The notes under the pieces were generated by a model. The model worked only from the letters and a program-made list of their open reading frames with translations. It had not been told where the DNA came from and did not search any database. A program made the position numbers and the translations under genes. Positions 1 through 64,000 of a stretch of DNA of 64,000 nt are shown here, in pieces. Position 1 is the stretch's first letter. Each line of letters opens with the position of its first letter. Where the stretch lies: the NCBI GenBank assembly GCA_965240325.2, contig OZ251245.1:1302001-1366000 (forward strand), written 5' to 3'. The stretch comes from Rebecca billardiae RCC1528. Its lineage: Eukaryota; Protista; Haptophyta.

Positions 1-894
1 GGCGCACGCCTCGAGCGCCTCGCCGTACAGCCGGACGGCGGCGGAGACCTGGTTCACGCGCAGCGCGCGCGCCGCCTGCTCGCACTTGGCGTGCAGCTCC
101 CCGCAGCGCGCCTTCTCCTCGTCCACAATGGACGCCACGGACGAGGCCATGCCCGACTGCGCCGCGTCGACCGCCGCGCCCTTGGCGGCGAGCTCGGCCT
201 CGCCGGCGCCGAGGGCGGACCTCGCGGCCTGGTACGACTGCTGCGCGGCCTCCGCCGCGCGCCGAGCCTCGTCGAGCCGCGCCTGATTCGCCGCGAGCTC
301 GCGCTTCCCCGCCTCGAGCTTGGCGGCGAGCTCGGACAGCGGAGGGTCGGGCGGCGCGCTCGCGGCAGCGCCGGCGGTCGTCGCTGCGCGCTGCGCCGTG
401 GCGCCCGCGCCCGCGGCGGCGGGGCCGCCGAGCAGCTTGCGCATGAGCGCCTCCGGGTCGTTCTGCGCCATCAGCGCCTCAAGCTCCGCGCGCGGCAGCC
501 CCGAGCTCGCCTGCAGGTGCTGCACCAGCTGCTCGGGAGACCGCACGTCCTCGAGCGCGCGCAGCTGCGCGTCCAGCGCCTTGCGCCGCGCGTCGAGCGC
601 GGCGGCGGCGGGCTGGGCGGCGGCGTCCGGAGGGATCCCGAGCGCCGACGCGGCCTCGACGAACGCGCGCGCGTCCGCCTCGCCCCCGCCTGCGCCTGCG
701 GCCGCCTGCGCGCGGCTGAGCGCGGCGAGCACGTCCGCGGGCGGACGCGCGGGCGCCTCGTCCGCCACGCCGGCGGCGGCGGCGATCTCCTCGAAGCGGG
801 AGTAGTCCAGGGCGCTGGCCGCCTTCCGGCCGCCGCCGCCGCGCCGCGCGTTCCCACTGCTCGCCCGCAGCCACTCGTCCCGTGCCGTGGGCAT
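1..894 (-). CDS. 5' part of a coiled-coil/TPR-like protein (runs off the window start)
   Basis: Manual translation from ATG at 894: MPTARDEWLRASSGNARRGGGGRKAASALDYSRFEEI...LDARRKALDAQLRALEDV...CEQAARALRVNQVSAAVRLYGEALEAC. I saw no stop before position 1, which explains its absence from the ORF track. Codons are strongly GC3-biased and the last segment looks like a TPR helix pair. Confidence 0.7.
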   Translation of the reverse strand, partial: MPTARDEWLRASSGNARRGGGGRKAASALDYSRFEEIAAAAGVADEAPARPPADVLAALSRAQAAAGAGGGEADARAFVEAASALGIPPDAAAQPAAAALDARRKALDAQLRALEDVRSPEQLVQHLQASSGLPRAELEALMAQNDPEALMRKLLGGPAAAGAGATAQRAATTAGAAASAPPDPPLSELAAKLEAGKRELAANQARLDEARRAAEAAQQSYQAARSALGAGEAELAAKGAAVDAAQSGMASSVASIVDEEKARCGELHAKCEQAARALRVNQVSAAVRLYGEALEACA

Positions 895-1348
895 CCCTTG
901 CCGTTGGGGCCGATGGCGGTTGGCGTTGGGCTGCTGACGCCCGCTGCGCAGGAGCGCTGATGCAACACGGCGAGGCGAGAGTCAAGACATCAATCATGAT
1001 CATCGCGTTCGTCGTCCCAACGAGTGATACTGTACACAAAAGTCTCGTGACGGCGGTGGTCAGCCGACTGTCGTCATGGGCGCCTCAATACCGTATCGTC
1101 AGTCACTCATCAGCGGGAGACCGTCGTTATTAGCATCGACCTGAAACTCCGTTACCATCATGCACTCGTCACTGATCGTCGCCTGATCGGGTCCGAGTCC
1201 GCCGCCGCGCGCGACACGACGACTTACGCCCCGTGTCGTCGCATCGGCTGCGGCGGCGACGACGCAGCGAGGGCCCGCCTCGCGCCCGAGCGCTCGGCCA
1301 GCTCCCCGCCCCGTCGCCCCGGCCCCGCGCGCGCCGCGCCGCGCCCGC

Positions 1349-2392
1349 TTACTTGAGCAGCATGCCGCCGAGGCCGGCGTCGACCGTCTCCAGGAAGGGC
1401 GTGCCCGACGCAACCGACGAGATCACGACCGAGATCAGGCCGAGCATCGCGAGGCGGCCGTTGAGGATCTCGGCGGCCGGGGTGAGGCCGGCCTCGAGGG
1501 GCGGGAAGAGGCCGTACGCCTGCTCGTCCGCCTCGCTGGCCTTCATGTTCAGCGTGAGCTTGTCCGAGAACGGGAAGGGCGCGAGCGCGGACGCCACGCT
1601 CACCATCAGCGCGTGCACGTGGGCAATCAGGATGATCGCACGGCCCTTGGTGATGGCGCCGGTGCCCGTCGCGGCGAGCGGGCCCCACACCGACAGGTCC
1701 AGCGGCGTGTCCGCGTCCGGGATCAGCCCTGCGCGCGCCGAGACGCCGAGCGGGCACGCGACGATCCGCGGCGCGAGAGCGAGCGAGCGCGCGCGCACAC
1801 ACGCACACGCCGAGGGGGAGGCACGCGGCACGCGATCAGCATGGGCGGCAGGCAGCGCGCGGCGGCGCTGGCCGGGGTGCGCGACGACCCCGGGTGGGCC
1901 CGGGTGCGCACACGCCGGCTCGATGCGCATGCCGCCCACCCTGAGCGCTCCTGCCCAGGCGCTGACAGCCGTTGGTCCGGCTGCGTGCCGTGAAGTCGCG
2001 CGGCGCGCGCAGCAGCATGCGCACGCGCGCACCGTGCGACTGCGCATAGCCCGTCGCAATGATCGCCGCCCAGCCGAACATGGCGTGGCGGCCGTTCCAG
2101 CGCTCGGCCTTGGTGGTGGGACCAAAGCCGCGCTTGAAGAACTCCGGGAAGTCATCCGCGAACGAGCCCACCGCGCTGTCGAAGCCGGACATCGGAATTT
2201 GCGCGTGGACGTCCGCGCGCGGCGCCGCAGCGCGCATCGCCGACGGGCGTGCGGCCGAGTACGACAGAGCGGTGAGTGCCAGGACCTGCACGGCGCGCGG
2301 CGGGTCGTGCGCCAGCCGAGAGAGGCGTCAGCTCGCCGCGCCGAGCGCGCGCCGTGTCGCGCACGCATCGGCCTTGGGCTCACCTGCATCAT
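1349..2392 (-). CDS. RedCAP: RedCAP, red-lineage chlorophyll a/b-binding-like (LHC-like) protein; exons 2392-2384, 2285-2033, 1728-1349
   Basis: Two LHC motifs (AERWNGRHAMFGW; AEILNGRLAMLG) plus the RedCAP-type linker GLIPDADTPLDLSVWGPLA...RAIILIAHVHAL. GT-AG introns 2383-2286 and 2032-1729 join the frames. N-terminal signal + transit-like presequence. Confidence 0.9.
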   Translation of the reverse strand: MMQVSPRPMRARHGARSARRADASLGWRTTRRAPCRSWHSPLCRTRPHARRRCALRRRARTSTRKFRCPASTARWARSRMTSRSSSSAALVPPPRPSAGTAATPCSAGRRSLRRAMRSRTVRACACCCARRATSRHAAGPTAVSAWAGALRVGGMRIEPACAHPGPPGVVAHPGQRRRALPAAHADRVPRASPSACACVRARSLALAPRIVACPLGVSARAGLIPDADTPLDLSVWGPLAATGTGAITKGRAIILIAHVHALMVSVASALAPFPFSDKLTLNMKASEADEQAYGLFPPLEAGLTPAAEILNGRLAMLGLISVVISSVASGTPFLETVDAGLGGMLLK

Positions 2393-2698
2393 GATGGTGA
2401 TGCTGTGTTTTGGCTCGTTTAATTCCGCACAGAGCTCCCGGACTTGTTCGCAAGCCGCTGCGAGGCTGCGCGCTTCGAGTCGGCTCAGAAGAGAGTCCGG
2501 CCACGGCACGGGGCGGCCGGACGAACGTCGGCTGGTGGGCGCCATCGAGACGGGCAGACGGCAGGGTTGGCCCTGTCGCGAGGCGCCGCTCGGTGACGCA
2601 CACGGCTTCCGCCGCACCCTCCAGAGCAGCAGCGCCCGCGGGCGCGCGCGCCGCGTGGACGGGAGCGTGCGCAGGGCGCGCGGCGGGCAGCTGCGCAC

Positions 2699-5600
2699 AT
2701 GTCCGACGTGGACGCCGAGATCGAGCGCGCGCGCGCCGAGCGCGCCAACGCCGCCGCGGCGCAGGCGTTTGGCGTCGCGGATGACGAGGACGAGTTCTAC
2801 GGCGGCGGCGGCCGGCCGACGCGCGCCGAGATGGAGGCGGCGATCGGCGGCGAGGACGGCGGCGGGGCGAACGGCGCGGCGCCGGACGCGCCTTCTGGCC
2901 CGACCGGCGCGCGCCGCACCTTCACCGCGCCGCAGCACCTGCTCGACGAGCTGCCGACCGACGGCGACGGCGCGGACGGCGCCGATGCCGACCCGTTTGC
3001 GGCGCACCGCGCGCCGACAATCAACGAGCGGTACGACGAGTACAAGCGGCGTGGGCGCGAGCGCGTGCTCTCGCCCGAGCGCGTCGACGCGTTCGCCGGC
3101 GCGCCCGGCCAGCCCGCCGCCTCCGTGCGCACGTACAAGGACGTGATGGCGGAGGCGGCGGTCGAGCGCGAGGCGGCAGCGCTCAAGCGCGCGGCAGAGG
3201 AGCAGGCGAAGGAGGGCGGCGGCGCGGGCGCGGCGGGCGCGCGGAAGCGGCGGCGGTGGGACCTAGGCGCGCCCAACGCCGCGGCCGCCTCCGAGTGGGA
3301 GGCGCCCGAGGGGCCGCTCGCCGCGGCCGGCGGCGGCGGCGGCGGCGGCGCGGCCGGCGGCGGCGGCGCGTCCAAGTGGGACGCGACGCCCACGCCAGGC
3401 CGCGCGCCGACGGCGTCGGCGGCGGCGTCGGCGGCGGCGGTCGGCGGCGCGGGCGGGGCGTGCGCGTCGGCGTGGGACGCCACGCCCACGCCGGGCCGCG
3501 CCGCGCTCGGCGCCGCCGCCAGCGGCCCGCTGGCCGGCGGCTCGAAGTGGGACGCGGCGCCGACACCCGGCCGCGCGGTCGACGGCACTCCGATGCCGAT
3601 GCCGATGGGAGGGGCGGCGGGCGGCGCGCCGTCGACGTGGGACGCGACGCCGACGCCCGGCCGCGTGGCGCAGCCGTCGTCGTGGGACGCCACGCCCACG
3701 CCCGGCCGCGCGCCCGTCGCCTCCAAGTGGGACGCGGCGCCCACGCCCGGCCGCGCGCCGCCGGGCGCGGGCGGCGCGGCCGCGCTCGCGCCGGGCGCCT
3801 CCAAGTGGGACGCGACGCCCACGCCCGCCGCGCTCGGCGCGGGCGGCGTGGGCGGCGCGGCGGCGGGCGCGTCCAAGTGGGACGCGACGCCCACGCCCGC
3901 CGCGCTCGGCGCGGGCGGCGTGGGCGGCGCGGCGCCGGGCGCGTCCAAGTGGGACGCGACGCCCACGCCCGCCGCGCTCGGCGCGGGCGGCGCGTGCGCG
4001 AGCGCGGCCGCGAGCGCGGCCGGCGGCGCGTGCGTGTCCAAGTGGGACGCGACGCCGACGCCGGGCGGCGCGCAGCTCGGCGCCGCGTCGTCCGCGGGCG
4101 GCGGCGCGCGCTCGCGCTGGGACGACACGCCGCTCGGCCCGTCCGCCGCGTGCGCCGCCGCGTCCGCGTGCGGCGCCACGCCCGCGGGCTGCGGCGCGTT
4201 TGGGTGTACGCCGGCGCCCGGGTGCGGCGCGTCCCTGGCGTCGCTGTATGGCGTGGGCGGCGCGACGCCGCTGGGCGGCGCGGCGGCGTGCGCGGCGACG
4301 CCGAAGGGGCCGATCGACGCGGCCACCCCGCTCGTGCACGGCCTCGGCCTCGCCGCCGCCGCCGCCGCCGGCGGCGCCACCCCCGAGCTCGCCGCGGCCG
4401 CGCGCTGGGAGTCTGAAATGGACGAGCGCAACCGGCCTCTCTCCGACGCCGACCTCGACGCCATCTTCCCCGCGGCGGGGTACAAGGTGCTCAAGCCGCC
4501 CGAGTCGTACGTGCCGATCCGCACGCCGGCGCGCAAGCTCGCCGCGACGCCGCTCGGCGAGGGCGGTGCCTCCGCCGCCGGCTTCGCGCTGCCCGCCGAG
4601 GGCGGGCCGAGCGGCGCGGCCGCCGCGTCCGCGTACGGGCTGCCGCCGGGCGCGGACGAGGCGGCGGCGGCGGCGGGTCTGCCGTTCAGCAAGCCGGAGG
4701 ACTACCAGCACTTCGGCGCGCTGCTGCGAGCGGACGACGAGGGGACGCTCACCGCCGACGAGCTGCGCGAGCGGCGCATCATGAAGCTGCTGCTGCGCAT
4801 CAAGAACGGCACGCCGCCGCAGCGCAAGGCCGCGCTGCGCACGATCACCGAGCGCGCGCGCGAGTTTGGCGCGGGCGCGCTCTTCAACCAGATCCTGCCG
4901 CTGCTGATGTCGCCGACGCTGGAGGACCAGGAGCGGCACCTGCTGGTGAAGGTGATCGACCGCGTGCTGTACAAGCTCGACGAGCTCGTCCGGCCGTACG
5001 TGCACAAGATCCTCGTCGTGATCGAGCCGCTGCTGATCGAGGAGGACTACTACGCACGCGTCGAGGGGCGCGAGATCGTGAGCAACCTCGCCAAGGCGGC
5101 GGGGCTGGCGACGATGATCGCGACGATGCGGCCGGACATCGACAACGTGGACGAGTACGTGCGGAACACCACCGCGCGCGCCTTCTCCGTCGTCGCCTCC
5201 GCGCTCGGCATCCCCGCGCTCCTGCCCTTCCTGCGCGCGGTGTGCGCCTCAAAGAAGTCGTGGCAGGCGCGACACACCGGCGTCAAGGTGGTGCAGCAGG
5301 TGGCGATCCTGATGGGGTGCAGCGTGCTGCCGCACCTGCGCGCGCTGGTGGAGGCGGTGGAGCACGGGCTGGTGGACGAGCAGCCCAAGGTGCGCACCAT
5401 CACCGCCCTCGCCATCGGCGCGCTCGCCGAGGCCTCCGCCCCGTACGGCATCGAGGCGTTCGACTCGGTGCTCAAGCCGCTGTGGAAGGGGATCAGGCAG
5501 CACCGCGGCAAGGGCCTCGCCGCCTTCCTCAAGGCGATCGGCTTCATCATCCCGCTGATGGACGCGGAGTACGCGTCGTACTACACGAAGGAGGTGATGA

Positions 5601-7545
5601 TCACGCTCGTCCGCGAGTTCGCCTCGCCCGACGACGAGATGAAGAAGATCGTGCTCAAGGTGGTGCGGCAGTGCGTGCACACGGACGGCGTCACGCCCGA
5701 GTACGTGCGCGCCGAGATCGTGCCAGATTTCTTCCGCCACTTCTGGGTGCGGCGGATGGCGCTGGACCGGCGGAACTACCGGCAGCTGGTGGAGACGACG
5801 GTGGAGGTGGCGGTGAAGGTGGGCGCGGCCGAGGTCGTCGGCCGCATCGTCGACGACCTCAAGGACGAGTCCGAGCCGTACCGCAAGATGGCGCTCGAGA
5901 CGGTGCACCTCGTGCTCGCCAAGCTGAGCGCGGCGGACGTGGACGCGCGCCTCGAGGAGCAGCTGGTGGACGGGCTGATCTACGTGTTCCAGGAGCAGAC
6001 GGCGGCGGGGGACGACGCGCCCGAGGCGGGCGGCGGCGCCGCCGACGCCGACCGGCGCGACTCCTCCGCCTCGGTCGTGCTCTCCGCCTTCGGCTCAGTG
6101 ATCGCGCAGCTGGGCACGCGCGCGCGGCCCTACCTGCCGCAGATTGCCGGCACGATCAAGTGGCGGCTCAACAACCGCTCCGCCAAGGTGCGGCAGCAGG
6201 CGGCGGACCTGATCGCGCGGATCGCGCCGGTGATGAAGGCGTGCGACGCGGAGGGCATGCTCGGCCACCTCGGCGTCGTCCTCTACGAGTACCTCGGCGA
6301 GGAGTACCCCGACGTGCTCGGCTCGATCCTGGGCGGGCTGAAGGGCATCGTGAACGTGATCGGGATGCACAAGATGACTCCGCCCATCAAGGACCTGCTG
6401 CCGCGCCTCACGCCCGTGCTCAAGAACCGGCACGAGAAGGTGCAGGAGAACGCGATCGACCTGGTCGGCCGCATCGCCGACCGCGGCGCCGAGTACGTCT
6501 CCGCGCGCGAGTGGATGCGCATCTGCTTCGAGCTGCTCGAGCTGCTCAACGCGCACAAGAAAGGCATCCGGCGCGCGGCCGTGAACACGTTTGGGTACAT
6601 CGCAAAGGCGATCGGGCCGCAGGACGTGCTCGCGACGCTGCTGAACAACCTCAAGGTGCGCGCCGCCGGCGCACCGCCGGCGCGCCGACGCGCGCGCGCG
6701 CCGCGCGCCGCGCCGCACCGCGCACCGCCGCCGCCGCCGCCCGCTCACGCCGCGCCCGCGCCCGCGCCCGCGCCCTGCCCGCGGCGCCCTGCGCGCGCGC
6801 GCGCCCTGCGCCGCACCGCGCCGCCGCGCACCGGCGCGCGCTGCAGGTGCAAGAGCGGCAGAACCGCGTGTGCACCGCCATCGCCATCGCCATCGTCGCC
6901 GAGTCGTGCGCGCCGTTCACGGTGATCCCCGGGCTGATGAACGAGTACCGCATCCCCGAGCTCAACGTGCAGAACGGCGTGCTCAAGGCCTTCTCCTTCC
7001 TCTTTGAATACATCGGCGAGATGGGCCGAGATTACCTGTACGCGGCGCTGCCGATGCTGGAGGACGCGCTCACCGACCGCGACCTGGTGCACAGGCAGAC
7101 GGCGTGCACGATCACCAAGCACATGGCGCTCGGCGTGGCGGGGCTCGGGTGCGAGGACGGGCTGCGCCACCTGCTCAACCTCGTCTGGCCCAACATCTTC
7201 GAGACCTCGCCGCACGTCGTGAACGCGGTCACGGACGCGATCGACGGCATCCGCGCCTCGTGCGGCGGCGCGCTCATCCTGAGCTACCTGCTCGCCGGGC
7301 TGTTCCACCCGGCGCGCCGCGTGCGCGAGACGTACTGGCGGCTGTACAACAGCCTGTACATCGGCGCGCAGGAGGCGCTCGTCGCGGCGTACCCGCGCCT
7401 GCCCGAGGAGGACGCGCAGGTCGCCGCGCGCGTCGCCGAGAAGGCCAAGCGCGTGCCGGGCGCGGACAAGTTTGTGCCGGAGGTGGCGCCGCCGCCCAAG
7501 GGCGCGGTGCGGTACGCGCGCACGCACCTCGAGCTCTTCGTCTGA
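2699..7545 (+). CDS. SF3B1: Splicing factor 3B subunit 1 (U2 snRNP), ~1551 aa; exons 2699-6655, 6847-7545
   Basis: Highly conserved HEAT region ([56 protein letters not shown]|[20 protein letters not shown]). Intron 6656-6846 (GTGCG...GCAG) restores the frame. Confidence 0.97.
3800..3995 (+). repeat. 72-nt coding tandem repeat (about 2.7 copies) in the SF3B1 N-terminus
   Basis: tccaagtgggacgcgacgcccacgcccgccgcgctcggcgcgggcggc begins at 3800, 3872 and 3944. Confidence 0.9.
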
Positions 7546-8384
7546 GGCCGGCGGGCACGCGCGCGCGGGCGCGCCGCCGTGCCGGGCGCGCGGGCAGCTG
7601 CCGCCGCCGCTGCTCGACAGCAGCGACGCGCTTCGGGCTGCCGCGCGCAATGCCAATGGCGTGAGCCACGACGCGCGGCTGCGAGTGCGCCATCCGCGGG
7701 CCACGTCCACGCACGGCCCGCACGGTGGGTCGTCACAGCATCATCATATATCAGTAGGCGGATCGTAGTCGCGATCGTCATATCATATACATCATGTATA
7801 TATATATAGCTTATAATAATATTAATTATAAATAAATAATTACTATATATATATATGACCGCGTTCCGCGGTCCTTCCGTAGAACCAACGTAGTTAGAGG
7901 CCCGCGGTGCACCCTCCGTTGCGCCTCGTGCCGGCAGAGCGAGAGCGCGCGCCACTGCTGCGGCCCCGCCCCCCGGGCCCGTGCGCTCACTCACGGCGCT
8001 GCGCAGCCGCGCACCGAGAGGCGAGACCGAGCGCGGAGCTCGGGGTGGAACGAGGCGAGCGGCGGGTCGCGCCTGCCGCCGCGCGTGCGCGCCTGCTCAC
8101 CACCGCGCCACCGTGCAGCGTGCTCGCCCGCCGCCTCCTCCGCCGCGTCGGCCTCGAAGCAGCGGCGGCCAGCCAGCCGACAGAGGCTGAGCCCGTGCGT
8201 GCTCACTCACCCGGCGCGGTGGCGCCCTCGAGTCGACGGCCGTCTACTCCACAGCTGGCTGCTCGAGCTGCTGCACGGGGCGTCGCGACGAGGGCGCCGC
8301 GCGCGCCCAGCCAGCGCGTCCGTCGCCGCGTCGCGCACGGCGCAGCGCGTCGAGCTCGGCGCCGCGCTTCCGGGCCAGCTCGGC

Positions 8385-8860
8385 GCCCAGCGCCTGCGCG
8401 CGCACGTGCTCCGATGCACGTCGCCCGAGTCAGCTGGGCGCCCGGCTGCGCGACCGAACGGGAACCGGCGCGCGTTCCACGACTGTCACTGCTCCTGCTC
8501 GTCCTCACGCTGCTGCACCTCCACGCCGCCGTCGACCGAGTTGCTAAGGAGGAGCTCGCGCTCGACGTCACGAGGAGCGAGCTCGCGTGCTCGAGCTCGC
8601 CCTTCAGCCGCGCTAGCTCCGCCCAGCGCCTGCGCGCGCACGTGCTCGGCGCGATGCACGGCCCGAGTCAGCTGGGCGCCCGGCTGCGCGACCGAACGGG
8701 AACCGGCGCGCGTTCCACGACTGTCACTGCTCCTGCTCGTCCTCACGCTGCTGCACCTCCACGCCGCCGTCGACCGAGTTGCTAAGGAGGAGCTCGCGCT
8801 CGACGTCACGAGGAGCGCGGCTCGCGTGCTCGAGCTCGCCCTTCAGCCGCGCTAGCTCCG
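8385..8860. repeat. Tandem duplication, ~237-bp unit x2
   Basis: gcccagcgcctgcgcgcgcacgtgctc...cttcagccgcgctagctcc occurs twice back-to-back with few differences. Confidence 0.9.
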
Positions 8861-9120
8861 GGCGCATCCGTTGCGTGCTCGCGGCGCGCTCCTCCTCTAG
8901 CAACGAACGAGCTTACGCGTAGTGCTCCGGACTCGGCTCGCCCTTGCGCGCTCCTCCTCGAGCGACGAACGCGCCCGCGCGGGCAGAGCCCGCGCCCGGG
9001 TAAAAAACCTGGCTGTGTTCGGCCTCGGCCCTCGGGCCGCCATCCAATACCGGGTGCCGTTCGTCATAGTTCAGACTCGGCCAATCGGCAATCGGATGCG
9101 ACGCATCATACTCGCCGGGA

Positions 9121-9360
9121 GCGCAAAGCTTCGTCGTCAGTAAAGTTGAGTACTTGACGGATTTTTGTTAGGACCTCCATGCATCACTGCGCTTGGGTCT
9201 CGTCCCATTTGGCAGCGCGCAAAGGTTCGTCGTTAGTAAAGTTGAGTAATTTGGCAGCGCGCAAACGTTCGTCGTTAGTAAAGTTGAGTACTTGACGAGA
9301 CTTTTTGCCAGGAGCCCAGGACCTCCATCGCACGCGCTTGGGTCCTCGTCCTATTTGGCA
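9121..9360. repeat. Three copies of a ~35-bp motif plus a duplicated ~45-bp motif
   Basis: gcgcaaa.(g/c)ttcgtcgt(c/t)agtaaagttgagta at ~9121, ~9217, ~9259; aggacctccat...gcgcttgggtc...cgtcc.atttggca twice. Confidence 0.85.
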
Positions 9361-9735
9361 ACATTATGGTCGTATGAAGATTTACAACAAATCGCAGATT
9401 CGTTCACCCAGATATACTGACAAATGCACGTCCACAGGCTCACGTCCGTCCGTAGATACGGAATTGGAGCGGGCGCGGCTATTTCGTCAATCGAGTCTTG
9501 CTAATGCAAAGCAATGGGCCAATGTACCCCTCGAAAAAGCGAAAACTCACCCTCCAACAGCCCTCAAAATCGTCCCCCGTCCCCTTTTCTTTGATCAAAA
9601 GATCTTTTTGACAACGTAGTGAGGGCCCCCGGCGGGGCTCCACGCTACGCGCTCCGCCCTGCACCGCGGGCCATTAATTATTTATTTATAATTAATATTA
9701 TTATAAGCTATATATGTATATATATGTATATTATT

Positions 9736-9771
9736 ATAAACGCGTCTGCTCGAGCGAGCAGACGCGTTTAT
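9736..9771. other. Perfect 17-bp-stem palindrome/hairpin
   Basis: ataaacgcgtctgctcg-ag-cgagcagacgcgtttat. Confidence 0.9.
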
Positions 9772-10477
9772 TGATATATAGCTATCGTCATCGATCACGA
9801 TGACGACTGCTACTGCTGATGCTGATGATGCTGCTATTATATATGATAGATGATGATGAGCCGATGGCGCGCGTCACGACTCACGCGTGACGTGTCGGCG
9901 GCGCGCGAGTCGCGGCGCGCGTTCAGCGCGCGCCACGACTGATATTGAATGAATGCCATGAAGCTGTGACGACAGACGACGATGATGCCGATGGCGATGC
10001 GCGACGCCATGTTGTCATGCCGCAGGTTGATGCCGCCGCCGATGAGACCGAGTGATGAATGAATGACACGTTGCCACGTGACGATTCTCATCCTCGGACG
10101 GATGCTCCGCACGAGTGAGTGCCGTCCGCGAGGTGATGAAGAGATGCGATGAGGAGCGCCTCGGAGCGCGCGGCTAGGGTCGACATGCCGCGGTGCCCGG
10201 TGCGGACGGCGCGGCTCCGTGGCTGGACCGCCCATCGGCACCCACCACCGCCGCGGAGCCGGGAGCGGACCGCCGCGAGCGCGGTCGGCGGTCCGACGCG
10301 GCGGCCGGCCGTGCCGGCTTTGGCCGTGGTCGCTTGCCTTGCCCGCTGAGCCGCAGCTCGCTCCCGCGGCTACGTGCGCGCACCAGCATGCGCCCGCTGG
10401 CCGGGGGGGCGCGCCGCGGCCGGCGGCGGCGCCATGGCGTGGCAGCCCGTCGCACTCGCCCCCTCGTGCTGGGCGCG

Positions 10478-11481
10478 TCACAAGCAGGGCAGCATGCGCG
10501 CGAGCCAGCTGCCCTGCTGCGGCTTCTCAGCAGCGCGTGCACCGCCGACTGACTTGCGGTGAGTCCGCTGGTACGCCGCGCGCTCCTGGTCGATGGCGGG
10601 CTTCCGCGCCGGGTCGAGCAGGCTGTTCACGAGCGAGGCGTACTCGTACTCGTACCGCGCGAGGTCGTCCGCCTTCTTCTTGAAGACGGGCTCGGGCATG
10701 CCCATGCGGTCGCACGCCAGCGCGCGCTTGGCGTCGACCGACGGGCCGAGCCGGCGCAGCATGTGAGGGAAGTCGGACCAGGTGAACGACTTCATCATCT
10801 CCTGCTCGACCGGGCGGATCTCGTCGCGCTCGAACGCCCGCATCAGCTTGGGCAGCGTGTCCTCCTCCTCGTCCAGCAGGTGCGGCTCGATCAGCTCGCG
10901 GAATGTTCGGAGCTCCGGCTTGAGCGCGGCGCACGCGGCCGGCTCGCTCGCGGCCGCGACGAGCTTGTTGAGCGCGGTGAGGCTTGTGCTGAGGGCGCGG
11001 TGGTCCGCGACTATGTTATCGATGATCTCAACGCGCTCCTGCACCTTGGGGAAGAAGAGGCTGCGAGGTCGCAGGGGCGGGCGGGCGGGCGCCGCGACGG
11101 TGAGCGCACGCGCGCGCGGCCGAGCTCGCCGGCCGCGGCGATTCCAGCGGCGCCGTGGGGGCGGGCCCGCGCGCACTCTTCTTCGTGGCGGTGGTGGTGT
11201 ATGATGTATTCGGCCACGCGCGCCCACCACGCCACCAGGTACTCGTGCTCCCACGCCTCGACCGCGGCGGCGGCCGCGAGGCGCGCGACCACCTGCATCG
11301 TGTCCTCGAGGTCGGCGCGGATCGCGTCGTGGGAGAGGACCCAGCCGTTGTCCTTGGGCGCGGCCCAGTCGTTCCGCGGCTCCACGCGCCACTCCCGCTC
11401 GACCGGCGCGCTCTGGTGCTGCAGCGACGGCGGAGCCGCCTCGTTGGGCTTCGGGAGGCCCACCTCGAACTGCTCCCCCAT
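10478..11481 (-). CDS. Hemerythrin-like (HHE cation-binding) domain protein; exons 11481-11177, 11060-10478
   Basis: Ligand pattern SHDAIR...HHHRHEED|LFFP...DH...HLLDEEEDTLP. Intron 11176-11061 (GT-AG) joins HHRHEED to LFFP. Confidence 0.85.
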
Positions 11482-11815
11482 CCTGGCTGCTTGACTGAGT
11501 TGTAAGTTGTTGCTGTGTGCAGTGGCGCAGCGCGCGGCCGCGCGCTGCGCCGCTTGGCGAGCGCGGGTCTCCGGATGCAACGACGTGGCTTGTGATTGGC
11601 TGCTCGCTGCAAGGCGCGTACAGCGCGCCGAATCGCGGGCCGGAACAAGGGGGTTCTGATTGAACCCCCTTGGCCGGAACAACCGAAAGAGTCCGCGAAA
11701 GCGCATCCGTTGATGAATATGCTGTGCCCTGATTTCGATGACGCTCGCTCATATTCGTCGTTGAAAAAGCGCTTGGCCGCAATGCCGCCCGCATGCGCTT
11801 ACGGCGCGCGCGGCC

Positions 11816-14431
11816 CTACTGCAGCTTGGAGCAGTCGACGCCGGCGCGCACGAGCGCGCCGAGCACAACAGGCATGTAGAGCGCGTCCCACAGGTGCGCG
11901 CCCGCGATGCCGACGTGCCACAGCTGGTGGCTGTGCCCCCACACGTCGAAGCGGCCGGGCGCGAGCCGCTCGGGCCACTTGGTGACGTAGAAGACGAGCG
12001 CCGTGCCAAAGGAGAGGTACGAGCCGAGCACGGAGCCGAGCACCGGGCCGTGCTCGCCCACGCCCCCCAATGCGTACATGAGCGACGCCTGCGGCAGCAC
12101 GTTGCACACGCTGAACACGAAGACCATGCCGAGCACGCGGTGCGCCTCCTTGGCCGCCGAGAGCGTCACGGTCACGGACACGCAGCACGCGCCCGCGGCG
12201 AGCATCCAGAACATGGCGCGCCGCTCGGCGGTGGTGCACATGAGCGCGGCGTACCCGAAGCGCAGGCAGTACGCGTACATCCCGACGCAGATGAACGTGA
12301 AGTCGAGCTTCCACCACAGCCGGTAGTGCCGCATCGACTCGTTGTAGAAGGTGTGCGCGAGCGCGGACGCGAGCAGCTGCGAGGTCTGCAGCGCGGCGGC
12401 GAAGGCCGAGGCGAAGCGCAGCTCGGCGGGCGCATCGGCGAGGTGCCGCGCGTGCACCGCGGCGTACGCCGCGGGCAGCAGCACCGCGGGCAGCAGGTGC
12501 GTCCACACCGCCACCGTCTGGTTGTGCAGCGCAAACAGAGACGCGCCGTTCTGCCGCGCGCTGAAGTTCTCGCGGTACCCCGAGAGGATGTACTCCTCCT
12601 CGGGCATCCACTTGAGCTCCTCCACGCGTACGAGCGGCGGGCACGCCCACGCGCTGCGCGCCGCCGCGCCGCCGCGCTCGCGCCGCCGCGTCGGCGCCGC
12701 GTCGGCGCGTGCGGGCGCGCGCGCGGGCGCTGGCAGCGCGAGCTCGGCGGCCTCGACGCTCGACGCCCTCGGCGGATCGGCGGGGCGCGCGTGTGGGCTG
12801 GCCGCGGCCGAGCTCAGCCGCTGCAGGCGCCCCGCCCACACCCGGTCGATCGGCGTGTTGCCCGTCGCCGACTGCGACATGACGAACTCGAACGTGCGTG
12901 AGCCGCGCACGTGCGCCGGGCTGACGGCGAGTGCGTCCGCGTGCGAGCCGCCCCAGCGGCTGGGGATCGGTGCGGGGAGCACGGCCCCCGCGCGGCCGCT
13001 GCCCGCGGAGGAGGTGCTGCTGGAGCGGCGCGGCGTGGGCGGGGAGAGGTGCACACGCGGCCAGCTCGAGCTCAGCTCGCCGCCCGGCGCGGCGCTCGCC
13101 GACGCGGCGCGCGGATGGCGGCTGGGCAGCGGGTCAGTGAGGCACACGGCTTGGGGCAGCTGCAGCTCAGGCAGGATGCTCACGCGCACGCCGCCCGGAC
13201 CCAGGGGGGCGTCGTCGAGGTCGCGGCGCTCGGCGCCGACGGCCTCGGCCGGGCGCGCCGACGCCTCAGCTCGCGCGCCCGCAGCGCTCGGCAGCGGCTC
13301 GAGCGGCGGCGCGGCGGCCGTGCGCGCCGCGCCCGCCTGCGCCTCCTGACCGTCCGGCGCGGGCTCGGCCCCGTGCGCGGCCCACTCGAGCGCCGCCGCG
13401 CGCGCCGTCATGCGCGGCGCCACGAGCCACGCGTGGCACAGCTCGTCGACCAGCGCCAGCACGTCGACGGTGTGCGCGCCGTGCCGCCACGCGCCGCTGA
13501 GCGCCGTGCGCGCGTAGTACGCGCGCTGCGCGGCCGAGAGCAGCCCGGAGGCGACGCGCACGGGGTGGACGGCGTTGCGCACGGCGGGCTGCTCCATCAC
13601 GCGGTCGTACATCGTGTCGAACACTGCGCGCGCCGCGACGAGCCGCGCGTGCGCCGCCTTCGCGATGAAGAGCGCCGTGGGCGCGTACAGCGACAGTGCG
13701 TACAGCGAGGGCCACGGCTGCGGCCACGGCCCGTCCGCGCTCGCGTACTGCACGCTGGGCACGGCGTGGAGCACGTGGCGCACGGCGGGCAGGCCGGTCG
13801 AGCCGATCGCGATCGCGCCAAGCCCGACCAGCGCCATCGAGTACGCCGCGGGCAGCTCGCCCTGCAGCAGCGCCATGTCGACGAAGGCGGCCATGCCCCA
13901 CGTGGATGCGTGCGAGATGAACGCGACACCCGGCAGGTTGGCGGCGGCGTACGCGAGGAGCCAGCCGTCGAGGCGCGTGAGGAAGGTCTCGTCGGCGTAG
14001 AGGGCGAGCTTGACGAAGAAGAGCACGTTCGCCACGCACACCGCCGTGCGTAGCCCCACGTCCAGCGCGGACGCCTCGCGGAACCACGCGGACACCATCG
14101 ACACGAGCACCGCCACCAAGTAGATCAGGATGGCCTGCTTGGCCTGCTCGACGCGGTGCTCGGCGTTGACGCGCGCGAAGCACATGTCGCGGACGGGCTG
14201 CGCGACGGCCTTGCGCACGAGCCGCTCCCAGTTGGTGACGGCGCTCTCGCCGGCGCGCGCGCTCGGCTCGCACGCGGTGCTGCGCGGCGGCGAGAGCGAA
14301 TACAGCGCTGAGCCGTGCGACGAGAGCGGCGAGCTCGACGCCATCGACGGGTCGGTGAGGGTGCTCTGGGACATAGGGGTCCTATTGACCGAGCTGATGG
14401 GCGCGTTGGAGGGCGGCATCCTGGAGCCCAT
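11816..14431 (-). CDS. PAQR / hemolysin-III (adiponectin-receptor-like) protein with a long N-terminal multi-TM extension, 871 aa
   Basis: C-terminal motifs EEYILSGYR, LHNQTVAVWTH, SALAHTF, KLDFTFI, WPERLAPGRFDVWGHSHQLWH are typical of PAQR. Confidence 0.9.
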   Translation of the reverse strand: MGSRMPPSNAPISSVNRTPMSQSTLTDPSMASSSPLSSHGSALYSLSPPRSTACEPSARAGESAVTNWERLVRKAVAQPVRDMCFARVNAEHRVEQAKQAILIYLVAVLVSMVSAWFREASALDVGLRTAVCVANVLFFVKLALYADETFLTRLDGWLLAYAAANLPGVAFISHASTWGMAAFVDMALLQGELPAAYSMALVGLGAIAIGSTGLPAVRHVLHAVPSVQYASADGPWPQPWPSLYALSLYAPTALFIAKAAHARLVAARAVFDTMYDRVMEQPAVRNAVHPVRVASGLLSAAQRAYYARTALSGAWRHGAHTVDVLALVDELCHAWLVAPRMTARAAALEWAAHGAEPAPDGQEAQAGAARTAAAPPLEPLPSAAGARAEASARPAEAVGAERRDLDDAPLGPGGVRVSILPELQLPQAVCLTDPLPSRHPRAASASAAPGGELSSSWPRVHLSPPTPRRSSSTSSAGSGRAGAVLPAPIPSRWGGSHADALAVSPAHVRGSRTFEFVMSQSATGNTPIDRVWAGRLQRLSSAAASPHARPADPPRASSVEAAELALPAPARAPARADAAPTRRRERGGAAARSAWACPPLVRVEELKWMPEEEYILSGYRENFSARQNGASLFALHNQTVAVWTHLLPAVLLPAAYAAVHARHLADAPAELRFASAFAAALQTSQLLASALAHTFYNESMRHYRLWWKLDFTFICVGMYAYCLRFGYAALMCTTAERRAMFWMLAAGACCVSVTVTLSAAKEAHRVLGMVFVFSVCNVLPQASLMYALGGVGEHGPVLGSVLGSYLSFGTALVFYVTKWPERLAPGRFDVWGHSHQLWHVGIAGAHLWDALYMPVVLGALVRAGVDCSKLQ

Positions 14432-14859
14432 GCGCGCGGGTGTTCGCCGCGCGAGCGGGTCGTCGGTGGCCGGGCCGTGCCAGTCGGGCCAGTCAGCTGC
14501 CTCGGCCCTCCCTCTCGGCGCGCTTTTGATCAGTGCTACTCCAGTACTCGCTTCCTGCGCACTCCGGACCCGGGCGACTGATGCTGATGCGCATCTTTGC
14601 AGCTGGTTGGGTCACTTTCCGTACAGTACAGCACCGAGCTGTTTCACTCAGAAGAAGAGACGCACACAGCTCAGGCAGGCTCGGCTGCGAATAGCATGTA
14701 GCCTCGGCACAGTACCCATCATAATGTCCGCCGATCCTGATCACACTCCAACAGAAGCAGTACTACAGTAGCAGTACTGTACATTGTGTCATCAGTGTCA
14801 TGGCCACCTGAACGGCCCGACGGTCTCGGAACTGGCCCGACTCGGTGTGCCGCCTGCGG

Positions 14860-16380
14860 CTAGCAGGGCCCGGCGCCGGGAGAGTCGCCGGGCGTGGTGT
14901 GCAGCACCGCGCGCAGCTGCTGCAGGCGCGTGGGCGCGCATAGGTCCGTCAGCCCCGTCGGGCACCCCACCCAGTCCCGGCAGCGCCCGAGGCCGAGCGC
15001 GGCTGAGCTCGGCCCGCACGAGCGCACGGCGCCGTCCGCCGTCACAAACAGCGCGTGCGTCGCGCACAGCGAGCAGCTCAGCACGCGGTGCGGCGAGAGG
15101 CTCTGCGCGTCCGCGGCGGTGGCCGGCCCGTTCCACCCGAGGATGTGCACGCTGCCGTCCACGCCGAGCACTGCGCTGCTGCGGTGACCGGCGACCGCGC
15201 GCGCGGCGCGCACGCCCGCGAGCGCGCCGAGCACGCGCACCGGGCTGACGCGGTCGCGCTCGTCGCCCAGGCCGAGGCAGCCGTACGTGCCGGCGCCGAA
15301 GGCGTGCACCGCGCCCGAGTGGTCGACGACGAGGCTGTGGTCGTGCCCCGCGCTCACGTACACGGCGCGCACCCCCGCGAGCGCCTCGATGCGCTCGGGC
15401 GCCGTGCGGCCGCGGCCGTCGCCGTGGCCGAGGCAGCCGTGCAGCCGGTCGTCCGCACCGCACGAGTACACGGCGCCGCACGCCGAGAGCAGCAGCGTGT
15501 GCGTCTCGCCCGCGCCGGCGCCGGCGACGCGCACGCCGTCGAGGCCGGCGACGCGGCACGGCGTGCTGCGGAAGTTGCCCGCCTCGCCCAGCCCGAGCTG
15601 GCCGTACCCGTTGAAGCCCCAGCTGAACGCGACGCCGGCCGCGCTGATCGCTACGCTGTGCGCGCCGCCCGTCGCGATGCACACGACCATCTCGTCGCGC
15701 AGCCCGGCGACGGGGGCGAACGAGGCACGGTCCTTCGTGTCCCCGTGCCCGAGCTGGCCGAGGTAGTTCCGCCCGCTCGCGAACACGCGGCCGTCGTCGC
15801 CGAGCGCGAGCAGGTGCGAGACACCCGCCGCGACCGCGCGCATGCGCACCGCCGAGAGCGACGCGACGCGCGTGGGCACGCAGACGGCCGAGCGGAGCAG
15901 CTCGGGGTGGCCGAGCGCGGGGAGGCCGGCGTTGTGCTTGCGCCCGCCGTCGACGAAGACGAGCGTCTCCCCCCACGTGTGCATCGCGCCGTCCGCGTCC
16001 ACGCACGCGCTCAGCGCGTTCCAGTGAAGGCTGTTCCCCGCGGCCGCGACCGGCCGCGCGTGCGCGGAGGCGAGCTCGAGCACGCGCTCGCGCGCGAGGA
16101 GCTCCTCCGTCCACGTGCTGGCGCTCGGAGGCAGTGTGGGTGGCAGCGCGCTCGCGTGCCCGCGGACACGGGCCCGCGCGCGCAGCGCGTGCTCGACCGG
16201 CGAGCGGCCGCCGGGCGCGCCGCGGAACAGGCGGCCGGCCGCGTTCGCGTTCGCGACGTCGCGCGGCTGGTCGAGGAGGAAGATGATGCGCTCGACCACT
16301 TCGGTGGGCAGGGAGGCGAGCTCGAGCGCGGCCGTCGCATCGGCGGCCGGCCGCGAGCGCGGCGTGCGGCGTGGGCGCAT
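14860..16380 (-). CDS. F-box-like + RCC1-repeat protein
   Basis: LASLPTEVVERIIFLL (F-box-like) followed by RCC1 repeats (VAAGVSHLLALGDDGRVFASGRNYLGQLGHG; IATGGAHSVAI...FSWGFNGYGQLGLG). First ATG at 16380. Confidence 0.85.
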   Translation of the reverse strand: MRPRRTPRSRPAADATAALELASLPTEVVERIIFLLDQPRDVANANAAGRLFRGAPGGRSPVEHALRARARVRGHASALPPTLPPSASTWTEELLARERVLELASAHARPVAAAGNSLHWNALSACVDADGAMHTWGETLVFVDGGRKHNAGLPALGHPELLRSAVCVPTRVASLSAVRMRAVAAGVSHLLALGDDGRVFASGRNYLGQLGHGDTKDRASFAPVAGLRDEMVVCIATGGAHSVAISAAGVAFSWGFNGYGQLGLGEAGNFRSTPCRVAGLDGVRVAGAGAGETHTLLLSACGAVYSCGADDRLHGCLGHGDGRGRTAPERIEALAGVRAVYVSAGHDHSLVVDHSGAVHAFGAGTYGCLGLGDERDRVSPVRVLGALAGVRAARAVAGHRSSAVLGVDGSVHILGWNGPATAADAQSLSPHRVLSCSLCATHALFVTADGAVRSCGPSSAALGLGRCRDWVGCPTGLTDLCAPTRLQQLRAVLHTTPGDSPGAGPC

Positions 16381-18211
16381 GTGATGAATCGGGTAGCTGA
16401 TGTGCGCGAGGTACGAGGGTTGCCGGGCGGCCAAGCGGTGTTTTCGTCTGCGAGTGCGTCACAAGCTCGCGGCTCAGGTCCACTCAGTTCGACGAGGAGT
16501 CGCGACGACGTTCGGGCATATCCAAGATTGTCCTTCGATCCTCGTCAATACCACGCGTGCTAATTTTCAGCAGGCGGGCAGGTGCACTTCGCACTGGGGG
16601 GATGCATCGTTTCGATTACCTTTGCGGCTATCCATACCGCGGGCGGGTGCTAGCCCGCCAGATCAAACACCCAATTTTCAGTGACTTTACTCACTTTCCC
16701 ATCTCGCCGGTCACGGAGCGGTTCTGCGAAGTCGCGGCCCCTGGGCTCCGACACCTCAGATTTTTTAAGAAGGTGGGTTGGTTCATCAGTCCTGACGTTG
16801 CTTACAGGTATTTGATTATAGGTAGTGGTACCTCGGTTAAAACATTGATGATGATTGGCGCGCTGCATTGGCCATTGGCATTCGGCACTGCTGACGAACA
16901 ACTGCACTGCCTGGGTAAGGTGCGGTATTGGGGTTAATTGCCTAAGGATTATAAACCCTTCAAATGCTACCCATCATCATAAGAGCTTCAGCTTGACGTT
17001 AGCAGCAAGCGAGATCGGCTATCTCCGTACTGTATGATAACTCCGTTGAGACCATCCCGATAATTCATCAGCAGTTCCATAATCATATATGATGATTGGG
17101 CGCTGCCGATACCTCGAATCTGGAATTGGTAGGGAAAACACTCGGCGAAATAAAATTGCTCAGCGGCGTGCTCGGCGCCGAAACGATACCAGTGCTTACG
17201 TTCACACACCCCCAGCAACCCCGGCCGCCGAACTGCGCGCCAAGATTCCTCCGTGATCGTGCTGCCGTCCGTCGAGTGACCTTGCGCGAGATGTCGACCA
17301 GTGTTGACGCTGTCATGAGTGAGCGGCGCCGCTGGAACGCAGAGCAGCCACATGCAGCGCGAGTGTCACTCAGTGTGCGGCGGACAGGCGGTGCGGCCGT
17401 GGGTACAGTGTAACAGTCCCGTACAGCACGGGCCTTGTAGCTTGACTCATTCTATGATTTAACGACACAGGTAGGACGACGCGGGTCTCCTGATTCGTCG
17501 GCGGCAGTGCCCGATCGTCGACACGAAGTCGGCGTTGGTGGCAGAGCATAGCCTGCACCGCGATCGTAAAGCTTGAGCGCGGCCTTGTCAGCTGCTGGAG
17601 CGCGATCCACCTGCGCTGCGCGGCTCGCATGGCCCTGCTGACTATCGGAGAATTGTGGCCACAGTTGAATTATTATAATAAATATAATGAATTGCTCCGA
17701 TCCGCCCGCTTACTCCGCTTAGCGAGTGCGCCACTCCGCACTCGGTCCTCGGCGCTCGGCACCCAGGACTCGGCCGTGTCGCTTCGCCGGCTGTAGAGTG
17801 TAACTGCCAGTCATCGGTACTACTACTAGCCAGCCCGGAGCCTGGTAATCCGCGGGTCGCCGGAGGCCGTCTCGGAGGAGTGAGGGCCCATCAACTATCA
17901 AGCAGCGCCGCCAGCAGGCGGATTTTCATCTCGCGGATCCGGATCGTCGATCGTGACTACGTACTACGCTATATATATATATACGGCATCTGACGCAGGA
18001 CGATTGGCGGATCCGTAGACGAATGTCAATAATGAGGTAGTAGTCGGTAACTACTCGATGAACGCGCCGCCACTAGGCACTACCCGTAACCCGACGACTG
18101 ACGACTCAGAGTCCCTACACGACCCGCGGACCGGACTCACTCGCGAACTCACGGTTGACTGAATATCTGAATATATGTATTAATTAAATGTCGTAGTCCG
18201 TCGACGGCCGG

Positions 18212-19195
18212 TCAGGCCGGCTGCGGCGTCTCCGCCGCGCCCTGCTGCGCTCGGCTCGCCGCCGAAGGCGTGAGCGCACGAGGCGCGGGGCTCGGCGGCG
18301 CGCGCTTGAGGCTGCCGCTGCCCCCGAGCAGGCCGAGCACAGACTGGCCGACCCCGTGCCCAAAACTGCGGCCGCCGACGGTGGCGGCGTCGGCGGGCTC
18401 GTGCGCGCCGTCGGCGCGGGCGCGCGGCGACGCGGACGCCGGCCCTGGCGTGCGCGGCTGCCACCGCCGGCTCCGGTGGCTGCGGCCGGAGCTGCTGTCG
18501 CCCGCCTCGGGGCCGATCCGCGCGCGCGCGCCGCCCCTTCTCGCCAGCAGCTCTGGCAGCCCGAGGGAGAAGCCGAGGCCGCGGCCGGCGCCGTCGTCGC
18601 CCTCGGCGCGGCGCATCGTGACGAGCGTGCGCTCGAACTGCTCGGCGAGCGAGGGGCGCTTCTGCCCCTGCTCGGAGGGCGGCGAGCCCGAGCGCTGCGT
18701 GCCCCGCCGGTGCCCCGAGCTGCGCGTGAGCCGCGCGCGCACGCCGCCCATCAGCTTGCCGCCGCGCACGCCCGTGCTCGTGACGCGCGGCTCGTCGCCG
18801 CCCGCCTCCGACGCGCCGCTCGCGCGCCCGCGCTGCTTGTGCACGGCGCGCCGCCGCGCCTCGAGCTCCTCGAGCCGCTCGATCATCGAGCCGAAGAGCT
18901 CCGCGGGGAACACGCCCTCCCTGTCCGCGCGCACCAGCCCCTGCACGCGCTGCCCCGACGGGCTGAGCGCGTTGTGCAGCGCCAGCGCCCACAGCCCGAC
19001 CACCATGTCCACGAGCAGCGGCTTGTCCGACACGTGCGAGAAGTCGCCGTCGAAGACCTGCGCGCAGGGGCGCGCGCGGCGCGCGGCGCGCGGCGCGGGC
19101 GGTGGGCGGCGGGCCCGCCGGCTGCCAGCTCGGGCCGAGGCCGCGCGCGGCCGCGCGGCCTCGGCGGTCTGCCGGCCGCGTGTGGGGCTCGGGCT

Positions 19196-19230
<35 letters not shown>

Positions 19231-22200
19231 CGGCGCGCGAGGGTGCGCGCGGCCGCGCACGTGTATGGCGTCGTGCCACCAGTCCTGCTGCTCGTCGCTC
19301 AGCACGACGAGCGGCTGCTCGCCGCCGTCGGCCAGGAACATCCGCGCCGTGCCCGCCGTCGCGAGGTGCGCCCACTGCTCGAGCCGGCACCAGCCGCGGC
19401 GCGCGTAGCTCTGCACGTCGCAGCGCGCGCCCGAGTCGTGGTGTGCGCACGGCGGCGCGACGACCACAAAGTAGCGCGCGGCGGAGGCGTACGTGGCGAG
19501 CGAGGAGATCGAGCCGAGCTTGAGCGCGTCGTTCGCCTGCGGGATCGAGAAGTAGTCCATCTGCCGGCGGCACGGGCCGGGGGCGCGTGCGTGCGCTCTC
19601 GCGTCGGTGCACAGCTCGCGGGAATCTGACGTCTGACGTGACGGCGGCGCGCGCGCGCGGCCGAGCGCGCGGGCGCGCGCGAGGCGCGCGCGCCGTGTGC
19701 GCACACCCAGACGTGGAGCTCGTTGGGGTGCAGGTCCTCGCGCACGCAGAGCGCGTGCAGCGCGCGCAGCACCGCGGGGTAGTGCACGCCGTCCGGGTCG
19801 GGCTCCGCATCGCCCAGCCACTGCGAGCGAGCGCACGGCGCACGGCGCACGGCGCACGGCGCACGGCGCACGGCGCACGGCGCGGCATGGCGGCGCGGCC
19901 GCAAAGCGCGCGGCCGCGCGGGCGGGGGAGGGCGCGCCGTGTGAGCACCGAACGCGCGAGCGCGCGCCGCCCGCGTGCCACGCACCTGGTGGCTGACGAA
20001 CACCACGCTCTTCCGCTCCGAGAAGTCGGCGAGGTGCTGCGCCGTGTCGATGAATAATAAATCGCCGCGGTCGCGCGCCTCCTCGTGCGACAGCAGCCGC
20101 CCGTGCGCGCGCAACGCCTCGAGGCGGACGAGGGCGGCGGGGAAGCGGAGGCGGTTGATGAAGCGGGTCGCCTCGATGATCCGCTCGTCCTGCTGCCGCC
20201 GCAGCACCTCCTGCGAGCGCAGCACCTTCTTCACGCGCGCCCACGCGCGGTGGAGTCCGCACGCACACAGCAGCACGCCCACGAGACACGCGGCGACGAT
20301 GATCAGCGTCATCAGCTGCCGGGTGAGCTGCTCGAGCTCCGCCTCGCGCCGGGAGCGCTCGGCGTCGTCGGAGGCGCCGTCGGACTCGTCCTCCCCGCCG
20401 CCGCCGCGCCCGCCCTCGCCCGCCTCGCCCGCCTCCTCCGCCGAGCCGTCGTGGGGCGGCAGCGCGCCCCCGTCCGCGTACAGGAACGGCTGCGCCAGCG
20501 CCCACGCGCCGCCGCTGAAGGTGCCCACGCGCGGCGCGGCGAGGGCGGGGACGGGCGCGGCGGGGGCGGAGACGAGGCGCAGGTTGAGCAGCTCGAACGC
20601 GCTCGCCCCGCGCGCGCGGTCGCCCTTCTCGTCCAGCGCCACCGTCCCCGTCAGCCCGTCGAACCCGCCCTCCGCCAGCAGCCGGCCCCACCAGCGCCCG
20701 CCGCCAAAGTCGACGCGCCCGTCGGCCGCGCGCGAGGCGTTGCACGCGGCGAGGGCGACGGTGGCGACGGCGTCGTACGCGAAGGCGTCGATGGCCTCGA
20801 GGGGCCACGCCTCGAAGAAGTCGGGCTCGAGCGCCGCCTCCGCCGGCACCAGCTGCCGCAGCTCGGGCGTGTCGAAGCCGCCGCTCGCCCAGCCTCGCGC
20901 AAACGACTCCCAGCGCGCGGACCCCGGCACGCCGCCGAGCGCGCGCACGTTGGCGGCGCCCGCGACGGCGCGCGCGAGCTCGGGCTCGTCGGCGAGCGCG
21001 ATGAGCTGCGACGCGCGCAGCGCGCCGCTGAACACCCAGTGGTGCGTGCCCGCCGCCGCGCCCCCCGCCAGCCCGTGCGCCAGCGCCGCGTGCAGCAGCG
21101 GCCGCAGCGCCGAGGCACTGACCACCGCGACCACAAATCGAACGTCCGCGGCAGCGAGCCTCGCCATGGCGGCGTCGAGGCCGGCGGCGTCGGACGGCTC
21201 GAAGGGGGCGCGGACGAGCGCGATGCCGAGGTCGGCGCAGTGCACCGACAGCGCCTCGGCGTACCCCTGCCCGTACACGTTGCTCATGAACGCCACGCCC
21301 GCGCGCCGCGCGCCCGAGGCCCGCAGCCAGAGGGCGAGCGCGTACGCGGCCGCCTCGTCCGAGGGGATGGTGCGCGCGAAGGTCGGGAGGTCGTCGGCGT
21401 TGGAGAGCGTGGGCGAGGTGGAGCGGTGCGAGACCTGCGGCATGCCGTCGATCGCGGCGAGCTGCGCCACCGCCTCGCTCACCGCCGAGCGGCTCGCCCC
21501 CACGAGCGCGCCCCAGCCCCTGCGCCTGCCCTCCAGGTACGCCTCCAGCCCGACGATGGGCGATGCGCGCGTGTGCCCCAGCCCGAGCTCGATGCGCACG
21601 TCGCAGCCGGCGGGCGCGGCGGCGGCGAAGGCGGGGACGTACGTGCCGTTGCGCCCGTTGAAGTGCATCGCCGCGAGCTGCGCCGCCATCATCGCGCTGC
21701 GCGACGTCGTGTCGCTCGCGCTCTCGCCCGCCCAGCGGCCCAGGAAGCCGACGCGCAGCAGCGTGCCGCGCGCGCCCTCCTCGGCCGGCTGCGTGCGGCC
21801 GGCGGCGAAGGTGAAGGGGGGCGGCGGGTCGGTGGAGGTGGCGGAGGCCTGCGGCACGCCGTTCACGTACGTCCCCGCCTGCCGCAGCCGCAGCAGCGCG
21901 TCGCCCTCGCCGCCCGCCTCCGCGACCACGTTGCCCAGGTCGTACGGAACGGCCTCGGCGCGCCGCCCGCCCGTGTCAGGGTCAAACGCGACGCGGCCGG
22001 TGAGCCCGTCGTACTCGAGGGCGGAGAGCGCGGCGAGGAGGGCGGGCGGCGAGGCGGGCGTCGCGGTGCTGCACGCCGCGACGCCCAGCGCCACGCCCGC
22101 GTCGTACGCGAACGCGAGCAGGTCGTCCTGCGCCGAGACGCTCCTGTTGGCGCGCGCGGACGGCGGCAGCGCGCCGCCGAGCGCCTCGCGCGGCGCGGCG

Positions 22201-23150
22201 CGCCACGTGGCCACGAAGGCGGCGAAGCGGCCGTCGGCGTTGGCGGAGGGCTCGATGCGCGCGGCGCCGTCGAGCAGGCGCAGCAGCGGCGCGTCCGCCT
22301 CCGCCTCCATCAGCCAGCCCACCGTCAGCGCGTTCGTCACCACCACGTGCCCGTCGGGGCCGGCGACGCCCGCGTCGGCCGCCGCGCGCGCGAGCGCGTG
22401 CATGTGCCGCCCAAACGCGCCGACGATCAGCACGCGCAGCGGCTCGCCGTCGAGCGAGAGCATGCCGGCCATCGCGGCGCGCATCGAGTCGGCCGGCGCG
22501 CCGTCCAGCCCCTCCTCCGCGTCGAACCGCGCGCTCGTCAGCGCCACGTTCCCCACCGCCGCCGCGTCGGCGAGCGCGGCCGCCAGCCCGTCGCCGTACG
22601 CGTCGCCCACGTGCACGAGCCCGACCTCGGACCAGCCGTACCGCCGGATGTGCGCGAGGATGGCGCGGGCGAGCGAGCTGTCGGAGGGCATCATGCGCCG
22701 GAGGTACGGGTACCGCGCCACGTCGTCGAGCACGGGCGACGACGCGACGGGCGAGAGCTGCACGAGCGGCAGCAGCGCGCCGTACGTCGCCATCGCGCCG
22801 GTCGGCTGCGAGCGCACGCTGCCGAGCACGGCGGCGACGCCCGCGTCGGCGAGGCGGAAGATGGCGCGCGTGGCAGCGAGCGCGCTGTTCTGCGTGTCCG
22901 CCACCGCGGCCACGCGCAGCCGCACGTCGCACGCGGCCAGCGCCGAGCCGCCGAGCTCGCGCACGAGCGAGTCGTTGCGCGCGTTGAAATGGTCCACGCC
23001 GAGCAGCAGCGCGTAGGTGAGGTCGACCTTCTGCGCGTCGAGGGGCATGGCCACGCCGATGGGCAGCTCGGACGGCGCCACGGCCGGCGCGAGCACCGCC
23101 ACCGCCGCCACGAGCACCGCGGCGGGGCGGCGCCTGCTCCCGCTTGGCAT
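18212..23150 (-). CDS. Single-pass receptor-like protein, ~1474 aa: signal peptide + 2 Venus-flytrap (ANF-receptor/periplasmic-binding type I) domains + TM + TIR/HET-like domain; exons 23150-19986, 19820-19707, 19560-19261, 19057-18212
   Basis: VFT motifs twice (VLGSVRS...QLSPVASSPVLDDVARYPYLRRMMPSD; LVGASRS...QVSHRSTSPTLSNADDLPTFARTIPSD; GLTGRVAFD / GLTGTVALD). TM LMTLIIVAACLVGVLLCACGL. Three GT-AG introns give FVSHQ|WLGDAEPDPDG...LHVW|MDYFSIPQ...YARRGWCRLEQW...H|VFDGDFS. Confidence 0.85.
19831..19879. repeat. (GCGCACG)7 heptamer microsatellite in receptor intron 1
   Basis: Seen directly in the sequence. Confidence 0.9.
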
Positions 23151-24373
23151 GAGGGCTGGGAGTGCGACCCCTCGTCGTCGTCGGTGTAGCAATCTGTGAA
23201 TTGTGATGTTAGATAGCTACTTCCTCGGTCTTAACCGAACCCTGTAAGTACGGCAACCTCCCGTCTGAGACTTGCACGAGAGCCAGTATGCCGAGTTCGT
23301 CAATCGCGCGGCACACACGAGCACAGATTAATATTTCGCCCAATCGCAACGCGCCATTCTGCCCATTCAGTAGTACACCCTATATTCACAAGATGATTTA
23401 CAAACTGGTAACAACTAACAACCCGCAACGCGAAGCGCGGTACAGTTTACTATGATTTAACGTGCACACTTGGTTAAGGCGTGATTAACGCCATCCAACA
23501 CTGCACAAAGACACCGTAGAATGATCCTCGCCGCATTGATCATGTCCCCCTCCTTGCGTCGTCAGCCAACCCACTACCGACTCGCCATGCGCCCGCGCCG
23601 CCGATCGCACTTCACCGCTAAGCCGTTCTCCACACCCTCTGCGCTGCAAGACTCCCCGATGGCGCGCTGCACAGGCGGCGGATGGGAGTGCCGCGCCGGC
23701 GCGCGAGACGTTTCGCGTCCCCGGGGGCGGTCACTGTGAGGGGGCCAGGCGCGAGCTACCCTGAGGCCAACCACTGCCCTCTCACGTCAGCAGAGCGTGC
23801 AAGCCTGAATCGAGCCACGCACGCCCCTTGGCATCGCCATCGACGTGTGTGATGCGAGGTGCAGCGCCCCTCACGCGCGGCCGGCTCCGCAGCCACCGGT
23901 TCCGGCACGACCGCACGGCACGCGGCCGACCGGCATGGCGGGGCGGAGTGTGCGCGAGCAAGGAAGACCGACGCTTGCTCGGAGCAAAGGGGAGGGGCAA
24001 GGGATGCGAGGACGCTCACTCCACCACGCTACAGAGCCTGTGCCGAGGTCGGTCGCACATGCGGCCAAGGCCAGAGGCGCCAGCGCCATGCTGAGCTCTC
24101 CATCGATATGGCCAGGGTACTAGGGTAGGGATATGGGGGTAGTGTAGCACGATGAAAGATTCCGCGCCCGCCGCCGCGCGCCCGCCGCCGCCGCCGCCCG
24201 GCATACTTTATTTATTTTTAAAGGCTTTTTTGTGGATGACGACGAAGCGGGGGGGCAGCCGTCGTCGGCGGACGGCGGGATGCGCGCTCGCCCGTTGGAC
24301 GGCACCGAACGCGGACGGCCGCAGCTGATCATATCGACCGCTCGTCGTCCTCGACCGATCACGAATCTCGACC

Positions 24374-25368
24374 ATGTCCCTCTCGCGCATGACCAGCCTC
24401 GTTGCGACGCGCGAGCTCGCTGCTCGCGCACCTCGCGCAATGCAACGTCTCTCCACCGCCGCCAAGCAGGTCGCGAGCGAAGGTGCGGCGCTCGCGCGCG
24501 CGCGCGCGCACGCGAGCCACCAGGCGCACGAGCTCACGCGCACGCGCTCACGCATGCCGTCCCCGCTGTGCCACGCACGCGAACAGAGCACGCCGAGTCG
24601 GGGCTTCTCCGCACACTTGAGCGCGCGGCGCAGCTCGAGAGCAAGCTCGGCAAGGTCGAGCCCCCGGGCTGGGTGGCCAACGTGGCGGACTCGGCCGTGC
24701 GCGCCAACATGACGGCCGGCAGCGCGCTGGAGAAGAGCATCCGCGCGGGCAAGGAGACCATCGACAAGACCAAGCTCGCCGCAAGCCAGGCGGGCGACAA
24801 GGCCAACCGCGCGGCGGGCCACGCGCTGGGCGACGCGGTGGAGACCGCCAACGCGGGCGTGACCAAGGCGGCCGACACGACCAAGGAGCAGCTCGGCAAG
24901 ACGATCGCCGGCGCCAAGGAGGCGGGCGACAAGGCCAACCGCGCGGCGGGCCACGCGTTTGCGGACGTGGTGAAGACCATGGGCGCTGGCGTGGCCAAGC
25001 TCGCTGACGCGGGCAAGGCGGCCGTCAGCAAGACCACTGCCACCGCAAAGACGGCCGGCGACAAAGCCAACAACGCAGCTGGCCACGCTGTCGCGGACGC
25101 CGCCGAGGCGGCGAGCTCGGGCATGAGCAAGGCGGCCGAGATGGGCGAGGCGACCATCCACAAGACGGCGGACGCAGCCAAGGAGGCTGGTGGCAAGGCC
25201 AGCCGCGCGGCAGGCCAAGCCGTCGCCGACGCGGCGAAGACGGTCAAGGTCGGCGTCCACCAGAGCATCGACGCCAGCAAGCAAGGTGTGGAGACTGGCT
25301 CGGCGCAGCAGGCGAACGTGATGGCCAAGCGACGGGCACCTGAGGCGGCGGCGTCGCGTGAGAAGTGA
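24374..25368 (+). CDS. LEA-like amphipathic 11-mer-repeat protein with a probable mitochondrial presequence; exons 24374-24482, 24587-25368
   Basis: accATG context; intron 24483-24586 (GTGCG...ACAG) restores the frame. A/K/T/D/E-rich, with AGDKANRAAGHA recurring every 44 aa. Arg-rich N-terminus ending RLSTAA. Confidence 0.75.
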
Positions 25369-25563
25369 GCACTAAGAGCATGCGCTGAACGAACTAAGGC
25401 GGCGGCGCGATGATGGGTCGTGCGCTCGCGAACGACGCGACGCGAAGAATACATCGTCGTCGTCATATCGACTGCTGACGGCTGCGCCCGCCTTGACACG
25501 CATCAGTAGTACACGACCGTCGCGGACCATGATGTGCAAGGGCAGCAACGGCATCGCATATAA

Positions 25564-25564
<1 letters not shown>

Positions 25565-25608
<44 letters not shown>

Positions 25609-25616
25609 TATATATA

Positions 25617-25686
<70 letters not shown>
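25565..25686. repeat. Compound (TA)n-(TTA)n microsatellite
   Basis: Seen directly in the sequence. Confidence 0.95.
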
Positions 25687-25856
25687 CCGGCGGCGCCCGC
25701 CCGGCCGTAATAATCAGCAGCTAGTTACGCTATCGTCCGCCGCATCATCATATACGTACTACGACTAGTGACGACTGCTGCTATAACGACACTCGACAGT
25801 CTTAAACGTCGACATACAGACTCGACGCCGTCGACGCGCGCCGTGGCCACGCCACC

Positions 25857-27446
25857 TCACACGGTCGCACGGCCGTCGTCATCAGCAAGGCCGAGCACGC
25901 CGGGCGCGCGGCGCAGCCACTCTTCGTGCAGCGCGCGGCTGCACACGGCACCCTCCTCGAGCTGCGCGCGCGTCTCCGCGCTCGTGTTGCCGTACCAGCT
26001 CGGGTTGAAGACGAACGCGCTCACCAGGTCCGCCTTCCACGCGCGCGGCATCACGCCCTTGCCCGCCGCGCTCGAGGGCTCGAGCCTGCGCCCGGCAGCG
26101 GCGGCACTCCGTGGCTGCCCGCCGCGCGCGCCCGCGTTGGGCCCCTTCGGCCGGTGCGCGAGCTCGCTCGCGCTCACGGCGGGCTCGCCGAGCAGCGCCA
26201 GCAGCCGGTCGGTGTGCGCGCGCAGGGCGTGTGTGAGCAACACGGCGCTCAGGCTGCCGAGCGCGGCCGAGATCGGCGCGCGCACGGCCGCGCACCCGCC
26301 CGGCGCGGCGTGCACGGCTCGCACGTACGCCGCCTGGCGCGCCATCGCGCCGAGCTCGAGCGCGAACCGCTGCGTCGCGTTCTCCAGCACGCGCGCCACC
26401 TCCGCGCCCCTCGGCGCGCCCGGCACGCGCGCCGCTCCCTCAAGCAGCGCCGCGATCGCGCCGCGCCGCTGCGAGCGCAGCGCGGCGCACTGCGCGCCGG
26501 CCGCGCCGTCGGCGGCGGCGCCGTGCGCGGCGGCGCACGCGCGCGCGGCGTCGTCGTCGAGCACGGCGAAGCTGCGCGCCAGGTTGCGCGTGTCGCGCAT
26601 CAGCGGCTGCGGCAGCGCCTGCAGCGCGAGGTTGCTCGGCCCCTGCGCCAGCTTGACGAGCCGCACGGACCCCTGCCACGCGCCGTGCTCGGCGCGCACG
26701 CGCGCGCCGTGCGGCCGCGGCAGCGCGGGCGGCTGGTCGAAGGCGCCGAGGAGGCCGGCGAGCACAAAGTCGGGGCGCAGCCGCGCGAACTGCTCGAGCG
26801 TGAGCCGCGGCCCCTGCGTGCGCGCGAAGAAGTGGAACCAGCTGATCGAGGTGGGCACCGGCGCGCGCAGCAGGCTCGCCGTCACCAGCCGCCAGCCCGC
26901 GCGCGCGAGCGGCGCGCGGAGCACGCCGAGGAGGCGCACGGAGCGCGTGAAGTCCTCGACGCAGTGCTGCTCGAGGAACACCCGCCTCCCCGCGCGCGCC
27001 CACGCCGCCTCGCCCGCGTCCAGCTGCCGCTTCACGAGCAGCGGCGACGCGCAGTAGTGGTACGGACACGCCCACCGCCCCGCGCGCAGCTCGCAGAAGA
27101 GCTTGCGCACGGTGGTGCCGCCCATCTTGGGGATGTGCAGGAAGGCGAGGAAAACGCGCGTCGCGTTCGCCGGCACGGGCCTCATGCCGCCGCGCGGCGC
27201 CGCGCGGACGACGGCGCGGGCGCGCCCGCGCGGCGGCGGCCGAGGCGGCGGCGGGCGCGGCGGCGGGTAGTGCGGCGGCGGCGACGGTGGAGGCCGGCGC
27301 GTCCGCGCCGCTGCGGGCACGCGCGCCACGCTACTCGCCAGCGTCTCGTGCTGCACCCGGCCTCGCGGCGTCCACAGCACGCCCACGCCCGCCAGCAGCA
27401 CGAGCAGGACGCCAGCCAGCGTGCGCGCCCAAGCCGCCGCCGCCAT
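25857..27446 (-). CDS. Type II membrane sulfotransferase-like protein
   Basis: N-terminal TM anchor, Pro-rich stem, 5'-PAPS-binding-like FLHIPKMGGTT and 3'-PB-like LLRAPVPTSISWFHF. ATG at 27446; the upstream track ORF extension is just (TA)n. Confidence 0.75.
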   Translation of the reverse strand: MAAAAWARTLAGVLLVLLAGVGVLWTPRGRVQHETLASSVARVPAAARTRRPPPSPPPHYPPPRPPPPRPPPRGRARAVVRAAPRGGMRPVPANATRVFLAFLHIPKMGGTTVRKLFCELRAGRWACPYHYCASPLLVKRQLDAGEAAWARAGRRVFLEQHCVEDFTRSVRLLGVLRAPLARAGWRLVTASLLRAPVPTSISWFHFFARTQGPRLTLEQFARLRPDFVLAGLLGAFDQPPALPRPHGARVRAEHGAWQGSVRLVKLAQGPSNLALQALPQPLMRDTRNLARSFAVLDDDAARACAAAHGAAADGAAGAQCAALRSQRRGAIAALLEGAARVPGAPRGAEVARVLENATQRFALELGAMARQAAYVRAVHAAPGGCAAVRAPISAALGSLSAVLLTHALRAHTDRLLALLGEPAVSASELAHRPKGPNAGARGGQPRSAAAAGRRLEPSSAAGKGVMPRAWKADLVSAFVFNPSWYGNTSAETRAQLEEGAVCSRALHEEWLRRAPGVLGLADDDGRATV

Positions 27447-27466
27447 CGTGCCGCGCTGAGGAATAT

Positions 27467-27469
<3 letters not shown>

Positions 27470-27523
<54 letters not shown>
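27470..27523. repeat. (TA)n microsatellite
   Basis: Seen directly in the sequence. Confidence 0.95.
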
Positions 27524-27526
<3 letters not shown>

Positions 27527-27970
27527 ACGACGTGGCAGCATCGGACAAGCGTCAGGCTCAGAGTGCAACAGACACATAGAATGCGTCCGCGCCTTCCGTC
27601 CAGGTCAGACAGTGCGCCACCCGCAGCCCTGCCCCCCTACGGGAGCGGGGCCGGGATGGAGCACCGCCTCGGCCTGGGGCACGCGGCGGCGACGGCAGAT
27701 GCCGCCGCGGCCGAGCGCCTTCCGGAGCACTTGGATGAGGGTGAGGTCGTAGTCGATGTCGCCGCCCGCCGACCTAGCGGCGAGCAGCTCCGGCAAGCGG
27801 CAGCCGCGGCTGTCGCCCCCGTGCGCCCGCGTGGGCGCCTGGATGAGGATGAGGTCGTAGTACGCGTCGCCGCGCGCCGGCCAAGCGGCGCGCAGCTGCA
27901 GAACTGAGGGGCTTGGAGAGTGAGCGCGCCGCCTAGCGCGCTCTGGGCGATGAAGCAGATGAGGTGGTAG

Positions 27971-28074
<104 letters not shown>

Positions 28075-28353
28075 ACAAATCAGTACGTTAACGCAATCTA
28101 CTGCTGCTGTCTACTGTCAAGGCACATGATGATGGCCGGATCAGCAAGTCAGTACCTGCCTGAGCTGTGATGTGCGTCTCTTATTCTTATAGTAATAGTA
28201 AATTCTGTAATAATATTATAATCGTCTCGCAATCGGATGATTGATGACAGATGACGAGGCCTGAGAGCTACTGCTAACTCTGCTAAGTGCTAGTTAGTGT
28301 GGCGTCTTACTTAAGTTGACTCTTATATATATTATTAGTTATAATATATTCTA

Positions 28354-30694
28354 CCAGGTCGTTCCCCGTGCACTGGGAATCCGCGGTTTCGCACTATTCA
28401 GAGCGCGAGGCCGCTGCATAGCAACGCAGATTTAGTCTTCCGCTTGCTCTATCAGACCACTTGAACGATCTAATCGAGCTTTCCAATTGAAAATGACGAA
28501 ACTACATCCATCCATTGGAGAAGCCAAATCCCGAGCGCGGCAAAGCCGTGGAAAGCAGTAATCAGCCTCGTCAGCGATAGTCCGCTCACGAAATCGATGC
28601 GCGCTGGAAATGAGTTCTTCGTGTGCAAGCGGAGGCGGGAGCCCTCCCGCGGGTGCGGAGCACCGATTCTGACCCGCCCCCTGCAGCCGGGCGGCGGCGA
28701 GTGCGATCGATGCCGCTGGCCCGGCGCTGGGGGGCGCGCCCGGGCCAGGGCGCTGCGGGCGCGGATGTGCTTGCGGAGCCGGCGTGCGTGGACGGGCTGT
28801 TGCGGGAGAGTATCTGCCGCCCTCCTGCGCCGCGCGGCTTGCGCCACGCCTCTTTCGCCTCGGCTCAGGGCAGCGCACACGCGCGCGCCGCCTCAAGGCC
28901 AGCCTTGCCTGCGCCGCAGCCGACCGCGGCGCGCGCCGTGCGCGGCGTGGTCGGGAAGGAACGGGCGCGGCTGCCGGGCGAGATGGCGACATCATGTGCG
29001 CACGCCATGCCGCCGCGCCACGCCTTGCCGAGCGTGTCGCCGGTCCGTTTGCACGCCTCTTCGAGTTGTCACAAATGGTGTCAGGTGTGCCACGGCCTCG
29101 CGGTCGTGACCGCTGGCTGGGGGGCGCGCCCGGGCCAGGGCGCTGCGGGCGCGGATGTGCTTGCGGAGCCGGCGTGCGTGGACGGGCTGTTGCGGGAGAG
29201 TATCTGCCGCCCTCCTGCGCCGCGCGACTTGCGCCACGCCGCTTTCACCTCGGCTCAGGGCAGCGCGCACGCGCGCGCCGCCTCAAGGCCAGCCTTGCCT
29301 GCCTGCGCCGCAGCCGACCGCGCGCGCGCCGTGCGCGGCGTGGTCGGGAAGGAACGGGCGCGGCTGCCGGGCGAGATGGCGACATCATGTGCGCACGCCA
29401 TGCCGCCGCGCCACGCCTTGCCGAGCGTGTCGCCGGTCCGTTTGCACGCCTCTTCGAGTTGTCACAAATGGTGTCAGGTGTGCCACGGCCTCGCGGTCGT
29501 GACCGCTGGCTGGGGGGCGCGCCCGGGCCAGGGCGCTGCGGGCGCGGATGTGCTTGCGGAGCCGGCGTGCGTGGACGGGCTGTTGCGGGAGAGTATCTGC
29601 CGCCCTCCTGCGCCGCTCGACTTGCGCCACGCCTCTTTCGCCTCGGCTCAGGGCAGCGCGCACGCGCGCGCCGCCTCAAGGCCAGCCTTGCCTGCGCCGC
29701 CAGCCGACCGCGCGCGCGCCGTGCGCGGCGTGGTCGGGAAGGAACGGGCGCGGCTGCCGGGCGAGATGGCGATATCATGTGCGCACGCCATGCCGCCCCG
29801 CCACGCCTTGCCGAGCGTGTCGCCGGTCCGTTTGCACGCCTCTTCGAGTTGTCACAAATGGTGTGCACGCGGCCTCGCGGTCGTGACCCTTGTCGGGACG
29901 ATCATTGAGACACAGAACAGTGCCAGACGGGCACGCGGGAAACTCTTACATGAATGTTCATCACTGCGTGGTCATGTAGAAGTGCTGGGTGCGACGCTTT
30001 CCTCGCGCGGATGCACTTTCATCATCTTCGTCGAGCTCAGGTCTGGCTTCAGGCACGACAAGAAATCAGCACTCGTCAACAGCTGTGCGGATCCGTTATC
30101 GTGCCCTTTCGCGGCGCCGCGGGGCGGCATGGCGTGCGCACATGATGTCGTCATCTCGCCCGGCAGCACCCCCCGTTCCTTCCCGACCACGCCGCGCACG
30201 GCGCGCGCGCGGTTGGCTGCGGCGCGGCAGTGCTCGGGCCTCGAGGCAGCGCGCGCGTGCGCGCTGCCCTGAGCCGCGGCGAAAAGAGGCGTGGCGCGAG
30301 ACGCGCGGCGCAGGAGGGCGCCAGATACTCTCCCGCGACAGCCTGTCCACGCAAGCCGGCTCCGCGAGCACATCCGCGCCCGCAGCGCCGTGCGGCGTGC
30401 CCCGGGCGCGCCCCGCCAACGGCGCTCGGCGGCCTTGCCACTGCCCGCCTGCCGCCGAGGGCAAAAGGTCAAGATTGGTCGGCCCTCGCCTGCCGAGCCG
30501 CCACCGGGGGCTCCGCCCTGCCTTCTATCTCGTTGCGGCTCAATTTTGGGATTGCGAGACCAGCTCATCGATTGACGCACATCCGCACCCGCGAGACCTG
30601 AAAATCTTATTCGCGGGTAGCGACGGGTGCGTCCTGCGGCTGTTTTTCTCGTATGTCCAAACCGCGGATTCCCAGTGCAGGGGGAACGACCTGG
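28354..30694. mobile_element. Non-autonomous DNA transposon with 36-bp TIRs and a probable TA target-site duplication
   Basis: TA|ccaggtcgttccccgtgcactgggaatccgcggttt (28354-28389) vs aaaccgcggattcccagtgcagggggaacgacctgg|TA (30659-30694), 1 mismatch. No transposase ORF. Confidence 0.85.
28726..29888. repeat. ~390-bp tandem repeat x3 inside the element, plus an inverted partial copy at ~30112-30416
   Basis: Units start at ~28726, 29116 and 29509. The reverse-complement copy (ggcatggcgtgcgcacatgatgtcg...cacatccgcgcccgcagcgcc) lies downstream. Confidence 0.9.
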
Positions 30695-30880
30695 TAGTCG
30701 TCTTATTATATTTATAATAAGCTAGTAGTAGTAAGTAGTAAATGAATATGTATAGTCACTGAGTACATGCGACTATACGTTATATATATATCAGTAGTAG
30801 TCATACTCATATAGTCATATACGTACCGTTATTACCGTAGTGTCACTAGCTAACAGTCTCACTCTAAGTCGCATCACTCA

Positions 30881-32066
30881 TCAGCGCGCACGAGCCGCAT
30901 GACGCCGCGCCATCTGGTGGGCGCGCGCGCGCGGGCGTGGCGTCACGCTGTACGACTGCACAAACCACGGCGCCATGTGGCTGTCGATCTCGTACTGCCA
31001 TATCAGCTCGCCCCAGCACTCGTCCGCGCGTGCGGCGCAGCCGGTGCCGGGCGCGCGCGCGAGCGCCGCGCGCCGCGCCTCCGCCACAAAGACGTTTGCC
31101 AGGTGCTGCGCCGCGCCCACCGCCTCGGCCGAGTGCGGGATGCACTCGGCGGGGCGGTGCTGCGAGGCGTTCCAGCCCCACTCGAAGATGGCCTTCTCCG
31201 GGTGCCACTGCACGCCCGCCACCAGCGCGCCGCCCGTGCGCTCGGGCCGCGCCTCCACCGTCGAGACGAACGGCGCGCCGCGCCTGTCCACGGACGTGGA
31301 CAGCGGCTCGAAGAAGGCGGCCAGCGCAGGGTGCGAGGCCAGCGCGCGCGGGCTGATGGCGTACTCGTGGTTGTTCATCGTGAGCGGGCGGCTGCTCAGC
31401 GCGCGGCGCAGCGGCTCCGCGCCCGCGCCGCCGAGGATGCGCGAGCTGCCCGCGGCGGGCGCCAGCGCCAGCGGCAGCGAGATGTTCCACGCATCGAACC
31501 CGCGGCCGAGCACCGCGTCGTCGGCTGAGACGATCTGCATCAGCCACTCGAAGCCTGGGGGACGGGGCGGCGGGGGCGGCGGGGGGCGGAGGCGTGGGCG
31601 CGGGCGCGCGGGGAGGCGCGCGCCACGCGCTCACGCCGCGCGGCTGTGCGCGGCGCGCACCGAGGCACGTGCCCCACACAGGCAGCGGCACTCCCGACGC
31701 GTGCCGCTCACGCGCCAGGCTCCACGCGAGGCGCACGGCGGGCGTGGGCGGGCCGGCGCCGCCCGGGAGGAGCAGCGCATCCGCGTATTCCATGAGCTCG
31801 CGCACCCTCGCCTCCGGGTCGTGCCGCCGGATCGGGATCGCGCGCGCGCCCGCCATCTCCACCCACTTGGCGTACGAGGCGGCGAGCGTCTCCGGCCCGG
31901 ACGGGTGGCTCTGCGTGAAGATGGCGACGACGGGGCGCGGGTCGGACTGCGGCGACGTGCCCGCGCAGCCGGTCACGAGCAGGGCGAGGGTGATCCGGCC
32001 GATGCGCCGGCTCGCGCCGTGTCCGCCACGCGCGGGCCGGCGGCCGGCGAAGATGCGCGTCATCAT
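30881..32066 (-). CDS. GGH: Gamma-glutamyl hydrolase (peptidase C26); exons 32066-31661, 31554-30881
   Basis: RPVVAIFTQ, AASYAKWVEMAGARAIPI, LLLPGG, PVWGTCLG|FEWL (nucleophile Cys), NNHEYAI, FVSTVE, GVQWHPEK (catalytic His). Intron 31660-31555. Confidence 0.92.
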
Positions 32067-33588
32067 GGCGTCACCGGCGTGCCGCTTCGCTGCTACTGCA
32101 CTGCAAATTCTGGAAACCCACGAGAACAAAGGCACGACTTCACGGGACCAGCCCGTCGCAGGCCTTTTTTTGACGCCCCGGCTGCGTCTGTTTGTCACCG
32201 GGTCACATATGCACAATTCGCGTACCCGCATAGGCGCTCGATAGGACAAAAGCCGCTCGTCGCTCGGCGCTTTGCGTACTTACATTCGCGCGAATGGCAT
32301 CGGCCCATTATTCGTCGTGTCGCGAGTTCACACTTGACATTCGAACGAACCGTTTCTTTCTCGCTAGACATTTCACGAGCGAAAGGGCGCGCTGATATTG
32401 ACACGCGGGTATCATCTTGCATTTGGACGAACGAGCGTCGGAGCAACCTCGCGCAGCAGTGCTTCCTCGACGTGCCGGGTCCGAAGGACGAGAGCCGAGA
32501 GCCCTCGAATCCAAGGGTCGCCCGCTCGTCTCGGTCGGTCCGACGAACGGCTCGCGTGCGGCGCCAGCGAGCGACGCGGGGCGCGCGGCGGGGGCACGCG
32601 CGAGGCTGCCCACCACGCGCACGCGCGCGAATCCGCCGGCTCGGGCGACACGCGCCGCCTCAGCTCGAGCACGAGCGCGAGGTGTTGCGACGGCCCGGTC
32701 GGGCGGCGAAGGGCTCGAGCTGCCGACTGCGCGCGACGAGCGGCTCGCGTGCGGTGCCAGCGGATGAAGCGGCACGCGCGGCGGGCGCATACGCGCAGGG
32801 CCGCCATCCACGCGCGAGCGCGCAACTGCGTGTTCCACGAGCTGCAGCAGGCGGCCGCGGGCTGGTCGGCGGACGGCAAGCGCTTGGGCGCCGGGCCACA
32901 CTCTCACTCACAGCGCAGGGCGTGGTGCTGCAGACGGGCCAGTCATTGCAGCGCGCACTCCGTGCCCAGACGTGCACACGCGCGCGCGTCGTCAGCCCCG
33001 CCGCTGCGCCCCTGTCGGGCGCCCATGGCAGCGTCGGAATTCCGAGCTCGGGCCACCGGCCGCGAGCTCTCCATAGTCCATCATGCGTTTCGGAAACAGG
33101 TTTCCAGCCCAAGTTGACGCGCAGCGCCAACCCATATTTCAACCGCGGACGACGCCGGTCGAGAGAGATCCCGGATTCATCCCGGAGCGCCAAGGACCGT
33201 CAGACCAAACTCAAAAGTGCCGGCGGAAAACCGGCGCAGCGAAGGCGCGAAGCACGCCGGCCCAGCGAGGCGATGGCGGCCAGTCGGCACTCGGCTCAGC
33301 CGCTGCTGCATGCAGGCGTCGCCCATCGACATCGTCACGACAATGCGCGTTGTCATCGTTCGATGATGCGCTATGGTCATGTAATGGGATCATACGAATA
33401 TATAAGCATGCTGTACACTCTCGGATTCCGACAGCAGCGCGCTGCGCAGCGCCCTTCATCGGATGCGCATGGCGCGGCATGTCAGCACCGTCGCGACCCG
33501 CGCGTGACGTGCTGCGCGGCCGCGGGCTGTGGCCGCCGTCCGGTCGGTCGATCGGCAGTCAGAGGCCGCTCCCGCTGCGGAGCACACG

Positions 33589-36500
33589 TCAGCCGCACAG
33601 CGCGGCCGGGCAGGGCGGGAGGCCTCCCAGCCCGCCAAAGAGAAGGTCGCGCGAGCCGCTGCGCCCGGCGGCACGCGCCAGCATGCGCTTGGCGGCGCTG
33701 ACGAGCGTGCGCGCGCGCTCCGCCTTGCGCCCCGCTTGCTCGCGCCCCTCGCGCGCCCGCGCGCCGCCGCCGCCGCCCGAGCGTCCGGCGCCCGCCCTGG
33801 AGGCGCGGCGCGACGCGCGGGTTGCAGCGGTGCGCAGCTCGTCCTCGTCCGCGGGCAGCTCGAGGCTCTGGCTGAGCGCGCGCCTGCCGCGCCGCGCCGA
33901 GTTGCCGAGCTCGGACGGCTGCGGGCAGTAGCAGTCGACGCCGAGCACGAGGGCGGGCGGCGGGCTCGGCGAGGGCGGCGCCGAGGGTGGCGCCGATGGC
34001 GGCTGCGTAGAGAAGAGCCGCGGCTCCGCGAGCACGGTGGCGTTGAGCGCGGCGGAGAGCTCGGCGGTCGACACGCCGCTCAGCTTGGCCTGCACGTCCT
34101 GGTCCGCCGCCGTCTGCAGCACCTCCACCACCACCTGCACCGAGCCCGAGGTGACCAGCACCACGCGCACGCGCGAGGCGGGCACGCCCAGCAGGGTTGC
34201 GAACGAGAGCGCCAGCGCCGCCTGCCGCTGCGGCGTGAAGTCCTCGAGTGCGCCGTCCAGCTGCACCTCGATGCGGTACAGCACGCCCGGCGGCGGCGGC
34301 GGGCTGGGCGGCGGCGGCGGGCTGGGCGGCGGCGCGGGCGGCGGCGGCGAGGGCGGCGGCGGGCTGGGCGGCGGGCTGGGCGGCGGCGAGGGCGGCGGCG
34401 GCGAGGGCGGCGGGCTCGGCGGCGGCGGGCTCGGCGGTGGGCTGGGCGGCGGGCTGGGCGGCGGGCTGGGCGGCGGGCTCGGCGGCGGCGGGCTGGGCGG
34501 CGGGCTTGGCGGCAGGCCTGGCGGCGGGCTTGGCGGCGGGCTCGGCGGCGGGCTGGGCGGCGGGCTGGGCGGCGGGCTGGGCGGCGGGCTCGGCGGCGGC
34601 GGGCTCGGCGGCGGGCTCGGCGGCGGGCTCGGCGGCGGAGACGGCGGCGGGCTCGGCGGCGGCGGAGACGGCGGCGGGCTCGGCGGTGGGGAGGGCGGCG
34701 GGCTGGGCGGCGGGCTGGGCGGCGGGCTGGGCGGCGGGCTGGGCGGCGGCGACGGTGGCGGGCTCGGCGGCGGCGGGCTCGGCGGCGGGCTCGGCGGCGG
34801 GCTCGGCGGCGGGCTCGGCGGCGGGCTCGGCGGCGGTGGGGAGGGCGGCGGAGACGGCGGCGGGCTCGGCGGCGGCGTCGGAGGAGGGCTCGGCGGCGGC
34901 GAGGGCGGCGGGCTCGGCGGCGACGAGGGCGGAGGGCTCGGTGGCGGCGAGGGCGGCGGGGTCGGCGGCGGGCTCGGCGGCGGCGATGGTGGTGGGCTCG
35001 GCGGTGGCGGGCTCGGCGGTGGCGACGGTGGTGGCGAGGGCGGCGGCGAGGGCGGCGGCGAGGGCGGCGGCGAGGGCGGCGGCGATGGCGGCGGCGATGG
35101 CGGCGGCGATGGCGGCGGCGGGCTGGGCGGCGGGCTGGGCGGCGGGCTGGGCGGGGGCGGGCTGGGCGGCGGGCTCGGCGGTGGGGACGGCGGCGGGGAT
35201 GGCGGCGGGCTCGGCGGCGGCGGGCTCGGCGGCGGGGATGGCGGCGGGGATGGCGGCGGGGATGGCGGCGGGGATGGCGGCGGCGAGGGCGGGCTGGGCG
35301 GCGGGAAGGGCAGCGTCCGCGGCGGCGGCGGGGGCAGCGGGGGCGGCGACGGCGGCGGCGATGGCGGCGGGCTCGGCGGCGGCGAGGGCGGCGGGCTCGG
35401 CGGCGGGCTCGGCGGCGGCGAGGGCGGCGGGCTTGGCGGCGGGCTCGGTGGCGGCGGGCTGGGCGGCGGCGATGGCGGCGGCGATGGCGGCGGCGATGGC
35501 GGCGGGCTTGGCGGAGGGCTGGGCGGCGGCGGGCTGGGCGGCGGCGATGGCGGCGGCGATGGCGGCGGCGATGGCGGCGGGCTGGGCGGCGGCGAGGGCG
35601 GCGGGCTCGGCGGCGGCGGCGAGGGCGGCGGCGAGGGCGGCGGTAACGGCGGCGGCGACGGCGGCGGGCTCGGCGGCGGCGGGCTCGGCGGCGGGCTGGG
35701 CGGCGGGCTGGGCGGCGGGCTGGGCGGCGCGCTCGGCGGCGGCGAGGGCGGCGGGAACGGGTTGTTCACCTCGCTCACGCTCACCTCGTCCACCGAGGCG
35801 TTCACGCCGATGGAGGCGGTGAGCGCGCCGCTCTTCGAGGCCTGCTCGATCGTGCTCGCCAGGTCGTTGATCGCCTGTATCGACGACGCGTCAAAGCCCG
35901 ACGAGTCCTCCGACGAGAGCGTGGCGTTGGTCGCGTTGGTGCCGTTGGCGCCGGTTGGCGCCAGCGTGGTCGCGTTGAAGTCGAGGCTCTCGTCAGAGGA
36001 CTCCTCCGCCACCTGCACCTCGAAGCCGGTGACGGCCGCCGAGGCGGTGGCGTTCGAGCTGTTCGTCGCGGCGGTGCCGTTGCCCTCCTCCGCGAGCGCG
36101 CGCCGCCCGTCCGCCAGCAGCCGGCGCGCCTCCGCCAGCCGGCGGCGCGTGCCCCCCAGCTGCACGCTCACAATCTTGATGCGCGACGGCTCGATCTGCA
36201 GCAGCGTCGCGAGGTTGGCGATGATCGACTCGCCGTCGAACTCGGTGACGGGCGTGGAGAGCGTGAACGAGATCTGCACGACGAGCAGCATGCGCACGAC
36301 CAGCTCGCCCGCGCCGAGCGTGCCGCGCGGCTGCCCGCGCAGCGTGAGGAAGAAGGTGCGCTCGTGCGGGTCGAAGGCGTACGTGCCGTGCGCGTCCGCG
36401 CGCGTCGGGTAGCGCGGCGCGCCCGCGCCGCCAAAGTTGTCCGCGTCCGACGCGTCGAAGGCGTCGCCGAGGCGCTCGCCGTTGCGGAAGACGTCGAGGC

Positions 36501-39500
36501 GGAAGGGCTGGCTCAGCCGCAGCGCGATGCGCATCCCGTGCGACGGCTCGTCGTCGAAGAGCACGAAGCGGTGGTGCTTGGGCGGCGAGGCAAACATGGT
36601 GAGGTTGTACAGGTCCGTCGGTGAGACCGCCCAGCCGCGCACCTGCTCGGGCGTGGACGGCAGGCACTGGCCGTCGTACGGCCCGCGCGAGGTGGTGAAG
36701 CGCACGTCGCCCGCGCGGTCGCGCAGGCACTTGAACCGGCCGAGCTGCCGCCCCGTCTGCGAGCTCGCGATCCCCACCGCCTCCCAGCGCAGGTAGCGCA
36801 GCGTGAGGCCGGGGCACTCGAAGTAGCCGCCTCTGAACGGGCAGTCGGCGCCCTCGACGCTCGGGTCGTCCTCGCCGAGGAAGGGGCTGCCCTCGGGGAC
36901 GAGCGTGGTGCCCGGCACGCCGGAGCCGGAGAGCGAGCCGTCCGCGTCGACGAGGAACATCTGCGTCACCCCGTCGCACTCGCCGCCCGGGCCGCACTGC
37001 CGCATCGAGTTGGTGGGCGCGCCGGCGTGCCGGCCGAGCGCGAGCCTCGCGCCCTGCTGCGCGCTCGGCAGCCACACGACCTCGGAGAAGCGGTTGGGGA
37101 AGTTGATGTCGGAGGAGGTGGGGTTGTACGTGAACGCGGCGGAGGGCGTGCCGCAGTCGTCCGCCGCGAAGTGGCCGAACGTCACCCGCTCCCACACCGC
37201 CTCCGAGTAGCGCGCGGCGACGGTGCCGATCCGGTGCTCCCACGGCATCACGCATTCCTTCACGGGCGTGTTGGGCGGCCGGCACAGCGCGATCTTCGGG
37301 TTGCCCTCGCACAGCTTGGCGAGCGCGTTGACCATGTGCGCGAGGACGCCGACGCGGCGGAACGTGCCCCCGATCACCGAGTTGCACGTCGCGCCGACGA
37401 TCTGCTCGTAGCTCTCGATGTCGCCGACCGCGCGGCACTCGGTCGAGGCGGCGCACGTCGACGCGGCCGTCGAGCCGAGCACCGTCAGGTTGGAGTAGTA
37501 CACGCGGTGCTTCACGTCGGTCGGGTCGGGGCGGTGGAAGTTGAGCGAGACGCCGATGTGGTTGTCCGCGACCGCGACGTCCGCGAGGCGCAGCCGCGCG
37601 TTCTGGTCCACGCTGAGCACGCCGACGTGCGCCGCCTTCCACACGACGAAGCCGCGCGCGTGCGCGCACTGCGCGCACGCGCTCGCGCGCGGGCACGCGC
37701 GCAGGATGAAGAGCCCGACGAGGGTGCCCACCGCCTCGTTCGTCTCGTCGGCGTCGAGCGGCCCGCCGTCGGGCGCGTCGCACCGCGCCGCGAGCTGCGG
37801 CCGCACCGTGAACCCGCCGTCCGTCGAGCCCGCCGCCACGTTGCCCGTGAGCTCGGCGGGGCGTCGCTCGAGCATGAAGGCGGAGAACTGACGCACCCAG
37901 TCGGACGGCTGCGACGGGTGGATGAGCGTCTGCATCGCCGCGTTGCGCCGCACGCGGACGCGGTCGTCGAGGGAGCGGCCCTGCACCCACAGCGCCGAGC
38001 GGTACGTCTCGTGGAACACGCAGTCCTCCACGAGCACGTCCGACACGCCGTCCATCCACACCGCGCCCGACTGCGCCTGCGAGACGACCACGCGGCGCAG
38101 CGCCGACTCGTGCCCGCCGCCCGCCGCGAGCCCGACCGACGCGCCGAGGTACGCGAAGCGGACGGCGGGGAGCTCGTGGTCGCGCTTGCCGAGCCGGACG
38201 AGCTCGACGTCCGAGAAGTTCGCCACGCCGGCCGACTGCCCGTCCAGCGTGCCGCCCACGTAGATGTGCCCGCCGAAGCTCGCGTCGGGCTCGAGCGTGC
38301 GCACGGCCACGTTGGACCAGCCGCCGACCAGCGCGACGGGCGCGCCGAGGTGCAGCCCGTGCGGCCAGTGCGCCGAGTCGGAGGGCGCCATCACCTGCCC
38401 GCCGAAGTGGCGGTGCGCGAGCGCCGCGTCGATCTGCACGCTCGTCGTGTCGCTCGCCGCGTCGTACTCGGGCGCCGCCACGAGCCGCACCGTCTCGGCG
38501 TCGGTGGTGGCGGGCGGCTGCGGGAACTCGGTCGCGCCGATCGCGATCAGCGCGTCCGCGCGCCACGCGCTCAGGTTGCCGCGGAGCACGAGCTGCGTGG
38601 CGCCGACGTCGGCGGTGGCGGCGAGGCGCGTCCACGGCTGCGCGTCGAGCCGCGTCCCCGCCGCGTGGAACGAGCCGAGCACGCCCACCACCTTCTTGAG
38701 CGCGTCGAAGCCGCCCTCGTGCAGGCTGACCGAAACATCGTCCGGCCCGCCCCACAGCGAGAGTGAGGCCGACGCGTTCGGCGGCATCGGCTCGAGCGGC
38801 GAGCCGAGGTGGAGCTCGCCGTAGACGAGGACGGAGCGCGCGGTGAGCGACGTGTGGTTCCCCGTGTCCGCGTGCAGCCGCGCCCCCGCGAAGATCGTCA
38901 CCCAGTTGAGCGCGGGCGTGTGCACGTCGAGCAGCACCGAGTCTGCGCCGCTCAGGTACACGTTGTCGCCCGCAGCGGGCAGCCGGCCCAGCTCCTCGTC
39001 GGAGGCCTGCAGCCGGCGCGCGAGCGTGCGCCGCGCGGCGTAGGCGAGGCGCGGGCTGCGCCCGCCCAGCGCGGCGCGCACGTTGCGCGCCGCGCGCTCC
39101 GCCGACGCCTGCGAGAGGCTGCGGCTGCGGCGGCCGCGGCGGCCGCGCCGCGCTGCGCCGCCGCCGCCGTCGCCGTCGCCGTCGTCGTCGTCGCCGCAGC
39201 CGCCGAGGTACTGGCAGTCGTCGTCGGAGAGGGGGCCGCAGTCGTAGAGCGCGGCGCCTGGGTACTGCTTGACACAGCGCCAGATCTCCGCGTCCGACCA
39301 GCGGCGGAACGGCGGCAGCGGCCCCGGCGGCGGCGGCGGCGGGATGGGGCAGCCCTCGACGGGGCAGAGGCGCGCGTGCAGCTGCGTGCTCAGCTGCGCC
39401 TCTCGCGCGCCCTTCTCCGAGACGACGGTCGTGAGGCGCCCGCCGACCTGCCCGACGTCGGGCTGCTTGGAGAACTCGTCCTGGACGTAGTAGTCGCTCA

Positions 39501-42500
39501 TGTTCATGTAGTTCCCCTCGCACGCCGCCTGCGCCGGCGCGGTGAGGTTGGTGAAGCGCGCGCACTCGTGCGCCCACAGCTTGAGCGCGTGCTGCCCAAA
39601 CCGGTCGCGGTCCTGGTCCGGCTCGCGGTCGAGCGCGGCGCCCGCGCTCGAGTCGAAGTGGTGGCGGTACTCGGAGTAGTTGAGGTGCAGCGTGGCGCGC
39701 TCGATCGTCGGCCGCGCGATCGTGCCGTTGCCCTCCGCCCAGCCGTGCGCCTCGAAGACGTACGGGCGGACCGACCAGCTGAGGCGCAGCTGCCGCCAGT
39801 CCGTCACGTCGTCCACGCGCAGGTCGTACGTGTAGTTGGCGAGGGCGGGCACGCCCCACCCGCCGAACTTGGCGATGTCGTACGGGATGGCGTCGGTGCC
39901 CGCCTCGGTCGCGACGAGCAGGTCCTCGCCGTCCAGCTGGAACGGCTCGTAGTCGTTCAGCTTGAGCAGCCGCAGCCGCACCGAGCCGTCGGCGCGGCCG
40001 CACGCGATGCCGCCCGCAAACCGCGCGTCGCCCCACGCGCACACGCCGTCCGCCCAGTGGTTGAACGCGGCGTCGAAGGTGACGAAGCCGTTGGGGTGGC
40101 CGGTGAGCGTGCCGTCGAGGTCCCAGAAGATCCCCGCCTTGCCCGCCGGCGACGTCGTGCGCACGCTCGAGTTGACCCACGCCGTGCGCTCGTAGCGCAT
40201 CGTGCACATGTTGTCGTTGCAGCCGGACAGCACGGGCGTGTCGAAGTAGTTGGAGACGTGCAGCCCCGAGACGAGCCAGTACTCGTTGTCCTTGGGCGAG
40301 TGCACGGCGAGGCCGGCGCGCGCGACGCCCTCCACCGGGTCCACGCTGCCCACGAGCACGAGGTCCGAGAAGAACGGCTCGTCGTGCAGCCCGTTCATGT
40401 AGTGGTTGAGGTGGACCGCGCGGCCGCACTCGAGGAAGCGGTGGTCCTCGTGGTTGATGTTGCCAGATGAGTAGTAAAACATGCCCACGCCGCAGCGGAA
40501 GGCGGTGAACTTGCCAAAGTCCTTGTGCACGGGCGGCTGGTGCGGCGGGAAGAGCCGCCAGCCGAAGCCGCACAGGTGCGCCGAGTTGTTGAAGAAGTCA
40601 AAGTTCCACTGCCCCTTGCCGCCGCTCTGCACGTTGAGCTTCCAGCCGCGCGCGCAGCCGACCGCGAGGTTGGACGTGTGCACGCCGGTGAAGCCGGGGA
40701 GCCAGAAGCCCGCGGGCGTGGTGTCGTCGCCGAGCAGCAGCGGGTGCGGGATCGCCGAGACCGCCAGGTTGTTCCGGATGTCCGCGAAGTCCTCGTCGCC
40801 CGCCTCCGTGAAGAAGTTGTGCCCCGAGACGCGGTACGCGACGTTGTCTCGCACCCACGCAAAGTCGGAGCCGTGCACGACCACCGCGCGCTGGAACGTG
40901 TCGTGGTACACGTTCGAGCGCAGGTAGCCCGCGCCGTCGACGACGTCGACGTTGCGCCCGGGCGAGAGGTTGTGCCAGTGGCTCGTGTACCGGCCGAAGT
41001 TCGCCGCCTGCCCCGTGCGCGTGTACTCGACGTTGGAGACGCGCATCACGCCGCCGAAGAAGGCGCCCGTGTGCGCGCCAAACCGGTACGCAGCGCCCGC
41101 GCGCACCGACGCGTCGTCGCCGCGCACGACGACGTTGCGCTCGAGCAGCGCGACGGCGGCGCGCAGGTCGGACGGCTCGGCGCCCTCGTCGTGCCAGTGC
41201 CACACGCCCAGGTGCTCGTGCCGCAGCGGCTCGTCGAGCACGAGCGTGCGGCCGCCGTCCTCGAGCGCGCGCACGGCGCGCTCCTCGACATGCCACGCCG
41301 CGTCCGAGGGCGTCACGAGCACGCGCGCGCCGAGCGGCCAGTCGACGGGCTCGGCGAGGCGGAGGCGCGCGTCGCCGGGCGCGGCGGTCTGCACGAGCCG
41401 CGTCCACGGGTGCCGCGGCGCGCCGTGCATGTCCAGGTGCCCCACCTGCCGCACGGGGCACGGGTCTGCCGCGGAGAAGCGCACCGCGCCCTCGGCCGGC
41501 TGGCCCGACGACTGGATGGTCGGCTGGTGGCACCCGCCGTGCAGCCCGCCGAGGTTGGTCACGGCGAGCATCTTGGAGCCGATGAAGGGCAGCTCGATCG
41601 TGCTCCACCGGTCGCCGTGCAGCGTGATCGTCGCGCGGTGCGTGAACGGCTCCGCCTCCGTGCCGACGCGCAGCGTGCCGCCCGCCACCCAGATGTAGGT
41701 GGCGTCCAGGCACACGTCCGCGCGCGCAAACTCGAGCAGCCCCGAGACGAGGAGGAGGAAGAGGGTGGGCGAGGGCGCGTCGAGGAGGATGGCCTGGCCG
41801 CTCGGCACGATCACCGAGTCGCCGTCCGCGGGCATCTCCGAGTCGAGCCACGAGCGCTCGTCCGACCACAGGTCGATGTACGCAAACGCGGCCGCGGTCG
41901 GGTGCGCGAGCAGAGCGCGCCCCTTGCCGCCCACCACCACCTCCACGGACGGCTCGAAGAGCTCGGACGTGCGCGCGCCGGTGAGGCACTCGAGCGCGCC
42001 GTCGGCGGCGGAGGTGACGGCGCACGGGTACCCGTTGAGCTGCACGCTCACGCCGCCCGCCGCCGCCGCGCCGCTCAGCTCCGCGCCGCCGCCGTCGACG
42101 GGCGCGAGGCCGGCGCCGCTGATCGTGACGAGCGTGCCGCCGCGCGCGGAGCCCTGCCGCGGCGAGATCGCGTGCACCGTGGGCGTGCGCGGGAGCGAGT
42201 GGGCGAGGCGCGCGCCGATCGCCGCGCCGGCGCCGAGCCCGCCCGGCGCGTCGGCGAGCGGGTGCGACACTCCGACCAGCTCGACGGCGCAGCTCTGCTC
42301 GTCGCTCGCGGACGTGAGCACGCCGTCAAAGCGGACGCCGCGGAACAGCTCGCCCGCCGAGCGGCACGCGCCGCGCGGCAGGCGCAGGCGGAAGGCCTGC
42401 GCGACGAGCGGCGGCTCGACGCCCCACACGTTCCAGCCCACCTCGATCCCCGCGCCCGTGTCCTGCGCCGTCGAGACGTCCGCCACCGCCGTCCACGCCG

Positions 42501-44405
42501 CGGGCTCGTCAAAGTCTCCGTACTCGGCGCCCGCGCCCGCGCTCACGTTGCGAACCTCCAGCACGGCGCGCAGCGCGAGCTGCCGGCGCGCGGGGTCGAC
42601 GGCGGGGAAGAACTTGGCGGCGACGACGGTGGCGGCCTGCGCGCTCGGCAGCGTCATCGCGAACCAGCACTCCTCGTTCCGGTTGCGCCACACCGGCGGC
42701 TCCTCGCTCGTGCGCAGCTGGCGCGGCCGGTCGATGGGCGCGGTGAACGCGTCGCGCGCCAGCTCCTCCTCAAACACGTCGGCCGGCCGGTTGGTGGTGA
42801 AGGCGGCGGCGTGCGGGGCGAGGTCGGCGGGGGCGAACGCGGCGGGCAGCGCGTCGAGCAGCGCGCGCGTCGTGTGCGCCGGCGTGCGGCACGCCGCGTG
42901 CGTGCCGTTCGCCCAGAGCGGCGCGCACGGCAGGCCGCACACCGTCACGGCCGGCCCGGCCGCGCCGCCGCCCGCCGCGTCGGGCTCGGGCTCGAGCGAG
43001 TCGCCCAGGCCGGCGCCGCCGAGAACGAGCTCGAGGCCGCCGCCGTGGCCGACGTCGAGCGTGGCGTTCGGGTCCGCCGCGTGCGCGCTCGCCGCGCCCA
43101 CGTGCACCACGTCCACCGACGCGTCGATCGCGAGCGGCAGCGCGTTGCTCCAGCCGTTGGCGGCCGCCGACCACACGCGCACCGACCACTCGCCAGCGGC
43201 CGTCGAGCCGGGAGGCCGCTCGCACGCGAGGTGCGTGCCGTTCCAGCCGCCGAGCAGCGCGCACGGCAGGTTGGCGTCGGGCGTGGGCGCGTTGCCCAGC
43301 GCGACCAGCCCCGCCGGCGCCTCGCCCCACCCCGCGCCCGCGAGGCCGAGGCCGAGCGGCTCGTCCGCGCTACCGCCGCCGCCGCTGAGCGTCGAGAGAG
43401 CGCGCAGCCGCGGCGAGTGCGCGGCGCTCGAGTACGCGAAGGCGGCGCGCGCGACGGCGTGCGCGCCGTTGACGGCGGCGCGCACGTCCGCGCCCGCCGT
43501 GTACCGCGCCAGCTCCAGCCGCGTGTACACCTCGTACCCCGGCTGCGCCGTGTCGAAGTGGCACGAGTCCTCGGAGCATGAGTCGAGCGCGCACCGCATC
43601 TTCTGGCACACGCGCGGGTACGCGCGGAAGTTGACGGCGGTGCAGCGCCCGTCGGCGTCGGCCTCGCACGAGGCGATGCAGGCCTCGAGCGAGGAGGCGT
43701 CGACGTTCGAGCCGTCGTCCGACTCGCAGCCCGCGCGGAAGCCGCTCGGCGCGTTGAGCAGCGACCACGCGGGCACGGCCGCCGTGTAGCACTCCACCGC
43801 CGTGTGCGAGGCGGACTCTGCCGCGACCGCGCACGGCACGCCGCCCACCGAGACGACGGTGGGCGCGGACTCGGCGGAGGGCGCGCCCTCGCCGCCGCCG
43901 AAGCCCGAGCCCGTGAGCGTGAGCCGCGTGCCGCCGTGCCACGAGCCGCCCGGCGGGCTCACGCCGTGCACCTCGAGGCGCTGCGTAAAGGTGAACGCGG
44001 ACGCGCCCTCCACCCCGTCCGCGAGCGCCGCGCCGAGCGCCCAGCCGACGCTCGGCAGGAAGACGCCGACGGGGTGGGCGCCCGCGGCGAAGGGGCAGAG
44101 CGGCACCTTGAGCACGCCGCCCGCGCCGCCGGGCAGCAGCGTCGCCTCGCCCACCGCGCAGCGCGCGCGCCCAAAGTACACCTCCGCCGCGGCGAGCGCC
44201 GAGCCGTTGGGCCCGAGCCAGCCGCCCAGCTCGATGACCACGAGCGGCGCGCTGCCGTTGGCCGGCGCGTGCGCGCCCTCGAGCGGCGAGACGGAGAGCG
44301 CGAGCGGCGTGCGCTCCTGCTCGAAGCCGAAGCGGCACGCGCGCGCCGCGTCGCACCGCGCCGCCACGTTGTTGCGCCGCAGCTCCACCGTGCCGAAGCG
44401 CGGCA

Positions 44406-44436
<31 letters not shown>

Positions 44437-44767
44437 GGGCGAGGGCGGCGGCGGGTGCGGCGGCGGCGGCGCGGGCGGCGGCGAGGGCGGCGGCGAGGGC
44501 GGCGGCGCGGGCGGCGGCGGGCTCGGCGGCGGCGCGGGCGGCGGCGTAGGCGGCGGGCTCGGCGGCGACGGCGGCGGCGACGGCGGCGGCGACGGCGGCG
44601 GGCTCGGCGGCGGGCTCGGCGGCGGCGGGCTCGGCGGCGGGCTGGGCGGCGGGCTGGGCGGCGGCGGGCTGGGCGGCGGGCGCGGCGGCAGCGGGCTCGG
44701 CGGCGGCGGGCTCGGCGGCGGCGGGCTCGGCGGCGGCGGGCTCGGCGGGCTCGGCGGCAGCGCGGGC

Positions 44768-44798
<31 letters not shown>

Positions 44799-47700
44799 CC
44801 GAGGGCGGCGGGAGCGGCGGCGGCGGCGGCGGCGCCGAGGGCGGCGGCAGTGGCGGCGGCGGCGCGCGCGGCGGCGCGCGCGGCGGCGCGCGCGGCGGCG
44901 CGCCCGGCGGCGAGGGCGGCGGCGACACCACAATCGCCAGCGGCGGCGGCGCCGGCGGCGGGCGCGGCGGCAGCGGGCTCGGCGGCGGCGGGCTCGGCGG
45001 CGGCGGGCTCGGTGGCGGCGGGCTCGGCGGCTCGTCCTCGAGCAGGATGCGCGCGCCGAACAGCAGCTGGCGCGCGCCGCCGGCGCCGGCGCCGCCGCCG
45101 TGCGGCGCGCGCGGCGGCGGCACGGCCGCGCCGCCGCGGCCGCCCGCGCCACCCGCGGCCGCCTCGGCCGCCTCCGCCGAGGCGTCGGCGTCGGCGCGCT
45201 CGGCGCGCGCGGCGTCGGCCGCGCGCAGCCGCTCGCGCTCGCGCGCGAGCGCCACCTCGTGCGGCGCCTCGCCCGGCGGCGCGCGCTCGAGCACGCCGAG
45301 CGCGCGCGCGACCGCGTGATCGGCCGCGGCCGCGTGGTGCCGCAGCCGGCCGCGCGCGAGCAGCGCGCCCGCGAGCGCGCGCGCGTGGTCGCCGCGCGGG
45401 TCGGAGGGGGCGCCCTCGTCGACGGGCACGCCGCCGCCGTCGAGCCGCCGCCCGCGCCGCATCCCCGCCTCCGCACCCTCCTCCGCCCGCTCCAGCCGGC
45501 GCACGAAGCCCAGGTCCGCCGCGCCGCCCAGCGCGCACACGAGCTCGGTCTCGTTGCCGCGCACGGGTGCGCACGGCAGACCCTCGCCATCGTCCATGCG
45601 CACGGTCACGCTCTGCGAGCCGTCGGCGCCGTCGGGGGCGAAGCCGACGCCGCGCAGCGTGAGCTGCGTGCCGCCCGCCCGCGAGCCGAGCGCCGGGCTC
45701 GTCTCCGCCACCGCGAAGTCCGAGCTGAGCACGGCGGCGCTGGAGTTGGCCAGGCCGAGACCGCGCGAGCTGCGCCAGAGGGCCACGGCACCGCCCGAGC
45801 GCGCGGCCGGCACGGGCGCGGCGCGGATGAGCCAGCAGGTGACGCGCGTGTCCGTGCGCGTGCGCACGGCGCACGGCCGCCCGCCCACGCCGACGAGCAG
45901 CACGTCCTCCTCCGCCTCCGCCCCCGCCTCCGCCGACGCGTTCGCCCCGCGCCCGAAGCCGCCCCCGCTGAGCGTGAGCATGGTGGACACGGCCGCGGAC
46001 ACAAACGGAGGCTGCACCGCGCTCACGACGGGGGTGGCGTGCAGCGCGCGGGAGAAGGAGCCGCGCGGCGCGGCGGCGGTGGAGGGCGGCTGCGCCAGCG
46101 TGAGCGTGCCCACCACCACCGCCTCGCCGCCGGGCAGCCCCGACGCGATCGCCACGTCGAGCGCGCCTCCGGCCTCCGAGCCGTTGGGCGCGGGCGGCGT
46201 GGCGGCGGGCTGCGCTGGCAGCAGGCCGGGGACTGGCGGCGTGAGGCAGCTGAGCGCCGCCGAGCTGTTGTCCGAGAGCGCGGCGTCGAGCGCGGCGGTT
46301 GGGCCGAGGAGGTCCGCGAGCGCCCCCGGCTCGACGCACGGCACGCCGCCGAGCAGCACCCGCGCGCACGGCAGCCCACGCAGCCCGCTGCCCCGCAGCC
46401 GCAGCGCCGTGCCGCCAGCCGCCGAGCCGAGCGCCGGCTCGATCGCCTGCACCGACGCGAGGAGCTCGACCGAGAGCGGCGCGGCGGGGTCGGTGCCGCC
46501 GCGCGTGGCGGAGATGACGCGCACGGCGTGCACGCCCGCGCGCCCGTCGAGCACCGTGCAGTTCAGCGTGTGCGCGCGCCCGACGCCGCCGTCGGGCGCG
46601 GGCGGCGGCGCGCCGGGCGGCGCGCCGCCGTCGACGAGTGCGCCGCAGCTGGGCGCGCCCGGCCCCGCGCCCAGCCGGACGAGCACGGCGCCAGAGCGCA
46701 GCGCGCCGTCGACGGCGGAGGCGTTGGTCGCGTCGTCCTCGTCGAAGAGGTTGGCGACGACGAGCGAGAGCACCTCGCCCACGCGCACGCCCTGCGCCGG
46801 CGCCACCGCGAGCAGCCGCGGCGTGAGGTCCGCGCGCACCTCAAAGCTCGGGTGCTTGGCTTGCTCCGAGCCGCCGACCACGCCGAGCGTCGAGACGCAG
46901 ACGGGCGCGTGCGTACCCGCGCCGAAGCCCTCGGCGGAGCCCGGGAGCGGGCGGCGGAACCAGTCGGCGGGCACGCGCTCGATCATCAGCGCGTCCTCGT
47001 CGCCGTCCTCCAGCGTGAGCACCGCCATGCTGAAGCCCTCCCCCCGCAGTCCGGACGTGTCCAGCTGAACGCTCACGTTGCCCAGCGGCGCGCGCACGCG
47101 CACAAACACGGAGAAGGACGACCACGCGGGCCAGGCGGCCTCGGTGTCCCACGCCTCGAGCTCGAGGGCCTTGAAGTCGGACGTCCAGCCGTCGCGCTCG
47201 AACGGCCCCTCCGTCAGCCGCTCGAGCAGCGCCGACGCCGCCTTGGCGCCGGACGCCGACCAGGCGGCGCGCGCGTCGATGGGCGGCGACCACAGGCCGC
47301 CCGCCCCCACGCGGAAGCTTCCGCCCAGCGGCGCGGCCGCGCGCAGCAGCGTGATGGTGAGGCCGAGGCCGGAGCCGGGCTCGCACTTGGGCTGGCCGCG
47401 CGGCGTCGTCGCGCGCTCCACCGCGCCGAGCAGCTCCGACGCCGTCTGCACCGCGCAGCGGAACTCGACGGTCCAGCGCGCGCCCAGCCCGCCGTTGGCC
47501 GGCTCCTTGCTCACGGCAATGTCACGGCACGGCAGCACCGGCACGCACGTGCGCCGGCCGGCGGCGTCGAAGGCGAGGGCGCACGCGCCCTCGAGCAGGG
47601 CCTGCACGTCCTCCGCGCTCGCCGTCGTCGGGATCGCCACCGTCGCCGTCGAGCCCACCCCCGCCGGCCCCACCCTGACGTAGAACTGGGCGCACGCGCC

Positions 47701-49467
47701 GCTGACGTTGACGCTGAGCACGTGCCGCTCAAAGGCGGCGGGCGCGCGCGAGAGCGTGAGCAGGGCGAGCTCGCCGGCGGGCGCGGCGGCGGTGAGGACG
47801 GAGGCGTCGGCGTCGGAGAGCACGCGCGGCGCCGCCTGCGCCGCGCCGCGCCCCACGCGCGGCGGCAGCGCCGTCGCGCCGCGCAGCCCATGCACTTTGA
47901 GGCCGATCCTTGTCCACTCGTCGGACGTGGCCATGCGGTGCAGCACGCGCACTGCGTACGCGCGCCCGCCCTCGAGCGGCAGCGGGCGCGAGACCTTGCG
48001 CGTGGGGCCGGCCACGTCGTCCGGCCCGCGCGCCGACGCGTCGAGCGGCGTGTAGAACGCCGCGGGCGAGCTCGTCGCGTCGCGCCGGTGGTTCCTCGAG
48101 AGCGCGCTGAACGCCGCCACAGCCTGCGCGGCCCCAAACTCGGGGCCCGCCGAGAGCTGCAGCTCGCCGTCGTCGTCGCCGCCGAAGAAGAAGGTGTAGT
48201 TGGCGGTGAGCGGCGGGACGAAGTAGCCCGTGGCCTCGCGCACGAGGTGGTTCGTCGCCTCCGGGTTGATCCGCGACGGCTCCTCCCAGCGCACGAAGTC
48301 CACGCGGTCGTTGAGCACGCCGCTCGCAAACGGCGCGCCGCGCGGCTCTGCGTCGTACTGCGCTGCGCTCCAAGTGCGGTACGAGAGGCCGCGCAGCGTG
48401 GAGGCGGGCGCGTCGTCGGGGTGGTCGTGCGCGAGGGGGAGCGTGTCGGGCAGCGTGCACACCAGCCGCTCCGCGCTCGCCTCGCGCACCGCGCACGCCG
48501 CGCCGCCCACGGTGACGACGTTGTCCTCCTCGCGCTCGGAGAAGGCCGCGCCCGAGAGCGTGAGCGACTGCCCGCCGTGCAGCCCGCCGCTCGCCGGGCT
48601 GACGGCGTCGAGGCGCGGGTAGATGGTGAAGTGGTACGGCGTGGCCGTGGCGAGGTCGACCGTCCCCGCCCAGTCGCGCCGGCGCGCGGGCGGCAGGTGC
48701 TTGCTCTGCGCGCGCCGCACCACGGGCGCGTGGCCGTACCCGTTGGTGCGCGCCGACCACGCCGCCTGCGCAAAGTCCTCCACAAAGCACGCGGGGTTGG
48801 CGCACTCGGCGAGGTCGGGGCGGAGCGAGGCGAGGCGGAGGGTGAGGTTGTGGTGGCCCGGCACGATCGCCGCGCCCGCGGGCAGCTCGCACCGCGCGCC
48901 GCCGCGCAGCGGCCGCTCCTCCTCGTCGAAGACGCAGCGCGTGCCGCCGACGCTGAGGAACAGCTGCTCCGCCGAGGACGCGCCGCGGAAGTCGCCGTCG
49001 AGGCGGAGGAGGTCGCCGGCGGAGGCGGCCCAGCGGTTGGCCCAGTCGATCATCGGCGTGTTGTCCGCGCGGTACTGGAACGCCGACGGCTCCTGCGCGA
49101 GCACCGCCTCGCCTACGCCCGACGTGACCTGCACGCTCAGCGGCAGTCGCACCGAGTCCGCCCACGGCGTCGGCGCGGCGCGCGTGACGCAGACGATGCG
49201 CGTGGCGTTGGTGTAGTGCGACATGATGTCGCACGGCACCGTGCCCACGAGCACCACCTGCGCGTCCCACGGGTTCGCGTCCGCCGGCATCATGAAGCCC
49301 GCGCCCTCGACGACGACAAACGTGCCGCCCGCCGTCGAGCCGCGGCTCGGGAACACGCGCGTGATGTCGACGGCGGAGGCGGGGCGGGCGGCGAGCGCGA
49401 GGAGCGCGGCGCCGACGAGGGAGGCGCGCGCCGGCACGGCGCGCGCGCGCGCGCTGCGAACGCCCAT
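33589..49467 (-). CDS. Giant secreted fibrocystin-L/PKHD1L1-like protein, 5292 aa (IPT/TIG repeats, PA14, two G8 + beta-helix regions, extensin-like blocks)
   Basis: Uninterrupted ORF with a signal peptide. TIG motifs (ITRVFPSRGSTAGGTFVVVEGAGF; ISPRQGSARGGTLVTISGAG), PA14-like GYFVPPLTANYTFFFGGDD, G8 WSDERSW...PADGDSVIVPSGQAILLD...GTEAEPF and a second G8 PAAGDNVYL...LLDV. Confidence 0.9.
34290..35757 (-). repeat. Extensin-like (SP3/SP4)n coding repeat, ~490 aa
   Basis: (ggcggcgggctc/ggcggcgggctg)n on the + strand; SPPP/SPPPP on the - strand. Confidence 0.95.
44400..45030 (-). repeat. Second extensin-like Pro-rich coding block
   Basis: SPPPP/APPP repeats inside the giant ORF. Confidence 0.9.
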
Positions 49468-49878
49468 CGAGCGCGTTCGGCGAGGGAGCGCGCCGACCGA
49501 GACGCCGACGAGGCTTGGATGATGCGCTTTGAGCAGTTACGCTCGCGCCCGTCTGCGGAGGTTCACCTTTCAAGCCGCGATGCGGGTACGATGAATGAAG
49601 CTTTCTAGTTGTATCCGTGCTTGCGGGCGGGCCCCTTTGTGGACCCCTGCCCTTGAACAGGCCAGCAGGCGGGCACGGCGGTTTCATCATCGAGCCCCAA
49701 CATCCGTACCAAAGATACCGCCAATGAGGATAATAGGTGAAGGATTAGACGCCCGTAATGGGCGCTTGCATGGTGTAAGTCAACGATGGTTCATGGGCGG
49801 GCGTGCTGAATCGAGATGGAGACATAGTATCAGGCGGAGCTTGCAGGTTTCGTGGATGAGCATGACGGCCACAGTGAG

Positions 49879-51060
49879 TCAGCCGCGTCGCGGCGGCACT
49901 AACCGCGGCCAGCGCCAGGGCACGCGCGGCAGCGCGCCGCAGCGCCGCGCCTGCGCGCGCCGCAGCGTCGGCCGCGCGCGCTTGGAGTCCTCGAGCGCCG
50001 CCGCGACCGCGAGCCGCGGCGTGATCGGCGTCGCCGCCTCCTCGTCGAGGTCGGGCAGCCGGCGGCCGGCGCACACCGGCGCGCACGCGCGCGCCAGCGC
50101 CGTGCGCAGCTCGCGCGCGCACCCGAAGTCGATGGCGAGCAGCCGCGCGCGCCCCGCGGCGGGCCCCGCCTCGATCGCGGCCATCAGCACGTGCTTCAGC
50201 GCCTTCTCCCCCGCCGCGCGCAGCTCCGGCGCGCGCTGCCGCGCCTCGGGCACGTCGAACACCAGGTTGCGGTCGTGCCAGTCGCCGTGCTCGATCCCGG
50301 CCGCAAAGAGCGCCGCCTGCACGCGGCCCGCCTCCTGGCGCCACGCGCGCACGAGCGGCGCGTCGAGGGTGGAGGGGTCGATCCGCCAGCCGTTGCGCTC
50401 GTCGGGCACGCCGCGTTGCCGCCGCGCGTCGCGCGAGTGCCAGAAGAGCAGCCGCAGGAGCGTGGGGCCGCACAGCTTGTCCATCGCGATCAGGCCGTGC
50501 ACGGCCGCCCCGAACGAGGGGCTGCGGTGGGCGTTGAGCACGCGCGGCGCGCAGCCCTCCGTGGACGCGCGGTCCTGCAGCGCGACCTCGCGGTCGAACG
50601 CGGCGGCCGACTGCCAGCTGCCCACCTTGAGCACGATGTCGTCGAGGCGCACGCGCGCCGCGCGCGCGCCCTCCGCCGCCGCCTCCTCGCTGAAGGCGTA
50701 GATGCGGGCAAACGCGCCGCGCCCGATCTCCACGGCGCCCACCGCCGCCGCGCCGCCCTTGGCGTTGAGCGCGGCGTGGATGTCGGCGCCCGGGCTGTCG
50801 GGCGAGTAGGGCGGCTCGAAGGCGCGCCGCCCGCCCGGCGCGAGGGGCTGCGGCTGCACCCACTCGGCGAGCAGGCCGCGCACGGACGCGAGCGTCGGCG
50901 GCGCGTCCGCCGGCTCGGCGCCGCCGACGGCGCTGAGGAAGGGGTGGCCGTGGTGCGGGCGCAGCGGGGGCGAGGCGGAGCTGGGCGAGGAGGAGTTGCG
51001 CCGGGAGGGCGCCGCGCTGCTCGGCGCCGTCGTCGGCGCGGAGGCGAGCTTCGAGCGCAT
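49879..51060 (-). CDS. Atypical protein-kinase-like protein, 393 aa
   Basis: IGRGAFARIY (Gly loop), VLKV, FDREVALQ (alphaC Glu), IAMDKL, HGDWHDRN (catalytic loop), IDFG. Confidence 0.85.
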   Translation of the reverse strand: MRSKLASAPTTAPSSAAPSRRNSSSPSSASPPLRPHHGHPFLSAVGGAEPADAPPTLASVRGLLAEWVQPQPLAPGGRRAFEPPYSPDSPGADIHAALNAKGGAAAVGAVEIGRGAFARIYAFSEEAAAEGARAARVRLDDIVLKVGSWQSAAAFDREVALQDRASTEGCAPRVLNAHRSPSFGAAVHGLIAMDKLCGPTLLRLLFWHSRDARRQRGVPDERNGWRIDPSTLDAPLVRAWRQEAGRVQAALFAAGIEHGDWHDRNLVFDVPEARQRAPELRAAGEKALKHVLMAAIEAGPAAGRARLLAIDFGCARELRTALARACAPVCAGRRLPDLDEEAATPITPRLAVAAALEDSKRARPTLRRAQARRCGALPRVPWRWPRLVPPRRG

Positions 51061-52555
51061 CGCGTGCGCTCGGCCGTTCGTGTAATCGTGTGTGGGGCCT
51101 TGATGGCTGGCTGGGCGGCTTCAGGGCCAAGTCTTGCTCGTCAACGAAACGCGGCCGTTCGGCTGATCCGTTTTCACTATGCGGACGAATTCCGTTACCC
51201 GCGGCACATAGGGAAGCGCACGCTTGGGTAGCGGAACTTGTAGCTGCGCCGCCCAAAACTTGAGTGCTTCCGAAGCCGCCCATAGGACCAAAAGCGGACT
51301 CGATTACTCGAACGTCATGAACGGGATGAATGCATGAGTAACCGTGATATCAGAAAGTACTCACGTTGGCGCCCTGCTTTTCTTTTTCCGCGGGGGGGGG
51401 CACGTCCGTTTCGACGGGACGGCCGCCCCCGCGGCTTTGCGTAGCATCAAGGAGAGTCCGGAAAATGGAATCCGGGGACGCTCTTCAACTCGCGGGGGGC
51501 CCTGTTTGACGGCCGCGCCGAGCACCCGAGCGTCTCGACCCGCGCCTCGTGTGTCACCTCGCATTTGGCGGGGCGCGCGCGGAGCGCGCCGCGAGTGGGC
51601 GCGTCGGCCCGTACGCTCGGAGCCCCGGGGGACTTTCGCCCGAGCGCGCCGCGCCGCGCCCGTTGCGCCGCGCTGCGTCGTGCGCCGTGCACACGTTCGG
51701 CTCGGCTCGGGTGCCGAGCGCCGTCGACGAGCGGGAAGAGCTCCAGGGGCGGGTGCGCTGGCGCGGGCGGGGTGTGGAGGCACGATGTGGGAGTCTACCT
51801 CTCGTACCGGGCGCGCGCGCCCGCTCGGCGCCGTCGCTTCGCGCGGCCGTAGGCGTCCAAGCGTCGATGGTTTGGCCTCGAGAACCGCTAGAAGGGGGGC
51901 TGCCTGCCGCAAGCGACGCGGGTAACGATTGACGAGACCGAGCACGCATCTGACGAGACCGAATACGCACCAGGCGGCACGCGCAACGGCCCAGCACATT
52001 GAACATGGAGGCTCGATGGCCGCGCGCCGCGCGCTCATCAGGCGGGGCGCGCGCACGGAGTCCGCCGCGCGTGGGGGCCTCAGGCCCCCGGGAGAAGCAA
52101 GCGCGGCATCGCCGCGCCGTGCCCGCGCCACGGCATACGTCCAACGACCCAGGTGCGACCGCGCACGCTGCGCGCTATGCGGCACTCTGGGGCGGATGGT
52201 CATGGTGCGCGCGCCGCGCGCGGGGGCTGCATGTGGAGGCGGGCGGTGGTTGTCCGGCTCGCTCGCCGCGCGCGCGCGTCGCCCTGCGTTACGCTATGAA
52301 CTCTTTGTGCGCGCACGGTGCGGATGCTGCACGAGTAAGCCACGGTGCTTAGTGTCACGGTCTTGGTCCGCACTCACTCCACTGTCTCGCCGCGCCAGCA
52401 CGTTGCGGCTGCAGCAGCCGCAGCTCACGGGACCAATGATGCCAGGTGTCAAATCTGAATCGGCAGGGAAGCGGAAGGAGCGCGCCACCTAGCGTGCGGC
52501 TCGTGCTGGAGGGCGGCCCGGTCGGACGCACTACTCTGTACAGACGCCCGTTACG

Positions 52556-52782
52556 GCCGTGCTGGTGAGGGGGCCGTAGGTGGTCAGGTGCCGTGACCAC
52601 TCAGTCACAGGTCTGGCCAGGCTTCAGCGCCGCACGATGACCCCGGCTGGTCGTCATCGGCCGTGCTGGTGAGGCGGGCCGTACGGGTGGTCAGGTGCAG
52701 TGACCACTCAGTCACTGCCAGTCACAGGTCTGGCCAGGCTTCACTCGCCTTCAGCGCCGCACGATGACCCCGGCTGGTCGTC
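52556..52782. repeat. Imperfect ~105-120-bp tandem duplication upstream of BRX1
   Basis: ggccgtgctggtgagg...gtggtcaggtgc.gtgaccactcagtcac...aggtctggccaggcttca...gcgccgcacgatgaccccggctggtcgtca occurs twice. Confidence 0.85.
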
Positions 52783-53055
52783 ACTCAGTCTCCTCAACAG
52801 ATGCCCGGTCGGCTAAGTTGGTCTAAATGGTCACCGTCACCGTGTCGGTTTCAGACAGTGAGTTGTGAGAGTGGTAGCCAGTCAGTCTGCCACTTGCCAC
52901 CGTAGTGCCAGCAAGGGTGCCAGTCACCGGTGAGGATATCGTTTGCGTAGCACGGCCGGGGCCGCGGATCTTTTTCCTCGAGTTATCCTCGTCGCTTTTT
53001 ATTTCGGGCGACACGCGCCCACGCCCGGACGCGCGTGGCCACGCCAGCCAGAACG

Positions 53056-54141
53056 ATGTCGGCCACGAAGCTGCTCACGCGCAAGCGCTCGAGGCGCGCG
53101 GCGGCGGGTGGCGAGGAGGACGGCGCGGACCTTGCGCCCGCCGCGCTGACGAAGCGCGCGCCCGGCCGCCGGCGCAAGCTGCTCGCGCTCATCTCGCACG
53201 GCGCCACCTCCAAGTTTGCGACGCTGCTCTCTGATTGGCTGAGCGTGCTGCCGCACGCGCGCAAGGACTGCAAGCTGGACCAGAAGGACCGGCTCGACGC
53301 GATCAGCGAGATGGCCGAGCTCGCGGGGTGCGACCGCGCCATCTTCTTCGAGGTGCGCCGCGCCGCCCCCCCCGCCCCGTCCGGTGCCGCGTGGGCCGCG
53401 TGGGCCGGCGCGGGCAGCATCGCTCACGCGCGCGCGCGGCGCGGCGCGGCGCCGATCTGGCGCGCGGCGCAGGTGCGCAAGCACTCGGACCTGTACCTGT
53501 GGATGGGCGCGGTGCCGCACGGGCCGTCGGTGAAGTTCCACGTGCAGGGCGTGCACACCATGGACGAGCTCTCGCTCACGGGCAACTGCCTCAAGGGCTC
53601 GCGCGCCGTCGTGTCGTATGGCGCAGGCTTTGGCGAAGGCGCCGCGCCTCACCTGCGGCTGGTGCGCGAGCTGCTGACGCAGACGTTCAGCGTGCCCGAG
53701 GGGCACCCGCGCTCGAAGCCGTTCGTCGACCACGTGCACCACTTCGACCTCGACCCGAAGGGGCGCATCGCCTACCGCCACTACCAGATTGCGCCGGCGA
53801 CGGGCGCGACGGCGGCGGCGGCGGCCGCCGCCGCCGCCGCCACGGGCGGCGGCGCCAAGGGCGGGCGCGGCGCGCAGCAGCAGCAGCAGCAGATGCTCGT
53901 CGAGATCGGGCCGCGGTGCACGCTCACCGTGATGCGCGTGTTCGGCGGCGCGTTCGGCGGGCAGACCCTCTACTCCAACGCCGGCTTCGTCTCGCCCAAC
54001 ATCGTCCGCTCGGAGCTGCGCAAGCGCGTGGGCGATGCGTACGCAGACAAGCTCAAGCAGCGCGGCGCGCGGCAGCGGCGGCACGCGGCGCCCGAGCGGC
54101 AGGTGGCGGAGGACCCGGTGGCGGCGGTCTTCAAGGAGTGA
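53056..54141 (+). CDS. BRX1: Ribosome biogenesis Brix-domain protein BRX1; exons 53056-53352, 53473-54141
   Basis: LPHARKDCKLD, FFE|VRKHSDLYLW, GPSVKF, HTMDELSLTGNCLKGSR, HPRSKPFVDHV, LVEIGPR. 120-nt GT-AG intron. Confidence 0.93.
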   Translation: MSATKLLTRKRSRRAAAGGEEDGADLAPAALTKRAPGRRRKLLALISHGATSKFATLLSDWLSVLPHARKDCKLDQKDRLDAISEMAELAGCDRAIFFEVRRAAPPAPSGAAWAAWAGAGSIAHARARRGAAPIWRAAQVRKHSDLYLWMGAVPHGPSVKFHVQGVHTMDELSLTGNCLKGSRAVVSYGAGFGEGAAPHLRLVRELLTQTFSVPEGHPRSKPFVDHVHHFDLDPKGRIAYRHYQIAPATGATAAAAAAAAAATGGGAKGGRGAQQQQQQMLVEIGPRCTLTVMRVFGGAFGGQTLYSNAGFVSPNIVRSELRKRVGDAYADKLKQRGARQRRHAAPERQVAEDPVAAVFKE

Positions 54142-54820
54142 GGCGGCGCGCGGCGTGCGCGCGGCGCAGCCGACCGGCAGCGGCAGGAAGCGCGCGCCTC
54201 CGCCTCGGCGCCTCCGTCACCCGTCAGCCCGCGGGCGCAGCGGGCGGCCCCTCCGTCGACGGGCGGCGCGGGCGGCGGCGGGCTCTCGCGCTGCCGCAAG
54301 TGCCGGCGCAGTGAGCGGCGCGGCCGCATCCCCGCCAGCCCCGGGGTAGCCCGCCGCCGATGATGCGCGTGGTGGCGCCGGCGCGCGGTAGCACGACCGC
54401 CGGACGACGGCTGCTGCACGCGGGTCGCGGTCTTGCTGCCGGCGGCCGGGAGCATCAAGTATCAACTCTGAGCTCACTGCTGCTCGACGCGCGCGCGATT
54501 CGTTGTGGCGCGGCGACTGCTGCGCGCGCGCTGCATCACTGAGGCGGTCATATCAGACACGCCGGCGGGCCGCGGCGTGCGCCGGCGTCGTCGATCGCGT
54601 CGGCGCTTATATACATCGTCGCGCGTTCGCGGACGTATAGTAGTCGCGACGATATGATATATATACTATATACGAGTATACGGCGGCGCCGCGCCGCGCC
54701 AGACGCCGCCGTGTAGACTACTATACGGAGTAGACGAGAGAGAGAGAGCTGACGAGAGCTCATATCAGACGAGAGGGCGCGCAGTAGCATCATCGTCGTC
54801 CGACGCCGCCGTCAGCGGCG

Positions 54821-56944
54821 TCAGGCCGCGCTGGCTCCGCGGCCCGGACTAGCGGATGCCACGGTAGTGGGCGCAGCCTGCGGCGCGCGGAGCGGCGCGA
54901 GCACCCAGCGCGTTGCCGCTGCCACCGAGGCGGCGCGTTCCGCGTGCCGCTCGGCGGGCGCGCCCTCCGCCACCAGGGCCGCGGCCGCCGGGGCCAGCAG
55001 CCGCGCGGAGGCCGAGGGCGGCGGCGCGCCGCCCGGCGCTCGCAGCCACCACCGCCACCGCCACTGCCACGCGACACGCGGCGGTGTGGCGGGCTCGTCG
55101 GCGTGTGCGCCCGGTCTGGGCACCGCCGGCGTGCTGCCGTCGCCCGCCCCCGCCTCCGCCGCCGCCGCCGCCTCCGCCATCGCCTCGGCCCGGCCGATCG
55201 GCGCGCCCGGCGCGAGCGCGGGCGCGCGCTCCCCCTGCGGCGCCCGCGCGGAGGTGGCAGGTGTGGAGGTGGCAGGTGTGGGGTGCTGGCTGTAGCGGTA
55301 TGCGCCGTGCTCGGCCGCGCTGTCCACCGCGGGGCCGCACGCGTCCGCGCCGGCGGCGTCGGCGCGCGGCGCGCCCGGCGCGCCGCTCGCGTGCAGCACG
55401 AGCGCCGCGCGCCACGCGGCGTACACCGGGTCCCACAGCGCGAGCGCGGGCGGCAGCAGCGGGCCGTGCACGCGCGCCACCGCCGAGAGCGCGCACGCGC
55501 CTCCGAGCAGGCAGCGCAGCGCGACGGAGGAGGCGCCGGCGGTGGGCCCGAGCGTGAAGGAGTGCGCGAGGTCGAGCAGCCGGAAGAGGCGCGGCAGCCG
55601 CACCGACGCGTGCGTCGCGAGCACGCCGGTGAAGAGCAGCCGGCGCAGCGCATAGTCCGCGCCCAGCGCGGCGCACGCAGACGCCGTCACGCGCGTGGCC
55701 CACGTGCGCTGCCGCAGCGGCGCGCACAGCAGGCTGAAGGCGAGCGCGCTGCCCGCGGCGCTCACGGCGGCGAAGGCGATGGCGGTGGTGGCCGCGCAGC
55801 ACGCGACGAGGTAGAGCGCCCAGTACAGCGAGAACGCGCTGTCGGGCGGCCCGGCGCGCGCGAGCGCCGCCGAGCCCGGCGGTTGGCGCTGCTGCTGCCG
55901 CCGCGCGCGGCCGAGCGCGCGCCACGCGGCCGCCTTCCAGCCGAGCTCGTTCGCGGCGGCGGCGAGCGCGCCGAGGCGGAGGGAGGGCGCGAGCGCGCGC
56001 GCGGCGGGGAGCGCGGCGGCGCGCAGGAGCCGCTCGCCCCGCGCGAGCACCTCCTGCGCCGCCGCCGGCGCGCGCGCCGCCTCGAGCGCCACGCGCGCCG
56101 CGCGCAGCTGCTCGAGCGCGCCGCCCACCGCCGCCTCGGCGCGCGCGCTCGCCGCGCTCGCCGCGACGAGCTGCGCGCACAGCGCGACGGCGAGCGTGGC
56201 GGCGGAGAGCGCGGCGGCGATGAGCAGCCGGAGGGGCCAGTGCGGCCGCGGCTGCGCGTCGCGCGGCGGCTCGCTGCCGCGCGCCACCTCGACGGGCAGC
56301 TCCGCCGCCGTCCAGTCCGCCGCGCACCGCGCGCCGCGCGCGCACGCGTCCGCGCGCTCGCGCGCCGCGCCGCCGCGCCGCGCCGCCGGCCGGTCGAAGA
56401 GGAGGAGGCGGAGGACGAGCGCGAGCACGGCGGCGAAGGAGAGCGCGTCGAACACCGCGAGCATCGTCGCGACGACGCTCGCCGGCGTCGGCGCCGCGCT
56501 CGCGCCGCGCGCGGCGCACGCGCGCAGCTCGGCGCCCGCGGCGACGGCGAGGCCGGCCGCGTACGGCAGCGCGAGCACGCGCCAGTAGCGGCCGTGCCAG
56601 CGCGAGTTGGCGAGGCCGAGGATGCAGGCGAACGGGAGCGCCTGCGAGAGGTCCGTCAGCGCGTACAGCAGCCGGCCCACGCGCCGGCCGAACGCGCCGC
56701 CGCCCAGCGCGTGCGGCGCGCGGCACACGGGCACGCTCGCGCCGACCGCGGCCGAGAGCACAAACGCGTACGCCTTGAGCGAGAGGCCGGCGAAGACGAG
56801 GACGGCGAGGGCGCGCGAGTGGCAGCCGCGCCCGCTCACGAGGTCGAGGGGCACGGGGCACCGGCCGTCCACCCACGCCACGGCGCGCTTGACGGCGCGC
56901 AGCGTGGTGAAGCCCTCGTGTCGATCCCTTCGTCCCGCATCCAT
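54821..56944 (-). CDS. Multi-pass membrane protein, STRA6/RBP-receptor-like
   Basis: Multiple hydrophobic segments. PRPHWPLRLLIAAALS and LRCLL...VARVHGPLLPPALALWDPVYAAW resemble conserved STRA6 segments as I recall them. First ATG at 56944. Confidence 0.6.
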   Translation of the reverse strand: MDAGRRDRHEGFTTLRAVKRAVAWVDGRCPVPLDLVSGRGCHSRALAVLVFAGLSLKAYAFVLSAAVGASVPVCRAPHALGGGAFGRRVGRLLYALTDLSQALPFACILGLANSRWHGRYWRVLALPYAAGLAVAAGAELRACAARGASAAPTPASVVATMLAVFDALSFAAVLALVLRLLLFDRPAARRGGAARERADACARGARCAADWTAAELPVEVARGSEPPRDAQPRPHWPLRLLIAAALSAATLAVALCAQLVAASAASARAEAAVGGALEQLRAARVALEAARAPAAAQEVLARGERLLRAAALPAARALAPSLRLGALAAAANELGWKAAAWRALGRARRQQQRQPPGSAALARAGPPDSAFSLYWALYLVACCAATTAIAFAAVSAAGSALAFSLLCAPLRQRTWATRVTASACAALGADYALRRLLFTGVLATHASVRLPRLFRLLDLAHSFTLGPTAGASSVALRCLLGGACALSAVARVHGPLLPPALALWDPVYAAWRAALVLHASGAPGAPRADAAGADACGPAVDSAAEHGAYRYSQHPTPATSTPATSARAPQGERAPALAPGAPIGRAEAMAEAAAAAEAGAGDGSTPAVPRPGAHADEPATPPRVAWQWRWRWWLRAPGGAPPPSASARLLAPAAAALVAEGAPAERHAERAASVAAATRWVLAPLRAPQAAPTTVASASPGRGASAA

Positions 56945-57182
56945 CGTGCCCACCGGCACGGGCGGGTCGTTTGCTCGTTCGCGCGCCTGTCCGGGGGGGC
57001 TTCATCAGCGCCACACGGACACCGCCAAGGCGCCCGGACCCGGCCCAGGCCGCGTCGCCGCCCTGCTCCGTCGTGCCAGGGCGAGGGCGAGAGAGCCACC
57101 CCCGCACTCCGCAGCGGCAGCGCGTGCCTCGTTCGGCGCAGCGCCCCCCCGTGCGAGCAGCCGCCGCCCACCCGCGCGCGCC

Positions 57183-57759
57183 ATGTCAAAGTTCTTCGCC
57201 GCCGGCTCGTCCTCGGACGAGAGCGAGTCCGAGGACGAGTCGATCTCGTCCGAGGAGGACGAGCAGCGGCCGCAGCAGTCGGCGCCGCTCGGCCGCGCCG
57301 CCTTCCTCAAGTCGGACTCGGAGGACTCGGAGGACGAGGGCCCGCGCGTGGTCAAGTCCGCGCGGGACAAGCGGTGGGAGGCGATGCTCGCGACGATCAA
57401 GGGCATGCGCAACCACCTCAAGATCGGCGACTGGAACGGGCTCGTCTCCGACTACGACACGCTGCACCGGCAGCTCACCAAGGCGAGCGCGATCGTCGCC
57501 AAGGAGGGGCTGCCCAAGTTCTACCTCAAGGCGCTGCTGATGGTCGAGGCGCACACGAACAAGACGCTCGAGGACAAGGACGTCAAGAAGAAGATGTCCC
57601 CGACCAACGCCAAGTCGCTCAACTCGATGAAGCAGAAGATCCGCAAGACGACGCGAGAGCCCGAGCTCGAGGCGCCGCTCGCCGAGCTGCGCGCGAGCAG
57701 CTTCAACGCGCTCAAGGACGACCCGCTCGACGACGACGACGACGACGACGACGACTGGC

Positions 57760-57797
<38 letters not shown>

Positions 57798-60351
57798 TCC
57801 TCCTCTGAGGACTCGGACGCGGGCGCGCCGCCCAAGGGCGCCAAGCCCAAGCCGCCCAAGCCCGCCAAGCCGCCCAAGCCGTCGGCCGAGGAGAAGAAGG
57901 CGCAGGCGGCGGCGCTGAGCGCGGCGGAGAAGCAGGAGCAGATCGAGCGCGACGTCGACAAGCGCCTCGACGAGCTCCTCGCCATGCGCGGGCGCAAGGG
58001 CACCGACCGGCAGGGCCAGGCGCGCACGCTGCGTGAGCTGCACGGCCTCACGGAGCGCCCCACCAAGAAGCTCGAGCTGCTGCTCCACCTCGTCACGGCG
58101 TACTTCGACATGAACGCGAACATGCTCACGCTGATGAGCCACGCGAACTGGACGGCCGCCTTCGACACGCTCACCGCCGCCGTCGACGCCGTCGTCGCCG
58201 ACCCGACGCTCGAGCGCTCGGCGGTCGTCGGCGACGCGCCGTCGGCGCCCGCGCCGCCGCCCGCGGACGGCGCGGAGGAGGGCGAGCTGGACGAGGCCGA
58301 CGCGGAGGCGGCGGCGGCGGCGGCGGCGGACGCCGAGTCGTCGGCGGCGCTGCGGCTGTCGAACGTGTCGGCCAACCTGCTCGCCTTCGCCGAGCGCCTC
58401 GACGACGAGTACTACAAGGCGCTGCAGCAGCAGCCCTTCACCGAGGGCGCGGCCGTCTCTGTCTCCGAGTCGGGCGACAAGACGACCTACCTCGCTCGGC
58501 TGCGCGACGAGCCGCGGCTGGTGCGGCTGCTGACGGGGCTGCTCGAGTACTTCAAGTCGGCGGGCGCGGGGAAGCCGGCCAACCTCCCCGCCGCCGCGCG
58601 CGTCGGCGCGCGCATCATCGAGCGCGTGTACTACAAGGCGCAGTCCACCTTCGACGCGCAGTGGGCGGAGGCGAAGCGGCGGCGCGCGCTGCTGGCGCAG
58701 CAGGAGGCCGCGGCCAAGCACGCGGGCGACGAGGCGGGCGCGCAGGCGGCGGCGGCGGCGGCGGCGTCGATCGTGGACCCCGAGGTGGTGAACGTCTCCG
58801 CGCGCATCGAGGAGCTCACCGCCCTCGTCTACGCCGAGGCGGACGAGCGCTCCAAGACGCGCGCGCTGCTGTGCCACGCCTTCCACCACGCGCGGCACGA
58901 GCGCTTCACGGTGTCGCGCGACATGCTGCTGATGAGCCACCTGCAGGACAGCATCGGGTACTCGGACGTGAGCACGCAGATCCTGTACAACCGCGCGATC
59001 GTGCGCGTCGGCATCGCCGCCTTCCACCACGGCCAGTACGCCGAGTGCGCCGCCGCGCTCGGCGAGATCGTCGGCGCCAACCGGCAGCGCGAGCTGCTGG
59101 CGCAGGGGCTGTCGTCCGCGCGCTACAACGAGCGCAACGCCGAGCAGGAGAAGCTCGAGCGGCGGCGGCAGGTGCCGTTCCACATGCACATCTCGCTCGA
59201 GCTGGTGGAGGCGTGCTTCCTCGTCTCCACGCTGCTGCTCGAGCTGCCGCTCCTCTGCGCGCAGCGCGCCTCGCCCAAGCGGCGCGTGCCCATGTCCAAG
59301 GCGCTGCGCCGGCTGCTGGACGCGTACGACCGGCTCGTCTTTGCCGCGCCCGCCGAGCACCTGCGCGAGCACGTGATGGCGGCGGCGCACCTGCTGCTCG
59401 ACGGGCAGTGGCGGCAGGCGAGCGCCACCATCACCACGCTGCCCGCGTGGGACCAGATGAGCGAGCCGAGCAAGACGCGCGCGATGCTGCAGGGTGCGTG
59501 GCGCGCGCTCGCGTGCGCGCTCACGCCCCCCGTCTGTGGCGCCTCACGCCCCCCGTCTGTGGCGCGCGCACACACACGCGCGCGCTGTTGCCGCGTGCAG
59601 CCCGGCTGCAGGAGGAAGGGCTGCGCGCGTACCTGCTCACCTTCGCCACGGCGTACTCGACGGTGAGCGTGGCGCAGCTCGCCGAGCGCTTCGAGCTGCC
59701 CCCGCCCAAGGTGCACGCCGTCGTCTCCAAGATGCTGCACGCGGACGAGCTGCCGTGCGCGCTGTGGGACGGGCCTTCGGGCGCACTCGCGGTCGCGGCC
59801 AACACCGAGCCGAGCGCGCTGCAGCAGCTCGCCATCTCGCTGGCGGACAAGGCGTCGCAGCTCGTCGAGAGCAACGAGCGGCTGCTCGACGCGCGCACGG
59901 GCGGGTGCGCGCCGCGCGCGCGCCGAGCGCCGACGGCCCCGCGCCGCCCCGCGCGCCGCCCGCGCCGCCGCCGCCGAGCTCAGCAGCCGCGACCACGCGC
60001 GCGCCCCGCCCCGTGCGCGCGCGCGCGTGCAGCTACGGGTACAAGTACGACATCAAGCCGCCGTGGGGGCAGCGCGGCGGCGACGGTGGCAACCGCGGTG
60101 GCTGGGGCGGCGAGCACGGCGGGCGCGGCGGCGGCGGCGGCGGCGGCTACGGCGGGCGCGGCGGCGGCGGCGGCTACCGCGGCGGCGGCGGTGGCTACCG
60201 CGGCGGCGGCAGGGGCGGCGGCGGCGGCGGCTACGGCGGGCGCGGGCGCGGCGGCGACCGGCAGCAGCAGCAGACGTACGGCGCGCGCGACCAGCGCAGC
60301 GGCTACGGCGGCGGCGGCGGCGGCGGCGGCGGGCGCTACCAGCGCTACTGA
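57183..60351 (+). CDS. EIF3C: Eukaryotic translation initiation factor 3 subunit C; exons 57183-59493, 59601-59904, 60033-60351
   Basis: MSKFFAAGSSSDES, RVVKSARDKRWE, RGRKGTDR, ERLDDEYYKALQ, RDMLLMSHLQ, QILYNR, RRQVPFHMHISLEL, PCI-like C-terminus and RGG tail. Two GT-AG introns. Confidence 0.96.
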
Positions 60352-60850
60352 GCGCCCGCGCCCGCAATGCGCCCGCGCCCAGCCGGGCAGCCGCGCGCCG
60401 CCCGCTCCGGCTTGGCCCGGACGACTGGCGGCCGCGCGTCGGGCCGCCGGCCGCACGCGGACGACTGCGCCGGCTTCGTTCGCGCGGCGCGTGATGACCA
60501 ACGCGCTACGACTGTGATGATGACCATCAGCGCTCGCACGCCAGGCCACGGCCGCGGCTCTTGAGCAGTGTGCTCGCCCGTGCGCCTCGGCTGAAGTGAC
60601 GCACTGAAGCATGCGATCGCGAGCGGCGCGGAAAAACAAATAAACTATACGGCCCACGGCCCGCCCTGGTGTTGTACAGTTTACCGGATAAGAATAAGAG
60701 ACGCACACAGCTCATCTTATTCTTAGTACCGTGTTCAGTGTTGTACAAGTCGTTGCCACTGCCACTGGTTGGACGTCGTCCCTCCGACCCGCCTTCGCGA
60801 GCCTCCGACCCCGCCTCCGCCGTCCATTGCACGCTCATCAATCACGCCCG

Positions 60851-61849
60851 ATGGCGGAGGAGGCACCAGCGGACAGGAGCTACGTGGGCCTGCGCCACGG
60901 CGGCCCGGGCAGGACGCTGTGGTACGCGCAAGTCCAGCGCCTCGGCGCGTCGTACAAGTCGCGGCTGTGCAGCAGCCGCGTGGAGGCCGCGCGGCTGTAC
61001 GACGACCTCGTGCGCGAGCACGGCCTCGTGGGCGTGAAGGCACTCAACTTCCCGTGCGAAGGCGAGCCCCAGCCGGCACCGAGGACTGCGAAGCGAACCG
61101 TCGAGTACGACGACGAAACTACGGACGACGACTATCCTGAGATGACCCTGGTGACGCCCGGCAAGCGAGCGCGTGCGCGGCGGGGAGAGGACGACCCGAG
61201 CTACGCGCCGGGCGATGAGCAGAGCTCCGCGCGGCTGGTGACGCTGCCCAAGAAACGCAGCCGCGCGCGCAAAGCGAGCAAGTACGCGGGCGTGTGCTTC
61301 AACGCCGTGAACCGCGAGGAGGTGGCGTGGAAGGCGACGGTGACCGACAAGAGGCGCAAGCAGCACTGGACGCAGAGCTACCCGACCGAGGAGGAGGCCG
61401 CGCGCGGCCATGATGAGCTCGTGCGCGCGCTGCAGCTGGTGGGCAGCCGGCCGCTCAACTTCCCGCGCCCGGGTGAGTGCGTGCCCAAGCCGGTCGCCAA
61501 GCGTAGCCCGTACATCGGCGTGTACTGCGCCGTACCAGAGTGTGCGCGCATCAGGGGGTCGGGGCGCATGTGGTACGCGCTGCTGACACAGGGCGGCGTC
61601 GTCAAGAGGTCCGCCTCCTGCTTCGCCACACCGCACGAGGCGGCGAAGGCGTACGACGCGCTCGTGCGCAGGCACGGGCTCGAGGCGACGAGGCCGCTCA
61701 ACTTCCCGGACGAGGGCCATCCTGCCAATCCTGCGCAGCACTTGAACCAGCAGGCGGCGTCGGCAGGCCCGGGGCCGGAGGCGCAGGTGGAGCAGCGCCG
61801 CCAGCGGAGTGATGACGATGAGACGACCGACAATGACGACTACACATGA
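60851..61849 (+). CDS. Protein with three AP2/ERF-like DNA-binding domains
   Basis: Three units of S.Y.G(V/L)...W.A.....EAA..(Y/H)D.LVR......LNFP, with a basic NLS-like KKRSRARK. ATG at 60851. Confidence 0.88.
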   Translation: MAEEAPADRSYVGLRHGGPGRTLWYAQVQRLGASYKSRLCSSRVEAARLYDDLVREHGLVGVKALNFPCEGEPQPAPRTAKRTVEYDDETTDDDYPEMTLVTPGKRARARRGEDDPSYAPGDEQSSARLVTLPKKRSRARKASKYAGVCFNAVNREEVAWKATVTDKRRKQHWTQSYPTEEEAARGHDELVRALQLVGSRPLNFPRPGECVPKPVAKRSPYIGVYCAVPECARIRGSGRMWYALLTQGGVVKRSASCFATPHEAAKAYDALVRRHGLEATRPLNFPDEGHPANPAQHLNQQAASAGPGPEAQVEQRRQRSDDDETTDNDDYT

Positions 61850-62094
61850 GACGTCGTGTCTCAGACTCTCATCACGACTTATTGCTCCGGCCCGCAGACG
61901 CAGTGAGCGCGCATCACCCGGTGAGAGCAGTAGCCTTGGCTGCGCTTATACCATTCAGGCGGGCATTGCCGGGTTGCACCCGGCAATGCTGCATTCACCC
62001 CGGTCCTACCGGAATGCAGGGCTCGCCCCGCTGGCCTACAGCTCTGTGACCGTCAGCGCCGCGCGCCACATACCAGGCCACCACGACTTCATCA

Positions 62095-62452
62095 ATACTG
62101 CTGCACGCATGATGGTACCAGTAGTGACAGAGTACTGGCGGTACCGTGCTGCTCGCATGGTATGGTACTGCTGCGCGCATGGTATGGTACTGCTGCGTGC
62201 ATGATGGTATGGTACTGCTGCGCGCATGGTATGGTACTGCTGTGCGCATGGTAGTATGGTACTCTGCTGCACGCATCGGATCAGGAGTATGTACTGCTGC
62301 TGCGCGCATGGTATGGTACTGCCGCGTGCATGGTATGGTACTGCTGCACGCATGATGGTATGGTACTGGCGGTACTGCTGCGCGCATGGTATGGCACTGC
62401 TGTGCGCATGGTATGGTACTGCTGCGTGCATGGTATGCCGTACTGCTGCACG
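62095..62452. repeat. Degenerate ~22-25-bp minisatellite (ATGGTATGGTACTGCTGCGCGC)n
   Basis: Over a dozen imperfect copies are visible. Confidence 0.9.
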
Positions 62453-63032
62453 CAAGACTACAAGCGCGCAGGTGGTGGGAGCCGCAAGCAGAAGCAAGCG
62501 CGCAGGTGGTGGGAGTGCTCGCAGGTGGTGGGAGAAGCAAGAAGCAGCAGCTCGAAGCAGCAGGCACTCCGATGCGGCACCTCCCGAAGCTGCTGCATCC
62601 TTCTGACCGCCCGTGGTTTGCGGACCGGAAGCGTCCGCGACTGCGAGCCGCACGCGCACGCGGTGCGCGCAGCGGTCATGGCGCTGGGTCCGGCGAGCAG
62701 CCGGGGTGAGGTTCAGGTACGAGGGGCACACACTATTCCGCATGCGCCTTGGCACCGACCACGCGCCGCATCCACTGGGAGATCTGCGGCCGCAAGAAGC
62801 GCGCGCCTTGGCGAGGGCGAAGCATCGTAGACCCGCCTGCGCGCAGTGCTTCCGCACCGCCGGCCGGGGCGGTCCGGCACTGCTTGCTTGGTGTTTGTCC
62901 GGCTTCCTCAGCATCATGACATCATCACAGTCCTCACTCCTTCACCGATCACTGTGCACCGATCTCTTGAAGGGAGCGAGCAACGGCGGAGGACGAAGCT
63001 GAAGCAGTGTGCTCTTGCCGAACCGCGTGGTC

Positions 63033-63643
63033 GGCACACACTGGCACACACTGGCACACACTGGCACACACTGGCACACACTGGCACACACTGGCACACA
63101 CTGGCACACACTGGCACACACTGGCACACACTGGCACACACTGGCACACACTGGCACACACTGGCACACACTGGCACACACTGGCACACACTGGCACACA
63201 CTGGCACACACTGGCACACACTGGCACACACTGGCACACACTGGCACACACTGGCACACACTGGCACACACTGGCACACACTGGCACACACTGGCACACA
63301 CTGGCACACACTGGCACACACTGGCACACACTGGCACACACTGGCACACACTGGCACACACTGGCACACACTGGCACACACTGGCACACACTGGCACACA
63401 CTGGCACACACTGGCACACACTGGCACACACTGGCACACACTGGCACACACTGGCACACACTGGCACACACTGGCACACACTGGCACACACTGGCACACA
63501 CTGGCACACACTGGCACACACTGGCACACACTGGCACACACTGGCACACACTGGCACACACTGGCACACACTGGCACACACTGGCACACACTGGCACACA
63601 CTGGCACACACTGGCACACACTGGCACACACTGGCACACTGGC
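63033..63643. repeat. Perfect decamer satellite (CTGGCACACA)n, ~61 copies
   Basis: Seen directly in the sequence; no internal variants. Confidence 0.98.
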
Positions 63644-64000
63644 GAAAGCGAGCCTCCCCAAGGGTGGTTGCTCAGGGTCGCCGACTCCAGCGGAGTCCGG
63701 CGCCGGAACTTCACCTCCGATTTTTTGCGGCGGCGCGGCGTGCGGGGCCGCCGCCGCTGTGGCGGGCCGCTCGGGGCGTGCACGGCGTGGGCTCGTGCGG
63801 CCGCTGCCGCGCACGCCGAGCGATCCGGCGCGGGCTCGCGGCTTGTCGATGGCCTCGCGCGCCGCAGCGCGGCGCGCGCCTTGCCTAGCTTCGCCTGTCT
63901 CGCGCCTTGGCCGCCGTGCACGCGTGCGCCGCCAAACCGCAAGCTCGGCATAGCTCTCAGCCGAGCGTGCACGTGCCTTGCGCGACGCGACGCGGGCATT

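What the first reader, a model, noticed from the sequence alone, without database searches (positions are those of the whole stretch)
18212..23150. Small-molecule-sensing 'Toll-like' receptor: tandem Venus-flytrap ectodomain coupled to a TIR/HET-like domain with an intact catalytic motif
Seen: four exons splice through canonical GT-AG introns into signal peptide - VFT - VFT - one TM - a cytoplasmic domain reading FVSHQW...PDPDG...VWMDYFSIPQ...SLATYASAARYFVVVAP...YARRGWCRLE. The domain is split over three frames, so no single ORF shows it. Known: TIR domains begin F(I/V)S(Y/H), have a betaB (F/W)xD, and carry the catalytic Glu in WCxxE; fungal HET domains share SxxW...WxDxxCIxQ...RxWxxQE. VFT domains normally couple to 7TM (class C GPCR), ion-channel or guanylate-cyclase outputs. 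Inference: ligand-driven VFT closure or dimerisation clusters a TIR-like NAD+-cleaving or cell-death effector, giving an algal metabolite/danger receptor. I do not know this architecture from described receptors.
Basis: partly seen in the sequence, partly recalled or inferred. Interest (0 to 1): 0.9.

Follow-up and report, generated by a model that had tools for sequence, protein, structure and literature searches.

The report
Algal flytrap receptor with HET-like tail
This is a real, intact four-exon gene of a very GC-rich marine alga for a cell-surface receptor with two ligand-binding "Venus-flytrap" domains outside and, inside, a conserved domain distantly related to the fungal HET cell-death domain and immune TIR enzymes; it is one more member of a large, barely studied receptor family of marine protists.

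Summary
Its order is signal peptide, two ANF_receptor/VFT domains, one TM helix, a ~260-aa cytoplasmic domain and a low-complexity tail.

Protist homologues align across all three junctions without gaps at 40-47% identity. The window protein keeps all 16 invariant and 17 near-invariant family residues, including the Glu of RGWCRLE (E1154).

The cytoplasmic domain has no above-threshold Pfam match and is not a canonical TIR by sequence. It is a distant HET relative:
- 13 of 46 homologues give weak, colinear HET hits.
- Predicted fungal HET models superpose at TM 0.54-0.64.

The same domain ends receptors with Cache, solute-binding, FG-GAP and lectin-like ectodomains in haptophytes and dinoflagellates. 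This fits a general signalling output.

Biochemistry is untested. HET homologues in haptophytes (2014) and an ectodomain-TM-"TIR" receptor in Gephyrocapsa huxleyi (2025) are published. This scan had already noted at least six loci described with this architecture in this genome. It is a new member of a known but uncharacterised kind.

The parts
23058..23150 (-). Start codon and predicted signal peptide (aa 1-31, MPSGSRRRPAAVLVAAVAVLAPAVAPSELP)
   Evidence: First ATG of the long ORF; hydrophobic window at aa 9-31
21861..23033 (-). Venus-flytrap domain 1 (about aa 40-430)
   Evidence: ANF_receptor best stretch aa 79-392; PDB sequence hits to LivJ-like, mGluR and GABA-B2
20481..21773 (-). Venus-flytrap domain 2 (about aa 460-890)
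   Evidence: Second ANF_receptor/Peripla_BP_6 stretch; 31% identical to VFT1; PDB hits to CaSR and mGluR; 34% identical to the VFT of P0105
20253..20315 (-). Single transmembrane helix (aa 946-966, LMTLIIVAACLVGVLLCACGL), positive residues on the C-terminal side
   Evidence: Only strong hydrophobic window besides the signal peptide, KD 2.86
19986..20153 (-). HET-like domain, N-terminal part at the end of exon 1 (aa 1000-1055, ...HEE...FVSHQ)
   Evidence: Aligns with homologues; invariant H1022, E1023, F1051, S1053, H1054, Q1055
19821..19985 (-). Intron 1 (165 nt, GT..AG), contains a perfect GCGCACG x7.6 array
   Evidence: no homologue has residues here
19707..19820 (-). Exon 2 (aa 1056-1093, WLGDAEPDPDG...HVW)
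19561..19706 (-). Intron 2 (146 nt, GT..AG)
   Evidence: gap-free alignment across VW|MDY
19261..19560 (-). Exon 3 (aa 1094-1193): MDYFSIPQ block, third strand and the RGWCRLEQW helix
   Evidence: phmmer gives 1213 representative proteins at E<=1e-3 and 351 at E<=1e-10
19378..19380 (-). Codon GAG of E1154, the family-invariant Glu (E157 of alignment A1), candidate catalytic residue
   Evidence: Invariant in 46 of 46 homologues, retained here; lies in the helix after the third strand of the model
19058..19260 (-). Intron 3 (203 nt, GT..AG), mostly GC-rich 6-12-nt microsatellite arrays
   Evidence: gap-free alignment across AIH|VFDGDF
18857..19057 (-). HET-like domain, C-terminal helical part (aa 1194-1260, VFDGDFS..DK..LVD..GLW...VFP..FG)
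18212..18856 (-). Low-complexity Arg/Gly/Ala/Ser-rich C-terminal tail (aa 1261-1474) and stop codon
   Evidence: No Pfam family above threshold; one stop at the end

Best explanation
Shown: the locus encodes a type I single-pass receptor. Two class-C-GPCR/LivJ-type Venus-flytrap domains face outwards, and a ~260-aa cytoplasmic domain follows the TM helix. That domain belongs to a very large protist family that is a distant relative of fungal HET domains. Its core is a flavodoxin-like fold of the TIR / nucleoside-deoxyribosyltransferase type. The window protein keeps every invariant polar residue of the family: S, H, Q of FxSHQW; D of PDP; D of WxDY; Q of SIPQ; Y, R, R and E of Y..RGWCRLE. Inferred: binding of a small ligand (type unknown; an amino-acid-like molecule is a guess from the VFT class) closes or re-pairs the flytraps. 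This repositions or clusters the cytoplasmic domains. The domain then acts as an enzyme that uses the invariant Glu to cleave an N-glycosidic bond of NAD+ or another nucleotide, as TIR and deoxyribosyltransferase enzymes do. The product would be a soluble signal, or at high activity the substrate would be depleted. The same domain is the output of receptors with Cache, solute-binding-protein, CHASE, FG-GAP and lectin-like sensors and of soluble H-NOX and EF-hand proteins. I therefore read it as a general signalling output module of marine protists, not only a death effector.
Confidence: 0.5

Rival explanations
1. Adaptor model. The HET-like domain has no catalysis. Ligand-driven clustering nucleates homotypic HET-HET assemblies that recruit the many soluble HET-like proteins of the same organisms (LRR_6/NLRC3-like, ankyrin, MORN), as animal TLR TIRs recruit MyD88.
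For: Soluble family members with LRR_6, Ank and MORN repeats are abundant in haptophytes. Dyrka et al. 2014 proposed an adaptor role for HET (PMC4986451). MyD88, MAL and TIRAP TIR filaments are among the structural neighbours.
Against: Ten strictly invariant polar or charged residues are more typical of an active site than of an interface. The domain is also fused to classic one-component sensors (H-NOX, EF-hand, Cache), where an enzymatic output is the rule. Even animal TLR TIRs are now reported to be catalytic (bioRxiv 10.64898/2026.04.20.719644).
Confidence: 0.25
2. It is a bona fide TIR-family domain that makes cADPR-type messengers like plant, bacterial and animal TIRs.
For: SARM1 TIR is the top or joint-top solved neighbour. 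The WCxxE spacing matches the plant TIR motif (my own knowledge). G. huxleyi ectodomain-TM-'TIR' proteins are reported (PMC12489294).
Against: No TIR, TIR_2 or ThsB profile matches at E<=10 in 46 homologues, and profile searches hit no solved TIR. Fungal HET models match over ~190 residues including the N- and C-terminal extensions, whereas TIRs match only ~105 core residues.
Confidence: 0.1
3. It is a nutrient sensor or transceptor in which the conserved cytoplasmic domain does something unrelated to TIR/HET chemistry, such as trafficking, regulation or binding of a partner enzyme.
For: The ectodomain repertoire of the family is dominated by nutrient-type binding domains: VFT, phosphonate-binding, SBP_bac_8 and Cache. 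All fold matches are weak.
Against: The recurrent HET signal in sequence and structure and the invariant Glu-containing motif.
Confidence: 0.1
4. The gene model is an artefact, or the locus is an unexpressed pseudogene.
For: No RNA run was listed. At about 78% GC, long ORFs occur in all six frames.
Against: There is a single stop in 4425 nt after splicing. The introns are canonical and their junctions coincide with gap-free homology. All 33 conserved family positions are retained, and GC drops on both sides mark the gene borders.
Confidence: 0.03

Closest known systems
Fungal HET domain (Pfam PF06985; HET-E, HET-6, TOL, HET-B)
   Same: The three conserved blocks come in the same order, read directly as FxSHQW / WxDYxSIPQ / RGWCRLE against the HET blocks as I recall them. 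Weak colinear Pfam hits cover blocks 1-2. The predicted structures superpose over ~190 residues, including the extensions beyond the TIR-like core. HET homologues in Haptophyceae were already noted by Dyrka et al. 2014 (PMC4986451).
   Different: All four inspected hits are below Pfam's gathering score. The domain sits C-terminal to a TM helix in a surface receptor instead of N-terminal in a cytoplasmic NLR or lectin protein. It carries its own invariant set (H-E upstream, SHQW, PDP, SIPQ, Cys in WC). The organisms are protists, not fungi.
TIR domains (SARM1, plant TNLs, ThsB, TLR/MyD88)
   Same: Flavodoxin-like beta-alpha core. The invariant Glu sits in the helix after the third strand with W-x3-E spacing. 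The receptor layout of ectodomain, one TM helix and cytoplasmic domain is that of Toll-like receptors. SARM1 TIR is the top or joint-top solved neighbour.
G. huxleyi receptor-like 'TIR' proteins (cogent1101_i1; New Phytol 2025, PMC12489294)
   Same: A haptophyte protein with an extracellular region resembling leucine-binding and EGF-like domains, one TM helix and an intracellular TIR-type domain with a conserved Glu. The family member P0042 has exactly Peripla_BP_6 + EGF + this domain.
   Different: I could not obtain that sequence (no supplements held), so identity of the families is unproven. That protein was described with one binding region, whereas this one has two VFTs. Their evidence is transcriptional (early virus response), not biochemical.
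Class C GPCRs, natriuretic-peptide receptor guanylate cyclases and iGluR amino-terminal domains (other ANF_receptor/VFT receptors)
   Same: Same ligand-binding VFT fold, and the same logic of VFT closure or dimer rearrangement driving an intracellular output.
   Different: The output is neither a 7TM core, a cyclase/kinase-homology domain nor a channel. There are two VFTs in tandem in one chain and only one TM helix.
Nucleoside 2'-deoxyribosyltransferase / MilB N-glycosidases

Membership tests
ANF_receptor / Venus-flytrap (PF01094, PF13458) | Profile match above the curated threshold, bilobed periplasmic-binding-protein type I domain | tested here: met
   ANF_receptor E 3.3e-57 (194.6 bits against cut-off 25.4) in two stretches, and Peripla_BP_6 at 68.5 bits. 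Both halves hit mGluR, CaSR, GABA-B and LivJ-like structures.
Fungal HET domain (PF06985) | Pfam profile match at or above the gathering score (22.5 bits) | tested here: not met
   The window's exons give no hit. Of 46 homologue domains, 13 hit HET (best E 4.3e-4). The four I inspected scored 12.6-17.0 bits, below the cut-off.
Fungal HET domain (PF06985) | Three conserved blocks in order (block 1 ..S..W.; block 2 W.D..CI.Q; block 3 RGW..QE) | tested here: inconclusive
   Blocks 1 and 2 align colinearly with HET profile positions 5-84 of 146. Block 3 (RGWCRLE) was not covered by any HMM alignment; its equivalence rests on reading the motif and on PMC4986451.
Fungal HET domain (PF06985) | Same fold as fungal HET models over the whole ~220-240-aa domain | tested here: met
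   The Ascomycota HET cluster (PF06985 in 100% of members) gives TM 0.54/0.50 over 186 aa. An Ascomycota TPR-NLR cluster gives TM 0.64 over 192 aa at rmsd 2.8. Both sides are predictions and the scores are moderate.
Fungal HET domain (PF06985) | Induces cell death when overexpressed | not testable with these tools
   Requires expression in a cell.
TIR domain (PF01582 / PF13676; NADase TIRs) | Sequence or profile similarity to TIR families or solved TIRs | tested here: not met
   No TIR family at E<=10 in Pfam, PADLOC or NCBIfam for 46 homologues. Profiles A1 and A3 hit no TIR chain in the PDB.
TIR domain (PF01582 / PF13676; NADase TIRs) | Flavodoxin-like TIR fold as a clear best structural match | tested here: inconclusive
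TIR domain (PF01582 / PF13676; NADase TIRs) | Catalytic Glu on helix alphaC facing the BB-loop pocket | tested here: inconclusive
   An invariant Glu (E157 of A1, E1154 here) lies in the helix after the third strand. Offset arithmetic against the SARM1 561-675 alignment range is compatible with E642, but no residue-level superposition was available.
TIR domain (PF01582 / PF13676; NADase TIRs) | NAD+ cleavage or cADPR-isomer production | not testable with these tools
   Biochemical assay needed.
Toll-like receptors | LRR ectodomain + one TM helix + cytoplasmic TIR | tested here: not met
   The ectodomain is 2 x VFT with no LRR. The cytoplasmic domain is HET-like, not TIR by sequence. Only the topology is shared.
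Class C GPCR | VFT followed by a 7TM domain | tested here: not met
   One TM segment only and no 7tm_3 hit.

The most novel reading that the evidence does not exclude
The HET-like domain is a ligand-gated, Glu-dependent nucleotide/NAD+-processing enzyme that serves marine protists as a general second-messenger generator. It would be functionally analogous to cyclases or histidine kinases, wired to VFT, Cache, CHASE, SBP, GPCR and H-NOX sensors. This receptor would then convert an extracellular small molecule directly into an NAD-derived intracellular signal. That would also give the first biochemical function for the HET superfamily.
Probability: 0.3. Interest if true: 0.85.

Novelty: new member of a known kind. 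Interest (0 to 1): 0.58.

Why it matters
How HET domains work is still undetermined after 25 years (PMC10890737, PMC12881547). Haptophytes and dinoflagellates drive ocean blooms, yet their surface receptors are almost unknown. A family of more than a thousand sequence clusters joins small-molecule sensor domains to one HET/TIR-like output. It offers soluble, compact, highly conserved domains (predicted at pLDDT above 93) for a direct test of HET biochemistry. It also offers candidate receptors for nutrient, infochemical or virus sensing in phytoplankton. This locus adds one clean, intact, fully annotated example, not a new principle.

Tried and rejected
- **Word-index protein searches.** Searches with exon 1 (whole, and aa 960-1055) returned nothing. 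The first is probably swamped by Ala-rich words. Both blanks are uninformative under the tool's length and word limits.
- **RNA-seq.** No run was listed.
- **Pfam on single exons and on the unspliced ORF.** No family for the cytoplasmic part.
- **PDB sequence and profile searches.** Only chance-level hits: CdiI, protein A, OST6.
- **PADLOC and NCBIfam.** Nothing recurrent.
- **Foldseek against the PDB.** With the whole and the core model, no match at E<0.001. Primase TOPRIM and lumazine synthase hits were rejected as generic alpha/beta similarity, with TM below 0.42 and rmsd 8.4-12.6.
- **Related loci in prokaryotic genomes and viral contigs.** Motif matches only, no relatives. The first attempt with A1 failed for lack of a conserved stretch.
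- **Second copy or partner gene in the window.** None found. The neighbours are unrelated: a HlyIII/PAQR-like and a hemerythrin-domain ORF.
- **Supplementary tables of PMC12489294.** Not held, so I could not test whether its 'TIR' receptors are this family.
- **P0013.** This 1499-aa butterfly-assembly protein with 23 matched stretches was set aside as repetitive or contaminant.
Full report
**1. The observation**

The region is about 78% GC and is bounded by GC dips at 16.5-18.0 kb and 23.0-23.5 kb. At this composition long ORFs appear in all six frames, so ORF length alone means nothing here.

Joining minus-strand exons 23150-19986, 19820-19707, 19560-19261 and 19057-18212 gives 4425 nt, which is 1474 codons and one terminal stop. 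The introns are 165, 146 and 203 nt, and each runs GT...AG.

No RNA-seq run could be listed for this stretch. None was listed, which is not the same as none exists. I therefore tested the splice model by homology:
- A phmmer search of exon 3 alone against 1.84 billion representative proteins gave 1213 hits at E<=1e-3 and 351 at E<=1e-10.
- The spliced residues 1000-1260 align end to end with these proteins. The best is P0003, an MMETSP transcript, at 47.5% identity over 265 columns and E 4e-79.
- In a 13-sequence alignment there is no gap at any of the three junctions: FVSHQ|WLG, HVW|MDYF and AIH|VFDGDF.
- tblastn of homologues against the window recovers the four exon pieces separately and finds no second copy.
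- Intron 1 is in frame and open, but retaining it would put 55 residues into the invariant SHQW motif. No homologue does this.

**2. Anatomy**

- Residues 1-31 look like a signal peptide.
- Pfam finds ANF_receptor (E 3.3e-57, two stretches) and Peripla_BP_6 in exon 1.
- The two halves are 31% identical to each other over 157 residues (E 4e-14).
- Each half hits solved VFTs of mGluR, CaSR, GABA-B2 and bacterial LivJ-like proteins.
- There is one strong hydrophobic segment, aa 946-966, followed by HRAWARVKK. Apart from the signal peptide there is no other, so the protein is type I single-pass.
- A ~260-aa conserved cytoplasmic domain follows (aa ~1000-1260).
- The last ~215 residues form a low-complexity tail with no family match.

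**3. What the cytoplasmic domain is**

Conservation. In an alignment of 46 full-length domains from the hits (A1), sixteen columns are invariant. Those in the recognisable motifs are: the E of an upstream H-E; F, S, H, Q and W of FxSHQW; the D of PDP; the D of WxDY; P and Q of SIPQ; and Y, R, W, R and E of Y..RGWCRLE. The window protein keeps all 16 invariant and all 17 near-invariant positions. The Glu is E1154, codon 19380-19378.

Sequence searches:
- Pfam gives no hit above threshold.
- 13 of the 46 domains hit HET (PF06985; best E 4.3e-4). Every other family appears only once, and no TIR family appears at all.
- The inspected HET hits are colinear, for example domain residues 54-126 against HET profile positions 5-84 of 146. 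They score 12.6-17.0 bits, below the 22.5-bit cut-off.
- Profile searches of the PDB, PADLOC and NCBIfam find nothing meaningful.

Predicted structure. AlphaFold2 on A1 gives a very confident model (pLDDT 95.3, pTM 0.91). The core-only model has pLDDT 93.2. The order of elements in the core is:
1. strand (FVSHQW)
2. long loop (PDP)
3. helix
4. strand (VWxDY)
5. loop (SIPQ)
6. two helices
7. strand (FVVVAP)
8. hairpin
9. helix carrying Y..RGWCRLEQW
10. strand
11. helix

Structural comparisons:
- Against predicted structures, an Ascomycota cluster that is 100% PF06985 superposes at TM 0.54/0.50 over 186 residues. A fungal TPR-NLR cluster superposes at TM 0.64 over 192 residues with rmsd 2.8.
- HET-6 and HET-E-1 are among the top Swiss-Prot model hits, although only at E about 0.05.
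- Sixteen of the top 50 are TIR, SEFIR or ThsB, and at least eight are NDT/MilB enzymes.

My reading is that this is a HET-superfamily domain whose core has the TIR/NDT-type flavodoxin-like fold. It is not a TIR-family member by any sequence criterion. This agrees with Dyrka et al. 2014 (PMC4986451), who found HET homologues in Haptophyceae, including E. huxleyi, and found HET-TIR similarity over three blocks up to helix alphaC.

The position of E1154 in the helix after the third strand is where TIRs carry their catalytic Glu. Simple offset arithmetic on the SARM1 alignment range (model 5-151 against SARM1 561-675) is compatible with E642. I could not obtain a residue-level superposition, so this step is inference.

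**4. The family**

In AFDB the domain matches uncharacterised proteins of haptophytes and dinoflagellates at TM ~0.9. Some are automatically named 'Heterokaryon incompatibility domain-containing', 'Receptor ligand binding region', 'Cache domain' or 'CHASE domain'.

Pfam scans of 23 long homologues show the N-terminal parts below:

| N-terminal part | Members |
|---|---|
| ANF_receptor / Peripla_BP_6 | seven; P0097 has two VFTs like this gene, P0042 adds an EGF |
| Cache | three |
| FG-GAP | two |
| Laminin_G_3 + Big_9 | two |
| Phosphonate-binding + ephrin-receptor-like | one |
| SBP_bac_8 | one |
| Beta-helix | one |
| NCD3G | one |
| EF-hand only | one |
| Multicopper oxidase / cytochrome b561 / peroxidase / DOMON giant | one |
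| No Pfam family | three |

Soluble members carry LRR_6 (NLRC3-like), ankyrin, MORN, EF-hand or H-NOX.

Named sources include Prymnesium parvum ('Leucine-binding protein domain-containing protein'), P. polylepis, Isochrysis galbana, Haptolina ericina, Alexandrium catenella and Symbiodinium. An intron-less VFT member sits on Tara Oceans scaffolds beside a nuclear-type PetC gene. No relatives were found in prokaryotic genomes or viral contigs with the family's two strongest motifs.

**5. Mechanism**

Shown:
- the receptor topology;
- intact sensor and output domains;
- HET relatedness;
- a TIR/NDT-like core;
- an invariant polar constellation.

Inferred:
- Ligand-induced VFT closure or rearrangement changes the spacing or oligomeric state of the cytoplasmic domains.
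- The domains then act enzymatically through the invariant Glu on NAD+ or another nucleotide.

I prefer an enzymatic signalling output (about 0.5) to a pure adaptor (about 0.25) for two reasons. Ten polar residues are strictly invariant at ~35% pairwise identity. The domain also replaces the usual enzymatic outputs behind H-NOX, Cache, CHASE, SBP and VFT sensors.

No HET domain has a determined activity or structure (PMC10890737; table in PMC12881547). Canonical TIRs of several protists were recently shown to be NADases (bioRxiv 10.64898/2026.04.20.719644). The ligand cannot be assigned from sequence.

**6. Novelty**

- The domain's presence in haptophytes and its HET/TIR affinity were published in 2014 (PMC4986451).
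- A 2025 study of Gephyrocapsa huxleyi describes a gene with an extracellular region resembling leucine-binding and EGF-like domains, one TM helix and an intracellular 'TIR' with a conserved Glu. The gene is induced within 0.5 h of virus addition (PMC12489294). This is the architecture of family member P0042, although I could not check the sequence.
- Full-text searches found no paper on VFT-TIR or VFT-HET receptors otherwise.
- Earlier notes of this scan report at least six other loci in this same genome that they describe as flytrap ectodomain + TM + HET-like output. They also report H-NOX, GPCR and BMP fusions to the domain. I did not inspect those loci. My independent results on this locus agree with their reading.

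The locus is therefore a new, cleanly annotated member of a known but functionally uncharacterised kind. The family as a whole remains interesting because it could make HET biochemistry and phytoplankton chemoreception experimentally tractable.

Noticed in passing
window 19831-19883 and 19070-19257: Intron 1 holds a perfect 7-nt array (GCGCACG x7.6). Intron 3 consists almost entirely of GC-rich 6-12-nt microsatellite arrays. Such arrays inside short introns may be a feature of this genome.
   Followed up: no
window 11816-14431 (-) and 10478-11794 (-): The downstream neighbours are an 871-aa ORF ending in a HlyIII/PAQR-type 7TM domain (E 6.4e-31) after a ~630-aa N-terminal extension without a family, and an ORF with a weak hemerythrin-domain hit.
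   Followed up: partly
L001:2307-5522 (Tara Oceans scaffold; protein P0079): This is an intron-less 1071-aa VFT + TM + HET-like gene. Its 25-member cluster is found on many marine metagenome contigs. It lies next to a nuclear-type PetC Rieske gene and a PDZ protein, so it probably comes from a compact picoeukaryote genome.
   Followed up: partly
protein P0127 (Prymnesium parvum KAL1499200.1, 2731 aa): A giant protein combines multicopper oxidase, cytochrome b561, three peroxidase stretches and two DOMON domains with the HET-like domain at its C-terminus. A redox-sensing or redox-active receptor is possible.
   Followed up: no
protein P0013 (CAH2040116.1, Iphiclides podalirius assembly, 1499 aa): A butterfly-assembly protein matched exon 3 in 23 separate stretches centred on the RGWCRLE region. 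It is either a repeated fragment or contamination.
   Followed up: no
window 19299-23192 (-): The mechanical ORF reads in frame through intron 1 and exon 2, because intron 1 is 165 nt and open. An ORF-based gene caller would therefore predict a 1297-aa protein with a disrupted SHQW motif and a frameshifted tail.
   Followed up: yes
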